Shown here: positions 1 through 64,000 of the stretch, in pieces
Numbering within the stretch: the first letter of the stretch is position 1
How the letters are laid out: every line of letters starts with the position of its first letter
Source of the DNA: Botryllus schlosseri
Taxonomy: Eukaryota
Assembly: GCA_051294905.1 (NCBI GenBank)
Contig: CM119371.1
Coordinates: 2,420,001-2,484,000, forward strand
Direction: 5' to 3'
Length of the DNA: 64,000 nt
Made by a program: the position numbers and the translations under genes
Notes under the pieces: model-generated
The model's database searches: none
Told to the model about the DNA's origin: nothing
The model's input: the letters and a program-made list of their open reading frames with translations, nothing else

Positions 1-1409
1 CCGATGCATCAGGGCAGTTCTTTTCAACAATGAGTCGGAAATTCCATCGTTACGTATGTTAATATCCGACGATTATAGTAATGTTTATTCCAATTACCCC
101 TCACGAATGCCAGCCTAACATACTCGAGTTTATTTTAATATACCGTATTCTATCGGTCAACGTTCCTGTTTACTACCACAAAAAGTGAGAACGTGCCACT
201 TGATGTTTGCTTAATTCCGATTGCCTCAGTCCTAAATTACCCCATAAACTGATTTCGCAGGATTGCCGTAAACGCAACATCTAAAGCTTTTAATTGCCGA
301 TTGCCGTGTACCGTGCACATTATGAGCAAGACGGTGCTCAACTAAAGTAAACATTGTTTGTGATAGCGTTGTATCGAAAATCATGTTGCGTGTTGTTCAC
401 AAGACCTCATATTAAACTTTGGATGGCCAATGATGACGTCGCAAACGCATCCGGCACGACTAGTTCGACGAAAAATTTCGCTTTCGCGAAATTCTGAGCG
501 TTACTGTATCGGTTCACAATACGTTTTATGTCGCAGTTATAAGCGATTCCCTTGCGTACTGGTATGGTTGTGTGCCTTATGTAGTCAAACTAGCAAATAG
601 CTGCTCTGTGATGACTAAAGTGCTGGGTAGTGGGGGGGGGGGGTAGTGCTGGGGCTCTGACACCCTGACTATGGCTCGGTGCTGAATTGAAAATGACTCG
701 ACTCGTATCGAGTCAAAATTATAAAAGTAGAATTAACTTGTGACTCAGGACCTTGTGACTTGGTAAGCACCATGGGACACATCTTACTATTCCAAAGTGC
801 AACAATTATTGAATCCGCCTTGAACGGAAAGTAGGCTACTGCTGATTTCAAAAATAAAAATTATAATTTGATCTGGGCCCTGTAACGCGTCCCAAAATTA
901 CCATGACATTAATAAAAATCGTCATAGTTTAGCAGCGACAAAATGATCACAAAAATCAATGAATGTGGGGTTTCAATTGTTCGCTACAAAGCTTGAATAC
1001 AGGGGTTGTTACCTAGTCACAAGATTCCGAGTCCCAAGGTAATCTTACCGTATAGTTTTGACTCGAATGAGTCGAGTCATTTTCAATTCATCCATGCATT
1101 AAGTCCGAGTCGTTTTGCGGAGGGTCGAGTCCGTGTCCAAGTCATTGCGTTCACAGTTCAGTTTCGAGTTCATGTCATATTCAAACCAAATTTCTACAAC
1201 TTTGCTTGAGTGATATCAAATGCCTCACATTCATTATATGCTGATTTTCATCATTTCTAACAGGTTTTGACCCTAAATTGATGTACGAGTACTGCTAGAC
1301 GAAATATCGATAATAATGCAACTTTACATTTTTGGAAAGTTGCAATGAAATGCAGTATTGGCTGCTAGAGTTTTGAGTCATGTGACTTGGGCATGACTCG
1401 AGTTTACTG

Positions 1410-1907
1410 GAAAAGGCGTGAGCGTATTTTGGAACGAGATCGCCAAACAATCTGTGTCTGCCAGTTGCGTCTTCCTTGGATTTCCTTGCCTCTCCCCCGA
1501 ACGCTGTCTATTCTCGCTTGCCTTTGGCACTTAATCGTTTTTTGTGACTTCCCGCTGCTCGGACTCGCTGTTGAGTTCTCTGCTACGTCGCACTGTTGTC
1601 ACAATCTTTCTATTTTTGGTTTCGTATCATTTATCAATGCTGGCTGTCGTACTGACTTTAATTGAAACGAAAGTATAGTCGTATCTGAGGAATATGTAGA
1701 TATGTTTTCCCCATTCTGCAACCCAGAGTTTTGTAACGTTCTCTGTCTTTTCCTGTGAGCGGCTGAATATTCCGATGACTTTCTGTCAAAACTTGGCGGT
1801 TTGCGTTTGATTTAGTATCATTTTATTCGACGAGTCAATTTCCTGTACTTAGCTTCCGTTTTGTGAGAAACTTCGCTTTACGCTGTTGTTTGAATTCCAA
1901 AACTGCC
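1410..1907 (-). pseudogene. Decayed terminal exon, probably RBM28-like C-terminus (duplicate copy 1)
   Basis: Acceptor cctttcag just before 1907; all frames interrupted; duplicate of 4690-5190; collinear downstream of the RBM28-like exons. Confidence 0.35.
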
Positions 1908-2339
1908 CTGAAAGGTAGGAATCGGTTGATTTGAGCGGGAAAAATAGCCCTATATCACATTAAATTGATATATTTTCTAAAATATTGGGCTAATCACAAT
2001 GATAAAAGGACTCGCATCTGAAATCGGTATTACCTCTACCAATTTGAGTCAACTAGAAAAATTATTCGTCTCCTTACCGATAGGGCTGTGCGAAATCGAG
2101 TAGGCCTACGTGAATGATTCGATACAGAATCACACATTAGGCTTCTAGCCAGGTGGAGTATTAGGGTATCACACATTATGACAAAATAACAGTATTTGAG
2201 ATGTCAAAGTTCATATATATAGGCTACCTTTTTTCTCCTAAAGAATGATTGCACTTGCAGACAAACATATTGATACCTGCTGTCTGTATACCACTTATTC
2301 CAGATATTGTGAGTTGCCGATTAACAGAGCAGCTGTGCT

Positions 2340-2595
2340 ATGATTCATATCTGTATCAAACCATGACTGCATGATGTGCATATGATGCCGCTGGACATTA
2401 AAGGTAAAGTTTTAGGGTTTGAATACTTGCTAAATTTTGCCCCGATTCACTGTGCCATCCCTGAATGTTGAATGTCAAGCGCCAACCTACGCATATCAGT
2501 TTTACTAATCAGTTCTCATTTCTGACACGGTCGGGGATTGAGACACTACATAGCGGCCAAGCACCTGGACGTGCAATCATTATGCTATCTTGTCT
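2340..2595 (-). mobile_element. Diverged tRNA-derived SINE (family B)
   Basis: Shares catga.tgcatgatgtgcatat, gccgctggaca, ttactaatcagttct and gctatcttgtc with the well-preserved copy at 21400-21657. Confidence 0.7.
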
Positions 2596-3699
2596 ATTAG
2601 GAGGTTACGCACCTTTAATTACCTCTCGAGCCGATGCATTAAGGCAGTTCTTTTTAACAATGAGTCGCAAATTCCATCGTTACATATGTTAATATCCAAC
2701 GATTATGGTAATGTTTATTTCAATTACCCCTCACGAATGGCAGCCTAACATACTCGAGTTTATTTTAATACACGGTATTCTATCGGTCAACGTTTCTGTT
2801 TACTACCACAGAAGTCAGAACGTGCCACTGGATGTTTGCTTAATTCTGATTGCCTCAGTCCTAAATTACCCCATAAACGGTTATCGCAGGTTGCCGTAAA
2901 TGCTACATCTAAAGCTTTTTATTGCCGATTGCCGTACACATTATTAGCAAGACGGTGCTCAACTAAAGTAAACATTGTTTGTGATAGCGTTGTATCGAAA
3001 ATCATGTTGCGTGTTGTTCAGAAGACCTCATTTACAACTTTGGATGGCCAATGATGACGTCGCAAACGCATCCTGCACTAGTTTGACGAGAAATTTCGCT
3101 TTCGCGAAATTATGAGCGTTACCGTTATCGGTCCACAACACGTTTTATGTCGCAGTTATAAGCGAAAATCTTGCATACTTGTGCGCCTTATGTGGTCAAG
3201 CCAGCAAATAGCAGCTCTGTGATGGCAAAAGTGCTGGGTAATGCGGGGAGGAGGGGGGGTGGTTGTGGTTGGTAGTGCTGGGGCCAACTATCTATTAATG
3301 AGCAGATATGCGCATAATATCTACGTTCATTTCTTGTCCTGAAAGAAACAAGTGTGCTCCGAGGCCGCTGTGATTTCGATTGAAGCTGTTTTGCTGACAA
3401 TGATCTTACCTGCTACTGACCAAAATACACCACGTCAACTTGCAAACTGTGTTTATTCATCCATACGGGGAAAGGAGGCAGTGTAAGTATATAAGTATAA
3501 GACGACTAAACTACGGAAATATCGTAATAAAGTGATCACACAGTCAGTTATTAAGCAACCAGACGCGACTAGCAATATATGGTAGCTTCGTAAACGGCTA
3601 TGACAGGTTTACAGTTTCTGTGACTAGACTTGACTCGCGTCTGTTTATAAAATATGGTGTGTAACCCGACTCGATTTGCGGCAATTCGTGTATTGACTC

Positions 3700-4690
3700 G
3701 ACTTGCACTCGAGTCAATGAGCCTGACACGACCAAGGCATAAAACTCGAGACTAGGATGTCCAAGACGGGCATTTCATTGTGACTTCGAAGAATAGTAAG
3801 CTACCACCATATAATACTTGAATATCAACCAAACAAAGTTGTAAAAACGTGAGTTGAGCAGGATTGAGCTGGATAATGAACTGCGAACACAATGACTTGG
3901 ACTCAGACTCAAATATCAACACTGTGACTCGACTTAAGCTTTTACACCCTGACTATGGCTCGGTGCTGAATTGAAAATGACTCGACTCGTATCGAGTCAA
4001 AATTATGAAAGTAGAATTAACTTGTGACTCAGGACCTTGTGACTTGGTAAGCACCATGGGACACATCTTACTATTCCAAAGTGCAACAATTATTGAATCC
4101 GCCTTGAACGGAAAGTAGGCTACTGCTGATTTCGAAAATAAAAATTATAATTTGATCTGGGCACTGTAACGCGTCCCAAAATTACCATGACATTAATAAA
4201 AATCGTCATAGTTTAGCAGTGACAAAATGATCACAAAAATCAATGAATGTGGGGTTTCAATTGTTCGCTACAAAGCTCGAATACAGGGGTTGTTACCTAG
4301 TCACAAGATTCCGAGTCCCAAGGTAATCTTACCGTATAGTTTTGACTCGAATGAGTCGAGTCATTTTCAATTCATCCATGCATTAAGTCCGAGTCGTTTT
4401 GCGGAGGGTCGAGTCCGTGTCCAAGTCATTGCGTTCACAGTTCAGTTTCGAGTTCATGTCATATTCAAACCAAATTTCTACAACTTTGCTTGAGTGATAT
4501 CAAATGCCTCACATTCATTATATGCTGATTTTCATCATTTCTAACAGGTTTTGACCCTAAATTGATGTACGAGTACTGCTAGACGAAATATCGATAATAA
4601 TGCAACTTTACATTTTTGGAAAGTTGCAATGAAATGCAGTATTGGCTGCTAGAGTTTTGAGTCATGTGACTTGGGCATGACTCGAGTTTA
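3700..4690. mobile_element. Two partial GACTCGAGTC-rich hAT MITE copies in opposite orientation (also duplicated at 660-775 and 999-1405)
   Basis: Similar to the full-length family member at 26705-27287 (cagggttgt terminus at ~4283; repeated gactcgagtc motifs). Confidence 0.7.
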
Positions 4691-5190
4691 CTGGAAAAGG
4701 CGTGAGCGTATTTTGGAACGAGATCGCCAAACAATCTGTGTCTGCCAGTTGCGTCTTCCTTGGATTTCCTTGCCTCTCCCCCGAACGCTGTCTATTCTCG
4801 CTTGCCTTTGGCACTTAATCGTTTTTTGTGACTTTCCGCTGCTCGGACTCGCTGTTGAGTTTTCTGCTACGTCGCACTTGTACCACAATCTCGCTCTTTT
4901 TGCTTTCGTATCGCTCATCAACGCAGGCTGTCGTACTGACTTTAATTGAAACGGAATTATAGTCGCATCTGAGGAATATGTAGATCGTATTTTTTTCCAT
5001 TCTGGAACCCAGAGTTTTGTGACGTCTGTCTTTTCCCGTGGGCGGCTGAATATTCCGATGACTTTCTTTCAAAACTTGGCGGTTTGCCTTTGATTTAACA
5101 TCGTTTCATTCGACGAGTCAATTTCCTGTACTTAGCTTCCGCTTTGTGAGAAATTTTGCTTTACCCTGTCCTTTGAATTCCAAAACTTCC
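4690..5190 (-). pseudogene. Decayed terminal exon, probably RBM28-like C-terminus (duplicate copy 2)
   Basis: Acceptor ttttag before 5190. Fragments RFN*SQYDSL and MSDTKAKRARLWYK recall the RBM28 C-terminus (RFNQLVEQY...KRSKWF, from memory). Multiple stops and frameshifts. Confidence 0.4.
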
Positions 5191-5364
5191 CTAAAAGGTA
5201 AAAATCGGTTAATTTGAGCGGGAAAAATAGCCCTCGTAACACAGTAACTTGATATATTTTCTATAATATTGGGCTAGTCACAATAATCAAAGGACTCGCA
5301 TCTGAAATCGGTTTTACCTTTACCGATTTGAGTCAACTAGAGAAATTATTCGTCTCTTTACCAA

Positions 5365-5867
5365 TAGGGCTGTGCAACATCTAGTACGTGAGTGATTCGA
5401 TACTGAATCAGACATTAGGCTTCGAGCCCGGTGGAGTATTTGAGTATCACTCATTATGACAAAATAACAGTATTTGAGATGTCAAAGTTCATATATAGGC
5501 CTATACCTTTTATGCTGCTACAAATAATGTCGTGTCGTGTCTGTACTTTGATATTTCATCCACAGCGCCTATCTCATCGCACTTTATGACAATACTTTGG
5601 GTTAATCATGACTTCAGAAATATAGTAATCCCAATAACATTCGTAGCCTTGTACTACACGCTCCGTAGGCTCCGATACGGCCAGTAGAGGTTTCCATGCT
5701 CCCACAGTAAAAAATGCCGTTGAAATTATAATTCTCGTTATTCAATGACTTTTCATTGGCAAGGAGCGCATAATATCAACATTTCGGAAATTTCACTAAT
5801 CGACTCGAATCAATAGATATATTATTCGGAGTAGATTCGAGTATTCGTATCATTGTGTTCAGCCCTA
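5365..5867 (+). mobile_element. hAT-type MITE, TAGGGCTG family
   Basis: Termini TAGGGCTG...CAGCCCTA; same family as 55128-55651 and 61198-61728; TSD degenerate. A truncated copy at 2081-~2230 marks the duplication breakpoint. Confidence 0.8.
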
Positions 5868-6380
5868 CTAACCATTATGTGTTCATTTATTAACTAAACT
5901 TATCGTTTCAATCGCATTTCAACTGTGGAAGCCTTGGAACTGTATTGGTCATTTAGGAGTATACGAAAGCTGTTGTACAAAACTGCGTTGTAAACTCGTA
6001 GCCTTTGCAATGAAATAGGCATGGTCGACAAAAAAACATATCATTTTTACTATGACGTAGAGCCGGCATTATATTCTTTGCGGTTGCATGAAAGGCACAT
6101 ATTTGCACTACCACTGAATACCACAAGGAGATTGTCAGTGGTCATCAACTCTCACAAAACATCATGTTTCCATAACGAGTGGCAGTATCTCGAAATCTAT
6201 TCCGGTGGCCAACAAGTTCTAAATCACATTAAGAACGCATTCTTTCACATATTATTTCAGGCTTCATTGAGTTTAATATGATTGACTGGTATGCAGGATT
6301 GTACAAGCTTCCAATCTCGTTCGTTGACGCCTATGTGTAACCTAACGTCACGAAATATCAGCATCACTTGAAAGTTTTAC

Positions 6381-6627
6381 CAGTTTTCCAATCAAAATTC
6401 TGCTTTTGGCCGCTTGACCAGCCCGAGACTGTCTGGATTGTTACTGAAACTTTTCAAAGTTTTCAAAGCGTACTCAGCACTGCTCAGTGCTCATGCTTGT
6501 TGAAGGTGATGAACGCATTTCCGAGTGGTATTCCGACTCCATCGTCATTGAAATTCTTCACACCTCGCATCATTCATTTTGTGATAACTAAGCCATGTCG
6601 AACTTTTTATTGAGACAGGATAAGTTC
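6381..6627 (-). pseudogene. RBM28: RBM28/Nop4-like pseudo-exon (RRM4), copy A
   Basis: ttttcag acceptor and gtaaaa donor. Translates ELILSQ*KVRHGLVITK*MMRGVKNFNDDGVGIPLGNAFITFNKHEH / EYALKTLKSFSNNPDSLGLVKRPKAEF*LEN, matching RBM28 RRM4 ([44 protein letters not shown], from memory). Three stops and a frameshift. Confidence 0.85.
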
Positions 6628-7819
6628 CTGAAAACATAATGGCATCAGTTTATCGAAGTGCAGACAGAGTAAACCTGTAAGTCAATCGTAAAGAAAAGCT
6701 ATACAGTCGAATCTGCTCATTTCAGACTCTTTTGTTGCTCTCACTGTTGCCTAAATTAATCGGAAAATCAATTGTCCGCTTCATGGTTGAGAACAAAGGA
6801 GTATATCACATTCTAAAATACAGTACTGTTATGGAATAAATTAATTGCAACTGAGCTATACTGCAGTAATTGTCACATATCGCATAAAACACACATTAGT
6901 TATACTTTGAGGTTAGTTGTATAGTAGCACAATGTATTTTGGATACCAAACCATTCCACAAATACTGTATTATTGTGTAACACAGGCATATATAGGTGTC
7001 GAATTGTACTTTTTGACATCCAACCAACTGTGGAACTGTCAAGCAAGCAGTATACTCCATCATTTCATTTTTTATGCTGGACTTCTTTGTACCAATGTTT
7101 TCTACGAAATTAACTGTGACTAGAACTGACACAGCCTTGCACGAGTTCATTGTTGACTGGTACTGCAGTAGTGCAGTAACTGTAATCACTCGATTTGTTA
7201 TAAAACGAGCGAAGTACTGTTTTTTTGTGCCATAAATAAATTGCGACCCGTTCCGTACATTAATTTAGCGATAAATTCGCTGCTATCCTTTTGATATAAC
7301 AGACTTGGACAAGATAATTCTCGTTGTCAAATTATACTACTTAAAATAAATGCTAGTAATCTAATTCGTCTGTTTCGATCCGCAATTTTAATTGTAATCA
7401 AATTTCTGATTTTCCCGAATACGCTACAGGAGAACTGTACCGTGTGAAACGAATCAAGGTTGGTGTACAGACATTTGTCATTCTCATGCTTATCAGATTG
7501 AGTTCTGCTCTGATATGAAGCGAACACCATTCCATGTCCAAGTTTTTGTGAATTGAGTTATTGCAAGTTCAATCTTAAATGGAAAAAAATTAGTAACTAT
7601 ATCTCTAATTTTAATCTAAGTTGGAAAAGAATGTCTAGGTATAACTCTATTCTTATTTGTAGCTATCAATCTAATTCCAATCAAACTTATAAAAGCCAAA
7701 ATGATCTAGTTGTCCAAATCTGGCTCAGAAAATCCCTGGGTCTATCATGTGAAACCCTGTAAGGAACCACTGCTCTAGGGTAATCACTATGTATGATGAT
7801 AGTTGTGAATCTGACATAC

Positions 7820-7973
7820 CTTCCGTTTTTTAACGGTAACATTTCTTTGGAGGATTGCGAACTCAGAGTCTAGTTGTAGAGAAAAAGCCGTTTGGATTCT
7901 TCAATTTGACCCGTTTTGCTTTTCCATCTTTTCACGTTTCTTCCATTCTATTGCGTTTCAACGGCTCTCGATC
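7820..7973 (-). pseudogene. RBM28: RBM28-like pseudo-exon (linker and RRM4 start), copy A
   Basis: tgtgtag acceptor and gtatgt donor. EWKKREKMEK / KRVKLKNPNGFFSTTRL*VRNPPK matches [21 protein letters not shown]. Frameshifts and a stop. Confidence 0.8.
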
Positions 7974-8034
7974 CTACACAGAAAACCACAAGTGGTGAAT
8001 GTAGTCAGCATCGCAATTTTCTACAAGTGTTGAT

Positions 8035-8375
8035 GGGTGCCTTTATTTTGTACATGCAAGCTAATGAAAAGCTAATGCAGCTAATTAAGCTAAGGAAAAG
8101 CTAATTAAGCTAATGAAAGGCTAATTAAGCTAATGAAAAGCTAAGTAAGCTAATGAAAAGCTAATGAAAAGCTAATTAAGCTAATGAAAAAGTAAGCTAA
8201 TGAAAAGTAAGCTAATGAAAAGCTAATGAAGCTAATTAAGCTAATGAAAAGCTAAGTAAGCTAATGAAAAGCTAATGAAAAGCTAATGAAAAAGTAAGCT
8301 AATGAAAAGTAAGCTAACGAAAAGCTAATGAAACCAGCTAATGTAAAAATGAAGCAAGGAAGTAAGTCCAGATTA
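8035..8375 (+). repeat. Left TIR: unique ~24-bp tip plus tandem array of AAGCTAAT(G/T)A(n) / AAGTAAGCTAATG units
   Basis: Directly visible array; reverse complement of 14022-14547. Confidence 0.95.
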
Positions 8376-8540
8376 GTATTTTGCTCATATGATTCTGGAT
8401 GTATCAAATCCGAAATTTTAAATCCGAGTTTAGAATCTGGATATTCGATTCTCAATAGGGATTTTTGAATTATGATTGCAATAGTGCCAATTCAGACCTA
8501 ACTGCACCCTGCAAACTGGAAGATTTGACGGCACCGACAG

Positions 8541-8801
8541 GTTTGTTTTGGGGTGTTCATGGTGTGTCTCGACTACTATGGTCATGGTCATGGTCATTTA
8601 CACCAAGCAATTTTCTACATTTTTATTCCGTAGCGGCCGACTTGTACAACGGCCCACATTCTTGGCTTTTATAAGACACCGCTTACACGGATGAGATGGC
8701 ACCTAGGTCCTAGGAGGAATTCTGGAGTCGACCTCGGTCGGACTCGAACCCACAACCCATTGGTGTTGCAGCTGTGGATTACACCACTACGTTATCTCGC
8801 C
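8541..8801 (-). mobile_element. tRNA-derived SINE (family A) inside the MULE
   Basis: Minus-strand head GGCGAGATAACGTAGTGG (A box) ... GGTTCGAGTCC (B box). Body tccgtgtaagcggtgtc...gggccg..tacaagtcgg is shared with copies at 18715, 62990 and 9600. Confidence 0.8.
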
Positions 8802-9599
8802 ACTACATACAGCGGTGATCTCTGACGAAGTTTTTCTGCCTGCTCGGTGCTAAAGTGCCAGCACGCCTAACATGATAATGTGGCCGGTTATGTTTGCAAA
8901 CTGAATTTGATAGCGTGAACGAACATGAACATTGAACATCAACGACGTTTCAAAGGGAGTTCATTTCTTGATGGTAATTAGTTAGGAAGGCAAGGAGGAT
9001 TTGAAAACAGCATTGTCTCACAAGCTCCAGCATGCCTGCTATCAATCAACGCATCATACAAAACTGGATTAACCCGTTTCGGCACGCGATATGTCTGGTA
9101 AACCGAATTCGCGTGGATATTGGTTGCGGGCTTGACAGTAATTTTTATTTTACAAATAAACTTCACATCATGATCGACAGATTATAATTTAGATTATTGA
9201 TCGTTTTCTTTAGAACTGAATCATTCTGCGCATAATTTCAAAATTGGGAAGACTTCTTTTTCGTTACCTTTGCGAAACCTAAATGACGTACTAGTGAGAC
9301 ATCGGCACCATTGCCATCCTGATAATGAGCAATGAGTAAACTAACGTTGAAAACGTCCGGATATGTACTACTTTGTAATTGCATATATTTGCTGCGCTGA
9401 ATTGGGATATTCACGTATCATTTTTGCTGTATAATATTTCACAGGGAGGGGCAAGGTATAGCCTATCGACTAGCGAGTCGTAACGCATTCACGCTCGTGA
9501 TCTTTTATTATAATATCCGACAAGAATAATGCTTAGCGCGGAATATACTTGACTAGTTCCGCTTTAATTCGCTTGAATATATTCACAGCTCCGCAGCTG

Positions 9600-9835
9600 T
9601 AAAACGAATTGGTTGGGGGTTCGAATCAGGCCCAAGTCGGTTCCAGTATTCCTACCCAAGTGTTTCTGGTTTAGGGTGTGGGCTTGTACTGCTCGTACGA
9701 TCCGCGTAGACGGTGTCTTGCAAAGGCCCCGACCCATAATAGTAGGTGGATCAGGAACCGTAATAACGAATACCAGCCTGGTGTAAAATGACCAATGACC
9801 ATCCTATAGTAGTAGAAACACCATTAATACCAACC
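9600..9835 (+). mobile_element. Diverged family A-like SINE inside the MULE, upstream of the ORF
   Basis: B-box-like GGTTCGAATCA at ~9618; tccgcgtagacggtgtcttgcaaaggccc and gcctggtgtaaaatgacca...tagtagtagaaacacca resemble the family A body and tail. Confidence 0.6.
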
Positions 9836-10158
9836 TACTACGTTAGTGTGACCACTGATAAGTGTGACTAACTGTCTCTAACATTAATTTTGTAATTCAC
9901 ATATCGATACATTTGTACGTGTACTTGAGGTAGAGCTGCAACGTCACCACGTCACCACAGAGTTAACATGTGTTTATCAAAGAACCTGATTGTGACGTCC
10001 CCTCGCTTCAGAAATTGTGCAAAATTTGCAACTTTCCCCGCGCGGCAGCGCTCGTAGCAATCCCATTGGGGTCATCATTTGAGGTAGCGAAGGACAGTGG
10101 AAAGGATAGCAATTCTCATTGTTTTTTCCGCAACAAGGTTGCGTTTTCGTCTTGGATT

Positions 10159-13134
10159 ATGTCTCATCCTTGTACTGTTTGCGGACTTGATTGTTTAAAG
10201 TCCGACGAGTACGTCGAATGCTACGAATGCAACAGATACTCTCACTGTTCTTGTGCGAAGATCAGTAGCTTCAGTGAGCGGAAAATCCAGATTTTCATAT
10301 GTCGTTGTTGCATATTCTTCGAAGGTGAATTCAATTATGAGTGGGCATTGCAACATATTAGAGCAAATCCGGAACATTGTACAGCTATAAAACGGATACT
10401 TCGTTTGTATAAAGTACTCGAGCCTGATCGGAGCATGCCAAATGAGGCAGCAGTAGGGGATGAGGTTTCACTTATGATTTTGAAGCAGTTTCATTATATC
10501 ATCACCACGGATCACACGGCCTTGCGAGTTGATGGCGATGGGAATTGTTTTTACCGCGCAATGTCGCTTGCCTTATACGGCACTGCGAAACACCACTTGC
10601 GCTTGAGGCTTCTGACCGCGCTCGAAATTATTGAGCATCCGAAATATTATGACGAAGACGCAGAGGGATTTGTTGACCTTATAGCTGACGTTAGAATTGT
10701 GTCATCGCCTTATGCCAGTCTGCTACAAAAAGCAAGCATCCCGGGGCATTGGTCCGAGATGATGCATATTTACGCATTGAGTGCCGCCCTTGGCTCCGCG
10801 ATTCGCTCATACTATCCGTCAACATTGGCAAATGAATACCTGACAGAACCGTTCACGAGCAAATGTTGCGGCCGGGGTGTGTCGAAATTTGCCATACCAG
10901 TTGCGACTCTGATGTGGACACAAACTACCGTGCCCACGACAAGCAATCCGTTTCGACCGAATCACTTCGTGCCAATCATCAAAATCACCGATCTAATTTC
11001 AAGTGATCCAAATAGTTTATGCGAATCAAAACTGAAATCGGAGGATCAGAAAAGCGACATTGATAAGCCGAATGTACGCGAAAAAGACGACATTGACAAG
11101 CCGAATATACGCGAACAAGACGACTTCAAAACGTTTCATAAGAGCGAACTTGGCGATGTGAATGATAATAAACAACCGCATTCGCTCCTAGAAAGCAGTA
11201 TCCCAAGTGAAGATTCGCCTATTGACCAAATGAATGGGGAACAGATGAATTCAGAAATAGGAGAAGTTGCTGACGGAGACAAAACCAAATCAGTTCTACC
11301 TAACCTGAACAATGAGCTGAACAATGAAACGAAGCTGCCCTTTAACGAGTTTTTGAAAATTGAGGATGTGGTGAAAAAAATTATGGATTGTAAAAACGCC
11401 CTTTCGAAGATTCCTCCAGGACGGAAAGACAATTGTTACATTATCGTTGATTTTAAAACAAACATACTTCGAAAGGCTGCTAAAATTCATCGCATATTTT
11501 ATGATGACATGGGAGCTTGGACGAAAACCAAGCAAACATATTCATATTACTTGAAGACCGAGGACCGACTCAGGTATGTATACAAGCCGCGGTGCCACAG
11601 GGGTGCTATTTGTACCCTAAAAATGAAGGAGTACTTGCCGTTATCACCGCAGCCTTCTCCAGGTGACGTACTCATGGTTGGGCGATACTACGCTAAATCA
11701 AAGAACAACCCTGGTTACGAAAAACGTATAAGCTGGATTGAAAGCGGACCATCGGATCCATGTAATGTGTGTATCGTGGAGTACAAGGGTATATCTGGGG
11801 ACTGCAGTCCACACGGAAACAGCTCTGTGAACTTTCAAAATTACATCCGCACTCCGCCCAGCACTATTGAGAAGATAAAGGAAAAGGTTACATACGGGAC
11901 AGGAAAGCGAGTTTACGTTGATCTTCAAAATGATTCCGAAAGTATTTCGCAAATGCCTCGGAATATAAGTCAGATCCACCACACTAAGCACCGGGAAAAA
12001 GTAAGCAAAGAAGGGCACAGTAGCCTGTCGCGAGACTGTTATGCAGACGAACTTTTGGATGTCATAAACATGATGCACACGGAAAAATTTGTGAGAAGAG
12101 TCATCCATTCTCCAGCAAAAGCATCCAGCATAATTGTATACACCGATGATCAAATAACAGATCTTAAAAAGATGTGTTGTACTGGAAAAACTGTACCTGG
12201 AATTGACAAGACATACAACCTAGGCAATGTGTACGCTACTGTAGCAGTTTTCAAAAACGTGAAGATGATTAGCACCAGAACGCAGGAAAATCCGATTTTC
12301 ATTGGTCCCATATATCTCCACCATAGGTCAGATAGAGGGACATTTAACGACTTCTTCAGTCATCTTAGCTCCGTTATAGGAGGTACTTTCGATCACCTTG
12401 TCGTGGGGACAGACGACGAAATTGCGCTACACTCAGCAATAGAAAATTCGTTCAAAAACTGCAAGCACGTTCTCTGTGTCAATCATTTAAAGACAAATTT
12501 GGTCGACAAACTTCAGCACGGCATCGGTGCAAGCAAGCATTTGAGAAAAAGTCTGGTGAATCAAGTCTTCAATCTGTTGGATAGCAAGGACGAAATTGAA
12601 TTTAATCGAAGAGAAGAAGACCTACTCACTAGGTGCCATAGCATATGCCCAATGCTGGTCACATACTTACAAAACAGATTGCTACCGTTGTTGCGAAAAA
12701 AGGTCTGGCAAATGCGTAGCTTTATCGGCGCCGAGCACAAATGGTTCACCAATAACAACTGCGAGAGCATGAACCATGTTCTCAAGCGATTGACAGATTG
12801 GAAAAAGAAAAAGTTACCAGATCTAATTAATCTACTCAAATCAGCGATCACTTCACAATACTTGGATGTACGAAAGAGTATCACAGGCCGTGGTACTTTT
12901 ACCCTTGCTGAGAATTGTAAAAAGTATTTGGTATCTCCTTGGGATTGGGACGACATGCCAAAAGACGAGCAAGACCGTTCATTTCAGCAGTTAATGAATT
13001 TTCCCGCCCCGACAGCCTGTAAGCTGCCAAAATCATTATCACTCTCCACTGATGGGCAATTGATGGCACATAATCCTTCGAAACGAAGTGGCAGCAAGCC
13101 AGGAGGAACCAAATGCAAAAGAAAAGTTCGTTGA
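10159..13134 (+). CDS. PHD finger - OTU (vertnin-like) cysteine protease - MULE DDE transposase fusion, ~991 aa, intronless
   Basis: First ATG at 10159 within the 9970-13134 ORF. PHD C4HC3: CTVC..CYEC..HCSC..CRCC. OTU: VDGDGNCFYRAMS (Cys codon 10546), WSEMMHIYALS, PNHFVPI (His codon 10963). MULE: IDKTYNLG (D 12205), VGTDDEIAL (D 12412), LCVNH (CxxH), TNNNCESMNHVLK (E 12763). Basic NLS-like tail KRKVR. Confidence 0.93.
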   Translation: MSHPCTVCGLDCLKSDEYVECYECNRYSHCSCAKISSFSERKIQIFICRCCIFFEGEFNYEWALQHIRANPEHCTAIKRILRLYKVLEPDRSMPNEAAVGDEVSLMILKQFHYIITTDHTALRVDGDGNCFYRAMSLALYGTAKHHLRLRLLTALEIIEHPKYYDEDAEGFVDLIADVRIVSSPYASLLQKASIPGHWSEMMHIYALSAALGSAIRSYYPSTLANEYLTEPFTSKCCGRGVSKFAIPVATLMWTQTTVPTTSNPFRPNHFVPIIKITDLISSDPNSLCESKLKSEDQKSDIDKPNVREKDDIDKPNIREQDDFKTFHKSELGDVNDNKQPHSLLESSIPSEDSPIDQMNGEQMNSEIGEVADGDKTKSVLPNLNNELNNETKLPFNEFLKIEDVVKKIMDCKNALSKIPPGRKDNCYIIVDFKTNILRKAAKIHRIFYDDMGAWTKTKQTYSYYLKTEDRLRYVYKPRCHRGAICTLKMKEYLPLSPQPSPGDVLMVGRYYAKSKNNPGYEKRISWIESGPSDPCNVCIVEYKGISGDCSPHGNSSVNFQNYIRTPPSTIEKIKEKVTYGTGKRVYVDLQNDSESISQMPRNISQIHHTKHREKVSKEGHSSLSRDCYADELLDVINMMHTEKFVRRVIHSPAKASSIIVYTDDQITDLKKMCCTGKTVPGIDKTYNLGNVYATVAVFKNVKMISTRTQENPIFIGPIYLHHRSDRGTFNDFFSHLSSVIGGTFDHLVVGTDDEIALHSAIENSFKNCKHVLCVNHLKTNLVDKLQHGIGASKHLRKSLVNQVFNLLDSKDEIEFNRREEDLLTRCHSICPMLVTYLQNRLLPLLRKKVWQMRSFIGAEHKWFTNNNCESMNHVLKRLTDWKKKKLPDLINLLKSAITSQYLDVRKSITGRGTFTLAENCKKYLVSPWDWDDMPKDEQDRSFQQLMNFPAPTACKLPKSLSLSTDGQLMAHNPSKRSGSKPGGTKCKRKVR

Positions 13135-14021
13135 GCTGTAACTAAAGAAAATCAAGTTCATAAATGCACTGTACATTTGCAGCAATTGTGCCTATACTGC
13201 CAGCATGAACAGAACATATACAACATGTACAACATTTTCTGTCTGCAAGTACTGAAATCCCTGTCCATATTGGCGTATTTCCTTTCGTTGTCGTAATTTT
13301 CTGCAAGTGAATGCTCAGTTTCGTTTTATATGTTGCTATATTTTTCAATACAGTGTTACGCTTGCTCGTGTTTCAAAACTGAAAATTATCACCCAATGAT
13401 ATGAACAGCAAGGATGAGATGGCGTATTTCGGTTTCTCCCGAATGTGAGGTTGCCTCAACGAACCGGTGATCCGCTAAATGAGTTGACAGATTTTTTCAC
13501 GACGGATTCCTTTTCTGTCGTTATCGTACCTTTTTAACCAGACTGGATATCGGCACTGATGTTACGCGCCTGCGGCTATGGGTTGTCGGGACAGCTATCG
13601 TTTGGTTGAGTAGAGGTTTAACCAGAGCAAACAGTTCGCAGGAGAGAAAAAGTTCTATAACTGGTCTAGTTAAGCAATGTAGGGTCAATATATTTTGTAA
13701 AGAGAAAGCTACGTTTTCATTGGCACAATGTTCAACCTAAAATCGGCGATGTGTAGTGGTTCCAAATATAATAATTTTCATAGTCATTGGGAACGATAAA
13801 GTAGCAACATTTTCATAGTCGTAAATGAGTAGGCCTATATCACGAGTATTTTCAATAATATCGCGAGATAGTACTCGCAGCATAGTTTATTTATAAACGA
13901 GGCTGGCATTGATGTCGGTTAATAATTATTATTTCCAAGATACCAATTCAGCGTCAATCAACAAACGCACACATTTAGCAATTGCAATCAGCGACGTTTT
14001 TCGATGCGTGGTGTTCAATTA

Positions 14022-14547
14022 GCTTCCTTGTTACATTAGCTTCATTAGTTTTTCATTACCTTGTTTCATTAGGTTTTCATTAGCTTTTGATTAGCTTACT
14101 TCTCATTACCTTAATTGCTTTTAATTAGCTTCATTAGCTTTTCATTAGCTTACTTTTCATTAGCTTACTTTTTCATTAGCTTAATTAGCTTTTCATTAGC
14201 TTTTCATTAGCTTACTTAGCTTTTCAGTAGCTTAATTAGCTTCATTAGCTTTTCATTAGCTTACTTTTCATTAGCTTACTTTTTCATTAGCTTAATTAGC
14301 TTTTCATTAGCTTTTCATTAGCTTACTTAGCTTTTCATTAGCTTCATTAGCTTTTCATTAGCTTACTTTTCATTAGCTTACTTTTTCATTAGCTTAATTA
14401 ACTTTTCATTAGCTTACTTAGCTTTTCATTAGCTTACTTAGCTTTTCATTAGCTTAATTAGCCTTTCATTAGCTTAATTAGCTTTTCCTTGGCTTCATTA
14501 GCTGCATTAGCTTTTCATTAGCTTGCATGTACAAAATAAAGGCACCC
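14022..14547 (-). repeat. Right TIR: tandem (CATTAGCTT) array plus unique tip
   Basis: Reverse complement of the left TIR; first ~51 bp identical and ~128 bp with two mismatches; more repeat units than the left arm. Confidence 0.95.
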
Positions 14548-16045
14548 GTGTTGATTGGTTAACCGAAGGTGGCTACTTTCGAAGTACCTTCACTACGAAA
14601 GCAAAATGATTCATGACACCAACACACAATACACAGGTAGAATCTTCATAATATTTAAATCACCTTATCACAGAAGGCTGTAATTCACTGCAATAAGTAA
14701 TGCTACTTACCCCAAAACTACTTTCAACTTTTTAATATTTTAATTGCAAAAGTAAGTATTTTGGTCTGAAAGTATAAAAGTGGAAATAATCTAAAGCAGA
14801 CGAAGTCTACTGTTTCCAGTGTTTAAAATAGAGTCAGATGCCAACAGAGTAGTAATTTTCACAACAGAAAAAAACCTGGAGTTGGAACAGCGAGCATCAA
14901 CTTTCAAAGTTAGTAGATAATAGCTGTAAAAATGAGCCAAAAAGGTTGAGAACCATCAGACAATGTCCAGTCATACGGGAACTAAAAGGTTTGGATGTTA
15001 TGATGATTCATTATGATACAAATGTATCGGAACGTTACTTTGATAAAATGTTTTATTCAAACGTATATTATACCGTACCATGCCATAGACCACATTGCAG
15101 GTCTGCCAAATATAATACAATTTTAAATCTCAATTTCAGAAATGAAACAAGTTGTACGCCAGTTCATAAGTTACTGAATTGAATTGGAAAATTGGAACGA
15201 ATTTTCTGCATCGTGTCATGACAGAGTTCATGACCTACTTTGGACTTGGCATGCATCACAATTCACAATACTGCAATTGCTGTGCTAAACTGTTTCATGG
15301 TAGCCTACCCTACAACTGGTTCAACGATATTTTCATGTGAAACCCAAAGCTGTGACCAAGTCACGAGGTTTCGAGTCACAAGACCAATAAACTGTTAGGC
15401 TATAACTTCGACTCACAATATACTCATTTTTCTCACTCTAAATATGCTTATTCAAACAGATAACATACAGTTTCGTGGCCTATGTTCCAGTTATCATTAT
15501 GCTAATGACATTAGAGACTTAAATATGTCATATAGAATGTGTAGAGTCATAGGAATCGGACGAGTCATTCGCGAAGAATCTAGTACAAGTCGCGTCAATA
15601 CACATATTGACTGGAGTCGAAAAGAGTCATTTTGCGTTTTCAAGACAATAACTTGAGTCAAGTTGAGTTAAACGACAAATTGTGACTGTAGTCATTACAA
15701 CCCTGCCAAAACCTAACAAGACTTGTTGAAAATTGTTATTTTTTTACTGTAATATTTGGAGCCATCTGAGAGTATGATCAAGTCCAACCCACATCAAGGT
15801 TGCAATACCATGAAAATAAATCAAAGATTTAAGCGATTTTAACGGGACCTAATGCCTTACGGTAACTTAAAAATATCAAAATGACACTAGCAACTTATTA
15901 TATGGAACTTTCAGATATCCGTTTTTAAGTTGCACACAACTGCCTTGAATACATGTTGGTATGATTTCTATTTTTGATTACTGGTCTAGAGTACGTCAGC
16001 ACCACAACACTGACAAGATTGAACTGAATATTGGCTCTCAAGTAT

Positions 16046-16145
16046 CTGGTCGTACCATACCTTCCTTGCCGAGGTTCAAATTCCTTTTGTCGTTCATTTC
16101 ATTCTTTTGCTTCTTCTGTTGACCGATCATTCCGTTCGGGAAACC
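16046..16145 (-). pseudogene. RBM28: RBM28-like pseudo-exon (post-RRM3), copy A
   Basis: tttcag acceptor. QQKKQKNEMNDKRNLNLGKEGMVRP matches RNLYLAREGLIR. Donor mutated GT>AT; internal deletion relative to 36735-36857. Confidence 0.8.
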
Positions 16146-16706
16146 CTGAAATGGTAGTCAACTGCATGGTTAAAGCCAGACTTGTACAAATTACCAGTCT
16201 ACATGGGTATTTAGTAGTTCTGAATGAGGATTTCGAAAAGTGAGTAGTTCTAGTTCTGGTTGCAGATTTTATAAAGTGAGCAGTTCAAGTTGTGTATCTT
16301 AAATATAATTCAGTTGTAAAACAACCAGAAAGCAGGTGTTATCGTTCGGTGTTTTGTTGTTATGTGTTATTGCAGCCCTCGCTAGGTCAGAGTCATAGCT
16401 TCTGACAGTGGTGTAACCAGGGGTGGGTTTTGTGGGTACAACCGCCTCTCATTTCTCGAAACACCTGCCTTTAGAAATGCCGGTTCGATCTCCAATATTT
16501 CTCAGCTCATTTGCAATTCAGTAGTTTGATTTATTTATAATTATTAGCTGTTTTAATTAGGATTGTTAAGGTCGTTGTTTATAGATTAGTTGAAGATGTG
16601 AGTCTTGCAACGTCGATACAAATTTTGCAAATCCAATAATTTGTACTTAATCTGGTTGCAGCACCGCAATAGTGGATCAAAATTGATCATGGACGCAACT
16701 ACATAC

Positions 16707-16815
16707 GTTTTCTACATCATTCAGTGCGTTGATACAAATTGTCCCATCTGAAGAGGCCTAGAATTGGATGGAAGCACATCTGTTGGACATTTCCGATGAC
16801 GGAGTTGATGCAGAT
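16707..16815 (-). pseudogene. RBM28: RBM28-like pseudo-exon (RRM3 RNP1), copy A
   Basis: ttattcag acceptor and gtatgt donor. MSNRCASIQF*ASSDGTICINALND matches [20 protein letters not shown]. Confidence 0.7.
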
Positions 16816-17954
16816 CTGAATAAAAGATGACAAAAACGTGACAACAACGCATCCAAACACACCAATACATCCAGGAGTTGTAATATGTACAGTACAATGT
16901 ACAGGCACCTTATGACTATACAACTAATGGTGAGTGTAATATACAGACAATACAGTAGGAGATCTTGACCAGGCGTCTATATATCCCTTGATGGTGTAGG
17001 CCTACACATATTACCGTAGTTGAAGGGCCATGAAAGGTCAATGTTGAAAAAGAATAATAAGCTATACTGTCCTTTACAACATCTGTTCTCATGGCAGACT
17101 GACATATTTATTTTGTTTCATTTTTGGCGCTCACAACAGTTCGCAAGCAAAAGTGACGAGCATTTATTAGTAATCAGGTGCCATCATTAGGAGTGGGCAG
17201 AAGAGCTGAAATTTCGTTTGTAGTCATCGGGACACCAAATCCCCATGAAGCGTTTTTACCGAAAATTTTCCTAAAATAATCAAGCTCTCAAAGAATGAAC
17301 AAGGCGATTATTAGGGCCCCAAATTCCCCCATTGTATACTAGTAGTCAGTTTACTTACATCAGGCGTGGTCATGGTCAGTGACAAAGTATTTCAACTTTC
17401 AACTTTTGAGAAAATGACTTGAGTCACGTCAAGTCATCAGAAAATCGCGACTCAAATCGAGTCATGACTCGATTCATTACAACCCTGATTTTCGCAATAC
17501 TCAAGTAACGCTAAGTTTATATACTTGCACTACTGACTGAATTCGTGAAGATTTTAGACTGCTTTCACTTGTACCTCACTTTTTATGTAAAACTGGCCTA
17601 CTTACTTCTCAAACTTGATGTTTTGTCAAGCGGAAGATAGTTTGGAGATAAGCTTGCATGCTTTGGATGAGCTGCATTGGCATGACACGTGGGCGAAATA
17701 CTCCTGCATCATAAACACCAAATGTATTTTTGAAAATTGCACATAAGCCTATTTGTCGTGTCATTTGTCATGCTACGTTACTCATGGAGATGCACATGCA
17801 ATTCCGAAATTATCCGACTTCGATTACTTGCTAAAAGCATGTAACACATCCAACAAATCGACTTTTTCAAACTACTTACACGTGTACTTTTCGTTGAATT
17901 AGGACCAGAAACCTGAGACAAATGGTCTTGATCTACTTAGTAATACTACTGACA

Positions 17955-18365
17955 GTACCGAGTCCGAGTCCAAGTCATTGTGTTGACTGCTCAGTTTCCA
18001 GTTAAAGTCCTCCTAAACTAACTTTTAACTTTGTTTGGTGATATAGAATGGTTCGCATTTATAATATATCAATTTTCCTCACTTTTATCAGTTTCTGGTC
18101 GCATTTTCAAGCACCAGTACCAACAAACGAAATCCCAATAGTGTGTTGGCTGCGAAATTACAATGAAATGTCGGTCTTGGCCGTCTGAATCTCGAGTCAA
18201 GGACTTGCTTCGAGTCATGCGCAATGACTCGAGTCCAAGTCGAGTCAATATACAAATTGACTCGAGTCGAGTCGAGTCATTTCCGTATTTTAAGAAAATG
18301 ACTCGACTCGAGTCGAGTCATCCAAAAATCGTGACTCGAGTCTGACTCGAGTCATTACAACCCTG
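17955..18365 (+). mobile_element. 5'-truncated GACTCGAGTC-rich hAT MITE
   Basis: Near-identical to 26865-27287; ends TTACAACCCTG. Confidence 0.8.
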
Positions 18366-18714
18366 TGTGTATCCGGATCAATACTTGACTCTGCTACTCG
18401 AGTCAAGACGAGTCAAGTCATGACTCGATTTATTAAGAGCCTGAATGTAGCCACGGTATTGTCATAAAAGGATATTGTTACGAAAATCTTGTCCATCCGC
18501 GTTTCTGTTGCTCATTATCAGTTACTCAAAAAGATGATTCTTGCCATTTTAAAAGCTAGTACTGGGAAATTATTACCAAAAGCCTGCGTCTCATTCAGAC
18601 AATCTATTTGGTGAAACAACTTATACTCAAGTACTCATCAGAACTTCTACTTTTGAATATTACTTCAAGTAGTTGTAACAAGTCTCAAATCACACATAAT
18701 TGACGAGAAATTAA

Positions 18715-18920
18715 GGGGTCGACTTCAGACTTCCTACCAAGTGTCGGAGATTTATCTAGGCTCCCCCTTGTCATATCATCCGTGTAAGCGGTGTCCTATA
18801 AAAGCCCAGACGCGGGCCGTGCTACAAGTCGGCAGCTAAAGGATAGAAATGAAGAAAATTGGCCTGGTTTTAATTACCATGGTAGTCAACAAACACCATG
18901 AACACCACAAACAACAACAT
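18715..18920 (+). mobile_element. 5'-truncated family A SINE
   Basis: ggtcgacttcaga...tccgtgtaagcggtgtcctataaaagcc...acaccatgaacaccacaaacaac matches the reverse complement of 8541-8735. Confidence 0.8.
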
Positions 18921-19054
18921 AATTACTTCTACTTCAACCACAAGATAGCGCAGGGCTAGAGCTAGAGCTAGAAACTGCGTTTACCTGTAGTCATACACAT
19001 GTTAGGACTGAAAAGAATGAGTATATCATGGTTTTTACTGGTGCTGCCAACAGC

Positions 19055-19616
19055 CAGTGTTGGGATGACTCAAGTCACTTTTTTCGTATGACTTGACTTG
19101 ACTTGGCGTGTCGGAAATGTGGTTTGACTCGTGACTCGGAGAAAAGGTTTCGAGTCAATTTCAAGTCATCAAGTAACAGTGTCGATAAAAATGGCTGATC
19201 TTGCATATATTCGAATTGTTCTCGATACGCTGGTGTGACATGTAAGAGTGAGCAATCACTATTTTGAATGATAATTATAGATTGAGGCTATACGGTTATT
19301 TGAGTACTTTATCAGTTCTACGCATGCGTGGGCGATACGAAGCCTTTTTTTACATGTATTTCAAACTAGGTATAGTCGTCCCACGGTTCCAAACCAATGG
19401 CAACTTCCAAACAGCTACCGGTATCAAAATGCGATGACGCAATTATGCTTAGTACTGCAAAAAATCAACTTGAATTGAACTATGACTTGACTCGTGACTT
19501 GACTTAACTCGACCTAACTCGAGCCACCTTTGAAAAGAGGATGACTTGACTCGAGTCAAATGTCAATGACTTGAAATGACTCGTGACTCGAAGGTGGTGA
19601 CTTGGTTCAAACACTG
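19055..19616. mobile_element. hAT MITE (CAGTGTT termini, GACTTGACTC subterminal repeats)
   Basis: CAGTGTTGGG...AAACACTG; flanks ccaacagc / ccgacaac (6/8 TSD). Confidence 0.7.
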
Positions 19617-20449
19617 CCGACAACACGCCACTATTCGTATATGAAATCATGGATTTGCCAAAATAATGTAATTTATAATTTACTCACTTTTCACCTCCTC
19701 GTGTGTCAGTTGAACATTTATGTTTGTCAGATTCCGACTGAACGGTTGAGATTGTCATGCAAAGGTCACTCACGAAAGAAATTTAGATGTATCGGAGGAA
19801 CAGCCTCTCAAATGAGATGTTATGTACGATGATATTCTGATGGCAATCCACTGTAATGAAAGCAAGAGTTGTTGTGTAAAGTAGATTAAGTAAATGTAGC
19901 CATCTATAGAAAGCACAGCAGCCGACCATATTCATCTATTTTCTATAGTCACAGGCTGAAATGGTCAGGTTTTCCTCAGTGTTACTCAGGTAGAAGTAAC
20001 ATCATACGTTTCTACTCAAGTGCAATTTACAAGTAACATGAAAGACAAATGCCAGTTTTGCCAGAAAAATGAAAAATGTACATGTAGAAGTGTAAGTAGT
20101 CCTAAATCATAACAAATCGAGTACGGTAATTAGTACTAGTATGCAAAACTTATTTGAGATTTAAGTACTTTAAAAAAAATTTAAATGACTTCATTACTGT
20201 TCACCACTGCTTGCAGAGGACCTGATTTGGTTTTCTAGTTTATTTCGCGCCCAAGCTTAGCAATGGATGTGTGTGCTTGAAGCGAGAGGAAATATATTTT
20301 GAGCATCGGCGGCTACATCGGAATGATCAGCAGAGGTTTAGTTATCGGTTTGATGGGTAGTTCATGAGATATCCGGTAACAGTCAGGCTCTAGTTCAACA
20401 CACAATGGCAGGGGGAAGACTAGTACACCATACTCAACCAACCATTGGA

Positions 20450-20800
20450 CCGGGAACTACTTAATTTTCAAAACAAGCAACTATAACTACTTATTTTCAA
20501 AACCGCCAACTAGAATTACTCATTTTCAAAAATTAGCTACTAGAAATAGAAATTTAATTACTCAATTTGTAACAATTAGCAACTTGAGTTGGAACTACAC
20601 TATTTTTAAAATCCGTCACTAGAACTAGAACTACTTATTTTTCAAAACTAGCAATTAGAAATTGGAACTACTCAAGTTTTCACAACAAGTAACTAGAAAT
20701 AGAAGTATAATCACTCAATTTTTGAAAATTAGCAACTCGAGTTAAAACCGGAACAACGATCTTTTCAAAATCCGTAGCTAGAACTAGGACTGGCTACTAG
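20450..20800. repeat. Degenerate minisatellite, ~30-35-bp units (tagaactactta..ttttcaaaa..agcaac)
   Basis: About ten imperfect units visible; related units in reverse at ~16210-16290, 25510-25560 and 36950-37000. Confidence 0.7.
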
Positions 20801-21059
20801 GGTGGAGTGAAAAATGGAAAATTTTGAATTTTAAAACGGACACTCTATATGTGGTGCCAAATTTAAAAAAAATCTATAATAATTTTGGGCTCGTGCACCC
20901 TCTATTGTCGAAATTGACTAGACTTTACTATAGTCAATCTGTATGATGACTCAGTTTGAACGCGTGTCGTTGCGCATGACTCTGACCAAGTGATATGACT
21001 CGAGTCTGAAACGGCCAAGACCAACATACCATTGCAATTTCGAAGAATAGTGAAGTAAC

Positions 21060-22671
21060 CAGAGGTGGTCAGTAACGAAGTACTTCTACTTTTTCGAAGT
21101 ACTCAAGTAGTTTTCCTCTACTTCTGGTACTTACTCAAGTAGATCTGATTTTCGCTACTTCTACTTCTACTTCTTAATATTTGGTGATCTACTTACTTAC
21201 TTTTCGCTATTTTCAGTTTGTCAAGTAGAAGTAGTTCAATCTTCCTATCAGGAAGATAGCCTGAGGAATTTCGGAGCTGTTTTCACGGAGTATTAACATT
21301 TAATTTTCATAAAAGTTCAGTAAAGCACAGAATTTTCGTCGAAAGTACGTAGTATATTTTTGTCCTTGATGTTTTTTTTGCGGCATATACACCGACTCAT
21401 GATACACATTCACACGGTATGCGCATATGCATACCATGAGTGCATGATGTGCATATGCCGCTGGACAAGGAAGTGCAGATATAGCTTTCTAAGTCATGCA
21501 CCACCCCTCCATGCTATCCCAGTAATGCATGAGCGCCAAGCAAGGAAGCCATGGATACCAGTGTTACTAATCAGTTCTTTGGTCTGACCCGGCCGGGAAT
21601 CGAACCCACGACCTACCGATCAAGAAGCCGGACGCTTAACCATTACGCTATCTTGTCTATCTTGTCGGATACAAAGTGACCATGCAGTATGATTTCACGA
21701 AAGTATCGGTGAATATAATTTAGGTGGAAGGTTGGCGTGGTTCCGTTCACACCACATTGTCGCCCTTCGCCCATATGAAATAAATAATCAAAGTATATAT
21801 ATGACTCATCATAACGTTTGAAACTGATGTTTCGCAATCCAGCATTTTCTTGTCATATCGTAATCTAGCATATATCTCCATGGTGTGTTCTAATCTGGAA
21901 GAGTGGACTTTGACTTTCTTTTTTAGTTTTAGAGCTGTTTTAGCATACCACCTTTTAAACTTTCTGGACTAAAAACATGAAATATATGTTCTGCTTTTAG
22001 AAGTAGTATTTATATTTCACTTTCAATTCCCAGGATCATATACTTTGAGGTATAATTACTATCAGTTCTTTTGTACGGATAACATACATGTTGAAGTATA
22101 AAAGCAAGTGCAGTAATGCCTTTAATTTCTGGAAATAAAGCTACACCATATGGCATTTTTACGGTCCACCATATTTTTTATTAACGTTTACTAATAGCGC
22201 AAAGTGTTTAGACCGTATCCTATACAACTTCTCCGTATTGCTCTTCGACTAAACTACGGGCCTTATAATATGGGGGATGTCGCCATACCATGCTATTTTC
22301 TAATAGTGATGTTTCAGAAAACAGAGGATTAGAATCGCGTTTCCTTGTCAATACTATCATTTTCATCCCATGATGCGGACGAATGCTTATGCTATCGAAA
22401 ATTTGATACCTGTGGGTATGCATCAATATGAATCAAACTCGTCACCTATCACATAGCTCAATTTGCACCTTTTTATAATCCATCCAATCAGAATCGTTTT
22501 CACAACTACTTACTTACTTGAGTACTTTTAAAGTCAGTCAATTCTACTTCTACTTCAAGTAGTTTTAGGTTGCTTATGAAAGAAGTACTTCTACTTGTAC
22601 TTGAGTAGATTTTTTCGTCGCTACTCCTACTTCTACTTGAGTAGCTTTCTTGGCTACTTTGACCACCTCTG
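21060..22671. mobile_element. Non-autonomous hAT element with Tol2-like ends, 1,612 bp
   Basis: TIR CAGAGGTGGTC / GACCACCTCTG; perfect 8-bp TSD GAAGTAAC (21052-21059, 22672-22679); subterminal tacttctacttgagta repeats. Confidence 0.92.
21400..21657 (-). mobile_element. tRNA-derived SINE (family B), nested in the hAT element
   Basis: Minus-strand head GACAAGATAGCGTAATGGTTAAGCG...GGGTTCGATTCCC, followed by GGTCAGACCAAAGAAC...GGTATCCATGGCTTCCTTGCTTGGCGCTCATGCATTA. Confidence 0.85.
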
Positions 22672-23008
22672 GAAGTAACCACAGTGTTGGTATTTCATCA
22701 ATTGCTGCTGGTACTTGAAAATGCAATCTGAAGCTGTTCAAAATGCGAAAATCAGTTTATATGTTTTAAATGTTAACCATTCAATATCGCCAGATATCGT
22801 TATAAAAAGTAGTTTTAACAAGACTAAATCGAAACTGAGCAGTCAACGCAATGACTTCGACTCGGACTCGAGTCATAATATCATGACTTGGACTTGACCC
22901 TCTGCTCGCTGACTTGGACTCGGAATGACTCGATGGTGAATTAAAAATGACTCGACTTGACTCGAGTTGAAACTACAAAAGTAAGATTGACTTGTGACCC
23001 ATAGCCTG

Positions 23009-25050
23009 CACTGTAAAAAATCTTATAGATTTACTGGGAAATCTCTGTAAATTTTACCACGAATTACCGGTCGCAGCCAATTACTGTGCGTAGCTTGTCA
23101 TTTTACATTTTGAGATGTAATATTACCTTAATATAGCTGTAAAGTAAGTTACCAGAATTTCTTCGCAAAATTACTGACAGTTACTCGTTACTGCAATTTA
23201 CCGGGCTATTGGCAAAATTGATTAGCTTCAAAATCGCTGCAGCCAATGTATACGTAGAACTGAATGTTACTGATATATCATTCTAGAGGTGATTTGACTT
23301 GATTGAACCTCGTTTGCGAGACTGGGGTCTGTCATACCGAAATTGTTGGCCCTAGTATCAATTTAAGCTTAGTACGGCACAAGAAATAACTGACAATCGT
23401 AGCTAATGTGGTACACCGGAGCCATATTATATTATAAGGTAATGGCTGTACGGCCAGTCTCGCTGGTTACATTCGTTGTCACGGATAAGGCTGATAAGTT
23501 AGAAAATTAGTTCAGGATGTATAATATTGCTCGGGGAAACTAGAAATATCAGCACCGCATGCTCAGCTGACCATTTTTTAATAGCGGATGAGGCGACCTG
23601 TAATAGGTTACATTAGGTGACTGCTTTTTCTGAGATTCGTAGTAAACAACCAACGCACAACTGTGACATCACAAGCAGCGTCTGGTTAGGTAAGTACAGT
23701 AAGTAGTGAACAACACATGGAATATACATCAATTTATACGAAATTAGATGATAAAAGGGACTATATGCAATGATAAATGTTTCTGTATGGAAAAAACGAC
23801 CCATATCAAACATTATAACGTGGCCAGTAAATATTATTGGTGTCATGTGTCAGCGGATGAATACCATTTATTTCGAAATCGTTCGAGTGTCGTCTGGCCA
23901 GTGCCCTAGTGAGATTTGAGCAAAGGGTGGAGCGAAGCTTGTGCTTGAAGAAAGTGGACACGATCGTTGAAGATTCCTAGGAATGCTGAATGGAATACGC
24001 ATCTTAAAAGGTAATACAGTACTACATAGTATTTGCTACCGTGAATATCTGACTCTGCACACCAGCCCTCGATGACTTAGATTTCATGATTGATATATTT
24101 CATTCGCCGCATTCTCTGTTCTATTTTGGGATATTTGTCGACTCATATAGTGACCACATACTCCGCTGCGGAGGAGCTGAAACTGTTGGCTTGGTAATGT
24201 CATTTTCGGGCCATAGCATAGATATGTTTTCATCCACTGCTGGATTTGTTTGCCACACATGCCACCTTAAATTAGGAACCTTTTGCTTCAATACACAGAG
24301 ATAAGTTCACTCTGCTATGTCATGTGAAAGGCGGAGCCGTCATCACACAATGTGCCAGTACCGGTACTTCAAAACATGTTATATTTTTGTTAGCCTATTT
24401 GTCTTAGTCTTTATAATGTCATGTCCACTGTCCAGGTTAGGAACTTTGCTTTATATAGCGACTTACGCATGAATTCTTTTTAGTGGAACTGCAAGATACT
24501 ACTTACACAGAAGGAATGAGAACGAGAAAAGGAAACAATTGGAAGTTTGGCCGGTGGTGGAATTAATGCGCGTTTTCTTGAGACCACTCGTGTTACTGCA
24601 TGTCTCCTAAAGAAGAATTAGACCTCCAGCAGCAATATTTTTCCATCGATAACCACTTCATCGTGATATCATGAATGAATATACAGTTTGTTCCAATGTC
24701 GTTTTGGGGATGTGAAGAAAATGTTGCGATATTTTTGCATCGGGTTGCTTTGCGATAGGTATGGATGTACGTGAATTTACAAGCTGGTATGTAATCCTGA
24801 TTTACAGTGACAGCATGTAGGTAGGTAGGCGGTAAAATGACAGTCTTGATCGCAAATGTACAGGAGAACATGTAGATTAGATATGCCGGAGGTGACTGTA
24901 ACATTACAGTCTGGCGTGTAATGTGAGATTACTGGACGAGTGTAAGTTAAATTTACATTGACTAACGGTAATGTTAGATAACCACGAAATGTCTGGCTAC
25001 CGTGCTTCCAAACATTTCGCGGTAAATCGAGGTTTTTATTTTTTACAGTG
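23009..25050. mobile_element. Non-autonomous CACTG-ended (EnSpm/CACTA-like) element, ~2.04 kb
   Basis: TIR CACTGTAAAAAA / TTTTTTACAGTG; TG on both flanks (2-bp TSD); dense ttac/gtaa subterminal repeats at both ends. Confidence 0.75.
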
Positions 25051-25309
25051 TGTATGGTCGTCACTAAATGATTAAGAACTTCAACGTCACAAGATTTGAA
25101 AATAATACGCTGATGTTTTGGAATGACAGCAAGATCAGACTACAGCTTCAATGACTACATCTACTTACTCAACCTTGTAAATTGTGAATTTAACACTCAC
25201 ACACATACCTACGCACAATCCCGAAGCCTGTACAATACATAAACAGAGCACGTCAGCACCACAATACCGACAAGTTTGTGCTGAATATCGAATATTGGCT
25301 CTCACGCAC

Positions 25310-25422
25310 CTGGTCATAGGAGGTCGAGACACAAATTACTCTTGTCCTCCTTTTGATTCTTTAGTTTCTTCTGTTGAAGCACATTGATAGCTTTGAATCT
25401 CACTCCCGTTCATGATCTTGCC
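25310..25422 (-). pseudogene. RBM28: RBM28-like pseudo-exon (post-RRM3), copy B
   Basis: tttcag acceptor and gtgcgt donor; GKIMNGSEI / LQQKKLKNQKEDKSNLCL; paralogous to 16046-16145 including flanking introns. Confidence 0.75.
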
Positions 25423-26015
25423 CTGAAACAATACCCAAGCACACAGTTACAGCCAGATTTATACATACTACGAATCTAGTCAGTCGACGGTCATTAACTA
25501 CTCGTTATCCCGTAGTCCTAGTTCTAGTTACAATTTTTTTAATGCGAGTAGTTCTAGTTGCATTACGGAATAAGTTAGTTGCGAAACTATAAAACACGTG
25601 TCACCGTTCTGTGAATCGTGATATCGGTGTTCTATTGTGCGTTGTTCTTGCATTGCTAGCTAAGAGTCATCACTACTAACAGTGGTTAAGCCCGGTGGTG
25701 GGTTTTGATTCACGGAACCCCTTTCATCGCAAGCTCGATATCCTGGCCTTTTGTAATGCCGAATCTATCTCCAATATTTTTTAGGTTGTTTGTGATTCAG
25801 TAATTCGTATTATCCATTATTAGTCAGCTCTGATTTAGTTAGTAGGTTTCAAGTCATCAAAGATAGTTAGTTCTATAAAATATAGTCTAGTTGTGGTTGC
25901 GAATTTTGGAAAACGAGTACCGTACAGATTTTGCAAATCCAATAGTTAGTAAAGGTCTTGTTGCAGTGCCGTAACAGTGGATTGAAAGTACCACTTAGCA
26001 TGGACGCATATACAT

Positions 26016-26309
26016 TAGTGCGGAGCATGGACCGGAGCCGGGCCGGATTTTTTTTAATTTTGGTTGGACCGTATCGGAGCCGGATCAGTACTTCTTTGAT
26101 AAGGCCAGAATCTCTATGGATAAGCATGACGTTTGTAACTAAATAACTACCGAACAACACGCAAGTAACCGCCCAGCCAGTGCGAAAAGAAACGAGCTAT
26201 ATTTTTAAATTCATGGAACCACCGTACCGTGTTAGGTCGGATTTCCAGCCGGACTTTTTAATTTTTGGCCGGAGCCGGACCAGAGAATTTGTCGATCCGC
26301 TCCTCACTA
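26016..26309. mobile_element. 294-bp hAT MITE (TAGTG termini, CCGGA repeats)
   Basis: TAGTGCGGAGC / GCTCCTCACTA; perfect TSD ATATACAT (26008-26015, 26310-26317). Confidence 0.9.
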
Positions 26310-26319
26310 ATATACATAC

Positions 26320-26425
26320 GTTTCCTTGCCATTCAGCTCGCCGATACAATTTGCCGTTTCTTCCGGGGTCTTGGATTGGACGTACGCACATCTCTTGGAG
26401 TGGCTGATGGGCTATGGCAGAATTG
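26320..26425 (-). pseudogene. RBM28: RBM28-like pseudo-exon (RRM3 RNP1), copy B
   Basis: HSKRCAYVQSKTPEETANCIGELNGKET followed by a gtatgt donor; in-frame stop upstream. Confidence 0.8.
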
Positions 26426-26704
26426 CTGACGAACTAAACAATATATATTGAACATGTGACAGCGACGTATTCAAATGCACAAATACATGCAGAAAAACAC
26501 GAGTTATACAGCGTATAAGGAGTCTTCATTTTTTTCCAAATTCAACTGACTACATGATAAAGTTGTTAGTTTGGCTATAAAAACTCACTACACCAAACTT
26601 GGTTTAATACCAATCAGTAGCCGCGTTGCTACAAGAGATGAAAGATTTGGATATAGCCTAATATATAAAAATTAAATAATTTTTTTTCAATACTTTCTGA
26701 TCAC

Positions 26705-27287
26705 CAGGGTTGTAACCAAGTCACAAGGCTCCGAGTCACAAGTCAATTTCGCTTTTATAGTTTTGACTCGAGTCAAGTCGAGTCATTTCAATTCACCACC
26801 GAGTCAAGTCCGAGTCCAAGTCAGCGAGCAGAGTGCCGAGTCCGAGTCATGGAATTATGACTCGAGTCCTAGTCCAAGTCATTGTGTTGACTGCTCAGTT
26901 TCCAGTTGAAGTCTTGGTAAACCCACTTTTTATAGCTGTTTGGTGATATCGAATGGTTCGCATTTATAATATACCAATTTTCCTCACTTTCAGCAGTTTA
27001 TGGTCGCATTTTCAAGTACCAGTACCAACAGACGAAATCCCAATAGTGTGTTGGCTTCAGAATTACAATGAAATATCGGTCTTGGCCGTCTGAGTCTCGA
27101 GTCAATGACTTGGTTCGAGTCATGCGCAATGACTCGCGTCCAAGTCGAGTCAGTACACAGAATGACTCGAGTCGAGTCGAGTCATTTCCGTATTTTGAAT
27201 AAATGACTCGAGTCAAGTCGAGTCATCAGAAAATCGTGAGTCGAGTCGGACTCGAGTCGAGTCATGACTCGAGTCATTACAACTCTT
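26705..27287 (+). mobile_element. Full-length GACTCGAGTC-rich hAT MITE, 583 bp
   Basis: CAGGGTTGTAA / TTACAACTCTT; perfect TSD CTGATCAC (26697-26704, 27288-27295). Confidence 0.92.
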
Positions 27288-28508
27288 CTGATCACCACAT
27301 GAAATTTATAGTTTTTCGACAGAAACGCTGCCAAACAAATTTGGTCAATTCCAACCAATGGAAGCAGAGTTATGGCAGTCGAAAAATTAGGATATGAAAA
27401 AATTAATAACCTGCCCACCGTGAATACGACACCAATTATTCATATCCAAATTTCCGACTGCAATAACTCCGCTTCCACCGGTTAGAATTGAGCTAAATGT
27501 AGGATTGATGTTGAAACTTCTCAAAGCTTCAAAAGCGTGTTCGACTTTTCATGCTTGAAATTGATGAATGCGTATCAGAGCTATCTTCTAACTTCTAATA
27601 TTTACGCAGGGATTTATCAGATCTTGTATCACTCGAGATTCAGTGATAACTACACCGTGTCGATCTTTGTATTGGAACAGGAGAAGTTGCTGAAATAGGA
27701 TGGCATCATTTTATCAAAGAACTCATCGAGTAAACATGTTAGCCGATTCCAAAGAAGAGCAACACATTCGACTCCGCTATTTTGGACAGTGTTGTTCTGC
27801 TCCCTTTTGGTCAAATTAAGTGGAGACACTGCTTTGTTCAAGTTGACCGGAAATTTAATTGCTCCTTCATGGCTGTGCATTACTGTATTAGGACTGTTCA
27901 AGAATAAGCTTTTTTCTGGATTCCAGCCATTCGGTGAATAAATAGTCAGGTTACCCTAAAAAACGCTGCACAACAAATTTGGTTCAATCCTGACAAGTAT
28001 AAGGCTCCGCAGATCCAATTAAAATTTTCAATTTGCTAGGGAAGATATAAAAAAAACAATCAAGGATAATAATCAGAGAATTATCAACGAAAAACTCGAA
28101 TAACTCCTCTTCTACTAGTTGGAATTGACTGAAATTTGTTTTGCATCGTTTTTGAAGACAGCTCAACAATATCATGGGGTTGACAGTAAAAATTTGAATT
28201 TTTTTTTCAATTTGACCTAATAAATTAAATATTTGAATCAAATTTTGAAAAATTGTGTAGCTTTACCTGTGATTCTGATCTAATTTGAAAAAAAAACAGT
28301 CTAATTATAATTCTAAATGTAGTACAATTTGTACAAAAAAACTAGCTTTTAGCTATCATTTTCATTCCAATCAAATTTGAATTTGAAAATGATCTAGTTG
28401 TCCCAATCTGGCTGAGAAAACCCAGTTATCGTGTGAACCCCGGTTAGAAACCCCTGCTGCAAGTTAGCTTAATGAGAAAGTATGCTAACAGTTGTGGTTA
28501 TGACATAC

Positions 28509-28652
28509 TTTCAGCTTTTGACACTTCTAGTAAGATTGTCAGCACATAATCGAGTTGTACGTCTGCATTTTTCAGTTTGGCCCGATTTGCATTTTCAATC
28601 TTCACATGTTTCTTCCATTCTGCTGCGTTGAGGCCTTCAGGGGCTTGCGTTT
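28509..28652 (-). pseudogene. RBM28: RBM28-like pseudo-exon (linker and RRM4 start), copy C
   Basis: tgtgtag acceptor and gtatgt donor; TQAPEGLNAAEWKKHVKIENANRAKLKNAD / TTRLCADNLTRSV; paralogue of 7820-7973. Confidence 0.82.
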
Positions 28653-29609
28653 CTACACAGAAAAATCACAGGTGGTCATGCAGTCTGCATCGCACTTTTC
28701 TACAAGTGTTAATCGGAGATGGCTACCTAGCTTCACGCTGGGTTGTTATCACTCGATTTACCGGTGACTCAACTTGACTCGAGTAATTTTTTCAAATAAC
28801 TCTACTCGAATAAATTGATGTGTTGAATCAACTTGCCTCGAGCAAGTTCTTCAATAGACTTGACTTTAGGATTACCATATTCTGGAATCGGGAAAGGGGG
28901 ATACTTTTTCAAAATATTTATACTTGGAGAAGTCAAAATTATGTCAAAATTGTAGCGTTAGGCCAAAAATTGTCTAAATTGTTTACAAAGTAATAACTTT
29001 TTTGCAACCTGCGTTTCGTTCATTTTGTATATTTTGCAGTGTCTGTGAACTTGTCATTTGACATTTCACCGCTTGTAGCCTACTTTATAGGCCTGCAGTC
29101 GTAGACCGTCCATGGTCTGCTTATTGTGAATCGTAAACATTCAAATGAATCAAATAGGTCAACATGGTGCTCAACGTACCACAATATCCCAACTGAAGCT
29201 ACACTGCGTGGACATTGCAAGGTTCTTATATCAAGAAGTGTTGTGCTACTAAACATTTTAATTATCTCTACAATAACCCGTGGTGTAACTTCTGCAATTC
29301 TTCATAGGGCCAGATTTTCTTAAAATAAAGTTAGAAAAATTTTCAGTTATCGATGAAAAAAAGTTTTTTTCAGGCCATACTACTTCGTAAGGACAGACAG
29401 TTCCAACCGGAAATGAAGACAATTCTAACGTTATGTGAGAAAACACCTCATTTGTATACAATTTTTTTTTTAAATCGGTCAACAATGTCAAAATATTGAT
29501 TTTAAGGTCAAAATCGTTCATTTTTAGGTTAAAAATAAGCCTAGTCAAAACCATACAAGCACGTCATCATATTCTCCGTTGAGATTGCCAGCATTCTGAT
29601 TGCATTTGC

Positions 29610-29710
29610 ATTTTCCTTACCATTCAGTGAGTCGATACAATTTGAAACTTTGTCGAAGGTGAGGTCATGAATCGGACGAGAGCACATCGCTTGGACATGC
29701 CAATGGCGAT
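29610..29710 (-). pseudogene. RBM28: RBM28-like pseudo-exon (RRM3 RNP1), copy C
   Basis: ctattcag acceptor; IAIGMSKRCALVRFMTS / DKVSNCIDSLNGKEN; paralogue of 16707-16815. Confidence 0.7.
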
Positions 29711-31177
29711 CTGAATAGAAGATGTCGTAAATGTGACAGCAACGTATTGAATTAGAAACATATGAATGCAAGCTGGAAAATAATGTTCATGCATCTGAGA
29801 TCTTATGATAATACATACAACACACTTGATATCAAAAAGAAACCATCAAGTTTCGCATTAAATTCAAATTTCTGATATTTATTTATTTATTTGATATTTT
29901 TGGTATTTGGCATCGCCATGACCCAACATATCCACCACTGTTTCAATTAAATAGTGAAAATCGCCTAATAGTGTTATGGTCTTGTTCTACGTTCACTTTA
30001 GTTACAGCCAGGGCCGTAACAGCACTTCCTCAGGCCCCCCCAAAACTTTGGTCTTGGGCCCCCCACAGGGTCATAGACCAAAACTTCTGGGGGGCTTCGC
30101 CCCCCAGACCCCCCTCCACCGATACACGTTTATCGCTATTCATCGTCTTCATTGGGGGTTTGTTTAGTGTATCGTCTTTTGTCGCCTAAGCGCGCTAGGC
30201 GCGGAAAATTTCTAGAATTCATTATTTCATCGGGCGGTATGATCGGGAATTGCATATATTGTTATCACTTTTTATCTTCTCTCAGCTCACGTAATCAGAT
30301 TTGCCGGTAGAGCTGAGTGAGGTGTGTTTGAAAAGGTAGGACCACTCAATAATAATTAAACATCTTCGGGCGTATACCCGTTGGCAGGAAGGAAACAGCA
30401 CCTCGTCAGGCCCCAAAAAACGTGGGTCTTGGGCTCCCACAGGGTGATAAAACGAACCCCCATCACGTTGTTCGCGTTTGTCACGAAATTAGCTATGTAC
30501 TGTATTGTGAGCCAGCGCGAAGCGCGAAAATTTTCGATAATTTATGATAAAATCGGTCAATCAGATCGGCGATTGCATATATATTATGCTATCAATTTAT
30601 TGTCCTCTCTACTCACGTAATTAGATTTACCGGTAGAACGGAGTGAAGTGTCTTGAAAACGGGAGGGCCCGTAAATAATGATTAAACATCTTCGGGCGGG
30701 CGGACGCGTTGATATGACTTCGTTATGTGATGTTATTTCGTGACTTCCAGTCTGCTATATCAAAAAGTATAGAATTGTCCAAACGTAGACTTCTAAACAA
30801 GAGACGCACACGATTTCAAATTGGTATTTCTTCACTGGCATAAAATTTTTCCCAGCGGGATGGTATTTTGTCTTGTGAGGTTCAGATTGCAAAGACAGGA
30901 ACATTCGGCGCCAGTCATTTAGGAGCCTATGGTCAATTAAAGCTATACGTATTTGTATATATAACGATGTCTTCGGTCTGCATAAGGGCATAGACCAGTG
31001 CTTTTCAACCTTTTTGAGCTTCATTCGCACTTTTTTTGTAAAATAAATTTCATTCGCACAAACTAACCAAAAATTGTTATACAAAAAGAAGATGTAAATA
31101 CAACATTTATTTGCTAAGATGTGCAACAAATTGGCTACTATCTATCTTAAGTTATCAAGTGCGTCATTGTAAACACT

Positions 31178-31482
31178 CGTTTTGATCTCGACTATTTCAC
31201 TAAAACCCTTCTCGGCCAAACAGGTTGTTGGGTTTTGTACAAGAACGTCTATTAGTGCTTGAACGGCCATGTCTTAAAATCTGTTCTGCACTCCTATCCA
31301 AAATACAACACATTTTTCACGGGTGAAAAATGCTTGCTGGAAGAAATCGATTTTGAGAGCTGACAATAAAGTATAGGATGAGGCTCAAGTATGTCGAAAG
31401 GGTGAAAAACCCACTTTTTGTGTTGAGGCTTTTGCCTTATGTCTTGTAAAATAAGGTCCAAACGATCAAGGAGAGTAGGCAC
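31178..31482 (-). pseudogene. hAT transposase C-terminal (dimerisation domain) remnant
   Basis: KWVFHPF and ALIDVLVQNPTTCLAEKGFSEIVEIKT resemble the Buster/Charlie W.rnPF ... PTTYLCE.GFS....KT motifs. Confidence 0.7.
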
Positions 31483-31877
31483 ATTAGAACTCGCTACCTT
31501 ATGTTATAGCTCCAATTTTTTTTCGATTTCCCATTTTGTGTCTCGCGAGTATGTGGGAAGAGCAAATAAACTCACGATACTGTGTGTTCTGCTCTTTAGC
31601 TCAATCTAACTTGAGAATTCATAACAGTTTAATGACGGTAAACCAGCTTTTTAGACTATATACCACCAAATTCTGAGTTTTTGTGGCATCTCATGACCCG
31701 AGCCTCACCCATGAAAATGAATTCATTTTTAAAATTAGTGTAGTATGCTATGATTATACGGACATGCATGACATACAGAACGCGCACACCACAATTCTAT
31801 CCAACACAGCTCTAAAAATATATCTGACGCACGCGATTTCAAATTAGGGTGAATTAAATTCGTCTGTCGCAGATGTA

Positions 31878-32842
31878 GGGGGGATGTGGTACCGATGGAT
31901 CACTGGGACCGAAAATACTTGAAAAGTTATCCATGATAATTCTATGATTACACTCCGTGAATTTGTCTACAATTACATGTTGACAGAATCTTTCCTCAGA
32001 TGCAGAAAAATCGACCTGCGTGGGTTATGGGGTCTGTGACGAATGATTTACGTTTTAGGGGGTGTAAAGTAAATTTGGATCGACATTTGCATTTTTCTAT
32101 ATCACCTTTCAGACTAACAAACCCACCATAATTTTTTGATGTGAAGTATAGGGCTTGTATAAGGGTATATAATGGCACATACTTTTGGAATTATCAATAC
32201 CATCCACGAGTGGACTATTTTCAAGTCAATTACAATATTTATAGGGTGGGGGACCTATGGTACCATAGCCAAATCAAGCAAAATAGATAGACCAACTAAT
32301 CACTTAACAACAGAAACTCCCCTACATATATATAGGCTGTAAATCATAGTTACCTGTGGTGTTTTATCGCTATTACGGGGTATTGGAAAGTCAAAATGTC
32401 GATTTGCGGGTAATATGTATGTGGCCTTAATTTTGTAAGTTTAGGCGTAAATCAAAACATGATTTTATGCCAACATTTCAGTTGATATAATCTATTTTAT
32501 TCTTGAAGGTGGCGACGAAACATTCTTCATTGGCTTGCTGTAGCTTAGCTCATAGTACACAACAAAACAAGTTAACAAATTTGAGTTTTTGAGTGTATGT
32601 CTCATAGGTCCCATTGTCGTGTGCCTTTGGACCCACCGGGTGGGGACCGATGACACGTTCGAGCAACAAACTTTAAACGTTTATATATATTTTTCGAAAA
32701 GGCGGATATTCATGTAAATGTCCGCGATAGGTAGAGCTTGTATCGAAGTGTTGAGACAGCAAAAGATCTGCTATTCTCGGCTGAAGATTTGAGGGTCACA
32801 GATCATTTTGCAATTTTTGATCCATCGGTACCACATCTCCCC
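31878..32842 (+). mobile_element. TA-flanked MITE (Tc1/mariner-pogo type), ~965 bp
   Basis: 25-bp TIR GGGG(A/G)GATGTGGTACCGATGGATCA; TA on both flanks; second copy at 48083-49045. Confidence 0.88.
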
Positions 32843-33582
32843 TACTTGTCTACACAGTTTGCAAGAACGGGACTATTCCGTGCCGACAACGGAGCATATC
32901 CATATCGAATGGTCTCCAGCATCGGTCATTTTTTGACCACGATTTTCTCGAAGCTTGTGTTTTTTGACACCGCATTTTATCAGCCGTTTGTTGGCCAGAA
33001 CTTTACGTCTTCATGTGACCCGAAGCAGAAGGGGTTGGCCTCGAAATGAATGAGTCTCATAGACCTGAACTCGCTCGTTGCACATCCCTAGTTCCTACAG
33101 TAGTTCATCCCAACGGTCTTCGACCATGTTTTCCAAGAGAAAAAAAAAGAGTCGGACAAATCTTATCATGAATTCCCATGATAAAGTCATATTTTCTGCG
33201 TGTCTCGCTTATAGGCTACAGTAGGCCTACGTAACACCTTTTCTTAGATTTGTAAAAACCATCGTATCGCAGGGTTCAATAAATTCAACAAATATGACAT
33301 ACATATTAACAGATAGCTCTGGTACCGTGTCGACCCAAAATTATACCATTTGCGGTCCATACTTTAATAACCCTTGAATGGGGCAAAATTTGCGTTACAG
33401 TAACTTGCACATGGAAGTCTGTAATGATGGTATTTATACTACTAGCCTCGTGCCTCGCACTAATGAGACTAATCGAACAGGTATTACGGCAGTACGATGA
33501 TTGTTTAGCGAAAGCCAGCAGAATATCAATTTAACGTCATGTTCCAGTGTGTGCCAAGCTCAGACGGCCTGACTGTTTAGAG

Positions 33583-34377
33583 CAGGGGTGTCAAACTCAA
33601 ATTGCGTCGCGGGCCGGACCAGTCAACTGATTCCAAAATGTTACCTCGGGCTCTTGCTTTTCACTTGAATACCTTAATTGCATATATAGATAATACGCGG
33701 ATCATAAGGTTTTTGAAGTAGCAAGTCGCAAAACCTTTATTCGCGAACAATGGAATTGGCAAAAATCGATGATTGCCAGTTGAATACAGTTACGAACTGT
33801 TGAAACAGTGGCGTTAACGAAGATATAGGCCACCATATTCTCTGCTCCCTTTGATTTAGTCGTAGTCTGGCGTTGGCCCTGCATACAGGGTGCGAGGAAT
33901 ACAAGATATTTGATTGGAAACGCGGACGTTGGAGTTTAGTTTATTATTATCAAACCGCGAGTTCGGTTTCTCTGATGTGTGGGGATATATTGGGTCGAAA
34001 TTGACACCGCAGTGCGGCCATAAATCTTTCAATTATATATTTGTGCAACTAATATATTTTCCCTGTCCGCGTTGGCGTTTTCGCTTGTGTGAATAGCTAC
34101 CTTTTTGGTCCATATTTGAATAAAACTACGAACTTGGTGTGCACTTTTTGCCTTCTTGAAATTGGTTTCACCGACTTGGTACTATAGAGGTAACTAGAGT
34201 GAAACTAGAGTGCTGTAGTCTAGTAATGGGCATTATGAACATGGAAGTATTTTCTGCAAAATACCTCGACATTTGTTACAAATGTGCTGAAAAATATATA
34301 AAAAAATTTCAATCTACTCAAAATTGCTTCGCGGGCCGGATTAAATGGTTTGGCGGGCCGTATGTTTGACACCCCTG
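33583..34377. mobile_element. Charlie-like hAT MITE, 795 bp
   Basis: CAGGGGTGTCAAAC / GTTTGACACCCCTG; perfect TSD GTTTAGAG (33575-33582, 34378-34385); gcgggccg subterminal motifs. Confidence 0.93.
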
Positions 34378-36734
34378 GTTTAGAGTCAAGTGTACTTGTT
34401 TGATGCTGGTGTGATCAGACTAGATGACCTTCACGGTCTTGTCGATCATTCCTATCTAACACCGCATACTGTGCATGCATATTTTCTGTACCACCACCAC
34501 TGCCGTGTGTTATGTATTTTGGTTGGATGAAAATAAAGACTCTCTCTCTATATATACTGTATGTCTGCCAATACACAAGCTTCCAAACCAGGCTTTTGGT
34601 AACGTAATAATTATAGTGTGGAAATATTAATTTACCATGGCTTGTGAGAGCTACGATTAGTGGTGGGTATGATAAGTTAAACAAGTTTTACTATTGCGTC
34701 GCAGCAACAAAAGTTACACTGCGGTTGAATTTCATATTAGGTTTATTTGAATTATTCCAGGTCAGAAAAATTAACAATAACTATTCACAATTTTCATTCG
34801 CACTCATCCGGGATTTTCATTCGCACCGTTCGCACCATGTTCGTCATTCGCACTGCATTTTTTTTCATTCGCACAAGTGCGAACCGTCACACAGGTTGAA
34901 AAGCACTGGCACAGACCTTTTCGGCCAAGCTTTTCTCGCTGCCGATCGTTCTGGCACACTTATTGGAGTCTCCCTCATGTTATATGGCCTAAAACTTGAT
35001 TGTATGTCTTGGTGGGTGGGGGCGCGGTAATGGCCCAATACCCAATAATATAGATAAAAGGCTACTTGAATTCGCACGCAGCGCGAAAAAATTTTGAAAA
35101 GATTGCATAAATTTTCAAAAAATACTCTATGATTTATGCTAATTCACGAAATAATTTTGGGCCCCCTTCGAGCTCGGGCCCCCCCCAATTGGGGGGTTTG
35201 GGGTGCGGCAGTTACGGTGCTGGTTACAGCAAGTGGAAGAGGTGGACCGATATCGACCTAGCCGATGATCGAGGCCAATGTTCGGAACATCGCTCCGAGT
35301 TCTCAGTCTCAGAAAATCGACGACACAAAGGGGGCTGCGTGACAGATTGCCCTTGCAGGACAAGTTGAACTGGGTGAGCATGCAGTGAAACTATGCTTCC
35401 TGCATGACAGCCTACCTCTACTGGACTGATCTGTGATTCTGCATCATCTTTTGCTCTTTGGGATATCCCACATTTCAATGAATATGCACAATTAAGCAAT
35501 AATTGTTTTCTAGTTTATTGGTCAGCTTTCTGTGGCATGTACAAGAGACAACTACCCTAATCTAACAGAACAGAATAGAGTGGGGCTGTTCGAAAAAATC
35601 TTTTTTTTCTGAATCTTGTTGGCTGCATCATTAAATCATTAGTTTGGCTCAAAATTTCAAATTTTTGGTCGACCCCAAGAAATTGTTGCGCTGTCTTCAA
35701 AAACGATCCAAAACAAATTTGACTCAATTCCAACCAGTAAAAGCGGGGACATTTGAGTTTTTCTTTGATAATTCTGGGATTATCCTTGATCGGTGGATAA
35801 TCCAAGAATTATAAAAGAAAAACTCGAATAACTCTGCTTCTACTGGTTGGAATCGAGTCAAATTTGTTTTAGATCGTTTTTGAAGACAGTCGCAAAAATT
35901 TCCCGAGGTTGACAGAAAAATTTGAAAATTATTTTTTATGGCAGTTTTAGGTAAATTCTAAATTTTCACACTGTACGAATTACGCCCTTACCGGTTGGAA
36001 TGAATTCACATTTCGTGTGCATCGATTTTTTAAGGCAACCTAATGATTTAATCACGTAGCTAACAAGGTTCACGGAAAAAAAGTTATTTTGAACAGCACG
36101 ACTGCACAGCCTGTCGTAGTGGTCTGGCGGAAGAGATGGACATGACCTATTTTGCACCATTCACCCATGATTCAGCAACTACATGATACTGCACTATAGT
36201 TGTTCCAGTCGCAAATGAATAACTTTGCACAACATAGAGGCAACTAGAGTGGAACATGGCGTTACTAAAAAATCATGACTTTGCAGTTCCAATACAGCAG
36301 TTTTCTAAAGAAAATAGCTTTGGCCCAAAAATATTCATGATTTTATCTTTAATTTGATATCACTTCATTTTTGGAGCGAAGTGACCCTTGAAACCAATAA
36401 TTTTTGAATATTTTTGTACGACAACATTTTTCAACAACTGATGCTTCAGCAATACCTAAACATGTTTTGCATACCATTGGAAAACAAAATGCATGTAAAT
36501 GCTGGTTTTATTTTTGTTTTAATTGGGATCAGGTTGTCGACCGCACACTTTGACAACTCGATAATTCTAGTTGTATAATTTCTCTAAATCAGAGCGAAAT
36601 GACAGTAATCTAAATTTAAGCTAATTTGGAAAAGTCCATAATTTTCTAGTTTTCCAAGCCTGACCGACCGGTGGTCTAGAAGGTCCGCCCTACAATACTG
36701 ACAATTTTTTTGCTGAATATTAGACCGCACATAC

Positions 36735-36857
36735 CTGGTCATAAGAGACCTTTCCTGCCGAGATACAAATCCCTCTTGCCATCTTTCTCAATCCTTTATT
36801 TCTTTGTCTGCTCACAGCTTGATCAACCCGAATTTCATTCCCTTCCAGGTTGTTGCC
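36735..36857 (-). pseudogene. RBM28: RBM28-like pseudo-exon (end of RRM3 and linker), copy D
   Basis: ctgcag acceptor and gtatgt donor. GNNLEGNEIRVDQAVSR / KDGKRDLYLGRKGLL*P matches GLKLDGRQLKVDLAVTR...RNLYLAREGLIR. Confidence 0.8.
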
Positions 36858-39800
36858 CTGCAGCGGTAGTCATGAAGTCACACATATGTTGACAGACAGA
36901 CTTGTACAAACTATCATCCAGTTAGTAGGTGATCAACTAACCACTGATTATTTAGTAGTTCTGGTTCTAGTTGCGGATTTCGGAAAGTGGAGAGTTTCAG
37001 TTGCGCATTTCAGAAAATAATTTGTGGTACAATGATTTGGGCACCGGTACTCAAATCTGAATCAAGCACCGTAACTGTAATGATTCGAGTCGCTCAGTGA
37101 AAGACGTGGACTAATGAAACTTTACGCCCAGTTCCATCGAAAAGTTATAATTGCATCAACTTTCTGAAACCTCGATTAGCTGTATCCCAACATACGAAAC
37201 ATATTGTACAAAGCTATGCACGTTAGCGTCAATGACATTTCTGTGTAGCTGTGATCGCAAAGCCAAATGAAGTATTTTCAAAAAATACCAAATCATCATT
37301 ATGTGGTGAAGAGCTGGCATTATGTTTCGTAGTTGCATGAAAAGTAGGCAAGCTTTTGGGTCTCCACTATACTTATATTGCCTTCATGAGTGATTATAAT
37401 CACATATATCATATATCAAATACTCAACGTGAAGCCTAATTTAAAATAGAATCACTCATGCACTATGTATTCACTCATGTAAGTCTAGTAATTACGAGCA
37501 AACCTTTTTCCTGCATGATTTTGCCTCCAGCATCATCGTCCATCGGTAATTCCATTTCAAGTCAACAATACAGTGACCCAATAGGTCTCAGATTTTCATT
37601 TCATTTTAGGAGTGAATCTGGTATCTAGCTCTGAGGGTGGAAAACATGATTTTTTCAATATCCATACACTGAAACCATTTTGTGCTCACTCAACGATGAA
37701 GTTTAATTAGCGGTACCGTAGTTTCATATTCCCTGTTACAATACGGTCATAAAACAGTGTGTACCGGTATTAAAGTAGTTAAGAGCGGATGATGGCTTTT
37801 AATAACAGAATACAAGAAACTCTTGATATTGAAGGGAAAATTTTCTACAAACAAATGGAGTCAGGGGTCAATATCAGTCTTAATAGCCTACCCCTTTCAA
37901 TATCCATCATGCGTGACACAAACTTGGAACATTTTAAGCGCTATTCTGTCTACATAAAAATTGGAAGCAACTTCTTATATGAAAGCTGGTTTGGGAGAGA
38001 AATGTGACTTACATGTTTTGCCTAATAATATGTAATTGGTAGGCTATTAGACCTAGTCTAAATCAACTTCATACATAGATACTTCCGACTCCAATCTGTA
38101 ATTCAATTTCAGATCAAACAAAGATTAGATTGGGTATCAATAAAGTTTCAGATTTTGCAAATATTTGGATCAAGACATTATGAAGTATGAGTTGATATGA
38201 TTGAAAAGCAATTTATTTTAACGGAATACCGATAGGCCAACATGAGCGTTATCAGGTTATCCCATTAAAAAAAAGCTTTTTCTGCTTATTTAACCTTGAA
38301 ATGAAAGTTTTTCAAGCTGATTTGAAATTGTCTGTAAATGAGATACTCTGGCAATAAATAGTTGTTCTCATTGTTATCTTACATAAGTTGATTGATTTTA
38401 TCATGCAAGAGTTGAGGTAATAATTTCAGGTACACAGCCCCTAATGTCTCCCTCTCATTTCTGTCTATATCGTAGGTCTACTTCAAAAGTTTTGTGAAGG
38501 TTGTCACATGAATTCGGTTGCAACATGGAGCATGTACTTAAGTAATGAGTTAGATGCCAAAATTCTGTAACTAGAATATGGAGCATAATTTTCAGCTATA
38601 AATCACCACATTTTTATAATCTGAAATACTCCCTGTAGTCCAAGTTCGTGAGTAAATATTACATAAAAACTCCTTTCCTGAAGATTCTATGCGGAAGGTA
38701 TTATACGACACTATTTACCAAAAAATTCAGACAAACAGAAATGATAGGGAGAGTTATGAAATATGTTTACACACAGCGATTTCCATGGGCTTCACCTTCA
38801 GCTACATTCTTGGCAGGGCACCAAAGATGAATATTTTTTCACTGGCTTGCTGAATTCATCAATTTATGCAACATGACAACATTCTCAGGTATAAATAACT
38901 CATTTATACAGACACAAGTTCAGATCTGCATAAAAACAGCACTTGGATTTCACGGTTAAATGAGCAGAAAGCTTGTTTTCATTATGCGATAACTTGAAAA
39001 CTTCATTCAAAATGGATACCGGTAGCTATCTACTCAGCTATAGCCTTTCACAAGATGATGAGTCAAATTTCAGCAAAATCTGCAACTTTATGGAAACCGA
39101 ATTTCTCTTTGGTTCATTTCACATAGAATTACCTATATACAGCAGTCACAAATAATCCGGTAAGCTGGCTTGATCATGGTTCATGGCTTAAGGTTGAACT
39201 TAATCAGACTTGCAGCATCATTTTACATTCAGTAATTTCATTCTCAAGTGATGCAGGAACGAACGATCGATACTCCATGGAAACTCGAATACCATGTTTG
39301 ATAGAAGCTGTAAGCCAATATGTTATCGGTGTCTCGTACGGACTAAAGACTCTACTGAATATACACAGGCGTGAAGCAAGACGCTGAGAACCGTCTTGGC
39401 ACACCAACCATATTACTCTAAACATATCAGGATTCCATTGTCGAGCATATTGATTGAATACATAAACACTTCTTCCTTGGCGAGAGCGATTTTCAGAGTC
39501 CGGGGTTACCGGTATTGACTATCAAGCCATGTTACCATTTCAAAAGATTTCACATCACACCAAACCTTTCGTAACAAACTGATGCAGCCAGAGGCCATCA
39601 CAATTTCGAATTGGTAACGTCTATTCCTATCAATGTACCAAGACTGTACTATTGCATGTGAGCATAGTAGAAGCGCGATACGGTATCCCAATAAAGCACT
39701 GGTCAACAATCAATCAACATCAAGTAGCTATACGTTAGGTTTGCGCATTCGCCCATTCGGTATCGTGGAGATCCATCTATTCTTCCTAAATTCAGGTGTA

Positions 39801-42800
39801 AAACATTACCATGTCATTCTTTTTCGCTTTATCCAGTAATATAAGTGAGTCAGCCTGTACTCTTAAAAATTAGCTATATCTACAACGTCCGATCGAATTA
39901 AAACTGATATTAGAACACACAATCAGCTGATTTCATTACATGTTTTGACTCAGAGCCATTCATGCACGTGAGACATTAGCTCCACCACGCGGAAGAACGA
40001 AAGGCGTCAAATTGATAGCATCATCCAGTTTGATATTACATTTCGTTCATAATCTGTTAAGTTTTTTCATCTCTCCGAATTTTATTCTCCTGTACATATC
40101 GTTATCATCGGATGAGTCGATAAAACGCACACTCGAATAGGGTACGTAATATAAGCATTTAAAAGAACTATACTGCCAGAAATGTAAGGAGCCATCGACG
40201 CATGACGCCCTTGGAAACCAAGGAGACCGCTTGACTAGTAACCGCTGTATATATCGTTTTGCACTTACCCTATGCCAAGGTCGGGCAACTCCTCCGGTCG
40301 GTGAGCCGGATATGGGAAAATTAAGCACTCGACGGGCCGGATTACAGAATATATACATTATACCGTAATCGCATATCCACCTCTACAAGGTATCAACTGT
40401 GTTTAATGTAAGCCTGACGAGTGTCAGCCGAAAATATTCGGGTTCATTTCAATATGAATATACTATTTAATTCAAGTTTAAAGCATACCGATACCGGTAG
40501 ATATCAAATCAGTATTTATTGAATTTATTTACAACAGCTATTTAATTCAATCAGACATCCGGGGTCGCTCAATGCTGTGAACTTGTTTTTTGAACTCTGA
40601 TTGCATGTCATATGTAAAAACCCTTAGTGAAGACTGCATGCGACCATCAATTATATTGGAACGCAGCCTTGTTCGTGGCAGCGTTGGGATTATGTCACTG
40701 CCTTCGAATCACAAGTCATCTCGCTGCTCATTTCGACTCTAGTCAAGTCAATTCACTTGATTTTCATAGGTGACAAGGGTCAAGTCAAGTCACTCGATTT
40801 TTGGAGGTGACCCGAGTCACGTCGAGTCAATTCAAGTCACGAGTCAAGTTGAAATTTCAAAGTACTAGACATGATCCAAAGTCATTACTAGCCCAATTTT
40901 TTTTGGACACGTCTAAAAAAGTCAAAATTTAATTTACATAAAAAAGAAGTCATTTTCACTCCACCCTACAACGCATGCCTATTGACATTCCAACATTTGA
41001 CGATCCTCACATCTTCACCAAGTCTACCTGCCTCTCATTCGCATTAAGTTCTGACACATGAAATGATTGTCTGGCATTTATCCTGATTGCTACACAACCT
41101 TTTGTCAAATTGCATGTGGTCGCATAAAATACATTGTAAAACCAAAAGAAAATGCAATGGTCAAATGACTAATTAATATTTATTTCAAATCAATTCTCTA
41201 CATTTCATAACATGAAAACGCAGCCCAATACAACATAAAATCACGTAAATTACAGCCACTACTCTCTAAGTCTAAGATGAAGATACTTATTAGGAGTCAT
41301 TACCAATACTCTGAGTTGTCTGTTGTGGATAATGTCAGTATAATTGCAAATTAGTCACAATGGACAGTGAGGGCAATTTATAGAATGTCAAGCAGCAAAT
41401 CATAATATCTCAGTAAAAAGGGAACATTGTATCACATTCATAAGATTATCTGAAATTTCGATTGTTATGGTGCATCAAGTCACTGAGAATCAAGTAATCA
41501 CATACCAATAACAAACGAGCACATCAAGAGGGATAATCCAATTATATTATGCTTGAAGCATTTAGAAACACTAAGGTAGCAGAAAGCTTGTTCATTGGTC
41601 ATAGAAGCAAGAAAAATCGTTGGCTCGAAGTACAGAGACCGTCATTCTACAGAATAATATCAAAGTCATGAAATATCTTGCTAATGGAAGTTCTCAACTC
41701 GGTAAGTTTACTATTCAACACTCTCTCGAAGTCAACTGTACTAAAGATATGGAGAAAGATCACAAGATCATGATGGAGCATAGAGAATCCTACATAATTG
41801 ACATTACAATGGATTTCATACACTACACTACAATTATTTTCAACAAAATTTTATATTTTATATTTTTTTAGGTTTTTTGAAGTATTTAAGTTCTATCATA
41901 ATACATCACACAAAACATAACAACACTACACACTGCACATCTAAGAATATAACAATTTTTTTAAATCATTTTTCCATATTTATGTATTTTTGTAACTTGT
42001 ATTATAATCAATTATTTCAAGGTGTACACCATGAAATACATTTATATATTTTATCCCGTTATTTGATTCTACCTTGCGAATCAATCATTATAACAACAGA
42101 AAATCAACGGCTTGAACTCTACCGTAGTGAAACCGTTTGCACATTGCAATCAACTTAAACATTCATTTTCGGAAATATTTAGGATCGACGTGACGCTTAC
42201 GGTATTGCCATTGTTTTCGTCTGATTGCGAATTTTTTTGGCAACTGTTTTGGTTACCTAATTGTGAAATGCAATGTGCACAATCCAAATAGTATTGCGAA
42301 ATTGCATTAATTAAACATGAAATAGCCAGTTTAAATTCTGAAATGAAATGCGGTAATTCTAATCTCCATATTTCAATTTTGCTGATGAGAAAATGTTGGC
42401 TCTTGTACGCGATCAACGATGTTGCATCTGTGGTCTTCTCTAGTGACTGAAAAACAAGTATCTCTGAATAAATCAATATCCTAATTCATCAATTACGTCT
42501 GCAAACGATTCGGACTATGAGCCTGAGATGGACTGATCACGCGGGTATGTCATTACACTGCATAAAATAGAATTGGACTTTTTGTAGATGACCTGCATGG
42601 GCTCATAGTCGGATAGATTTTAGGGATTTATTCTACAGGTGGATTGCGCATTTATATTTTCGCTATACGATTCTCAGGTATCTTGGGCACACAATTCAAT
42701 ATACACTAACATATTCATTCAGTACTCCCATTTCATGAAAATAAACCTGCAGACAAAACATCGTATCCCAGGGATCGGTATTGGGTGGGACGGTTTACTT

Positions 42801-42914
42801 GCTAGAGGATATTTTTGACAGTTTACATTTTAATTAGGGAAATTGCGGTGCAGTTAACAATGTCAAGTATCAATGTCACATAAGAAGTATCTCTACAGCT
42901 TCTTAGAAAGAAAT

Positions 42915-43875
42915 TATATTTTTAATGCCACAAGGATCATCTCTATGAGTGGAAAATTCATCAAAACTAGGGACTTACGTTTCTTCTTCAAGGTAGCCTA
43001 AAATAGGTGACGATAAGTGCACTACTATCATGCTTAGATAATAAGACAATTCTAGTTGTCTAATCAGACTAGTTTGTGTGAAATGCCGGTAATCTAATTT
43101 GAATCCTTTTTGAGAAATGATTCTCTCCTCTAATTCTAATGTAATTTGTCAAATATTTATTTGTTCTCATGTTGGTTCAAACCCTATCTCTCGTTTTCCT
43201 GTAAATGCTACTGAGAGAACTGTATAGTGCGAAACGAGCCAAACTTGCTTCAAAGACATTTTCTATTATCATGCTCATAAGAATAAATCATGATTTGATA
43301 GTAATGGAACTGGATTCAATGACATAGTTTTTGTGGCTTCAGTAATTTTAATTCCAATCTAATTTGGAAAAATGTATAATTATACCGGCAGTTTTATTGT
43401 ATGAACAGCTTGTTTCATGAAAAGTATATTTTTAATGCCATTAGGATCATCTGTATGAGTGGAAAATTCATCAAAAATAGGTACATGCGTTTTATCTTCA
43501 AGGTTGCCTAAATTAGGTGACGATAAGCGTACTACTATCAGCCTTGGATAATTAACTAATTCTAGTTGTCTAATTAGACTAAATAGAGCTAAATGCCAGC
43601 AATCTAATTGGAATATAATTTGTGAAATGATTCTTGGCCTTGATTTTGTGAAATTTTTATAAGTTCTCATTTCAACGCAAAGCCTATCTCTAGTTTTCCT
43701 GTAAATGCTACTGAGAGAATTGTATAGTGCCAAACGAGCCAAGCTTGTTGGACAGACCTTTGTTATTATCATGCTCATGAGATTGAATCATGATTTGATT
43801 GTAACAGAACTGGATTCAATGACCTAGTGTTTGCGGATTCAATTCTAATTACAATCTAATTTGGAAAAATGTGCA
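42915..43875. repeat. Diverged direct tandem duplication, ~500-bp unit
   Basis: tttaatgcca at 42921 and 43431; gtaaatgctactgagagaa at 43201 and 43701; aatttggaaaaatgt at ~43361 and ~43858. Confidence 0.9.
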
Positions 43876-45370
43876 GCTACTATAGTTTTAATGTATTTTC
43901 AGAAAATTACTGCGATAATTATAATTCTACTATAATTTGGAAATAACTGTGTAGCGGCAATTTTTATTCTAATAAATGTTGGGAAAAATTGTAACTGTAA
44001 TTCCAGTTTGAATTCGAATCTGAAATCTTGTCGATTTGTGGCACAACTCTCGAAATCAAGGCGAGGGGAACAGAAAATTTGTAAGCTATCACTTTGACAA
44101 CCAGTGACAGTAATAATATTTGAAATTCACATACTCCAGTACTTTTCAAACTTTCATTTACACTATTGCTACATGTACCCGAGTAAAAAATGAACGGAAT
44201 CACCCCAACTTCTCTTCGAGTTCAATCAATGACTATTTCGATAGTCTCTTTAAAAATTATGTGACAACATATTACGTCCAATAACTATATTTCTTTCACC
44301 CCCAGCAGCTAAACATCCGGACGCATTAAATCTCAGTTTCATAATACAACAAATATTTCTCCCAATAAAATGAAATCTGTGTGGTCTGAATGCAGCAAGT
44401 GATCATGAATCGAAGTGACGCAATAATGCTGAAGATCAACTTTAGTATACATTGACAGAGGTGGTCAGTAACCAACTAACTCCACTTTTTCAAAGTATAA
44501 AAGTGCGTTTTGCCCACTTACACTACTTACTTAAGTAGTTATTAGTTCAAACTACTTCTACTTCTATTTGACAATTTTCATTTTTTTCAGCAAAACTAGG
44601 AGTGATGTGAAAAGTATGTCGCGACTCGATGTGAAATGATGCATGACAGCGCTATTATATTCTTGCAGAATAAACAAAGTCCTTTCTCCACAAAGCTACG
44701 TGTGTAGCACCGCGTGTCAACGTTATGATGTCACTATCCGACATTACATCAGTTAATATTGTATATTAATTTAAATAATACACAGTTTGCATCACAATAT
44801 TTCTAAGCTGTTGTTTGGGACCGGATGTGCATGAGAATGGATTGACGATGTAATGGAAGGACAAATGTCAACTCTAATTTTAGAACAGTCAGACTTCGTA
44901 ACGTCTACTCACCTATACTGAAAATTGTAGTCGAGTCGCTGCCAGGCATCCGTTTCTCGGATCACTGAAATAAGAAATAAGTTATATATCTTAAAATGCT
45001 TGTTAGCAAAAGATGTATGCATCCTATGAATTGTGCTCTGTTGCTGAGCCTATTGCGTAATATCCGAAACAGTCATCAGGCTCAAAGAAAGTTAAAATAA
45101 TCAAAAATATAAATGAATTGGGTTATGGTAGGTAGGCGTACGGAACTTGCGCTTATCTACTATTTCAAATCCGAATCCTATTCCTGATGAAACATTGAAA
45201 TCCAAGTACAAATCCATATTTTATTTTGTCTCGCGTCCATATTTGCGTCCAATCCGGTAATGGCTAAAACTTGATCAAAAAGTCGCATGAAAATGAAAGT
45301 TACGTGAAATTCTATGTCAAAGTACGAATGAAAATCCATCTTCGAATGAATCATAAACCATTATCTAAAG

Positions 45371-45768
45371 CAGTCATTCCCAGCGTGAGAGATATCGACC
45401 CCCAACCCAGCGGACGATTTGGCGGTGTAGGGGGTCGAAAATTACGAAGCGGGCGTTAGGTGGGCGAAAATAGACAAAGAGGGCAACAGGGGGCGAAAAT
45501 AGCGAAGGTGACGATAGGGGGGATGGCATGTTGAAACGGCTATATTGGAGTCAAGTCGCAGAAATGACCTTTTTTTAGTCAACCGTCAAAAATTTAGCCG
45601 CAAAAGTGTAAAACATCGATATCAAGCCAACAAGTTGACCTTTTTTTATTCAACCCGCCGGTGATTACGGTGTCTATGCCCATTTTTCGGTTCACAAAAT
45701 TTGGGGGGCGACGATCGGTGTGGTGCTTGAAAATGGGGCGTTGATTCGAAGCAGGTTGGGAACCACGG
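45371..45768. mobile_element. Charlie-like hAT MITE, 398 bp
   Basis: CAGTCATTCCCA / TGGGAACCACGG; perfect TSD ATCTAAAG (45363-45370, 45769-45776). Confidence 0.85.
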
Positions 45769-47523
45769 ATCTAAAGCCAGACAAAAGAGATGACAGGTGT
45801 CCTCAATACCATAGAGATGCATAGAGTGGATTCGCAATATCGTGAAATTATTTGTTATAGTTTCCGTTCAAAAGCGGTGGCTTTTAAAGGGAACATTGCT
45901 GCGGCCAAAATGTTTTTCACACTCTCCGCTTTCATTTCAGACAACATTATATTTAGAGCGCAGTGTCGTTTAAATATGTTATAGTTATGTCAGTGGGCAG
46001 TGAAAGGAGAAATCACACACAATATGATGCCCGGCGGTACAATGCATATTACATATAGCTAATCCGATTAGATATGGGAATGAGTGAAAGTAACTCTAAT
46101 CGATTTGTAAATTTATAGTAGGCCTACTTGATTAGGTTGGACAAAACGATTTCGGATTTAATGCAATGTTATTGAATATAATTCAGTTCTACCTAAAAGA
46201 ATGCACAATGCACATTAATGATGAAATGATTCGTATCAACGCCAATATAAAAAGTGGGATGCTGTATGACATAAAACCACGAATCCTGCAGAGATGTGGT
46301 CAATAACGCAGTAACTCTACTTTATCAGACTACTCAAGTAGTGCTGTCTACTTGCATCGCTTAATCAAGGGTTGTCATTTTAGACTACTTCTGTTTCTAA
46401 TTCTTGTCACAGTTGTTAGTCAAAACTGCTTGCTTTATACAATATTGATTTTTAAAGTATCAAGTTGTTCCTAGCTGCGTATTCGTCCTCGTTTTCAGTG
46501 AAATTCTTATAGGAGCCGCCTTAAATAGCCCAAGTATCACGGTGACTGCATGAACATATTTTCAAAGATTCCACTCACTTGCAGTGTCATTAGTCATTTT
46601 GCATTAGCAGCGAAGATATATCTTGGAATTTCGAAAGTAGATATCTCCTATAAACTGCTAAAAGTATGCGGCCTTTCGACCAAATCTACTTTTTGAAACA
46701 ACTTATTTCACTAGATTTCGGACCAATACATTTTATTCTTCCGCCTCAAGTAAATTTTTGATTTTTTGGAAATTCCTACTTCTACTTGTATATCAGCAGC
46801 AGCTTACGGCGCTATTTATTGTTCTACATGAGTCTTAACTCTGACTATTTTGACTGCCTCTAATCATTCATGAACTCGTGTTAGCAACTCTCAGAACCGA
46901 TTGGAGTCTGCTTGGTCACCAGATGTCGTAAATAAGCTGCATGAAGTATTACATTTGTTCCAAAGTTATATAAGTATATGAAAGTGGTTTACAAGTTTCT
47001 TTTACTTATCGTCCCCTTATCAAGCTCGATATATCTTTATCACGCCCCATAATGGTAGAAGTACTATCAGCGGCTAAGTAGTTGTGCTTTTCTGTATTAC
47101 TTATTATTATATACTTGTTTCGCTTACTCAAGTAGTTTTGTTCGTATACTACCTCTACGTCAACAATTTTTATATGGTGAATACTAATTTTTGCATAGTT
47201 GACATTGTCAAGTAAAAGTAGATTTTGACGCACTTTAACGATGCCTTGCTTCGAAATTGATATGCAAGCTCACAATCAGCAACGTGTGAGATACTGAGAT
47301 AGCATGCCTGAATTCCCAACTACAATTAATCGTATTAAGTATGGGATATCGAATGAAATTAAAATTCATGAATACTGTGCGTTATCACATAACCCTGATA
47401 ACGACACTATGTCATGCATGAAACTAAAGCTGCATGATTTCTAGCGTTAGTACCGAATTGGACCTGAATTGACCATTTCATTCAAAGTGATCGCGCTTAT
47501 TTAATATACCTAATAAAACGGAT

Positions 47524-47751
47524 CTAAGATACGATGCAACCAAACAGTGACTCACAGTATAAAACTTCAAACTCAGTATCGAGATCATTTACAATCTTCT
47601 GGACTTTCTGCAATTCGGCTCCTTTCAACATATCATTTTTATCCCGGTATATCAATGTTACTTTCTTCAAGTTAGAGTTGTTGACGAGAGACGAAATGTC
47701 ATCGGGTGAAGCACCAGATCCAAAGTAGAATATGCATCGGATATATTCGAT
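47524..47751 (-). CDS. Candidate downstream exon of the NLR gene (LRR-like)
   Basis: Acceptor tttctcactgcag; open frame IEYIRCIFYF...NSNLKKVTLIY...EFEVLY; ends at a gtgagt donor (47555) or at TAG (47524). Confidence 0.4.
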   Translation of the reverse strand: MEYIRCIFYFGSGASPDDISSLVNNSNLKKVTLIYRDKNDMLKGAELQKVQKIVNDLDTEFEVLYCESLFGCIVS

Positions 47752-48082
47752 CTGCAGTGAGAAATTATGACTAATAATACTGTGTATTACAATGATGCTT
47801 ACCACTATTGTTGACCATTTCACCAGGGGCCATCATGTATTACAATATACTTTGGATCACCAGTTTGGACAGTTTAGTCTGACCCGCTAGGCGATTCTGA
47901 AAAAAATGGCCGTATTATCCGACACATTTCTAATACATGTTGATATATTTAGTCGGAAACACTTTCATTCTCTCAAGTCAGAAAATGTCGAGCATGCTCA
48001 TAGGCCACATTATAACCATCCGACCGTGGTGTTGAGGTTACACTGTAGTCACCATCAGCAACAAGTCACTGCCATATGGATA

Positions 48083-49045
48083 GGGGAGATGTGGTACCGA
48101 TGGATCACTGGGACCGAAAATACTTTGAAAATTCTCTATGATAATTCCATGATTACACTCCGTGAACTTGTCTACAATTGCATGCTGGCAACATCTTTCT
48201 TCACATACAAAAAAATTCGACGTGCGCGAACTATGGGGTCTCTCACAGATGTTTTTTGTTTTGAGGGGTGTAAACTAAATTTAGATCGACATATACATTT
48301 TTCTTTGTAACCTTCAACACGAACAAACCAGCAATCATTTTTATTGTGTGAAGTCTAGGGCTTGTATCAGGCTATATAATGGAACCTATTATTTTTTTCA
48401 GTACTTTCCTTGAGTGGAATTTTTTCGATTCATGTACAAAATTAGTAGGGTGGGAACCGATGATACAATAGCCAAATCAAGCAAAATACCCAAGCATACT
48501 AATCATGAAACAAATGAAACATGACTACGTACAGAAAATCTTTATGTGATAATTGTATATGATGTTTTATCGCTATAACGAGGTCTTTGGAAGTCACACT
48601 GTCGATTTTCGGGCAATATGTATGTACCCTCAAATTTATAAGTCCGAGCCTAAATCGAAACGTGATTTTATGACAACATTTGAGTCAATATCTAATCTAT
48701 TTTTAGACGGTTGCAACCGAAAATTCTTCTTTGGCTTGCTGCAGCTTACATTATAATACGGAGCAAGAAAAGTTGTCACATCTTAGTTTTTTAGGGTATA
48801 TGTGTCATAGGTCCCCGGGTCGTGTGCCATTGGACCCACCGGGTGGGGACCGATGACACGTTCGAGCAACAAATTTTAAACGTCCATAAATATTTTTTGA
48901 GAAGACGGATATTCATGTATATGTGCGCGATAGGTGGAGCTTGTATCAAAGTGCTGAGCCAGCAAAAGATCTGCTCTTTTCGGCTGAACATTTTGGGGCC
49001 AGCGATCATTTTCCAATTTTTGATCCATCGGTACCACATCTCCCC
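48083..49045 (+). mobile_element. TA-flanked MITE, second copy of 31878-32842
   Basis: Same 25-bp TIRs, TA flanks and collinear interior. Confidence 0.88.
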
Positions 49046-49107
49046 TACTAGTGAAACCATAAATCCTCTTTTCTTTTTCGACTTTTTTTAAAGTGATCTG
49101 GCAACTG

Positions 49108-50642
49108 TAGGTGTGTTACTTTTTTTTCAAATATCATCGGCTTACTTGTCAAATTGTCTAAAACAGCGTTGCACACCAAATTTGACTCAACTCCATCCAG
49201 TGGAAGCTGAGGTCGGTCAAATTGAAATTGAAATAATAGTATTTACGGTGACCAATTTTGTCACACAGACATGATCAAAAATAGTGTTCCAGGTACGCCC
49301 CGTGGCAGGGATGTCTTTTTCACTTGTTTTCATCTTGATACAAGCCTAGGGTGGCTTTTGGATTAAGACATCGCCAGTAAACGAAACAAATATACGACAC
49401 GGACTACCTGGAAATTGGTCCACTTCGTTGAAATAGACATGTCAAAACGATGGTGAAATAATTTTCAAATCGAGTAGGCCTACTTTACACACCGAAATTA
49501 ACAACCACGAAAAGAAAATGAACTAAGGAACAGCTAAAATCCAAGTAAATATATTTCTCAAGTGATCTATATTGTTGGTCGGTCCAATGTAAATTTCCTC
49601 ACGATATTATATGATATTATATGATCTGCACCACTCTTACAGTACTATCAACTTATAGGCACCGTGACAGATCTTCTTCCTATCAAAAGTTATCGTCCAC
49701 TATTCATGCCATCCTCCTCCATATTCGGTTACTGTAATCTAATTGAGTCCATATATCGTGGTAAAACACCAATGCCTTTTATAACTCTATTACAAGGGGG
49801 TCCTGGTGACATAAAAAGACCAGAAAATTACTAATGTGCTTAATAAGCTCACTGGATTATCATTTGGTTACCATGAATCTCGCATATGTGAAGTATCAGA
49901 AATGTTTTTCAACTCATAAATACTATTCAGTGACATTGCTGTTCTGAATTACAATTGGTACCATTTTCAACGCCCTGGATCAGTCAATGTCAAACAGTAG
50001 ACAAATATCCGAACACTGAGCTGCTGAGGAATGCAACTGATGTCTCTGTGGATGAGGTTTTGGTAATGGCGACTTTGCAATCGGTAAAAACTTTGAATCA
50101 AGGCAGAGAGTATGCCCTGCATAACTGGGATAGATTTCATCAAATTTAAATTTGCCTGACAAAAAATACTTCTAGATAGGATTATCATTTGAGAAATACA
50201 TTTACCTGAACTTTACCGTCTTGTCAGTTAATTTTCTTTTCGTGGTCGTTAATTTGAGTGTGTTAAGTACTATATTTGAAAATTATCGCAACATCGTAGT
50301 TATAACTTGTCTATTTCAATGAAGTAGACCAATTTTCAGGTAATCCGATGTCGTCGTTCAAACCCCACCCTAGGACCTTGTCAAGATCAAAACAAGTGGA
50401 AAAGACATTCCTGCCACTTCAGGCGTACCTGAAAAACGATTTTTGGTCATGTCGGTATGACGAAATCGGTCACCATAAATACTATTACTTCAAAAATGAC
50501 CGAAATTTCAATTTGAGTGACCTCGGCTTCTACTGGTTCGAATAGAGTCAAATTTGGCGTGCAACATTTTTTTAGGTAACCTGATAATTTGACAACCAAG
50601 CCGATAAAATTTGAAAAAAAAAAGTTTTTTTCAACACCCCTA
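49108..50642. mobile_element. Foldback structure: ~460-bp inverted arms (49108-49566, 50184-50642) around a ~620-bp spacer
   Basis: taggtgtgtt...atatttctcaagtgat vs reverse complement of atcatttgagaaatac...aacaccccta. Arms carry the ccaaatttg..aa.tccaaccagtggaagc repeat also seen at ~27.3, 28.0, 35.6 and 56.2 kb. Confidence 0.8.
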
Positions 50643-53289
50643 AGGAGCACGCTCAAATGACCTCTTTTTGAGAATTTGTCCTCTTTTTTGAAAATTATTG
50701 TAAAATGAATGTGAAAATTCAACTGGAAATAAGTACTAAAGTAACGTTCCGGCAGGTCTTTCGAGAGTTGAGCCAGAAAGGTGACCTTTTTTATTTAACC
50801 AACTACAAACATGGATTAAATCAACCATTTTTTCTGGATTTTACTCCGGTATTGTAAGTATGAATTTTTTTAAAGGTGTCCTTTTCAGATTCCCTAAATG
50901 TGGTAACCCTAATTGACACTAAATTCCGAGATTACCATTTAAAAAAAAAGCAATCATTGCAATATGCCAATGTATATCGTCGATAAAGCCTCTGTTTAGC
51001 AATTTATTTTTTGTGTAAAACTAGGGCATTGATTTTGAAGCAATCTTTGGAATCATTTTTCTGGTCCAGCCTGCCAGTGCTCTGAAGGTTAGAATTTGAC
51101 CCACAACACCAGTTGAATTTGACACCCCTGCTTTAGATGAGCAAATTACCAGGAATCACGAACTCCGCAACTGCAGTGGATATCTCGGGCATGGAATATA
51201 AGTTTATTCATGTGGAGGGGACTCGTTCGTACTGTGCGGCAGAATTCTATGATAAACGTGCGTGGTGGGAGAAGAATGTTCAATATATCCAATGAAACTA
51301 ATACTGGATGATAAGTACTACCTTCTTTTGCTGACAAGCTTCTAACATCTTCCAGAATTCATCTGCTTCTCCAACGAAAAACATGGCATGGATATTGTCA
51401 AAAACGGAAATTGCTGTCCTGCGCTCCAAAATTCGGCTGTAATCCTGGTCAGGTATCAGGCCATTCACGGCAATATCCAGGAGATCCAACTAAAATGCGA
51501 AAAAACGTTATTCCCAGACTTTAAGATAGCCGCCGTAAAGATGATAGGGTTCGAAGTCATATAAAATGATAGGTAAATATAAATGCGTTTAAAAATACTT
51601 TGGTGTTAGAATCAGGAATCATACTTGATACTTTCTCCAGCAAGTCTCAATCAACGACCAATCAATGTTTTCCTCTTCTTTTGTGCAATCGAGCAGGATC
51701 TTGCTTATCTGAACACAATATTGGTTTCATTAGGCAAGATGAAGTAATTTCCTCGATGTTCTCTCATTTGAATAAATATTCATATTGGTCAAGTTCAATA
51801 CTGATTCATTAGAATTCTTCGATTCTCCATATTGCATATGCTACATCGGTTTGAGTGTCATTCCAGAGTTAGATATCTTTTAAAAATATACTTATGAATA
51901 TTCTATCCATTGTACAAACGTATCAATGTTGTGAGGAACGCTGGATAGCCTATGTGACAATGTCGCTTATGTTTACGCAAAGGTTGGATTTTACCCGAAC
52001 AGTAAAACATATTGGAAACTGCGTAAAAACTGGCACGAACAGAAGCATACTTTATTTTAAATTTCAACTACCTGCTTTCAAAACCTTGATTTGGAGCAGA
52101 CAATGTTGCTTTTCACTTCAGACTACGCCAATGCTTGAGCGCACATTACGACATGATCAGTAACAATCTGCTTCTATACTTCTTAAAAGTAGGCTATGTG
52201 ATTAAAATAACGATTTTACTTATGAAATTGATGTAAAATTATGCCTGAAAGGGGAACTGCATTTTTAAAATGATATGGTCTCAAATTGAAGGGCAAACGA
52301 AAATAAAAATTTGGTTGCAGCCGTTTTCTTCAGAAAGCTACCGTAATTGAACTGCAAGTTATTGAAATTTCCAAAGGACCTTCACGCTCCAGCAGTCATG
52401 CAAAGATCGAACTTTATATCGTTGTTAGCCGATGTTATGAAGGAAATATGTCGTACATGTCAAGGTGGTTTAGATACCGCGTTCAACGGAAGATGCTCAG
52501 TCAGGAGATTTATGTCAAAATCGGGCCTAGTGTATTCTATTTCTTCAGGAGAGAAATAGATGATGCTCAACAATTTTCTTATAAATAAACAATATTTTAT
52601 GCATAAGAATAAGACATGATTTTAGACTACTTTCACACAAAATTGCTTACTTTTCACGGATTGGATTTTGAGAGATAGAAAGTGGTTTTGTGTTACGTTT
52701 GTATCACTGTGATGCGTGAAACCGTCTCAAGAAATCGCAACAGACATCACGGTAACTGTTGAATCTAATTTACAAGATTACACAAATTCGCAATAATAAT
52801 CATTTTTAGTTACTCGCAGAGACTGATCTTGTAATTTGCAAAGTAACCGCTAGCGATAAATCAACAAACACTTACGAACGATCGACCCAAACTATTTTTC
52901 GAAACTCAAGTACTTAATAAGGTACTTTTCATACTTGTCACTTTCTACCTCCACTTGGACAGTTTTAACATATCGTGGACACGTCTATTTCTACATATAA
53001 TTGCATTTAAATTGAAACCTTTCTTCACGATTATCTACGTACAATCGAGATTCGATTCACAATACTAGATATGCAAGTAGAGTGAGAAATTGAGAATGGA
53101 AGTCTTTGTCGAGCAGTGAAGAGCGGATTTGAAATTTCAAAATACAAATCCTCTTTAAATCCAGAATTTATTTTGTCTTAACTCCAAGTCCAAATTCGAT
53201 TACGGCTGATATTTGTCCAAAAGTATCATGGAAATTGAACAATATCAGGAAATAGTTCACAATAATATTATAGGAAATCTATCTAATAC

Positions 53290-53445
53290 CTTGTTTAATT
53301 TAAACTCAGATATCTTCCGCAAATCAACCTGCTTGGCCCACAGTTGTGTTTGTTCTTTAAATTTGATAAATTCAGCATCAAAAAGAATTCCAAGAAATGC
53401 AACGTCTGCTACGGCATGAACCCGGTTGAACGATAGATTGGAATC
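53290..53445 (-). CDS. Probable NLR gene exon (phase 0-0, 52 aa)
   Basis: ttttattttgcag acceptor and aag|gtatta donor; open frame DSNLSFNRVHAVADVAFLGILF...VDLRKISEFKLNK. Confidence 0.55.
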
Positions 53446-55127
53446 CTGCAAAATAAAAATGTCAGTTACGTCACAATCTGCACCAATAAGAATAACTCAG
53501 AAGCACGCTCATAGGGTTGTCCAAAATTTGGAAAATCTCAAAAAGTCTCAGTGATTGTGTCTCATTCTATAGATTATTGATAAAAAATAACAATTAGCCT
53601 GGAAGAAGCTTACAGGAAAGCCGTTAAGATTTCGGACAAAGTGTTTGAAAGTAGCTGCTCAAAAGTGGGCGTGCCACTGACCATAGTACGGCGAGAAGAT
53701 TGGTAATCAATTAACCACGGCTCTTGATTGGCTAATCGGCTATGCTTCAATGACCACGGCAGCAGCAGCTTGCTGATTAGGTGTTCAAGAGGTCTGCCAC
53801 CGGCGGGGATTCTGAGTGCGCATTGTTAGTAGTTTGGCGGGTGATGATTTAAGATTAATTCAGGACATGTTGAGGTACGAAATACATGATGAAAAAACAA
53901 CACCTGCTTCACAGAAGCTTTTACAGCATGACTGCTTTATTGTGAAGGAAACGGCTGAAGCCTACATGTCGTGTTTTCATCGAGAGAAAGCAAAGGCGGT
54001 TATCGAAGTGTTGAGCGAATTCACCGTTTCAGTACGGATCCACCATCAGTGAATAAAAATATATAAAGCTTAACAATGAGCGTCGATCATACATGAGCAG
54101 ATTATTGTTACTACTGAAATCTAGTGCGGGTGAAGCGATGGCCATGATGCTTGTCAGTTGGAAAATGCGACGTGAAAGAAACACAATCCTTATGTTTTTG
54201 AAAGATGTAACCTAACATTTCGAATGGACTTGATCATCAAAGTACAGTGCCGACAATTCTTTTAATAAATTCATCATGTAAAAACTCTTTACTGATAAAA
54301 TCAGCACGAGTTGTTAGCTTACTATTCTCAACAAAAGTATCTCGTCTCCATGACGCTCATGATGACTTCATAATATACATCCTGGCTATACTACACCGCA
54401 AGGTCATCTCTGTACGTGCCTAGTGTAGCTGACAGCTTCGTACAGTAAAGTCAGTGAAATGAGCGAAACCTCATTCCAAACATTAGTATGGACTCATTAG
54501 CAAACTTGAATCATCTTGATATCAAACCTTGATGGTGAAGTGCCCATCAACCATTGTACCACTTATCTCGATGACATCTTCTTTGTTCTTCAATTGAATC
54601 CACGATCCATCTACAGTCAGCTGGACAACCTGAATATTATCCAGATGTGAAACCTGAGATCGTGCATTGTATCGATCATCCACCATCTATGGTGACGTCA
54701 TATCTTACATACAGTGACTACCGCAGCATCACAGATCATCATGTGCTATACTTCTTTGACATGGGTCACTGATTTTACTGACGTTTTTGCCGGTGGCGGC
54801 ATTTTGTGACTTTAGTGGCTCGATATGTCCAAAAATACTCGTTTGTATGAGGTAAGAAGTATAATGGCGGAATCCGTGGAAAAAGTATAAGTATTGAGAC
54901 GATAATATTTTGGGCAATAATGTTGACCTTTAATCAAATCGTAAGCACCCGGAACCGTATTCCTGCATTGACACGAATTCATGAGCTAATTTCGTCTTTT
55001 TAATCGTAGCGCGATAATTGACAGTTTCCTGTTGTGAGCATGTAAATCATAATTACTCCATGAATATCATAGTGAGTCCTTTATTACAAGGAAAATAAAA
55101 CACTGCAGTCAAAAACGCTGTTATAAT

Positions 55128-55651
55128 TAGGGCTGGACACAATGATTCGAGTGCTCAAATCTGAACCGAATATCAATTTTAATGATTCAGGCCGAGTAGT
55201 AAACGTTGATTTTCTCAAGTACCGAAATTGTGCGTTCGTCGACATTGAAAGCTACTTTATTGACAAAAATTGTAGTTTTGACAGTATTTTTCAATTTTGA
55301 AGCCTTAAAATCACGATTGGTCGCATAGCAGAATATCAAACATATCGTACAAAGTTACGAACGTTACTGGACTAACATATTTTCAAAGTCATGATCATCG
55401 ACCAAAATTGCCACTAACTGCAATGAAATTGGTATGTTCGAAAAAATACCGAAGTATCTTTATCGTGATGCATAACAACAGGCATTATATTATTTAAGGT
55501 GACCTAAAAGGAAGGCCTACATATATGAACTTATATTATTACATTCTGTTATGACGTCATGTAAGCAGCGATACTCGAATAGTCGACTCGACTCTAAGCT
55601 TCATGTGATTTAGAATCGAATCTCTCAGATACTCGATTTTTCCCAGCCCTA
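55128..55651 (-). mobile_element. hAT MITE, TAGGGCTG family
   Basis: TAGGGCTGG / CCAGCCCTA; perfect TSD GTTATAAT (55120-55127, 55652-55659). Confidence 0.92.
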
Positions 55652-56159
55652 GTTATAATCAGGAAACAATTTCTCTATGCAATGTCAAAATCATTGTGTT
55701 GGCCTGAAAATCAGATGCGCACTTTGTTGATTAGGAATAGTAATATTCTGTTGCGCACTAATTCATGTCGACATGCATACTTTTGAATTTTGACAATGGT
55801 ACTTTTTATTTACGCAGTGCATTTTGTAGGGGCACGCGCCGTTTGCTTACGCAAATGTGACATAATTTTTTCAAAATATTGATGAACAATTCGATCATCG
55901 CCAGACTGCCTGGTATCAATCACACCAATATGAAATTTCATTACATTACATTCATTACATCCATTGTCAATGTAGTAGAAAGTCGATTTTTGTTGATGTG
56001 GTCGTGACATTAGATCTGCGCTCTTATTGCTGCCAATACTTTACATAATCCCCCATTTCACCAAATTCGATCACATAGCTCGATATTAATGACACAGTGC
56101 GGATAATAAAACATCATATCAGTGAGTAAATACTCTACGGCTTCGGGATGAAAGCAGAG

Positions 56160-56993
56160 TGGGACTGTTAATAAAATTCTTCAGAATTCACTGGCTATGT
56201 GATAAAATTGTTAGGTTGGTTGAAAAAACGCTGTAAACCAAATTTGGCTTCAAGTCCAACCAGTGGAAGTAAGATTCTTGCTGTAAAAAGTTTTGAAATT
56301 ATATTCAAAAAAAAATTCAAAGTTTTTCTTTCAACCCCATAAAATTGTTAGCCAAATTTGGCTCAATTCCAACCGCTAGGAGCAAATTTATTGCCGTAGT
56401 AAAATTTTCAATTCCGTGATTTTATAGGAAATAATTATAGCTTTCAATACAACATCCATTGTAGTACAATATTTAAACTCAAATACTTTTCGGCACAGTA
56501 AAGGGATTTAAATGGATTTAGAAGCAAAACCAAATCTGTTTAACTTCCTTCAGTGTGCCGTTAACTCTTGAATGAGGCAACAAAAAGTCTTCGAGTTTAA
56601 TAAATATTCTACTACAATGGATTTTGTATTGAAAGCTATATTCAAGATCTGTACCACGAATCAGCTATTTGAATAAATGTTTAAAGAGTTAGCTACCGTA
56701 AAATTATTTTATTCGAGTCCAAATTTTTTCTACCACAATAACTTCGCTTCTAGTGGTTGGAATTGAGCCACATTTGTTGTGCATCGTCTCTACTGACAGC
56801 CCAACAATTTTACGTTGTTGAGAGAAAAATTTTAAAATTTAAATTTTTAATGATAAACCCAAAATTTTCTACTGCAAGAAAATCACTTCTACTGGTTGCA
56901 ATTGACCCAAAGTTGGCGTGCAGCGTTGTTTTCGCCAACCCAACAATTTTATAACATATCCAAAGAAATCTGAAGGTTTTTTGAACATCCCTA
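56160..56993. mobile_element. Palindromic MITE with a nested hairpin element (~56436-56640)
   Basis: Outer arms gggactgtt...aaaacgctg / cagcgtt...aacatccct; inner tatagctttcaatacaa...ttgtattgaaagctata. Confidence 0.7.
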
Positions 56994-57137
56994 ATGCAGA
57001 GAATGTATGTATAATGCTCTCTATCACGACTATGGCGTCACCGATCACGTACGATTGTCACGTCACAAGTCTCCGCATACCCACATAAAATTATAGTGGC
57101 TTGTTAGTACACAACTAAATCATAGAATCGATCTCAC

Positions 57138-57242
57138 CTCCCAATCCAATTTTCCAGATAGCGATTCAATCCGACGATGTCCGAGAAGTGATCGCAGTGC
57201 TGTAGCTGAGAACTTATTGATACGCAAATCCACTTTCTTCAC
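57138..57242 (-). CDS. NLR gene LRR exon (phase 0-0, 35 aa)
   Basis: tcattccag acceptor and gag|gtgaga donor; VKKVDLRINKFSATALRSLLGHRRIESLSGKLDWE fits LxxLxLxxNxL; in phase with the 62488 donor. Confidence 0.75.
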
Positions 57243-58652
57243 CTGGAATGATGAATGAAATATGAATACAATGTTGGCTAATATCATGTCAAACTAACAC
57301 AGGTTTGCACAGACTTATTCAGGGCATATTTTGAAAGCTGAGTATGTGTATATTCAACATCATTGCGATCCCCATAATAAAGTCAAACGACCCTGGGTTT
57401 AGAGCCACGGTCTTTTACTAATCCGTTCAAACGACTTCAATCAATTCTAGGAATACACCGTACTCTATAATTGAGATTACGATTTGATTTCAGTGAATGA
57501 TGGCTGATTTTATTCACTTTCGATTTATTTTTTGCGAGCGAGGCGGCCACAGTAGGATCAACTTTAATTTTTAATTGAGCTGCTTGGAATTATTTATATT
57601 TTTTCATGTTATTTTGATTGTCATTGAAGCATTTCTATTCTGTGTATTTGTAATTGTAATTTGATAAAAATGTTACTAATTACAATTTCAATTGCATTGT
57701 TATTGAAACATGACAATCACAACATAAAATAATTAGCTCATTACCATGGGTGTTCTATGCGTACCTCGTTAACTAATTCAACCATACTAAACTGTTTCCC
57801 ATAGGCCATCTTCAGCTCTAACAGAAAACTTGGTGAATTACAATATAGGCTATTGAACCAAATCTTGCTATTTCATAAATGGACGACAAGCAAAAAAACT
57901 CTTCTCTAACATGTGCTGAACCATTTCCTACACCACGGTCAGTGTTTTTTTTTAAATCTCTTTCCAGTACTTAGTCTTGCTGCAGCAATTGCAAAAAGAA
58001 ATTCAATTTTTCAACCAAGACTTCATCACGCTAGATCACACATTTGTAGAGATGTTATCCCAATCTTACCTCCTATCTTAGCTTAATTTACCGGGGCCAG
58101 AACCTTTCCGCATCCTAATGTTCATCAAATGCAGTCGAACAGCTTTGAGCAAGTGAAAATGTAACTGTGAACCAAAATTCTGTACTTGGTAGTTATCAGG
58201 AGCTTCTTCACTCGTGCATTCATTTTAATTTTACACACCTTATTGGTATCATCCTTATTGCCTTACCAATTACATTTAATTCACCTTACTCAGCTCCGAG
58301 TATTCGTTTGAGTACATTTCATTGACTGTCTTGTATCCTATTCGCTATTAGTCGTTGCCAGTCGCTCGAACTTTTGATTGTTAGTAGTCGCTTATAAAAA
58401 ATTTCTGTGTTTTGTATTTTTCATTGCTCATGATTAGGAATAGTTCGAATACGTTCAAGTTTTTTTTTTCTAATTAAATGATATTCTACGTAGTACGAAT
58501 CATGAATGAAACATGAATAGTCTGAGATACTTGTTAAATACGTCGCTACAGTTGTCAAAGAGGACCTCTGTACCGAATCAGTCAGACTTTTACCAGTAAT
58601 TGTAAGTATAATTGTACTTACTAACATGTTTAACAGTAATTGTAATTGTAGT

Positions 58653-59203
58653 CAGGATTCTAAAGACTCGAGTTACGATTTTCTGATGACTCGACTTGAC
58701 TCGAGTCATTTTCGCAAGATTAGGAAATGACTCAGCGCAACTCTAGTCAATATGTGTATTGACTCGACTTGAACTCGAGTCATTACGCATGACTCGAACC
58801 AAGTCATATGACTTGAAACTAAGACGGGGGAGATCGACATTTAATTGAAATTTCAAAGAATAGTAAAGATATCACACTATTGGGATTTCGTCTATGGGTA
58901 CCGGTACTTGAAAATGCGACCAGAAACTGCTACAAGTGAGGGAAATCAATATATTAACATGCGAGCCATTCGATATCAATAAACTGAGTTATAATAAGTG
59001 GGTTACCAAGACTTTAACTGGAGGCTGATCCGTCAAGACAATGACTTGGACTCGAGTCATAATATCATGACTCGGACTCCACCCTCTGATCGCTGACTTG
59101 GACTCGGTGGTGAGTTGAAAATGACTCGACTTGACTCGAGTCAAAACTATGAAAATGAGATTAACTTGTTACTCAGATCCTTTGTGACTAGGTTACAACT
59201 CTG
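58653..59203 (-). mobile_element. Full-length GACTCGAGTC-rich hAT MITE (reverse orientation)
   Basis: CAGGATTCTAA / TTACAACTCTG; perfect TSD ATTGTAGT (58645-58652, 59204-59211); reverse complement of 26705-27287. Confidence 0.9.
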
Positions 59204-61197
59204 ATTGTAGTTGTAATTTGATATTGGTAGCATAGAGTAATTAAAATCATAATGAAATTAAAACATGAAATAGAGTAATTGTAATTGAAATTGAATTGAA
59301 TTAATGTAATTGATCCAACTCTGGAGGTGGCCCTATATTTAAATTAATGCAAAGTGTACTAAATTGCGCGTAGCGCCAAGAAAAAATTTCATTAGCATAA
59401 ATCTGCTATTATTGTTTATGTTTATTTGGAAAATATTTTCAGCGTACTTCAAACCTTCAAGATTATGGACTTTGAGGCATATATTAGAAATTCCTTCCAG
59501 ACACAACGTGAACAGTGAAATTCCGAACATGCCCCGGGAGATTTACACGTATGGTAATCCTAATAACTTGAGAATTTCGGACAATCATCCTTGCGCGCAA
59601 GAGGAATGTTATTGTGACATAGGCGCCGAGTTACGGGGTGGCGGCCACCCCATACAAAATGCTTGAACACCCTCCGTCTGCGACACGACATCAGCTCAAC
59701 GACGCAAACCAGATCATCAGCAATGTCAATAAGCGAGTCCGTGATATCGCGCAAATGCCAACTATTTACGATTAACCAATACGCACTCGCGAATAGCGAC
59801 GACGAACTCGTGCTAAAATCGCCCCAATAGATTGTAATCCGTGGTTAGTACTGATAATCAGACAATCGAAGCGACCTCGTTTATGATCGATTTCGACGAG
59901 TCTGCGGCCTGCGCTGAGGAACACCATCTTCTCTCTCGACCAGACGAGCGAATTCACGTTCTCCTTCCAATTAAATTGTATTTGCGTGCATATTCGTTTA
60001 CAAAATAATTATCGACTTAATTTGGTGATAGTCGCTTTAATTGGAGCGCGAAATAGGACCGTGTGTTTGTGTATGCCTGCGAATTCAAAGTCATTTCTAC
60101 CCAATATGCGCATATTCAAAGGCAAAGGACGGGCCAAGCCTCCTTAATATTAGCGCAATAATTCATCGTGAATAGCTTTAAATCTATAACCGATGTTACT
60201 CGAATTAAATGGTCACACTGATCCCTAAAATCTAGATATTGATCGACTTCCTAATTCTCAAAGTATGCGACGGTAACGTAACGTTGCGCTATACGCCTAC
60301 ATTTTAGTGGCGGTAGTAGAAAGGTACTTTTAGCAATCAAGGACGTGGACATCGCTATGGTACTGTTTGTAAGTTGAATTTGTACACGTGCATGTCACTT
60401 ACATGGCAGTTCATTTGTCGCAGCACATCCAGACGAAAGTAAAGTGGTTAATTTTGATTGACAAATGATTTACGACATTACAGAAATTTCAGACAGCGCC
60501 AAGATACTGTATTTCATCAGATTTGTTTGAATAACACTGCGCACTTCCGCGTTTTCGGTGTACGCAGATCGTGCAGCACGCGTGAGGATAGTTCTACTGG
60601 CAACCACCCGTAGTTCAAGTCTATAGTTCCAAGCTTTCGCCAAACCGGTATGATTACCTCTAGGGTTGGAAAATCTGTTTACTGATATAGTTTTATCAAC
60701 TTTACTTCTCAATTCTCAAATTGGCCTGTAACAACGTTTTGCTACAAGCCCATATTTCAACGCCAGTGCAGGCACGTTATCTAACAATCTCAATATGGAT
60801 GGCTAGTTCCTAATTCGGATTCGTCAATGTGGACATCACTTCCAAATGAGTTCATTTCTTTGTTGTGATTAGTACGCTAATGAGGATTTGAAAATTGCAT
60901 TATTACAGGGGCACCGCCATGTTTGCGACGAATAAACGTGTATTGTGCAAAACCTGATCTAGCCTTCAAAGCAATATGGCGCTGAAAGCGAACTACGGTT
61001 AGATATTGATTGCCTGCATGACCGCAATTTTGATTTGTCAAATATACAAACTTCACATCGAACCCGATTTAGATTATTGATCGTTTACTATAGACTAGAA
61101 GTATTTTGCGTATAACTTCAAAACTTGTCGAATCTCTCGCAGCACCCTCGCGAGACGAGAATGACACAAAAGTGTGCCTCAGTACACCGGTTGTAAA

Positions 61198-61728
61198 TAG
61201 GGCTGGGCAAAATCGAGTACCTGAGTGATTCGATTCTGAATCACGTAATATGCTTCGAGTCGAGTCGAGTAATCGAGTATCACTCGTTATGACGTCATAA
61301 AAGAATGTAATACGTCAAAGATCAAATATGTACCGTTTATGCCCCCACAAGGAATATAATACCTTTTATCCATCTCATAAATGATACAGTGTAATTTGGT
61401 ATTTTTTCGACCATACCGCTTTCATTCCACTTGGTGGCAATGTTGTGGGATAATCATGACTTCGGAAATGTGCTACGTCCGTCGTCCAGTAACCTTCGTA
61501 GCTTCGTACCATAAGACTCGTATGCTACGATACCGCCAATCAAGGTTTCAAGGCTTCACCAGTGAAAATTAGTATCGAAACTATAATTCTCGTTGATAAA
61601 TTAACTTTCAGTTGCGAGGAGCGTATAATTTCAGTACTCGAAAAAATCATCTTTTACTACTCGACTCGAATCATTAAAATTAATACTCGATTCAGATTCG
61701 AGTACTCGAATCATTGTGCCCAGCCCTA
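61198..61728 (+). mobile_element. hAT MITE, TAGGGCTG family
   Basis: TAGGGCTGGGCA / TGCCCAGCCCTA; perfect TSD GTTGTAAA (61190-61197, 61729-61736). Confidence 0.93.
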
Positions 61729-62487
61729 GTTGTAAACCACTGCCCTAGTCGTACGTTTACTCTTTCAGTGCAAACAACTAGGTCGTCTAAATTCACTGTT
61801 GCAGTTGTTATGCGACGTGGTCCTGTATATTGGATCACAAATTCGCTGTGTGTGCGACGTTACTAGTTCCTGCACATTCAGAAAACAATATGGCTATCAG
61901 GTTGTGGTGTAATTTTCCCCTAATAGCAGGGCTGTAATGACAAGAGTCATTACTCGACTCGAGTCACGATCAAGCCAATGTGACGTCTACTAGCGTCATA
62001 TATTGAGCACAATTTGCCAATTTTTGCCGCCCAGCAATTAAATTAGGTCAATCGTCATATGATTGACTCTGGATTACGGTAGTTTTTTTTTGAGACAGCA
62101 GCGGATATCTATAGTAATCCAATCCAGTATTTAGAGAATCTACGCTTCGAGGTACGGTATTACCTTCAGCCATCGCTTTCGGTTCGTGATATTGATTAAA
62201 ATACTCCTGATACAGGCTATTCATATATCATGTATGTTCAATGAGCAGGTTGCTACTATATCGTTCCCATCGAATATGATTTTGAAAATTGCTATCTTTC
62301 CCGCAATAGGCCTAAGCGGCGTGAAATTATGACACCGAATGGATTGCTACGAACAGTGCATCGCCGCGAAAAGATGTGAATATTGCATCATATCGGAAGA
62401 GGATAGACTTCACAATGACATGAATTCCAGATTAAAACATAATATAGTTTTCGTACGAAAGGAATCATTTGAAAAAGTACGACTCAC

Positions 62488-62801
62488 TTGTATTCGATTT
62501 TCCAGACACCTTGTAATGATGCCCAACAGCTCGTCGTCGATACTGCAGCTGCTTAAATTCAGAGAACGAAGGCTTTGATTCCTTGCTGCAAGCGATCCAA
62601 CGATATGATCTTCATCGCGATTCAATGAGATGTTAGATGCGTTGATGACGGAAAGATCTTTCATAAGATTGTCGTCACCCGATTCGTAGATTGCTGTATA
62701 GAGTTCCATGCGAACGAATCTGTCTTCGTATCCAGTCTTATCATGAAGTTGTGAACGGATCGATTGATATAAAGCTTGTTGCTTCCTTTTTTGATCCGGG
62801 A
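62488..62801 (-). CDS. NLR gene exon (HD2 end and first LRRs), phase 1-0
   Basis: ttgacag acceptor in phase with the 63448 donor; ...MELYTAIYESGD...NQSLRSLNLSSCSIDDELLGII...NRIQ|gtgagt. Confidence 0.8.
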
Positions 62802-62989
62802 CTGTCAAGCAATACACAATGTCATTGTCGTTGTACCGGTATTCGTAATGTTTGCCTAATCGTTTACGTAACAATTGAATAATTCACGCGATTGTGATGA
62901 GACAGGGTTCAAATGGAGTCATTGAACTTTAATGACTAGTTCACAATAACAAGATCATTTCATGCGCATTAATATCGCATGTTCGACTA

Positions 62990-63185
62990 AGATCGGCTCC
63001 AGAATTCATACCTAAGTGTTAAAGGTTTATTTAGGCTCACCCTCCGCAAGCTGTATCTTTCAAAAAGCTTAGAAGTGGGCCGTGCTACAAGTCGACGGAT
63101 GCGAAACCAAAAATGCAAAAAATCGGCATGGTGCAAATGACACTTTTAGTCGACAGACACCAGAAATACCCGAACAAAAAAACAA
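62990..63185 (+). mobile_element. Diverged, 5'-truncated family A SINE in an NLR intron
   Basis: ctccagaattc...gtgggccgtgctacaagtcg...tggtgcaaatgac...agtcgacagacacca matches family A. Confidence 0.7.
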
Positions 63186-63447
63186 TGTCACATAGTGATC
63201 ATCGATGGGCCCTGGTAGCGTTCACGTTCAATAATCTGCGAACTTATGCAGATATTAGATGTATAGGTTTTATTTAGCCGACTGAATGTAAAGAGTTATT
63301 TACCAGCCGTGTATGAATTTAAGATCTTTCGACTATTTCACCTCTTCGATTGTGACAATACCATCAAAGTCGTGATAAACCATAAGCGACCCATAATAAT
63401 CAATCTGTGCTGCGGCAGAATAGCCGCGGAAAACCATGATTACTCAC

Positions 63448-64000
63448 CGCTGTGAAGATAGTTATTGGATTTTATGTAAACGATGCCTGTAACGAATCTT
63501 CGAACCACGGACCATCGTTTCTCATGTAGATGTTGGTCAGCAAAGCGAGAGAACATTTCGAGCTCCATTTCCGAGATAAAACTAGCCGCCAGAAATTCCT
63601 GCATGCTTTGATGACAGAAGAAGAATGTGAAGTCGCCTTCCATCAAGTGACGGCTGAGGATGTTGTTGCCAGGCACTTTCGTCATCAAATCCTGCACTTC
63701 GTCAGCGGAAACTTTAAACCGATCCAAATCTGCTTTGTAGAATACGACTCGCCCCTCTTTCATGCCTTCAAACGCCATTGCCTTCAATTTGTGGATAATC
63801 GAGAGGATTTGCTTTCTGTTTCGCATATTTTCCACACTCCGTAAGACTAACAGGATCCTGCTGTATAATTCTGTCACGGTAGACGGAGGAGGTCTATCTG
63901 GATCAATTCCCATCACCACAGCAATCAAAATCAGGAAAACCGGGACCGATACAAGTTGCAACAATCGCGGTGACATGATTTTAATCTTCTCCCAGAGATG
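63448..64000 (-). CDS. NACHT-domain (NLR) exon, 5' end beyond the window: HD1, winged-helix, HD2
   Basis: Frame open to base 64000. LVSVPVFL (HD1 proline motif), TVTELY, LKAMAFEGM, FFFCHQSMQEFLAA (winged-helix His motif), WSVVRRFVTG; ends G|gtgagt. Confidence 0.88.

Follow-up and report, generated by a model that had tools for sequence, protein, structure and literature searches.

An intact Mutator-type transposon of Botryllus schlosseri with a PHD finger and an OTU protease domain in its transposase chain

The element, its termini and its copies

In the window, which is the whole 64-kb stretch of Botryllus schlosseri DNA that was analysed, positions 8035-14547 are occupied by an element of 6,513 bp holding one ORF on the forward strand (10159-13134). 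It is a real, intact and recently active Mutator-type transposon, organised as follows:

8027..8034, no strand: 8-bp target site duplication GTGTTGAT, left copy, read from the sequence and identical to 14548-14555
8035..8347, forward strand: left inverted terminus, with a unique end GGGTGCC... followed by about 28 copies of the 11-nt unit AAGCTAATGAA, recognised by inverted-repeat pairs and the tandem array
8348..10158, forward strand: 5' non-coding part, holding a very high-copy stretch at 8502-8969
10159..13134, forward strand: transposase ORF of 991 aa from ATG to stop, stop codon included, whose termini match those of full-length relatives
13135..14033, forward strand: 3' non-coding part, in which all ORFs are of 85 aa or less
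14034..14547, reverse strand: right inverted terminus, with about 37-45 copies of the 11-nt unit AAGCTAATGAA in inverse orientation, then the terminal sequence
14548..14555, no strand: right copy of the target site duplication GTGTTGAT, read from the sequence

The 11-nt tandem arrays extend from 8058 to 8347 on the left and, in inverse orientation, from 14034 to 14524 on the right. The inverted termini, about 300-500 bp long, are made of these minisatellites, and the outermost 130 nt of the two element ends are 98% complementary. The perfect target duplication announced in the preliminary description, which had been drawn from the sequence alone, was found again as identical 8 bp on both sides of the element, and its extension to 9 bp fails in the one insertion examined. 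Such termini and such a duplication agree with what characterises Mutator/MULE elements, namely terminal inverted repeats (TIRs) that are long, along with a target duplication of some 8-11 bp.

In type, the ends correspond to those of Rehavkus or foldback elements: after a short unique terminus come tens of inverted 11-nt repeats. In the Rehavkus group of Mutator/MULE elements, for which Repbase is the main source, as described in the available parts of two papers, the inverted termini consist of a TIR and subterminal tandem repeats or minisatellites, the target duplication measures 9 bp and the hosts are arthropods or annelids (PMC6446971, PMC12581902). The termini of our element fit this published description, and a PHD finger within a single transposase ORF is a second likeness (at aa 5-51 here, its location in Rehavkus being unstated in those parts). 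The element differs by its 8-bp duplication, measured on one insertion, and by its named relatives, which are brachiopod, bivalve, amphioxus and tunicate. An OTU domain goes unmentioned in the available text of the Rehavkus accounts, to which the element is likened by description and not by sequence.

Other copies were compared on contigs from other sequencing runs of the same organism, the runs X5 and X7 being handled as DNA-like since an RNA origin of either is a guess. These copies are about 99% identical (12 differences over 1,307 nt), in agreement with the young age first ascribed to the element. A contig of run X5 departs exactly at 8034/8035 into another flank, which gives a second insertion site, and internal-deletion derivatives were recognised by the joints 8233>14528 and 9469>13576. 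An empty-site allele was sought among the run joints and none was listed. The insertion is recent and was made via an 8-bp staggered cut. Fourteen inter-copy differences were listed, 8 synonymous and 6 non-synonymous, for an expectation of about 3.8 non-synonymous per synonymous change (binomial P=0.003), which speaks for constraint.

The stretch 8502-8969 reaches a depth of 147,000-208,000 against about 430-540 in the flanks (run X1) and contains, on the minus strand at about 8715-8800, a tRNA-like box-B sequence read from the letters. ARAGORN and Rfam scans detected no gene in the 5' non-coding part, and the Rfam and tRNA scans of the element were empty.

A domesticated host gene in place of a mobile element would account for the fact that relatives of the encoded protein have the ordinary gene annotation 'uncharacterized protein LOC...'. 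This is hardly credible at a locus where the inverted termini are intact and the target duplication is perfect, and for which another insertion site, deletion derivatives and a depth above that of the flanks were observed; moreover, in Styela the same protein is encoded at three separate places.

Domains of the transposase chain

The ORF is a single uninterrupted one, as first described: it runs over 991 aa without introns and with all catalytic residues present, and no splice joint was found inside it among the run joints examined. Its frame is open from 9967, which makes 1,055 codons; the probability that so long an open frame arises by chance is about 1e-27 at the stop-codon frequency of the window, in which every other frame is of 186 aa or less. 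One single-cell RNA run has sparse reads in sense-RNA orientation over the ORF's 3' part; they are a handful of reads from 3% of that run, and their copy of origin is not assignable. The chain is ordered as PHD finger, OTU domain, acidic linker, beta-rich region and Mutator/IS256-type DDE core:

10171..10311, forward strand: PHD finger, aa 5-51, from its C4HC3 pattern and a family profile
10456..11004, forward strand: OTU cysteine protease domain, aa 100-282 (D127, C130, H269), from Pfam OTU, a structure model, fold matches and catalytic columns
11005..11334, forward strand: acidic low-complexity linker, aa 283-392, of low identity among relatives (17%)
11335..11883, forward strand: conserved beta-rich region, aa 393-575, presumed DNA-binding domain, from invariant columns and predicted strands with pLDDT above 85
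12076..12873, forward strand: Mutator/IS256-type DDE core, aa 640-905 (D683, D752, C773-x2-H776, E869), from its fold and catalytic columns
12874..13131, forward strand: C-terminal tail, aa 906-991, with the basic end STDG...KPGG.KCKRKVR, aligned with the family C-terminus STDG...GKKPGQRKR

Conservation was followed in alignments A2 (36 proteins) and A4 (30 proteins) and in a set of 13 three-domain proteins, picked for carrying the N-terminal part; the 13 proteins having been picked with the PHD pattern, zinc-ligand conservation in that set is circular.

Mutator/MULE transposases are marked by two D and one E, with C/D-x2-H located between the second D and the E. The complete D-D-CxxH-E core of the preliminary description was recovered in the motifs GIDKTYN (D683), GTDDE (D752), CVNH (773-776) and NNNCESMNH (E869). 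D683, D752, C773 and H776 are invariant in alignment A4, and E869 is present in 29 of its 30 proteins. The structure predicted for aa 400-991 has a pLDDT of 90.0, and its best PDB fold matches are chains of the ISCth4 transposase, of the IS256 family, with values from 1.8e-6 to 1.7e-4; Hermes and the P element come next. Profile matches for all three domains had been expected from the query itself. This held for the OTU domain, which scores above its Pfam cut-off, but the MULE profile (PF10551) stayed under it, with 21.2 bits for a cut-off of 27.6, and the PHD finger had no Pfam match; Transposase_mut (PF00872) similarly gave 15.4 for a cut-off of 21. Relatives do exceed the MULE cut-off (35.0 for P0002, 28.9 for P0003 and 29.8 for P0008), and the profile matches 16 of the 36 members of alignment A2 at E<=0.01.

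The beta-rich region is marked by the motifs LPxxxFL, DDxGxW, PQP, EYxG and PHGN. Searched alone against Pfam, it matched no family at E<=0.1, and a WRKY/GCM1-like nature is a guess on our part. At position 451, the query has a Met where 25 of the 30 proteins of alignment A4 have a Cys. The linker, which is disordered, deserves the name of low-complexity linker given to it earlier, with D, K, E, S and N abundant in aa 286-410, and it includes a 33-nt tandem duplication (11050-11124).

The OTU domain passes the Pfam cut-off (PF02338) marginally, with 23.6 bits for the full protein against 23.3, and reaches 25.6 bits when aa 1-290 are searched alone; the profile matches 33 of the 36 chosen relatives at E<=0.01. 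The D-G-N-C and N-H-F motifs first noticed are retained as DGDGNC (125-130) and PNHFVP (267-272), with C130, G128 and H269 invariant in alignment A4 (30/30) and D127 found in 28/30. Structure prediction, proposed earlier as a check, gave a model of aa 1-290 with a pLDDT of 91.6 and a pTM of 0.89. Foldseek with this OTU model returned 76 PDB matches at E<=0.001, and the matches listed are all OTU-type enzymes, with OTUD1 (3.2e-6, target TM 0.72) and OTUD3 (target TM 0.75) among the best of them.

The OTU domain might instead act as a processing protease on its own chain, which would free the PHD-OTU part from the DNA-binding and DDE part in the manner of viral OTU-like proteases on polyproteins. 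According to the available text of Babu et al. 2006, Mutator transposases of Medicago that carry an OTU-superfamily protease were proposed to process themselves (PMC1702500). Among the 93 relatives with enough upstream sequence, 19 have a Gly-Gly that precedes the DNA-binding region by 10-23 residues, typically in the form A/P-G-G-x-x-L-P, and control windows further up the linker have none (0/158). However, 4 of these 19 relatives belong to one cluster, the Gly-Gly is absent from the other 74, the 13 three-domain proteins have no conserved Gly-Gly column, and the motif may simply be the start of the DNA-binding fold. A processing role is conceivable but distinctly unlikely. Self-cleavage at Gly-Gly ranks low for this copy, which reads NETKLPFNEFL at that place, with no Gly at all.

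The PHD finger has all eight zinc ligands (C5-x2-C8-x12-C21-x2-C24-x4-H29-x2-C32-x15-C48-x2-C51). Pfam PHD (PF00628) gave no match at E<=1 with the 991-aa query; it matches 11 of the 36 chosen relatives, with a best value of 2.6e-8. A leave-one-out profile, built from 12 relatives with the query excluded, detected aa 3-53 of the query with E=4e-7, and we retain the C4HC3 finger of the preliminary description on the grounds of its pattern and this profile. The query alone matched PHF13 at 0.022. Compared with the PDB, the family profile matched the Pygopus 2 PHD (9e-10) and also MLL1 PHD3, CFP1, DIDO1, BPTF, PHF2 and TAF3, the whole set ranging from 1e-9 to 1e-4; we take the PHD fingers of all these proteins to be readers of H3K4me2/3.

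We assumed the aromatic-cage positions to be a residue preceding the first cysteine and a Trp two residues before the His, which correspond to H3 and Y27 in the query. The first is Y or F in 11 of the 15 PHD-bearing rows and the second is W in 13 of them. Both presumed positions are thus substituted in this copy, which makes methyl-lysine reading doubtful here. The OTU could then be active next to a PHD finger that, in this copy and its near kin, is no methyl-lysine reader and would serve as a zinc scaffold on the OTU or bind H3 in unmodified form or a partner other than a histone; the choice of target would in that case not depend on a histone mark. The lack of a Pfam PHD score for the query is in line with this, as is the pTM of the aa 1-290 model, which suggests a fixed PHD-OTU arrangement. 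We consider it unlikely, though worth keeping in mind: the zinc ligands are all kept, a Tyr is able to contribute to an aromatic cage, and the family profile is nearest to fingers that we take to be H3K4me-binding.

Relatives and conservation of the N-terminal domains

The 991-aa protein is matched by 4,024 cluster representatives. Relatives with the PHD-OTU-transposase layout were identified in Lingula, Pinctada, Branchiostoma and Styela, all named "uncharacterized", and OTU-bearing relatives in Ciona. The layout is shared by the four named phyla or subphyla, where identity is 25-45% and neither the catalytic Cys nor the catalytic His varies, and is a conserved one in a large family of brachiopods, bivalves, amphioxus and tunicates. 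The element is one member of this very large family, already in public protein sets under uninformative names. Because the family is large and each of the add-ons is already known in transposons, its novelty is well below the earlier estimate.

Pairwise identity among the 13 three-domain proteins is as high in the PHD finger (0.31) and the OTU domain (0.31) as in the DNA-binding region (0.31), compared with 0.35 in the core and 0.17 in the linker. This equality with the DNA-binding region, together with the invariant or near-invariant D127, C130 and H269, supports the view that PHD and OTU are under constraint. The preliminary description had named homologues without the N-terminal domains as evidence against it. 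At face value these exist, since an OTU match is missing in 62 of the 128 relatives that have both the DNA-binding and the catalytic region, and the core may for this reason work without the OTU. But they form no clade: they are scattered on the tree like shuffled labels (26 changes versus 27.6), the OTU-bearing proteins being distributed across the whole of it. Truncated gene calls or many separate losses would fit this scatter.

Mutator elements capture pieces of host genes (Pack-MULEs), and the PHD-OTU part could be such a passenger, either a fragment taken from the host or decaying ballast that contributes nothing to the life of the element. The relatives in which the OTU match is absent would be expected in that case. 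We nevertheless judge it very improbable given the occurrence of the layout in four phyla or subphyla with its catalytic residues, a conservation equal to that of the transposase regions and the absence of a clade of OTU-less rows.

Known accessory domains and proposed function

Ubiquitin/SUMO proteases and PHD fingers are recurrent add-ons of transposases, for which a role in transposition or repair has been proposed (PMC2836005). According to the available parts of two papers, Medicago MULEs have a C-terminal OTU-superfamily protease and Ciona and C. elegans MULEs a C-terminal PHD (PMC1702500), and Mutator elements with Ulp1 are found in hydra, lancelet and plants (PMC2836005). Our element has in common with them a Mutator DDE core in one chain with a ubiquitin/SUMO-type cysteine protease, a PHD finger or both. 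It differs in that their add-ons, as far as these parts describe them, are C-terminal and either single or Ulp1 with PHD, whereas here PHD and OTU are together at the N-terminus, before the DNA-binding region. In the literature searched, with Repbase Reports and subscription journals outside its scope, no N-terminal PHD-OTU on a Mutator transposase was described.

The same kinds of accessory domain are reported in Ginger1, which has a C-terminal OTU or else Ulp1 that may be joined by a PHD, and in Helentrons, with OTU and/or VTD deubiquitinase domains (PMC2836005, PMC9741609). Their enzymes are different, being a DDE integrase of retroviral type and a rolling-circle Rep/helicase, respectively. 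The family OTU profile matches a rotifer Helitron-like OTU at 4.5e-29, versus about 1e-4 for cellular OTUD5-like proteins. Biochemical characterisation exists for Helitron-encoded deubiquitinases of another fold, which were suggested to protect from the proteasome; transposon OTU domains have never been assayed, in the available text of the same paper (PMC9741609). With OTUD1, OTUD3, OTUD5, OTUD7B and the nairovirus OTU proteases, our domain shares the fold and the Asp-Cys-His motifs, but at 12-20% identity among the matches listed and within a transposase, and it differs from the cellular OTUs in being preceded by a PHD finger and two helices that pack against it.

Taking these results together, the element is an autonomous cut-and-paste Mutator (MULE) transposon whose PHD-OTU pair is probably an accessory deubiquitinase module, the PHD tethering the protein to H3 in the family at large. 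Binding to the repeated 11-nt units of the two termini would fall to the beta-rich domain, excision and reinsertion of the element to the DDE core. The PHD-OTU pair would be one folding unit outside the DNA chemistry, in which the OTU may strip ubiquitin or a ubiquitin-like modifier from the transposase, or from chromatin or repair proteins at the donor or target site, with the effect of shielding the transposase or directing repair. For the family as a whole, the PHD would tether the protein to H3 tails, most likely K4-methylated, and could bias insertion towards active chromatin, as in the case of maize Mu, whose insertions co-localise with open-chromatin marks in the available text of one study (PMC2774946). 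The putative "reader-eraser" function first suggested is plausible, and has already been the subject of speculation for other transposons.

At least three unrelated kinds of transposon, Mutator, Ginger and Helitron, repeatedly carry ubiquitin/SUMO proteases. The element is a compact test case, with one intron-less ORF, intact ends and signs of recent movement, and its relatives with a more canonical PHD offer a comparison. Three possible roles of a deubiquitinase encoded by a transposon could be addressed with it: protection of the transposase, direction of repair and influence on target choice.

A bolder reading may be drawn from the same data, in which Mutator-type transposases would have carried PHD-OTU, as a rigid deubiquitinase module tethered to chromatin, from a time preceding the lophotrochozoan/chordate split. 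Its OTU would belong to a transposon-borne clade shared with Helitrons and Macro-OTU proteins and would edit, where transposition takes place, the ubiquitin of histones or repair factors, and inactive vertebrate OTUs such as vertnin could be its domesticated offshoots. We regard this as rather improbable. The kinship of the OTU with vertnin, put forward in the preliminary description, is an unproven lead, and no transposon origin of vertnin was described in the literature within the scope given above. Vertnin (VRTN) has an OTU-like papain fold without the catalytic residues and is inactive, as stated in the available part of one paper (PMC10318531), whereas the OTU of our element keeps the Asp-Cys-His triad. 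In the ESM Atlas, a vertnin cluster came at rank 18 with a score of 0.80, only after OTU-labelled clusters were excluded, the OTU clusters scoring 0.92. This cluster differs from the element by carrying Vertnin_mid and HTH_Tnp_1 and no MULE, and HTH_Tnp_1 had no Pfam match in the query at E<=1. Vertnin_mid (PF28388) did not occur among the Pfam results either, from a Pfam copy that may or may not include it. The one further hint of a kinship is that the rotifer Helitron-OTU protein matching the family OTU bears the automatic UniRef name 'Vertnin'.

Boundaries and coding capacity of the element

Inverted repeats flank the transposase ORF, the outermost pair (8035-8164 and 14418-14547) reaching 98% complementarity. 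Both element ends open with the unique terminus GGGTGCCTTTATTTTGTACATGC, inward of which the 11-nt unit AAGCTAATGAA forms a tandem array. Identical copies of the 8-bp sequence GTGTTGAT border the element (8027-8034 and 14548-14555), and no ninth base pair can be added to the match. From the inverted termini and this flanking duplication we deduced an element of 6,513 bp (8035-14547) encoding one gene only; the perfect TSD announced in the preliminary description corresponds to 8 identical bp on both sides.

The gene is, as previously claimed, one uninterrupted ORF (10159-13134, plus strand). It counts 991 codons between its ATG and its stop codon, in a reading frame already open from 9967. Considering the window's own stop-codon frequency, the chance of an open run that long is about 1e-27, and no other frame across the 64 kb window exceeds 186 aa. 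All the motifs named in the preliminary description (PHD C4HC3, OTU, MULE D/D/CxxH/E) were recovered in the protein, hereafter the query. The observation is confirmed, and the domain calls of that description are correct.

Sequence features of the element (window positions) and of the query protein (aa)
8058-8347: left array of the 11-nt unit, about 28 copies
14034-14524: right array of the 11-nt unit, inverted, about 37-45 copies
aa 5-51: C4HC3 pattern (pattern match)
aa 125-130: DGDGNC, OTU motif
aa 267-272: PNHFVP, OTU motif
D683: GIDKTYN, transposase core motif
D752: GTDDE, transposase core motif
aa 773-776: CVNH, transposase core motif
E869: NNNCESMNH, transposase core motif

The expected low-complexity linker is contained in aa 286-410, a stretch in which D, K, E, S and N are abundant. 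Within the linker, a 33-nt tandem duplication (11050-11124, 2.3 copies) yields the repeated peptide DIDKPN(V/I)RE.

In the 5' non-coding part, the stretch 8502-8969 takes most single-cell RNA reads and, like the element termini, is covered by DNA contigs at a depth hundreds of times that of the flanks. It contains the tRNA box-B-like sequence GGTTCGAGTCC in reverse complement, especially around 8715-8800 (minus strand), and many contigs break at 8659, 8700 and 8715. Given its box-B-like sequence, this stretch resembles a SINE-like repeat, either nested or shared. Elsewhere in the window, three short stretches (18769-18911, 60840-61123 and 62184-62416) share 68-77% identity with the element's non-coding parts and probably represent shared repeats or older relatives.

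Domains of the transposase

Profile hits had been anticipated for the three domains. With Pfam, only OTU passed its cut-off on the full query, and narrowly so (23.6 bits for a cut-off of 23.3; 25.6 bits on aa 1-290 by themselves), the PHD finger being unscored and MULE, like Transposase_mut, falling under a cut-off that relatives exceed. A model of aa 1-290, calculated from an alignment of 36 sequences chosen for N-terminal matches, reached a pLDDT of 91.6 and a pTM of 0.89. Searching the PDB with Foldseek gave 76 matches at E<=0.001, with OTU-type enzymes only among the matches listed (OTUD1, OTUD3, OTUD7B, VCPIP1, otubains, OTUD5, A20, TRABID and nairovirus OTUs).

Pfam PHD matches 11 of 36 chosen relatives (best 2.6e-8), and a profile of 12 relatives built without the query matches its aa 3-53 with E=4e-7. 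Compared with solved PHD fingers, the family profile retrieved Pygopus (9e-10) and also MLL1 PHD3, CFP1, DIDO1, BPTF, PHF2, TAF3 and PHF13, all of which we take to be H3K4me2/3 readers. Residues H3 and Y27 of the query presumably occupy the two aromatic-cage positions. The first is Y or F in 11 and the second W in 13 of the 15 PHD-bearing rows; the query is an exception at both.

The model of aa 400-991 (pLDDT 90.0) best matches the ISCth4 transposase chains in the PDB, then Hermes and the P element. ISCth4 is a member of IS256, the bacterial kin of Mutator. Across the 30 long relatives chosen for alignment, D683, D752, C773, H776, C130, G128 and H269 are invariant, E869 and D127 being conserved in 29 and 28 sequences, respectively. 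Between linker and core, aa 393-575 form a conserved beta-rich region, the presumed DNA-binding domain, in which Pfam detected no family. Residue M451 of the query is replaced by Cys in 25 of the 30 relatives.

Relatives and known systems

Running phmmer exhaustively against 1.84 billion cluster representatives retrieved 4,024 proteins at E<=0.001 (378 at E<=1e-30). Domain profiles were built from 13 three-domain members and run over 176 proteins.

Layouts among the 176 proteins
PHD-OTU-DNA-binding-core: 30 proteins
OTU-DNA-binding-core: 36 proteins
DNA-binding-core without OTU: 62 proteins
Fragments: the remainder

Three-domain members, named "uncharacterized", occur in Lingula anatina, Branchiostoma floridae, Styela clava (three loci) and Pinctada imbricata; Ciona intestinalis and Branchiostoma supply further named relatives. 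Mean pairwise identity among the 13 is 0.31 for PHD, OTU and DNA-binding region, 0.35 for the core, 0.27 for the tail and 0.17 for the linker. Their zinc-ligand conservation results from the way they were selected, since they were picked with the PHD pattern.

Homologues without the N-terminal domains had been considered as a possible objection. At face value they exist, 62 proteins showing no OTU match. Of the 128 proteins with DNA-binding and core parts, 39 were set aside as incomplete, and the other 89, nearly complete in both parts, went into a FastTree. On this tree the OTU-less label requires 26 changes versus 27.6 for shuffled labels, so the OTU-less proteins are interspersed among the OTU-bearing ones. 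Such a scatter speaks against a separate OTU-less lineage; it would be expected if genes on short contigs were called incompletely, or if the OTU was lost independently many times. One full OTU-Mutator transposase of the animal-type family (P0004) is filed at NCBI under a bacterial metagenome-assembled genome (Sedimenticola sp.), probably representing host DNA binned together with a symbiont.

The family OTU profile matches the N-terminal OTU of a rotifer Helitron-like protein of 1586 aa (P0188) at 4.5e-29 and that of a 520-aa protein in which the same kind of OTU is fused with a Macro domain (P0189) at 7.9e-24, against about 1e-4 for cellular OTUD5-like proteins. These much stronger scores point to a putative transposon-borne OTU clade, and the two proteins suggest a mobile OTU module that may be common to several element types. 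The proposed vertnin-type assignment is kept as a lead, not as support: in the ESM Atlas the vertnin cluster appears no higher than rank 18 (score 0.80) and carries Vertnin_mid and HTH_Tnp_1 but no MULE, and "Vertnin" is the UniRef automatic name of P0188. Vertnin itself is described as an inactive OTU-like protein (PMC10318531).

The element's termini and PHD agree with published descriptions of Rehavkus (PMC6446971, PMC12581902), whereas its 8-bp duplication and host range disagree, the comparison being by description only. Both add-ons are N-terminal in the query, in contrast to the C-terminal OTU-superfamily protease reported for Medicago Mutator transposases and the C-terminal PHD reported for those of Ciona and C. 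elegans (PMC1702500). Known carriers of add-ons include Mutator with Ulp1 (PMC2836005), Ginger1 with OTU or Ulp1 plus PHD, and Helitrons with OTU. An N-terminal PHD-OTU tandem on this metazoan Mutator clade was not found in the published literature, Repbase being outside the search. The PHD-OTU-transposase layout is a variation on a known theme, common in public data.

Signs of recent activity and possible role of the PHD-OTU unit

Contigs, joints and reads from sequencing runs of the same organism were placed on the window. Over the element, contigs of three runs are about 99% identical to the window sequence (for instance 12 differences over 1,307 nt), in line with the young age attributed to it. 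One contig of run X5 diverges from the window sequence exactly at 8034 into a different flank, revealing a second insertion site and confirming the element boundary. The joints 8233>14528 and 9469>13576 of the DNA run X1 are internal-deletion derivatives, which are typical for cut-and-paste elements. Summed contig depth, which is not a copy number, is about 630-1,600 over the ORF versus about 430-540 in the flanks, suggesting a few copies.

Within the 3% read of a single-cell RNA run, a few reads fall on the 3' part of the ORF; their orientation is the one that plus-strand RNA would give, and they are not assignable to the window's copy. No splice joint within the ORF is present among the joints listed for any run. 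The 14 ORF differences listed between copies are 8 synonymous and 6 non-synonymous, for about 3.8 non-synonymous expected per synonymous (binomial P=0.003); as 22 further differences lie across the stretch outside these 14, the synonymous excess is a rough sign of selection on active lineages. The element is a real transposon and probably an active one.

Starting from the demonstrated anatomy, intact catalytic sets, conservation and signs of recent mobility, we propose that the beta-rich domain would bind the many 11-nt units of both termini, while the DDE core would carry out cut-and-paste transposition, making a cut staggered by 8 bp. The PHD-OTU unit would act as an accessory module, in which the OTU may strip ubiquitin or a ubiquitin-like modifier off the transposase, or off chromatin and repair factors. 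In most family members, the PHD may tie this module to H3 tails.

This putative function is reasonable and not new in kind. Ulp1 and OTU add-ons of other transposons have been proposed to act in transposition or in repair (PMC2836005). Helitron deubiquitinases of another fold were characterised biochemically, with protection from proteasomal degradation as proposed function; according to the same paper (PMC9741609), OTUs of transposons have never been assayed. Insertions of maize Mu are reported to follow open-chromatin marks (PMC2774946).

Alternatively, the OTU could cleave its own transposase chain, as Babu et al. proposed for Medicago MULEs (PMC1702500). This reading is slightly strengthened by a Gly-Gly, often within A/P-G-G-x-x-L-P, which at the boundary between linker and DNA-binding region precedes the conserved LPxxxFL motif by 10-23 residues in 19 of 93 relatives (0/158 in control windows further up the linker). 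The Gly-Gly could serve as a protease site or belong to the fold. The query has no glycine at that place, and we regard self-processing as improbable for this copy.

Besides the element, the window contains exons of an NLR-type gene (62413-64000, minus strand) continuing past its end. An ORF next to the NOD2 winged-helix exon has a leucine-rich-repeat match under the Pfam cut-off, and the winged-helix domain itself scores 28.6 bits for a cut-off of 23.1.

Follow-up and report, generated by a model that had tools for sequence, protein, structure and literature searches.

Locus and element boundaries

The analysed stretch of DNA (64,000 nucleotides of the Botryllus schlosseri genome, hereafter the window) carries a 991-aa open reading frame (ORF), which runs from its ATG to the stop codon without interruption and is one of just three stop-to-stop frames of at least 150 aa in the 64-kb window. 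It sits within an element of 6,513 bp (8035..14547), the terminal inverted repeats (TIRs) of which end at positions 8035 and 14547 and are flanked on both sides by a perfect 8-bp target site duplication (TSD), GTGTTGAT (Table 1). The TIRs are ~310-510 bp long, and their arms at 8035-8164 and 14418-14547 are 98% complementary. Both contain tandem arrays of an 11-bp unit, AAGCTAATGAA, which presumably represent arrays of transposase-binding sites. Rfam and tRNA scans of the region 7800-14800, which includes a tRNA-like, SINE-like stretch upstream of the ORF, gave no matches. The initial annotation had described a single uninterrupted ORF in a young element with a perfect TSD; both descriptions hold for the locus, and a perfect 8-bp TSD was found in all six full copies of the element.

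Table 1. Features of the element and of the protein it encodes; positions are counted from the first nucleotide of the window.
Feature	Residues	Position	Strand	Remark
Left TSD, GTGTTGAT		8027..8034	.	
Left TIR		8035..8347	+	27-nt terminus (GGGTGCC...), then ~28 copies of the 11-bp unit AAGCTAATGAA
5' non-coding part of the element		8348..10158	+	without an ORF of 80 aa or more
tRNA-like, SINE-like stretch in the 5' non-coding part		~8660-8790		
ORF, transposase with N-terminal PHD-OTU module	991 aa	10159..13134	+	stop codon included
PHD-type C4HC3 zinc finger	5-51	10171..10311	+	
OTU cysteine-protease fold	~111-275	10489..10983	+	Cys box and His box
Acidic low-complexity linker	276-397	10984..11349	+	33-bp tandem repeat at 11050-11124
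Conserved beta-rich domain, putative DNA-binding domain	398-563	11350..11847	+	
IS256/Mutator-type DDE core	~641-913	12079..12897	+	with all-alpha insertion
Basic C-terminal tail, KRSGSKPGGTKCKRKVR		13081..13131	+	
Right TIR		14034..14547	-	arrays of the 11-bp unit AAGCTAATGAA, then 27-nt terminus
Right TSD, GTGTTGAT		14548..14555	.	

Domain architecture of the encoded protein

The N-terminal C4HC3 PHD finger proposed earlier is corroborated by the presence of all its ligands (C5-x2-C8-x12-C21-x2-C24-x4-H29-x2-C32-x15-C48-x2-C51), all eight of which are also kept in a subfamily of ~86% identity. The Pfam PHD profile (PF00628) matches this copy only weakly (E 0.15, 12.6 bits with a cut-off of 24), spanning the full profile from 1 to 47, and matches 5 of 19 aligned relatives at E<=0.01 (best 5.3e-6). 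A family profile made from 12 PHD-bearing relatives matches solved PHD fingers, including those of Pygopus 2 (3.8e-10) and MLL1 PHD3 (8e-8) as well as DIDO1, BPTF, PHF2, CFP1, TAF3 and RAG2, the RAG2 chain being a weak match (E 0.006). Two residues ahead of the His ligand, at a position which we take to contribute to an aromatic cage for histone-tail binding, this copy has Tyr27 and most relatives have Trp.

The PHD finger is followed by an OTU domain with a Cys box (D127-G128-N129-C130) and a His box (N268-H269-F270), the D-G-N-C and N-H-F motifs pointed out in the initial annotation. The whole protein passes the Pfam OTU profile (PF02338; cut-off 23.3) marginally with 23.6 bits, and its residues 1-284 reach 25.7 bits; the profile also matches 17 of the 19 relatives. 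An AF2 model of residues 1-290 (pLDDT 89.9) shows the OTU fold. With E<=1e-3 it finds 38 PDB chains, and its matches include OTUD1 and OTUD3 (TM scores on the target of 0.71 and 0.73), Cezanne, VCPIP1, DUBA, viral OTUs and A20. The Cys box can be aligned to the OTUD1 one, and the predicted structure is in agreement with the proposed domain. A look-up of the same residues in the ESM Atlas returned no usable match. C130 and H269 are invariant in 19 aligned sequences. Among 89 relatives, the catalytic Cys is kept in 76 (11 gaps and two substitutions) and the His in 85, while the column of N268, just before H269, holds Asn in 70 and Asp in 14.

A low-complexity linker, annotated as such initially and rich in D, S, N, E and K, separates the PHD-OTU module from a beta-rich domain, which is possibly WRKY-GCM1-like. 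In structural comparison the model of this domain gave Z 7.4 with the GCM domain (rmsd 3.2, 100 aligned; in the 'middling' range of the tool) and Z 6.2 with the NAC domain, both only suggestive, and no obvious conserved set of zinc ligands was seen in it. In MULEs, a WRKY-GCM1-type DNA-binding domain (DBD) has been described N-terminal to the core (Babu et al. 2006).

The transposase core is complete, as had been claimed, and its D-D-CxxH-E residues D683, D752, C773xxH776 and E869 show little or no variation among 45 aligned sequences. The Pfam profiles MULE (PF10551; 21.2 bits, cut-off 27.6) and Transposase_mut (PF00872; 15.4 bits, cut-off 21) remain below their cut-offs for this copy; at E<=0.01 they match 13 (best 6.8e-8) and 7 (best 5.1e-8) of 19 relatives, respectively. 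Hence, of the PHD, OTU and MULE profiles that had been expected to match, this copy passes the cut-off for OTU and falls below it for PHD and MULE. The AF2 model of the transposase (pLDDT 88.1) has the IS256-family transposase ISCth4 as the top match of its core, both with Foldseek (E 6.7e-7) and with VIA-align (Z 13.3, rmsd 5.0, 235 aligned; next best Z 10.1). From its sequence, the basic C-terminal tail might act as a nuclear-localisation signal.

Copies in the genome and mobility

Six intact copies (subfamily A) with 99-100% identity are present in the genome, and the 991-aa ORF is kept in all of them. They lie at unrelated sites, each with its own perfect 8-bp TSD, and four of them show differences of just 1-2 nt per 2,973. 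In a sister subfamily (B) of ~86% identity, a 977-aa ORF is kept in three of five copies; the one copy examined has TIRs and an 8-bp TSD. Integration of the element thus produces target duplications of 8 bp, a length found in 7 of 7 elements examined (six of subfamily A and one of subfamily B). Long TIRs and TSDs of ~8-11 bp are characteristic of the Mutator superfamily. The terminal 27-mer occurs 96 times in forward and 100 times in reverse orientation genome-wide (~196 termini), with no occurrence of the control, and many pairs of these termini are 2-5 kb apart, which indicates non-autonomous derivatives. The six intact, near-identical copies with clean ends suggest recent or current activity. 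The element is almost certainly a cut-and-paste DNA transposon of the Mutator (MULE/IS256-like) superfamily that is autonomous and has been amplified recently, with a single intron-less ORF comprising PHD finger, OTU domain, disordered acidic linker, putative beta-rich DBD and DDE core.

Splicing that separates the domains was considered on the basis of single-cell RNA raw reads (set X23, ~3% of the run). No joint was seen within the ORF at a read depth of at most 3. On the stretch, 149 reads were placed at >=97%, which may stem from any copy, and those on the ORF were mostly in sense direction, assuming the usual library convention. While the lack of a joint is consistent with one continuous protein, the reads are too thin for claiming expression or excluding splicing. 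Read sets X1, X3 and X7 were left out, since their RNA nature was guessed and non-coding parts were covered too.

Selection and distribution of the PHD-OTU module

Neutral evolution of the N-terminal domains would have spoken against a function, and per-domain dN/dS values instead indicate purifying selection on the module. Between the subfamilies, dN/dS was 0.16-0.17 for the OTU domain (at dS ~0.35), 0.13-0.15 for the DDE core and 0.61-0.64 for the linker, in three comparisons that are not independent because one A/B split is common to all. For the PHD finger the value of 0.30-0.37 is higher than for the OTU domain and is based on only ~17 substitutions. Two copies with broken ORFs (L007 and L012, 814 and 793 aa) and one with a different start codon (L011) were left out of this analysis. 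Judged by these substitution rates, the OTU domain is as constrained between subfamilies as the transposase core.

In a representative protein library, 4,024 proteins matched with E<=1e-3, of which 378 reached E<=1e-30. Among 175 retrieved proteins, 21 contain PHD, OTU, DBD and MULE core and 41 further ones OTU, DBD and MULE core; the N-terminal module is therefore kept in relatives, for which its absence had been a possible outcome. The same architecture had been sought in other invertebrates, and full-length PHD-OTU-MULE proteins were found in Branchiostoma, Styela, Pinctada and Lingula. These amphioxus, tunicate, bivalve and brachiopod relatives share 25-35% identity and are always labelled "uncharacterized"; the family is widespread in marine invertebrates and goes without a name in their annotations. 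One family member was found in a bacterial MAG, where host contamination is probable.

The OTU domain was not detectable in 27 of 71 relatives with complete DBD and core. These are dispersed across the core tree (22 changes, compared with a shuffled mean of 21.8), and OTU-bearing relatives are found on both halves of it. One OTU-less relative that was checked proved to be a call truncated right after the OTU domain; as truncation was shown for this one alone, truly OTU-less lineages may exist. Taken from the constraint and the distribution, the PHD-OTU module appears to be ancestral to this MULE lineage and selectively maintained, with no recent capture.

Comparison with known systems

Transposases that bear proteases are established (PMC2836005, PMC1702500, PMC6446971), and each pairing of the domains found here has precedents, with OTU in Ginger1 and Helitrons, an Ulp1 or OTU-superfamily protease in MULEs, and PHD in Rehavkus. 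Ubiquitin/UBL proteases recur across transposon superfamilies, as Ulp1 in MULEs and Ginger1, OTU in Helitrons and Ginger1, and VTD in Helentrons. No published description of the PHD-OTU-MULE layout was found in the literature searched, Repbase and Dfam lying outside this search.

Ginger1 elements resemble the present one in moving by cut and paste, in having invertebrate hosts (hydra, Aplysia, aphid, amphioxus) and in the fusion of a single transposase to an OTU or Ulp1 protease, with a PHD finger added in one family (PMC2836005). However, their DDE core is integrase-like (Gypsy-type) rather than Mutator-type, the protease is C-terminal rather than N-terminal, and the PHD finger is paired with Ulp1, not OTU (PMC2836005). 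Helitrons and Helentrons have the transposon-associated OTU type in common with the element (PMC6431247, PMC9741609). A rotifer Helitron protein (P0174) aligns across the whole OTU domain (24% identity, 184 aa, E 6e-7), shares the motifs GDGNC and RPNHFVP and matches the family profile at E 6.6e-26; no PHD finger was seen in it. Unlike the present element, Helitrons are rolling-circle elements with Rep/helicase and are described without DDE transposase, TIRs or TSD (PMC6431247, PMC9741609).

Other protease-bearing members of the Mutator superfamily likewise join a DDE transposase and a papain-like protease of the ubiquitin/UBL type. MULEs with Ulp1 occur in plants, hydra and lancelet (cited in PMC2836005), while those of Medicago have an OTU-superfamily protease at the C-terminus of the transposase (PMC1702500). 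Here, in contrast, a canonical OTU is located N-terminally behind a PHD finger, in one ORF and in animals, a comparison made by description and not by sequence. Rehavkus, a MULE-related group known only from Repbase (PMC6446971), also has a PHD finger in its transposase, long TIRs (26-400 bp), one ORF, invertebrate hosts and a minisatellite-like tandem array near one end (PMC6446971). It differs in its TSD of 9 bp (PMC6446971, Table 1), compared with 8 bp in all elements examined here, and in the position of the minisatellite before the 3' TIR, whereas the 11-bp arrays lie inside both TIRs of the present element, the PHD finger of which is N-terminal; an OTU domain is not reported for Rehavkus (PMC6446971). 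With a TSD of 8 bp as opposed to 9 bp, the element was not assigned to Rehavkus, from which it is set apart by description and not by sequences.

In RAG1/RAG2, a transposase-derived DDE enzyme works together with a PHD finger that reads a histone mark, which couples DNA cleavage to chromatin state. The coupling of a DDE enzyme to a PHD finger suggests a similar working mode, and if the PHD finger directs integration or activity by chromatin state, the family would offer a counterpart among transposons to the RAG recombinase and its guidance by a PHD finger. RAG is nevertheless no member of the family, as it derives from the Transib superfamily, carries the PHD finger on a separate subunit and has no protease.

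Possible role of the PHD-OTU module

The conserved catalytic residues suggest that the OTU domain may be a competent deubiquitinase or ubiquitin-like-protein isopeptidase acting in trans, which would travel to the transposition site as part of the transposase. The PHD finger would tether the protein to chromatin, probably through a methyl-lysine state of the H3 tail as read by its nearest solved relatives. The element could gain from the stabilisation of its own transposase or of needed repair or chromatin factors; alternatively, repressive or degradative ubiquitin may be removed locally. The 'reader-eraser' function suggested initially, with the PHD finger reading a histone mark and the OTU domain stripping ubiquitin from H2A, H2B or the transposase, is plausible from the domain content. 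A role of the ubiquitin/SUMO pathway in transposition was proposed for Ginger1 by Bao, Kapitonov and Jurka in 2010 (PMC2836005). As of 2022, transposon OTU domains had not yet been assayed for activity, and VTD deubiquitinases, another class, which are borne by Helentrons, are enzymatically active (PMC9741609), a precedent for an active transposon-borne deubiquitinase. We put forward the mechanism of a trans-acting OTU domain and chromatin tethering by the PHD finger only tentatively, at a little under an even chance as a whole, while we give a somewhat better than even chance to the overall explanation in which a MULE transposon carries an ancestral, maintained module with this mechanism. With one intron-less ORF, six intact copies and clean ends, the family offers a compact test case for why transposons carry proteases; a sister subfamily and many distant relatives are available for comparison, and the catalytic Cys and His are clear targets for mutation.

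The OTU domain may instead act mainly in cis, cutting the protein at the boundary between linker and DBD into a PHD-OTU protein and a separate transposase. Polyprotein processing of this kind was proposed by Babu et al. for the Medicago MULE-protease fusions (PMC1702500). Arterivirus and nairovirus OTU-type proteases, which act on viral polyproteins, provide an analogy. Ubiquitin-type proteases cleave after Gly-Gly, and a Gly-Gly is present within the last 40 linker residues of 18 of the 80 relatives having OTU and DBD, in 14 of these 18 at a fixed place 9-11 residues before the start of the DBD profile ('A-x-G-G | x-x-L-P-x-x-x-F-L'); many other relatives have a single Gly there. However, the motif is absent from 62 of the 80, the conserved Gly could merely cap the DBD, and both this copy and the 86% subfamily lack a Gly at that place (NN-ETK or NITK before LPFNEFL) while their OTU domain is still strongly constrained. 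We consider cleavage in cis unlikely as the main activity.

Two further explanations would deprive the module of a role for the element or the locus of its mobility. That PHD-OTU rides along as a passenger, whether a host gene fragment once captured or a relic in decay, has a basis in the capture of host fragments by MULEs (Pack-MULEs; PMC6431247) and in the relatives with a complete core and no visible OTU. It is at odds with the low dN/dS of the OTU domain, the retention of the catalytic Cys and His, the occurrence of OTU on both halves of the core tree, and a domain order that is the same across deuterostome and lophotrochozoan hosts despite the low identity; we regard a passenger as very improbable and close to refuted. 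Domestication into a host gene, i.e. a transposase-derived chromatin factor, would fit the listing of relatives in several genome annotations as regular 'uncharacterized protein LOC...' genes and the existence of a relative (P0008) in which PHD and OTU are joined to a non-transposase tail. At this locus, with its intact TIRs and TSD, domestication is refuted by the near-identical copies with TSDs of their own at unrelated sites and by the numerous termini genome-wide, and its remaining probability is negligible.

Beyond the trans-acting module favoured here, PHD-OTU might be a portable cassette of reader and deubiquitinase exchanged among Mutator, Helitron and Ginger1 elements, which in this MULE lineage would link the reading of an active-chromatin mark to local deubiquitination of H2A/H2B, repair factors or the transposase, thereby choosing targets and disarming ubiquitin-based host restraint, and such cassettes may have been a source of vertnin-like host genes. 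This scenario as a whole appears improbable. Vertnin (VRTN) is reported to contain an OTU-like papain fold and is described as an inactive OTU homologue, its catalytic residues being absent (PMC10318531), whereas the catalytic Cys and His are kept here. A search with the OTU domain alone returned seven proteins, all members of the family and none of them vertnin; a vertnin sequence was likewise not retrieved in the homology searches, and the literature searched yielded no report of a transposon origin of vertnin. The sole link to vertnin is a rotifer Helitron-OTU protein with a match to the family profile, to which UniRef gives the name 'Vertnin'.

An autonomous MULE element amplified very recently

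The element is an autonomous member of the Mutator superfamily that has amplified very recently. Its ORF is one of three stop-to-stop frames of at least 150 aa in the 64-kb window, and scanning the element for further ORFs of at least 80 aa, tRNAs and Rfam families revealed none. The outermost 130 nt of the two TIR arms are 98% complementary, with an 11-bp unit (AAGCTAATGAA) arrayed inward of each terminus (~28 copies on the left, more on the right).

Features of the element and their positions in the window
Feature	Position	Strand	Details
ORF	10159..13134	+	991 aa from ATG; frame open from 9967
Inverted termini	8035 and 14547		27 nt each, GGGTGCC...
Target-site duplication (TSD)	both flanks of element 8035..14547		GTGTTGAT
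tRNA-like stretch	8660-8790	-	short; T-arm-like GGTTCGAGTCC
Linker tandem repeat	11050-11124		33-bp unit, 2.3 copies
Equivalent of the relatives' Gly-Gly place	~11323-11349
Densest single-cell RNA reads	13314-13691		depth ~8-11

In the B. schlosseri assembly (495.5 Mb, 219 contigs), six full-length copies are found at 99-100% identity (subfamily A), all with an intact 991-aa ORF, identical termini and their own perfect 8-bp TSD, which bears out the young element with a perfect TSD proposed in the initial annotation. Their length of 6,513-6,840 bp varies with the repeat arrays. Four copies are separated by 1-2 nt over 2,973, and the window copy lies 20-22 nt from the others (11-12 synonymous and 9-10 non-synonymous codons). 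A second subfamily (B) stands at ~86% identity; three of the five copies fetched carry an unbroken 977-aa ORF, and one subfamily-B copy also has an 8-bp TSD and shares its first 17 terminal nt with subfamily A. At L018, a subfamily-B locus (G000:C7:16374879-16383812, G000 being this assembly), the terminus matches that of subfamily A over the first 17 nt only and the subterminal repeat unit is different (AAACTTATGAAAA-like), suggesting that the transposase has diverged between the subfamilies together with the sites it presumably binds.

Genome-wide, the terminal 27-mer occurs 96 times in forward and 100 times in reverse orientation, and the reversed control 0 times. Many terminus pairs are only 2-5 kb apart (e.g. 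C1:22231968-22234453, C1:29950505-29953420 and C1:38846246-38848411 of G000) and are therefore likely to be internally deleted, non-autonomous derivatives, in agreement with a contig in two sequencing runs (X1 and X3) in which position 9904 of the window directly abuts TIR repeats.

The tRNA-like stretch in the 5' non-coding part, for which ARAGORN and Rfam gave no call, has a very high read depth and many loose ends in sequencing runs, as if part of a high-copy SINE-like repeat. Just 3' of the stop codon, the densest reads of the single-cell RNA run X23 are oriented opposite to most ORF reads and may represent an antisense transcript or read-in from the right TIR.

Domain structure of the transposase

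The transposase bears a structurally intact PHD-OTU module. As initially annotated, PHD finger, OTU, linker and MULE core lie in a single uninterrupted ORF. At the level of Pfam profiles, the OTU is found just above its cut-off of 23.3 bits (23.6 bits for the whole protein, 25.7 bits for an N-terminal piece), while the window copy gives weak results for the PHD finger (full-length match, E 0.15) and the core (MULE 21.2 vs a cut-off of 27.6; Transposase_mut likewise below its cut-off). An AF2 model of residues 1-290 (36 sequences in the alignment, pLDDT 89.9, pTM 0.88) matches solved OTU domains, with 38 chains at E<=1e-3; the matches include OTUD1 (E 8e-6, TM 0.71 on target), OTUD3, Cezanne, VCPIP1, DUBA, nairovirus OTUs and A20. 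The eight PHD ligands C5, C8, C21, C24, H29, C32, C48 and C51 are canonically spaced, and a profile from 12 PHD-bearing relatives matches the solved PHD fingers of Pygopus 2 (3.8e-10), MLL1 (PHD3, 8e-8), DIDO1, BPTF, PHF2, KMT2C/D, CFP1 and TAF3, with RAG2 at 0.006. Most of these fingers are readers of methylated H3K4.

For the model of residues 394-991 (45 sequences, pLDDT 88.1), the nearest solved structure is ISCth4, a transposase of the IS256 family (Foldseek E 6.7e-7; VIA Z 13.3 vs 10.1 for the next chain, Hermes); D683, D752, C773, H776 and E869 vary little or not at all. The beta-rich residues 398-563 form a putative DNA-binding domain (DBD) with matches of middling strength to the GCM (Z 7.4) and NAC (Z 6.2) domains; these fit, but do not establish, the WRKY-GCM1 type described in MULE transposases (PMC1702500). 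The acidic linker at residues 276-397 is of low complexity and contains a tandem repeat encoding DIDKPNVREKD/DIDKPNIREQD; this linker is one repeat unit shorter in the 86% subfamily (11-aa gap), hence its length evolves by repeat slippage.

Conservation and possible role of the PHD-OTU module

The module is selectively maintained and ancestral to the lineage. Nei-Gojobori comparisons between the window copy and three copies from subfamily B (dS ~0.38), which share one common split and are not independent, gave dN/dS values of 0.13-0.15 for the DDE core, 0.16-0.17 for the OTU, ~0.20 for residues 401-640, 0.30-0.37 for the PHD finger, 0.61-0.64 for the linker and 0.22 for the whole ORF. The OTU is therefore constrained as strongly as the catalytic core.

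A full HMMER scan of 1.84 billion representative proteins yielded 4,024 matches with E<=1e-3, of which 378 reach E<=1e-30. According to our own sub-profiles, the 175 relatives retrieved, many from short contigs, comprise PHD+OTU+DBD+MULE (21), OTU+DBD+MULE (41), DBD+MULE (59), MULE only (27), OTU+DBD (16), OTU only (8), PHD+OTU+DBD (2) and PHD+OTU (1). Of the 89 relatives with an OTU, 76 retain the catalytic Cys (11 gaps, 2 substitutions) and 85 retain the His. In a FastTree phylogeny of the 71 proteins whose DBD and core are complete, the OTU is present in 44 and absent in 27; the OTU-less rows are unclustered (22 changes vs 21.8 on average after shuffling), and each half of the tree includes proteins with OTU and with PHD. 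P0077, an OTU-less relative, has an OTU-bearing sister of 66% identity and begins directly after the position of that sister's His box, so truncated calls explain at least part of the absences.

Full-length members with a species name are those of Branchiostoma floridae, Styela clava, Pinctada imbricata and Lingula anatina, and Ciona intestinalis has a truncated one; the annotation is uncharacterized or hypothetical in every case. P0003, an OTU-MULE member on a 4.6-kb contig, is recorded as a hypothetical protein from a Sedimenticola sp. MAG; the contig most likely stems from DNA of an animal host that was binned with bacterial sequence. P0008 (1,233 aa) may be domesticated or recombined: its family-type PHD+OTU module is followed by a long and repetitive C-terminal region of non-transposase sequence. 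The Macro-domain protein P0175 (520 aa; Pfam E 3e-23) matches the family profile partially (E 2.3e-19, 12% of the query).

The constraint on the OTU and the retention of its Cys and His contradict a mere passenger role of the module, just as the six copies with their own TSDs and the abundant terminal 27-mers contradict a domesticated gene at this locus. In the mechanism we propose, which is plausible but unproven, the OTU would act in trans as a deubiquitinase or UBL isopeptidase and the PHD finger would anchor the protein on chromatin; transposition could be helped via a stabilised transposase or needed host factors, or via the loss of ubiquitin marks nearby. In function, the VTD deubiquitinase of Helentrons comes closest as a precedent: it acts on K48, K63 and K11 chains, and the paper describing it states that transposon OTUs were untested for activity (PMC9741609).

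Alternatively, the OTU may be a self-processing protease that cuts its own polyprotein. A Gly-Gly occupies a fixed position, 9-11 residues N-terminal to the DBD, in 14 of 80 relatives (including P0007, P0009, P0011, P0012, P0015, P0018, P0019, P0023, P0061, P0101, P0113, P0142 and P0164) and is present within the last 40 linker residues in 18 of 80. Its consensus is A-x-G-G followed by x-x-L-P-x-x-x-F-L, it resembles the type of site cut by ubiquitin-type proteases, and many other relatives have a single Gly there. As the window copy and its sister subfamily have no Gly at this place, self-processing ranks second for this element. The element lends itself to studying what ubiquitin-type proteases carried by transposons do.

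Comparison with known transposons

Ginger1 transposases are described with a C-terminal OTU or Ulp1, one family having a PHD, and the same source also reports OTU in Helitrons of animals and Ulp1 in hydra, lancelet and plant MULEs (PMC2836005). For MULE transposases, a C-terminal OTU-superfamily protease is described in Medicago and a C-terminal PHD in Ciona and C. elegans (PMC1702500). In contrast to the proteases of Ginger1 and Medicago MULEs, the OTU of the B. schlosseri element is N-terminal. The Rehavkus group, which is related to MULEs and has a PHD finger and a minisatellite, is reported to have a 9-bp TSD (PMC6446971), compared to 8 bp here. Distinctive are the combination and order of the domains: in animals, a single ORF encodes an N-terminal PHD, then a canonical OTU, then a Mutator-type transposase, and the TSD is 8 bp long. 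Our literature search found no published description of the PHD-OTU-MULE architecture, and a named family may exist in Repbase or Dfam. Vertnin, initially suggested to be related to the OTU of such elements and reported as an inactive OTU-like protein (PMC10318531), was absent among the proteins retrieved by homology searches with this family. A rotifer Helitron protein aligns across the whole OTU domain (E 6e-7; family-profile match E 6.6e-26), and the OTU of the window copy is of the TE-associated type.
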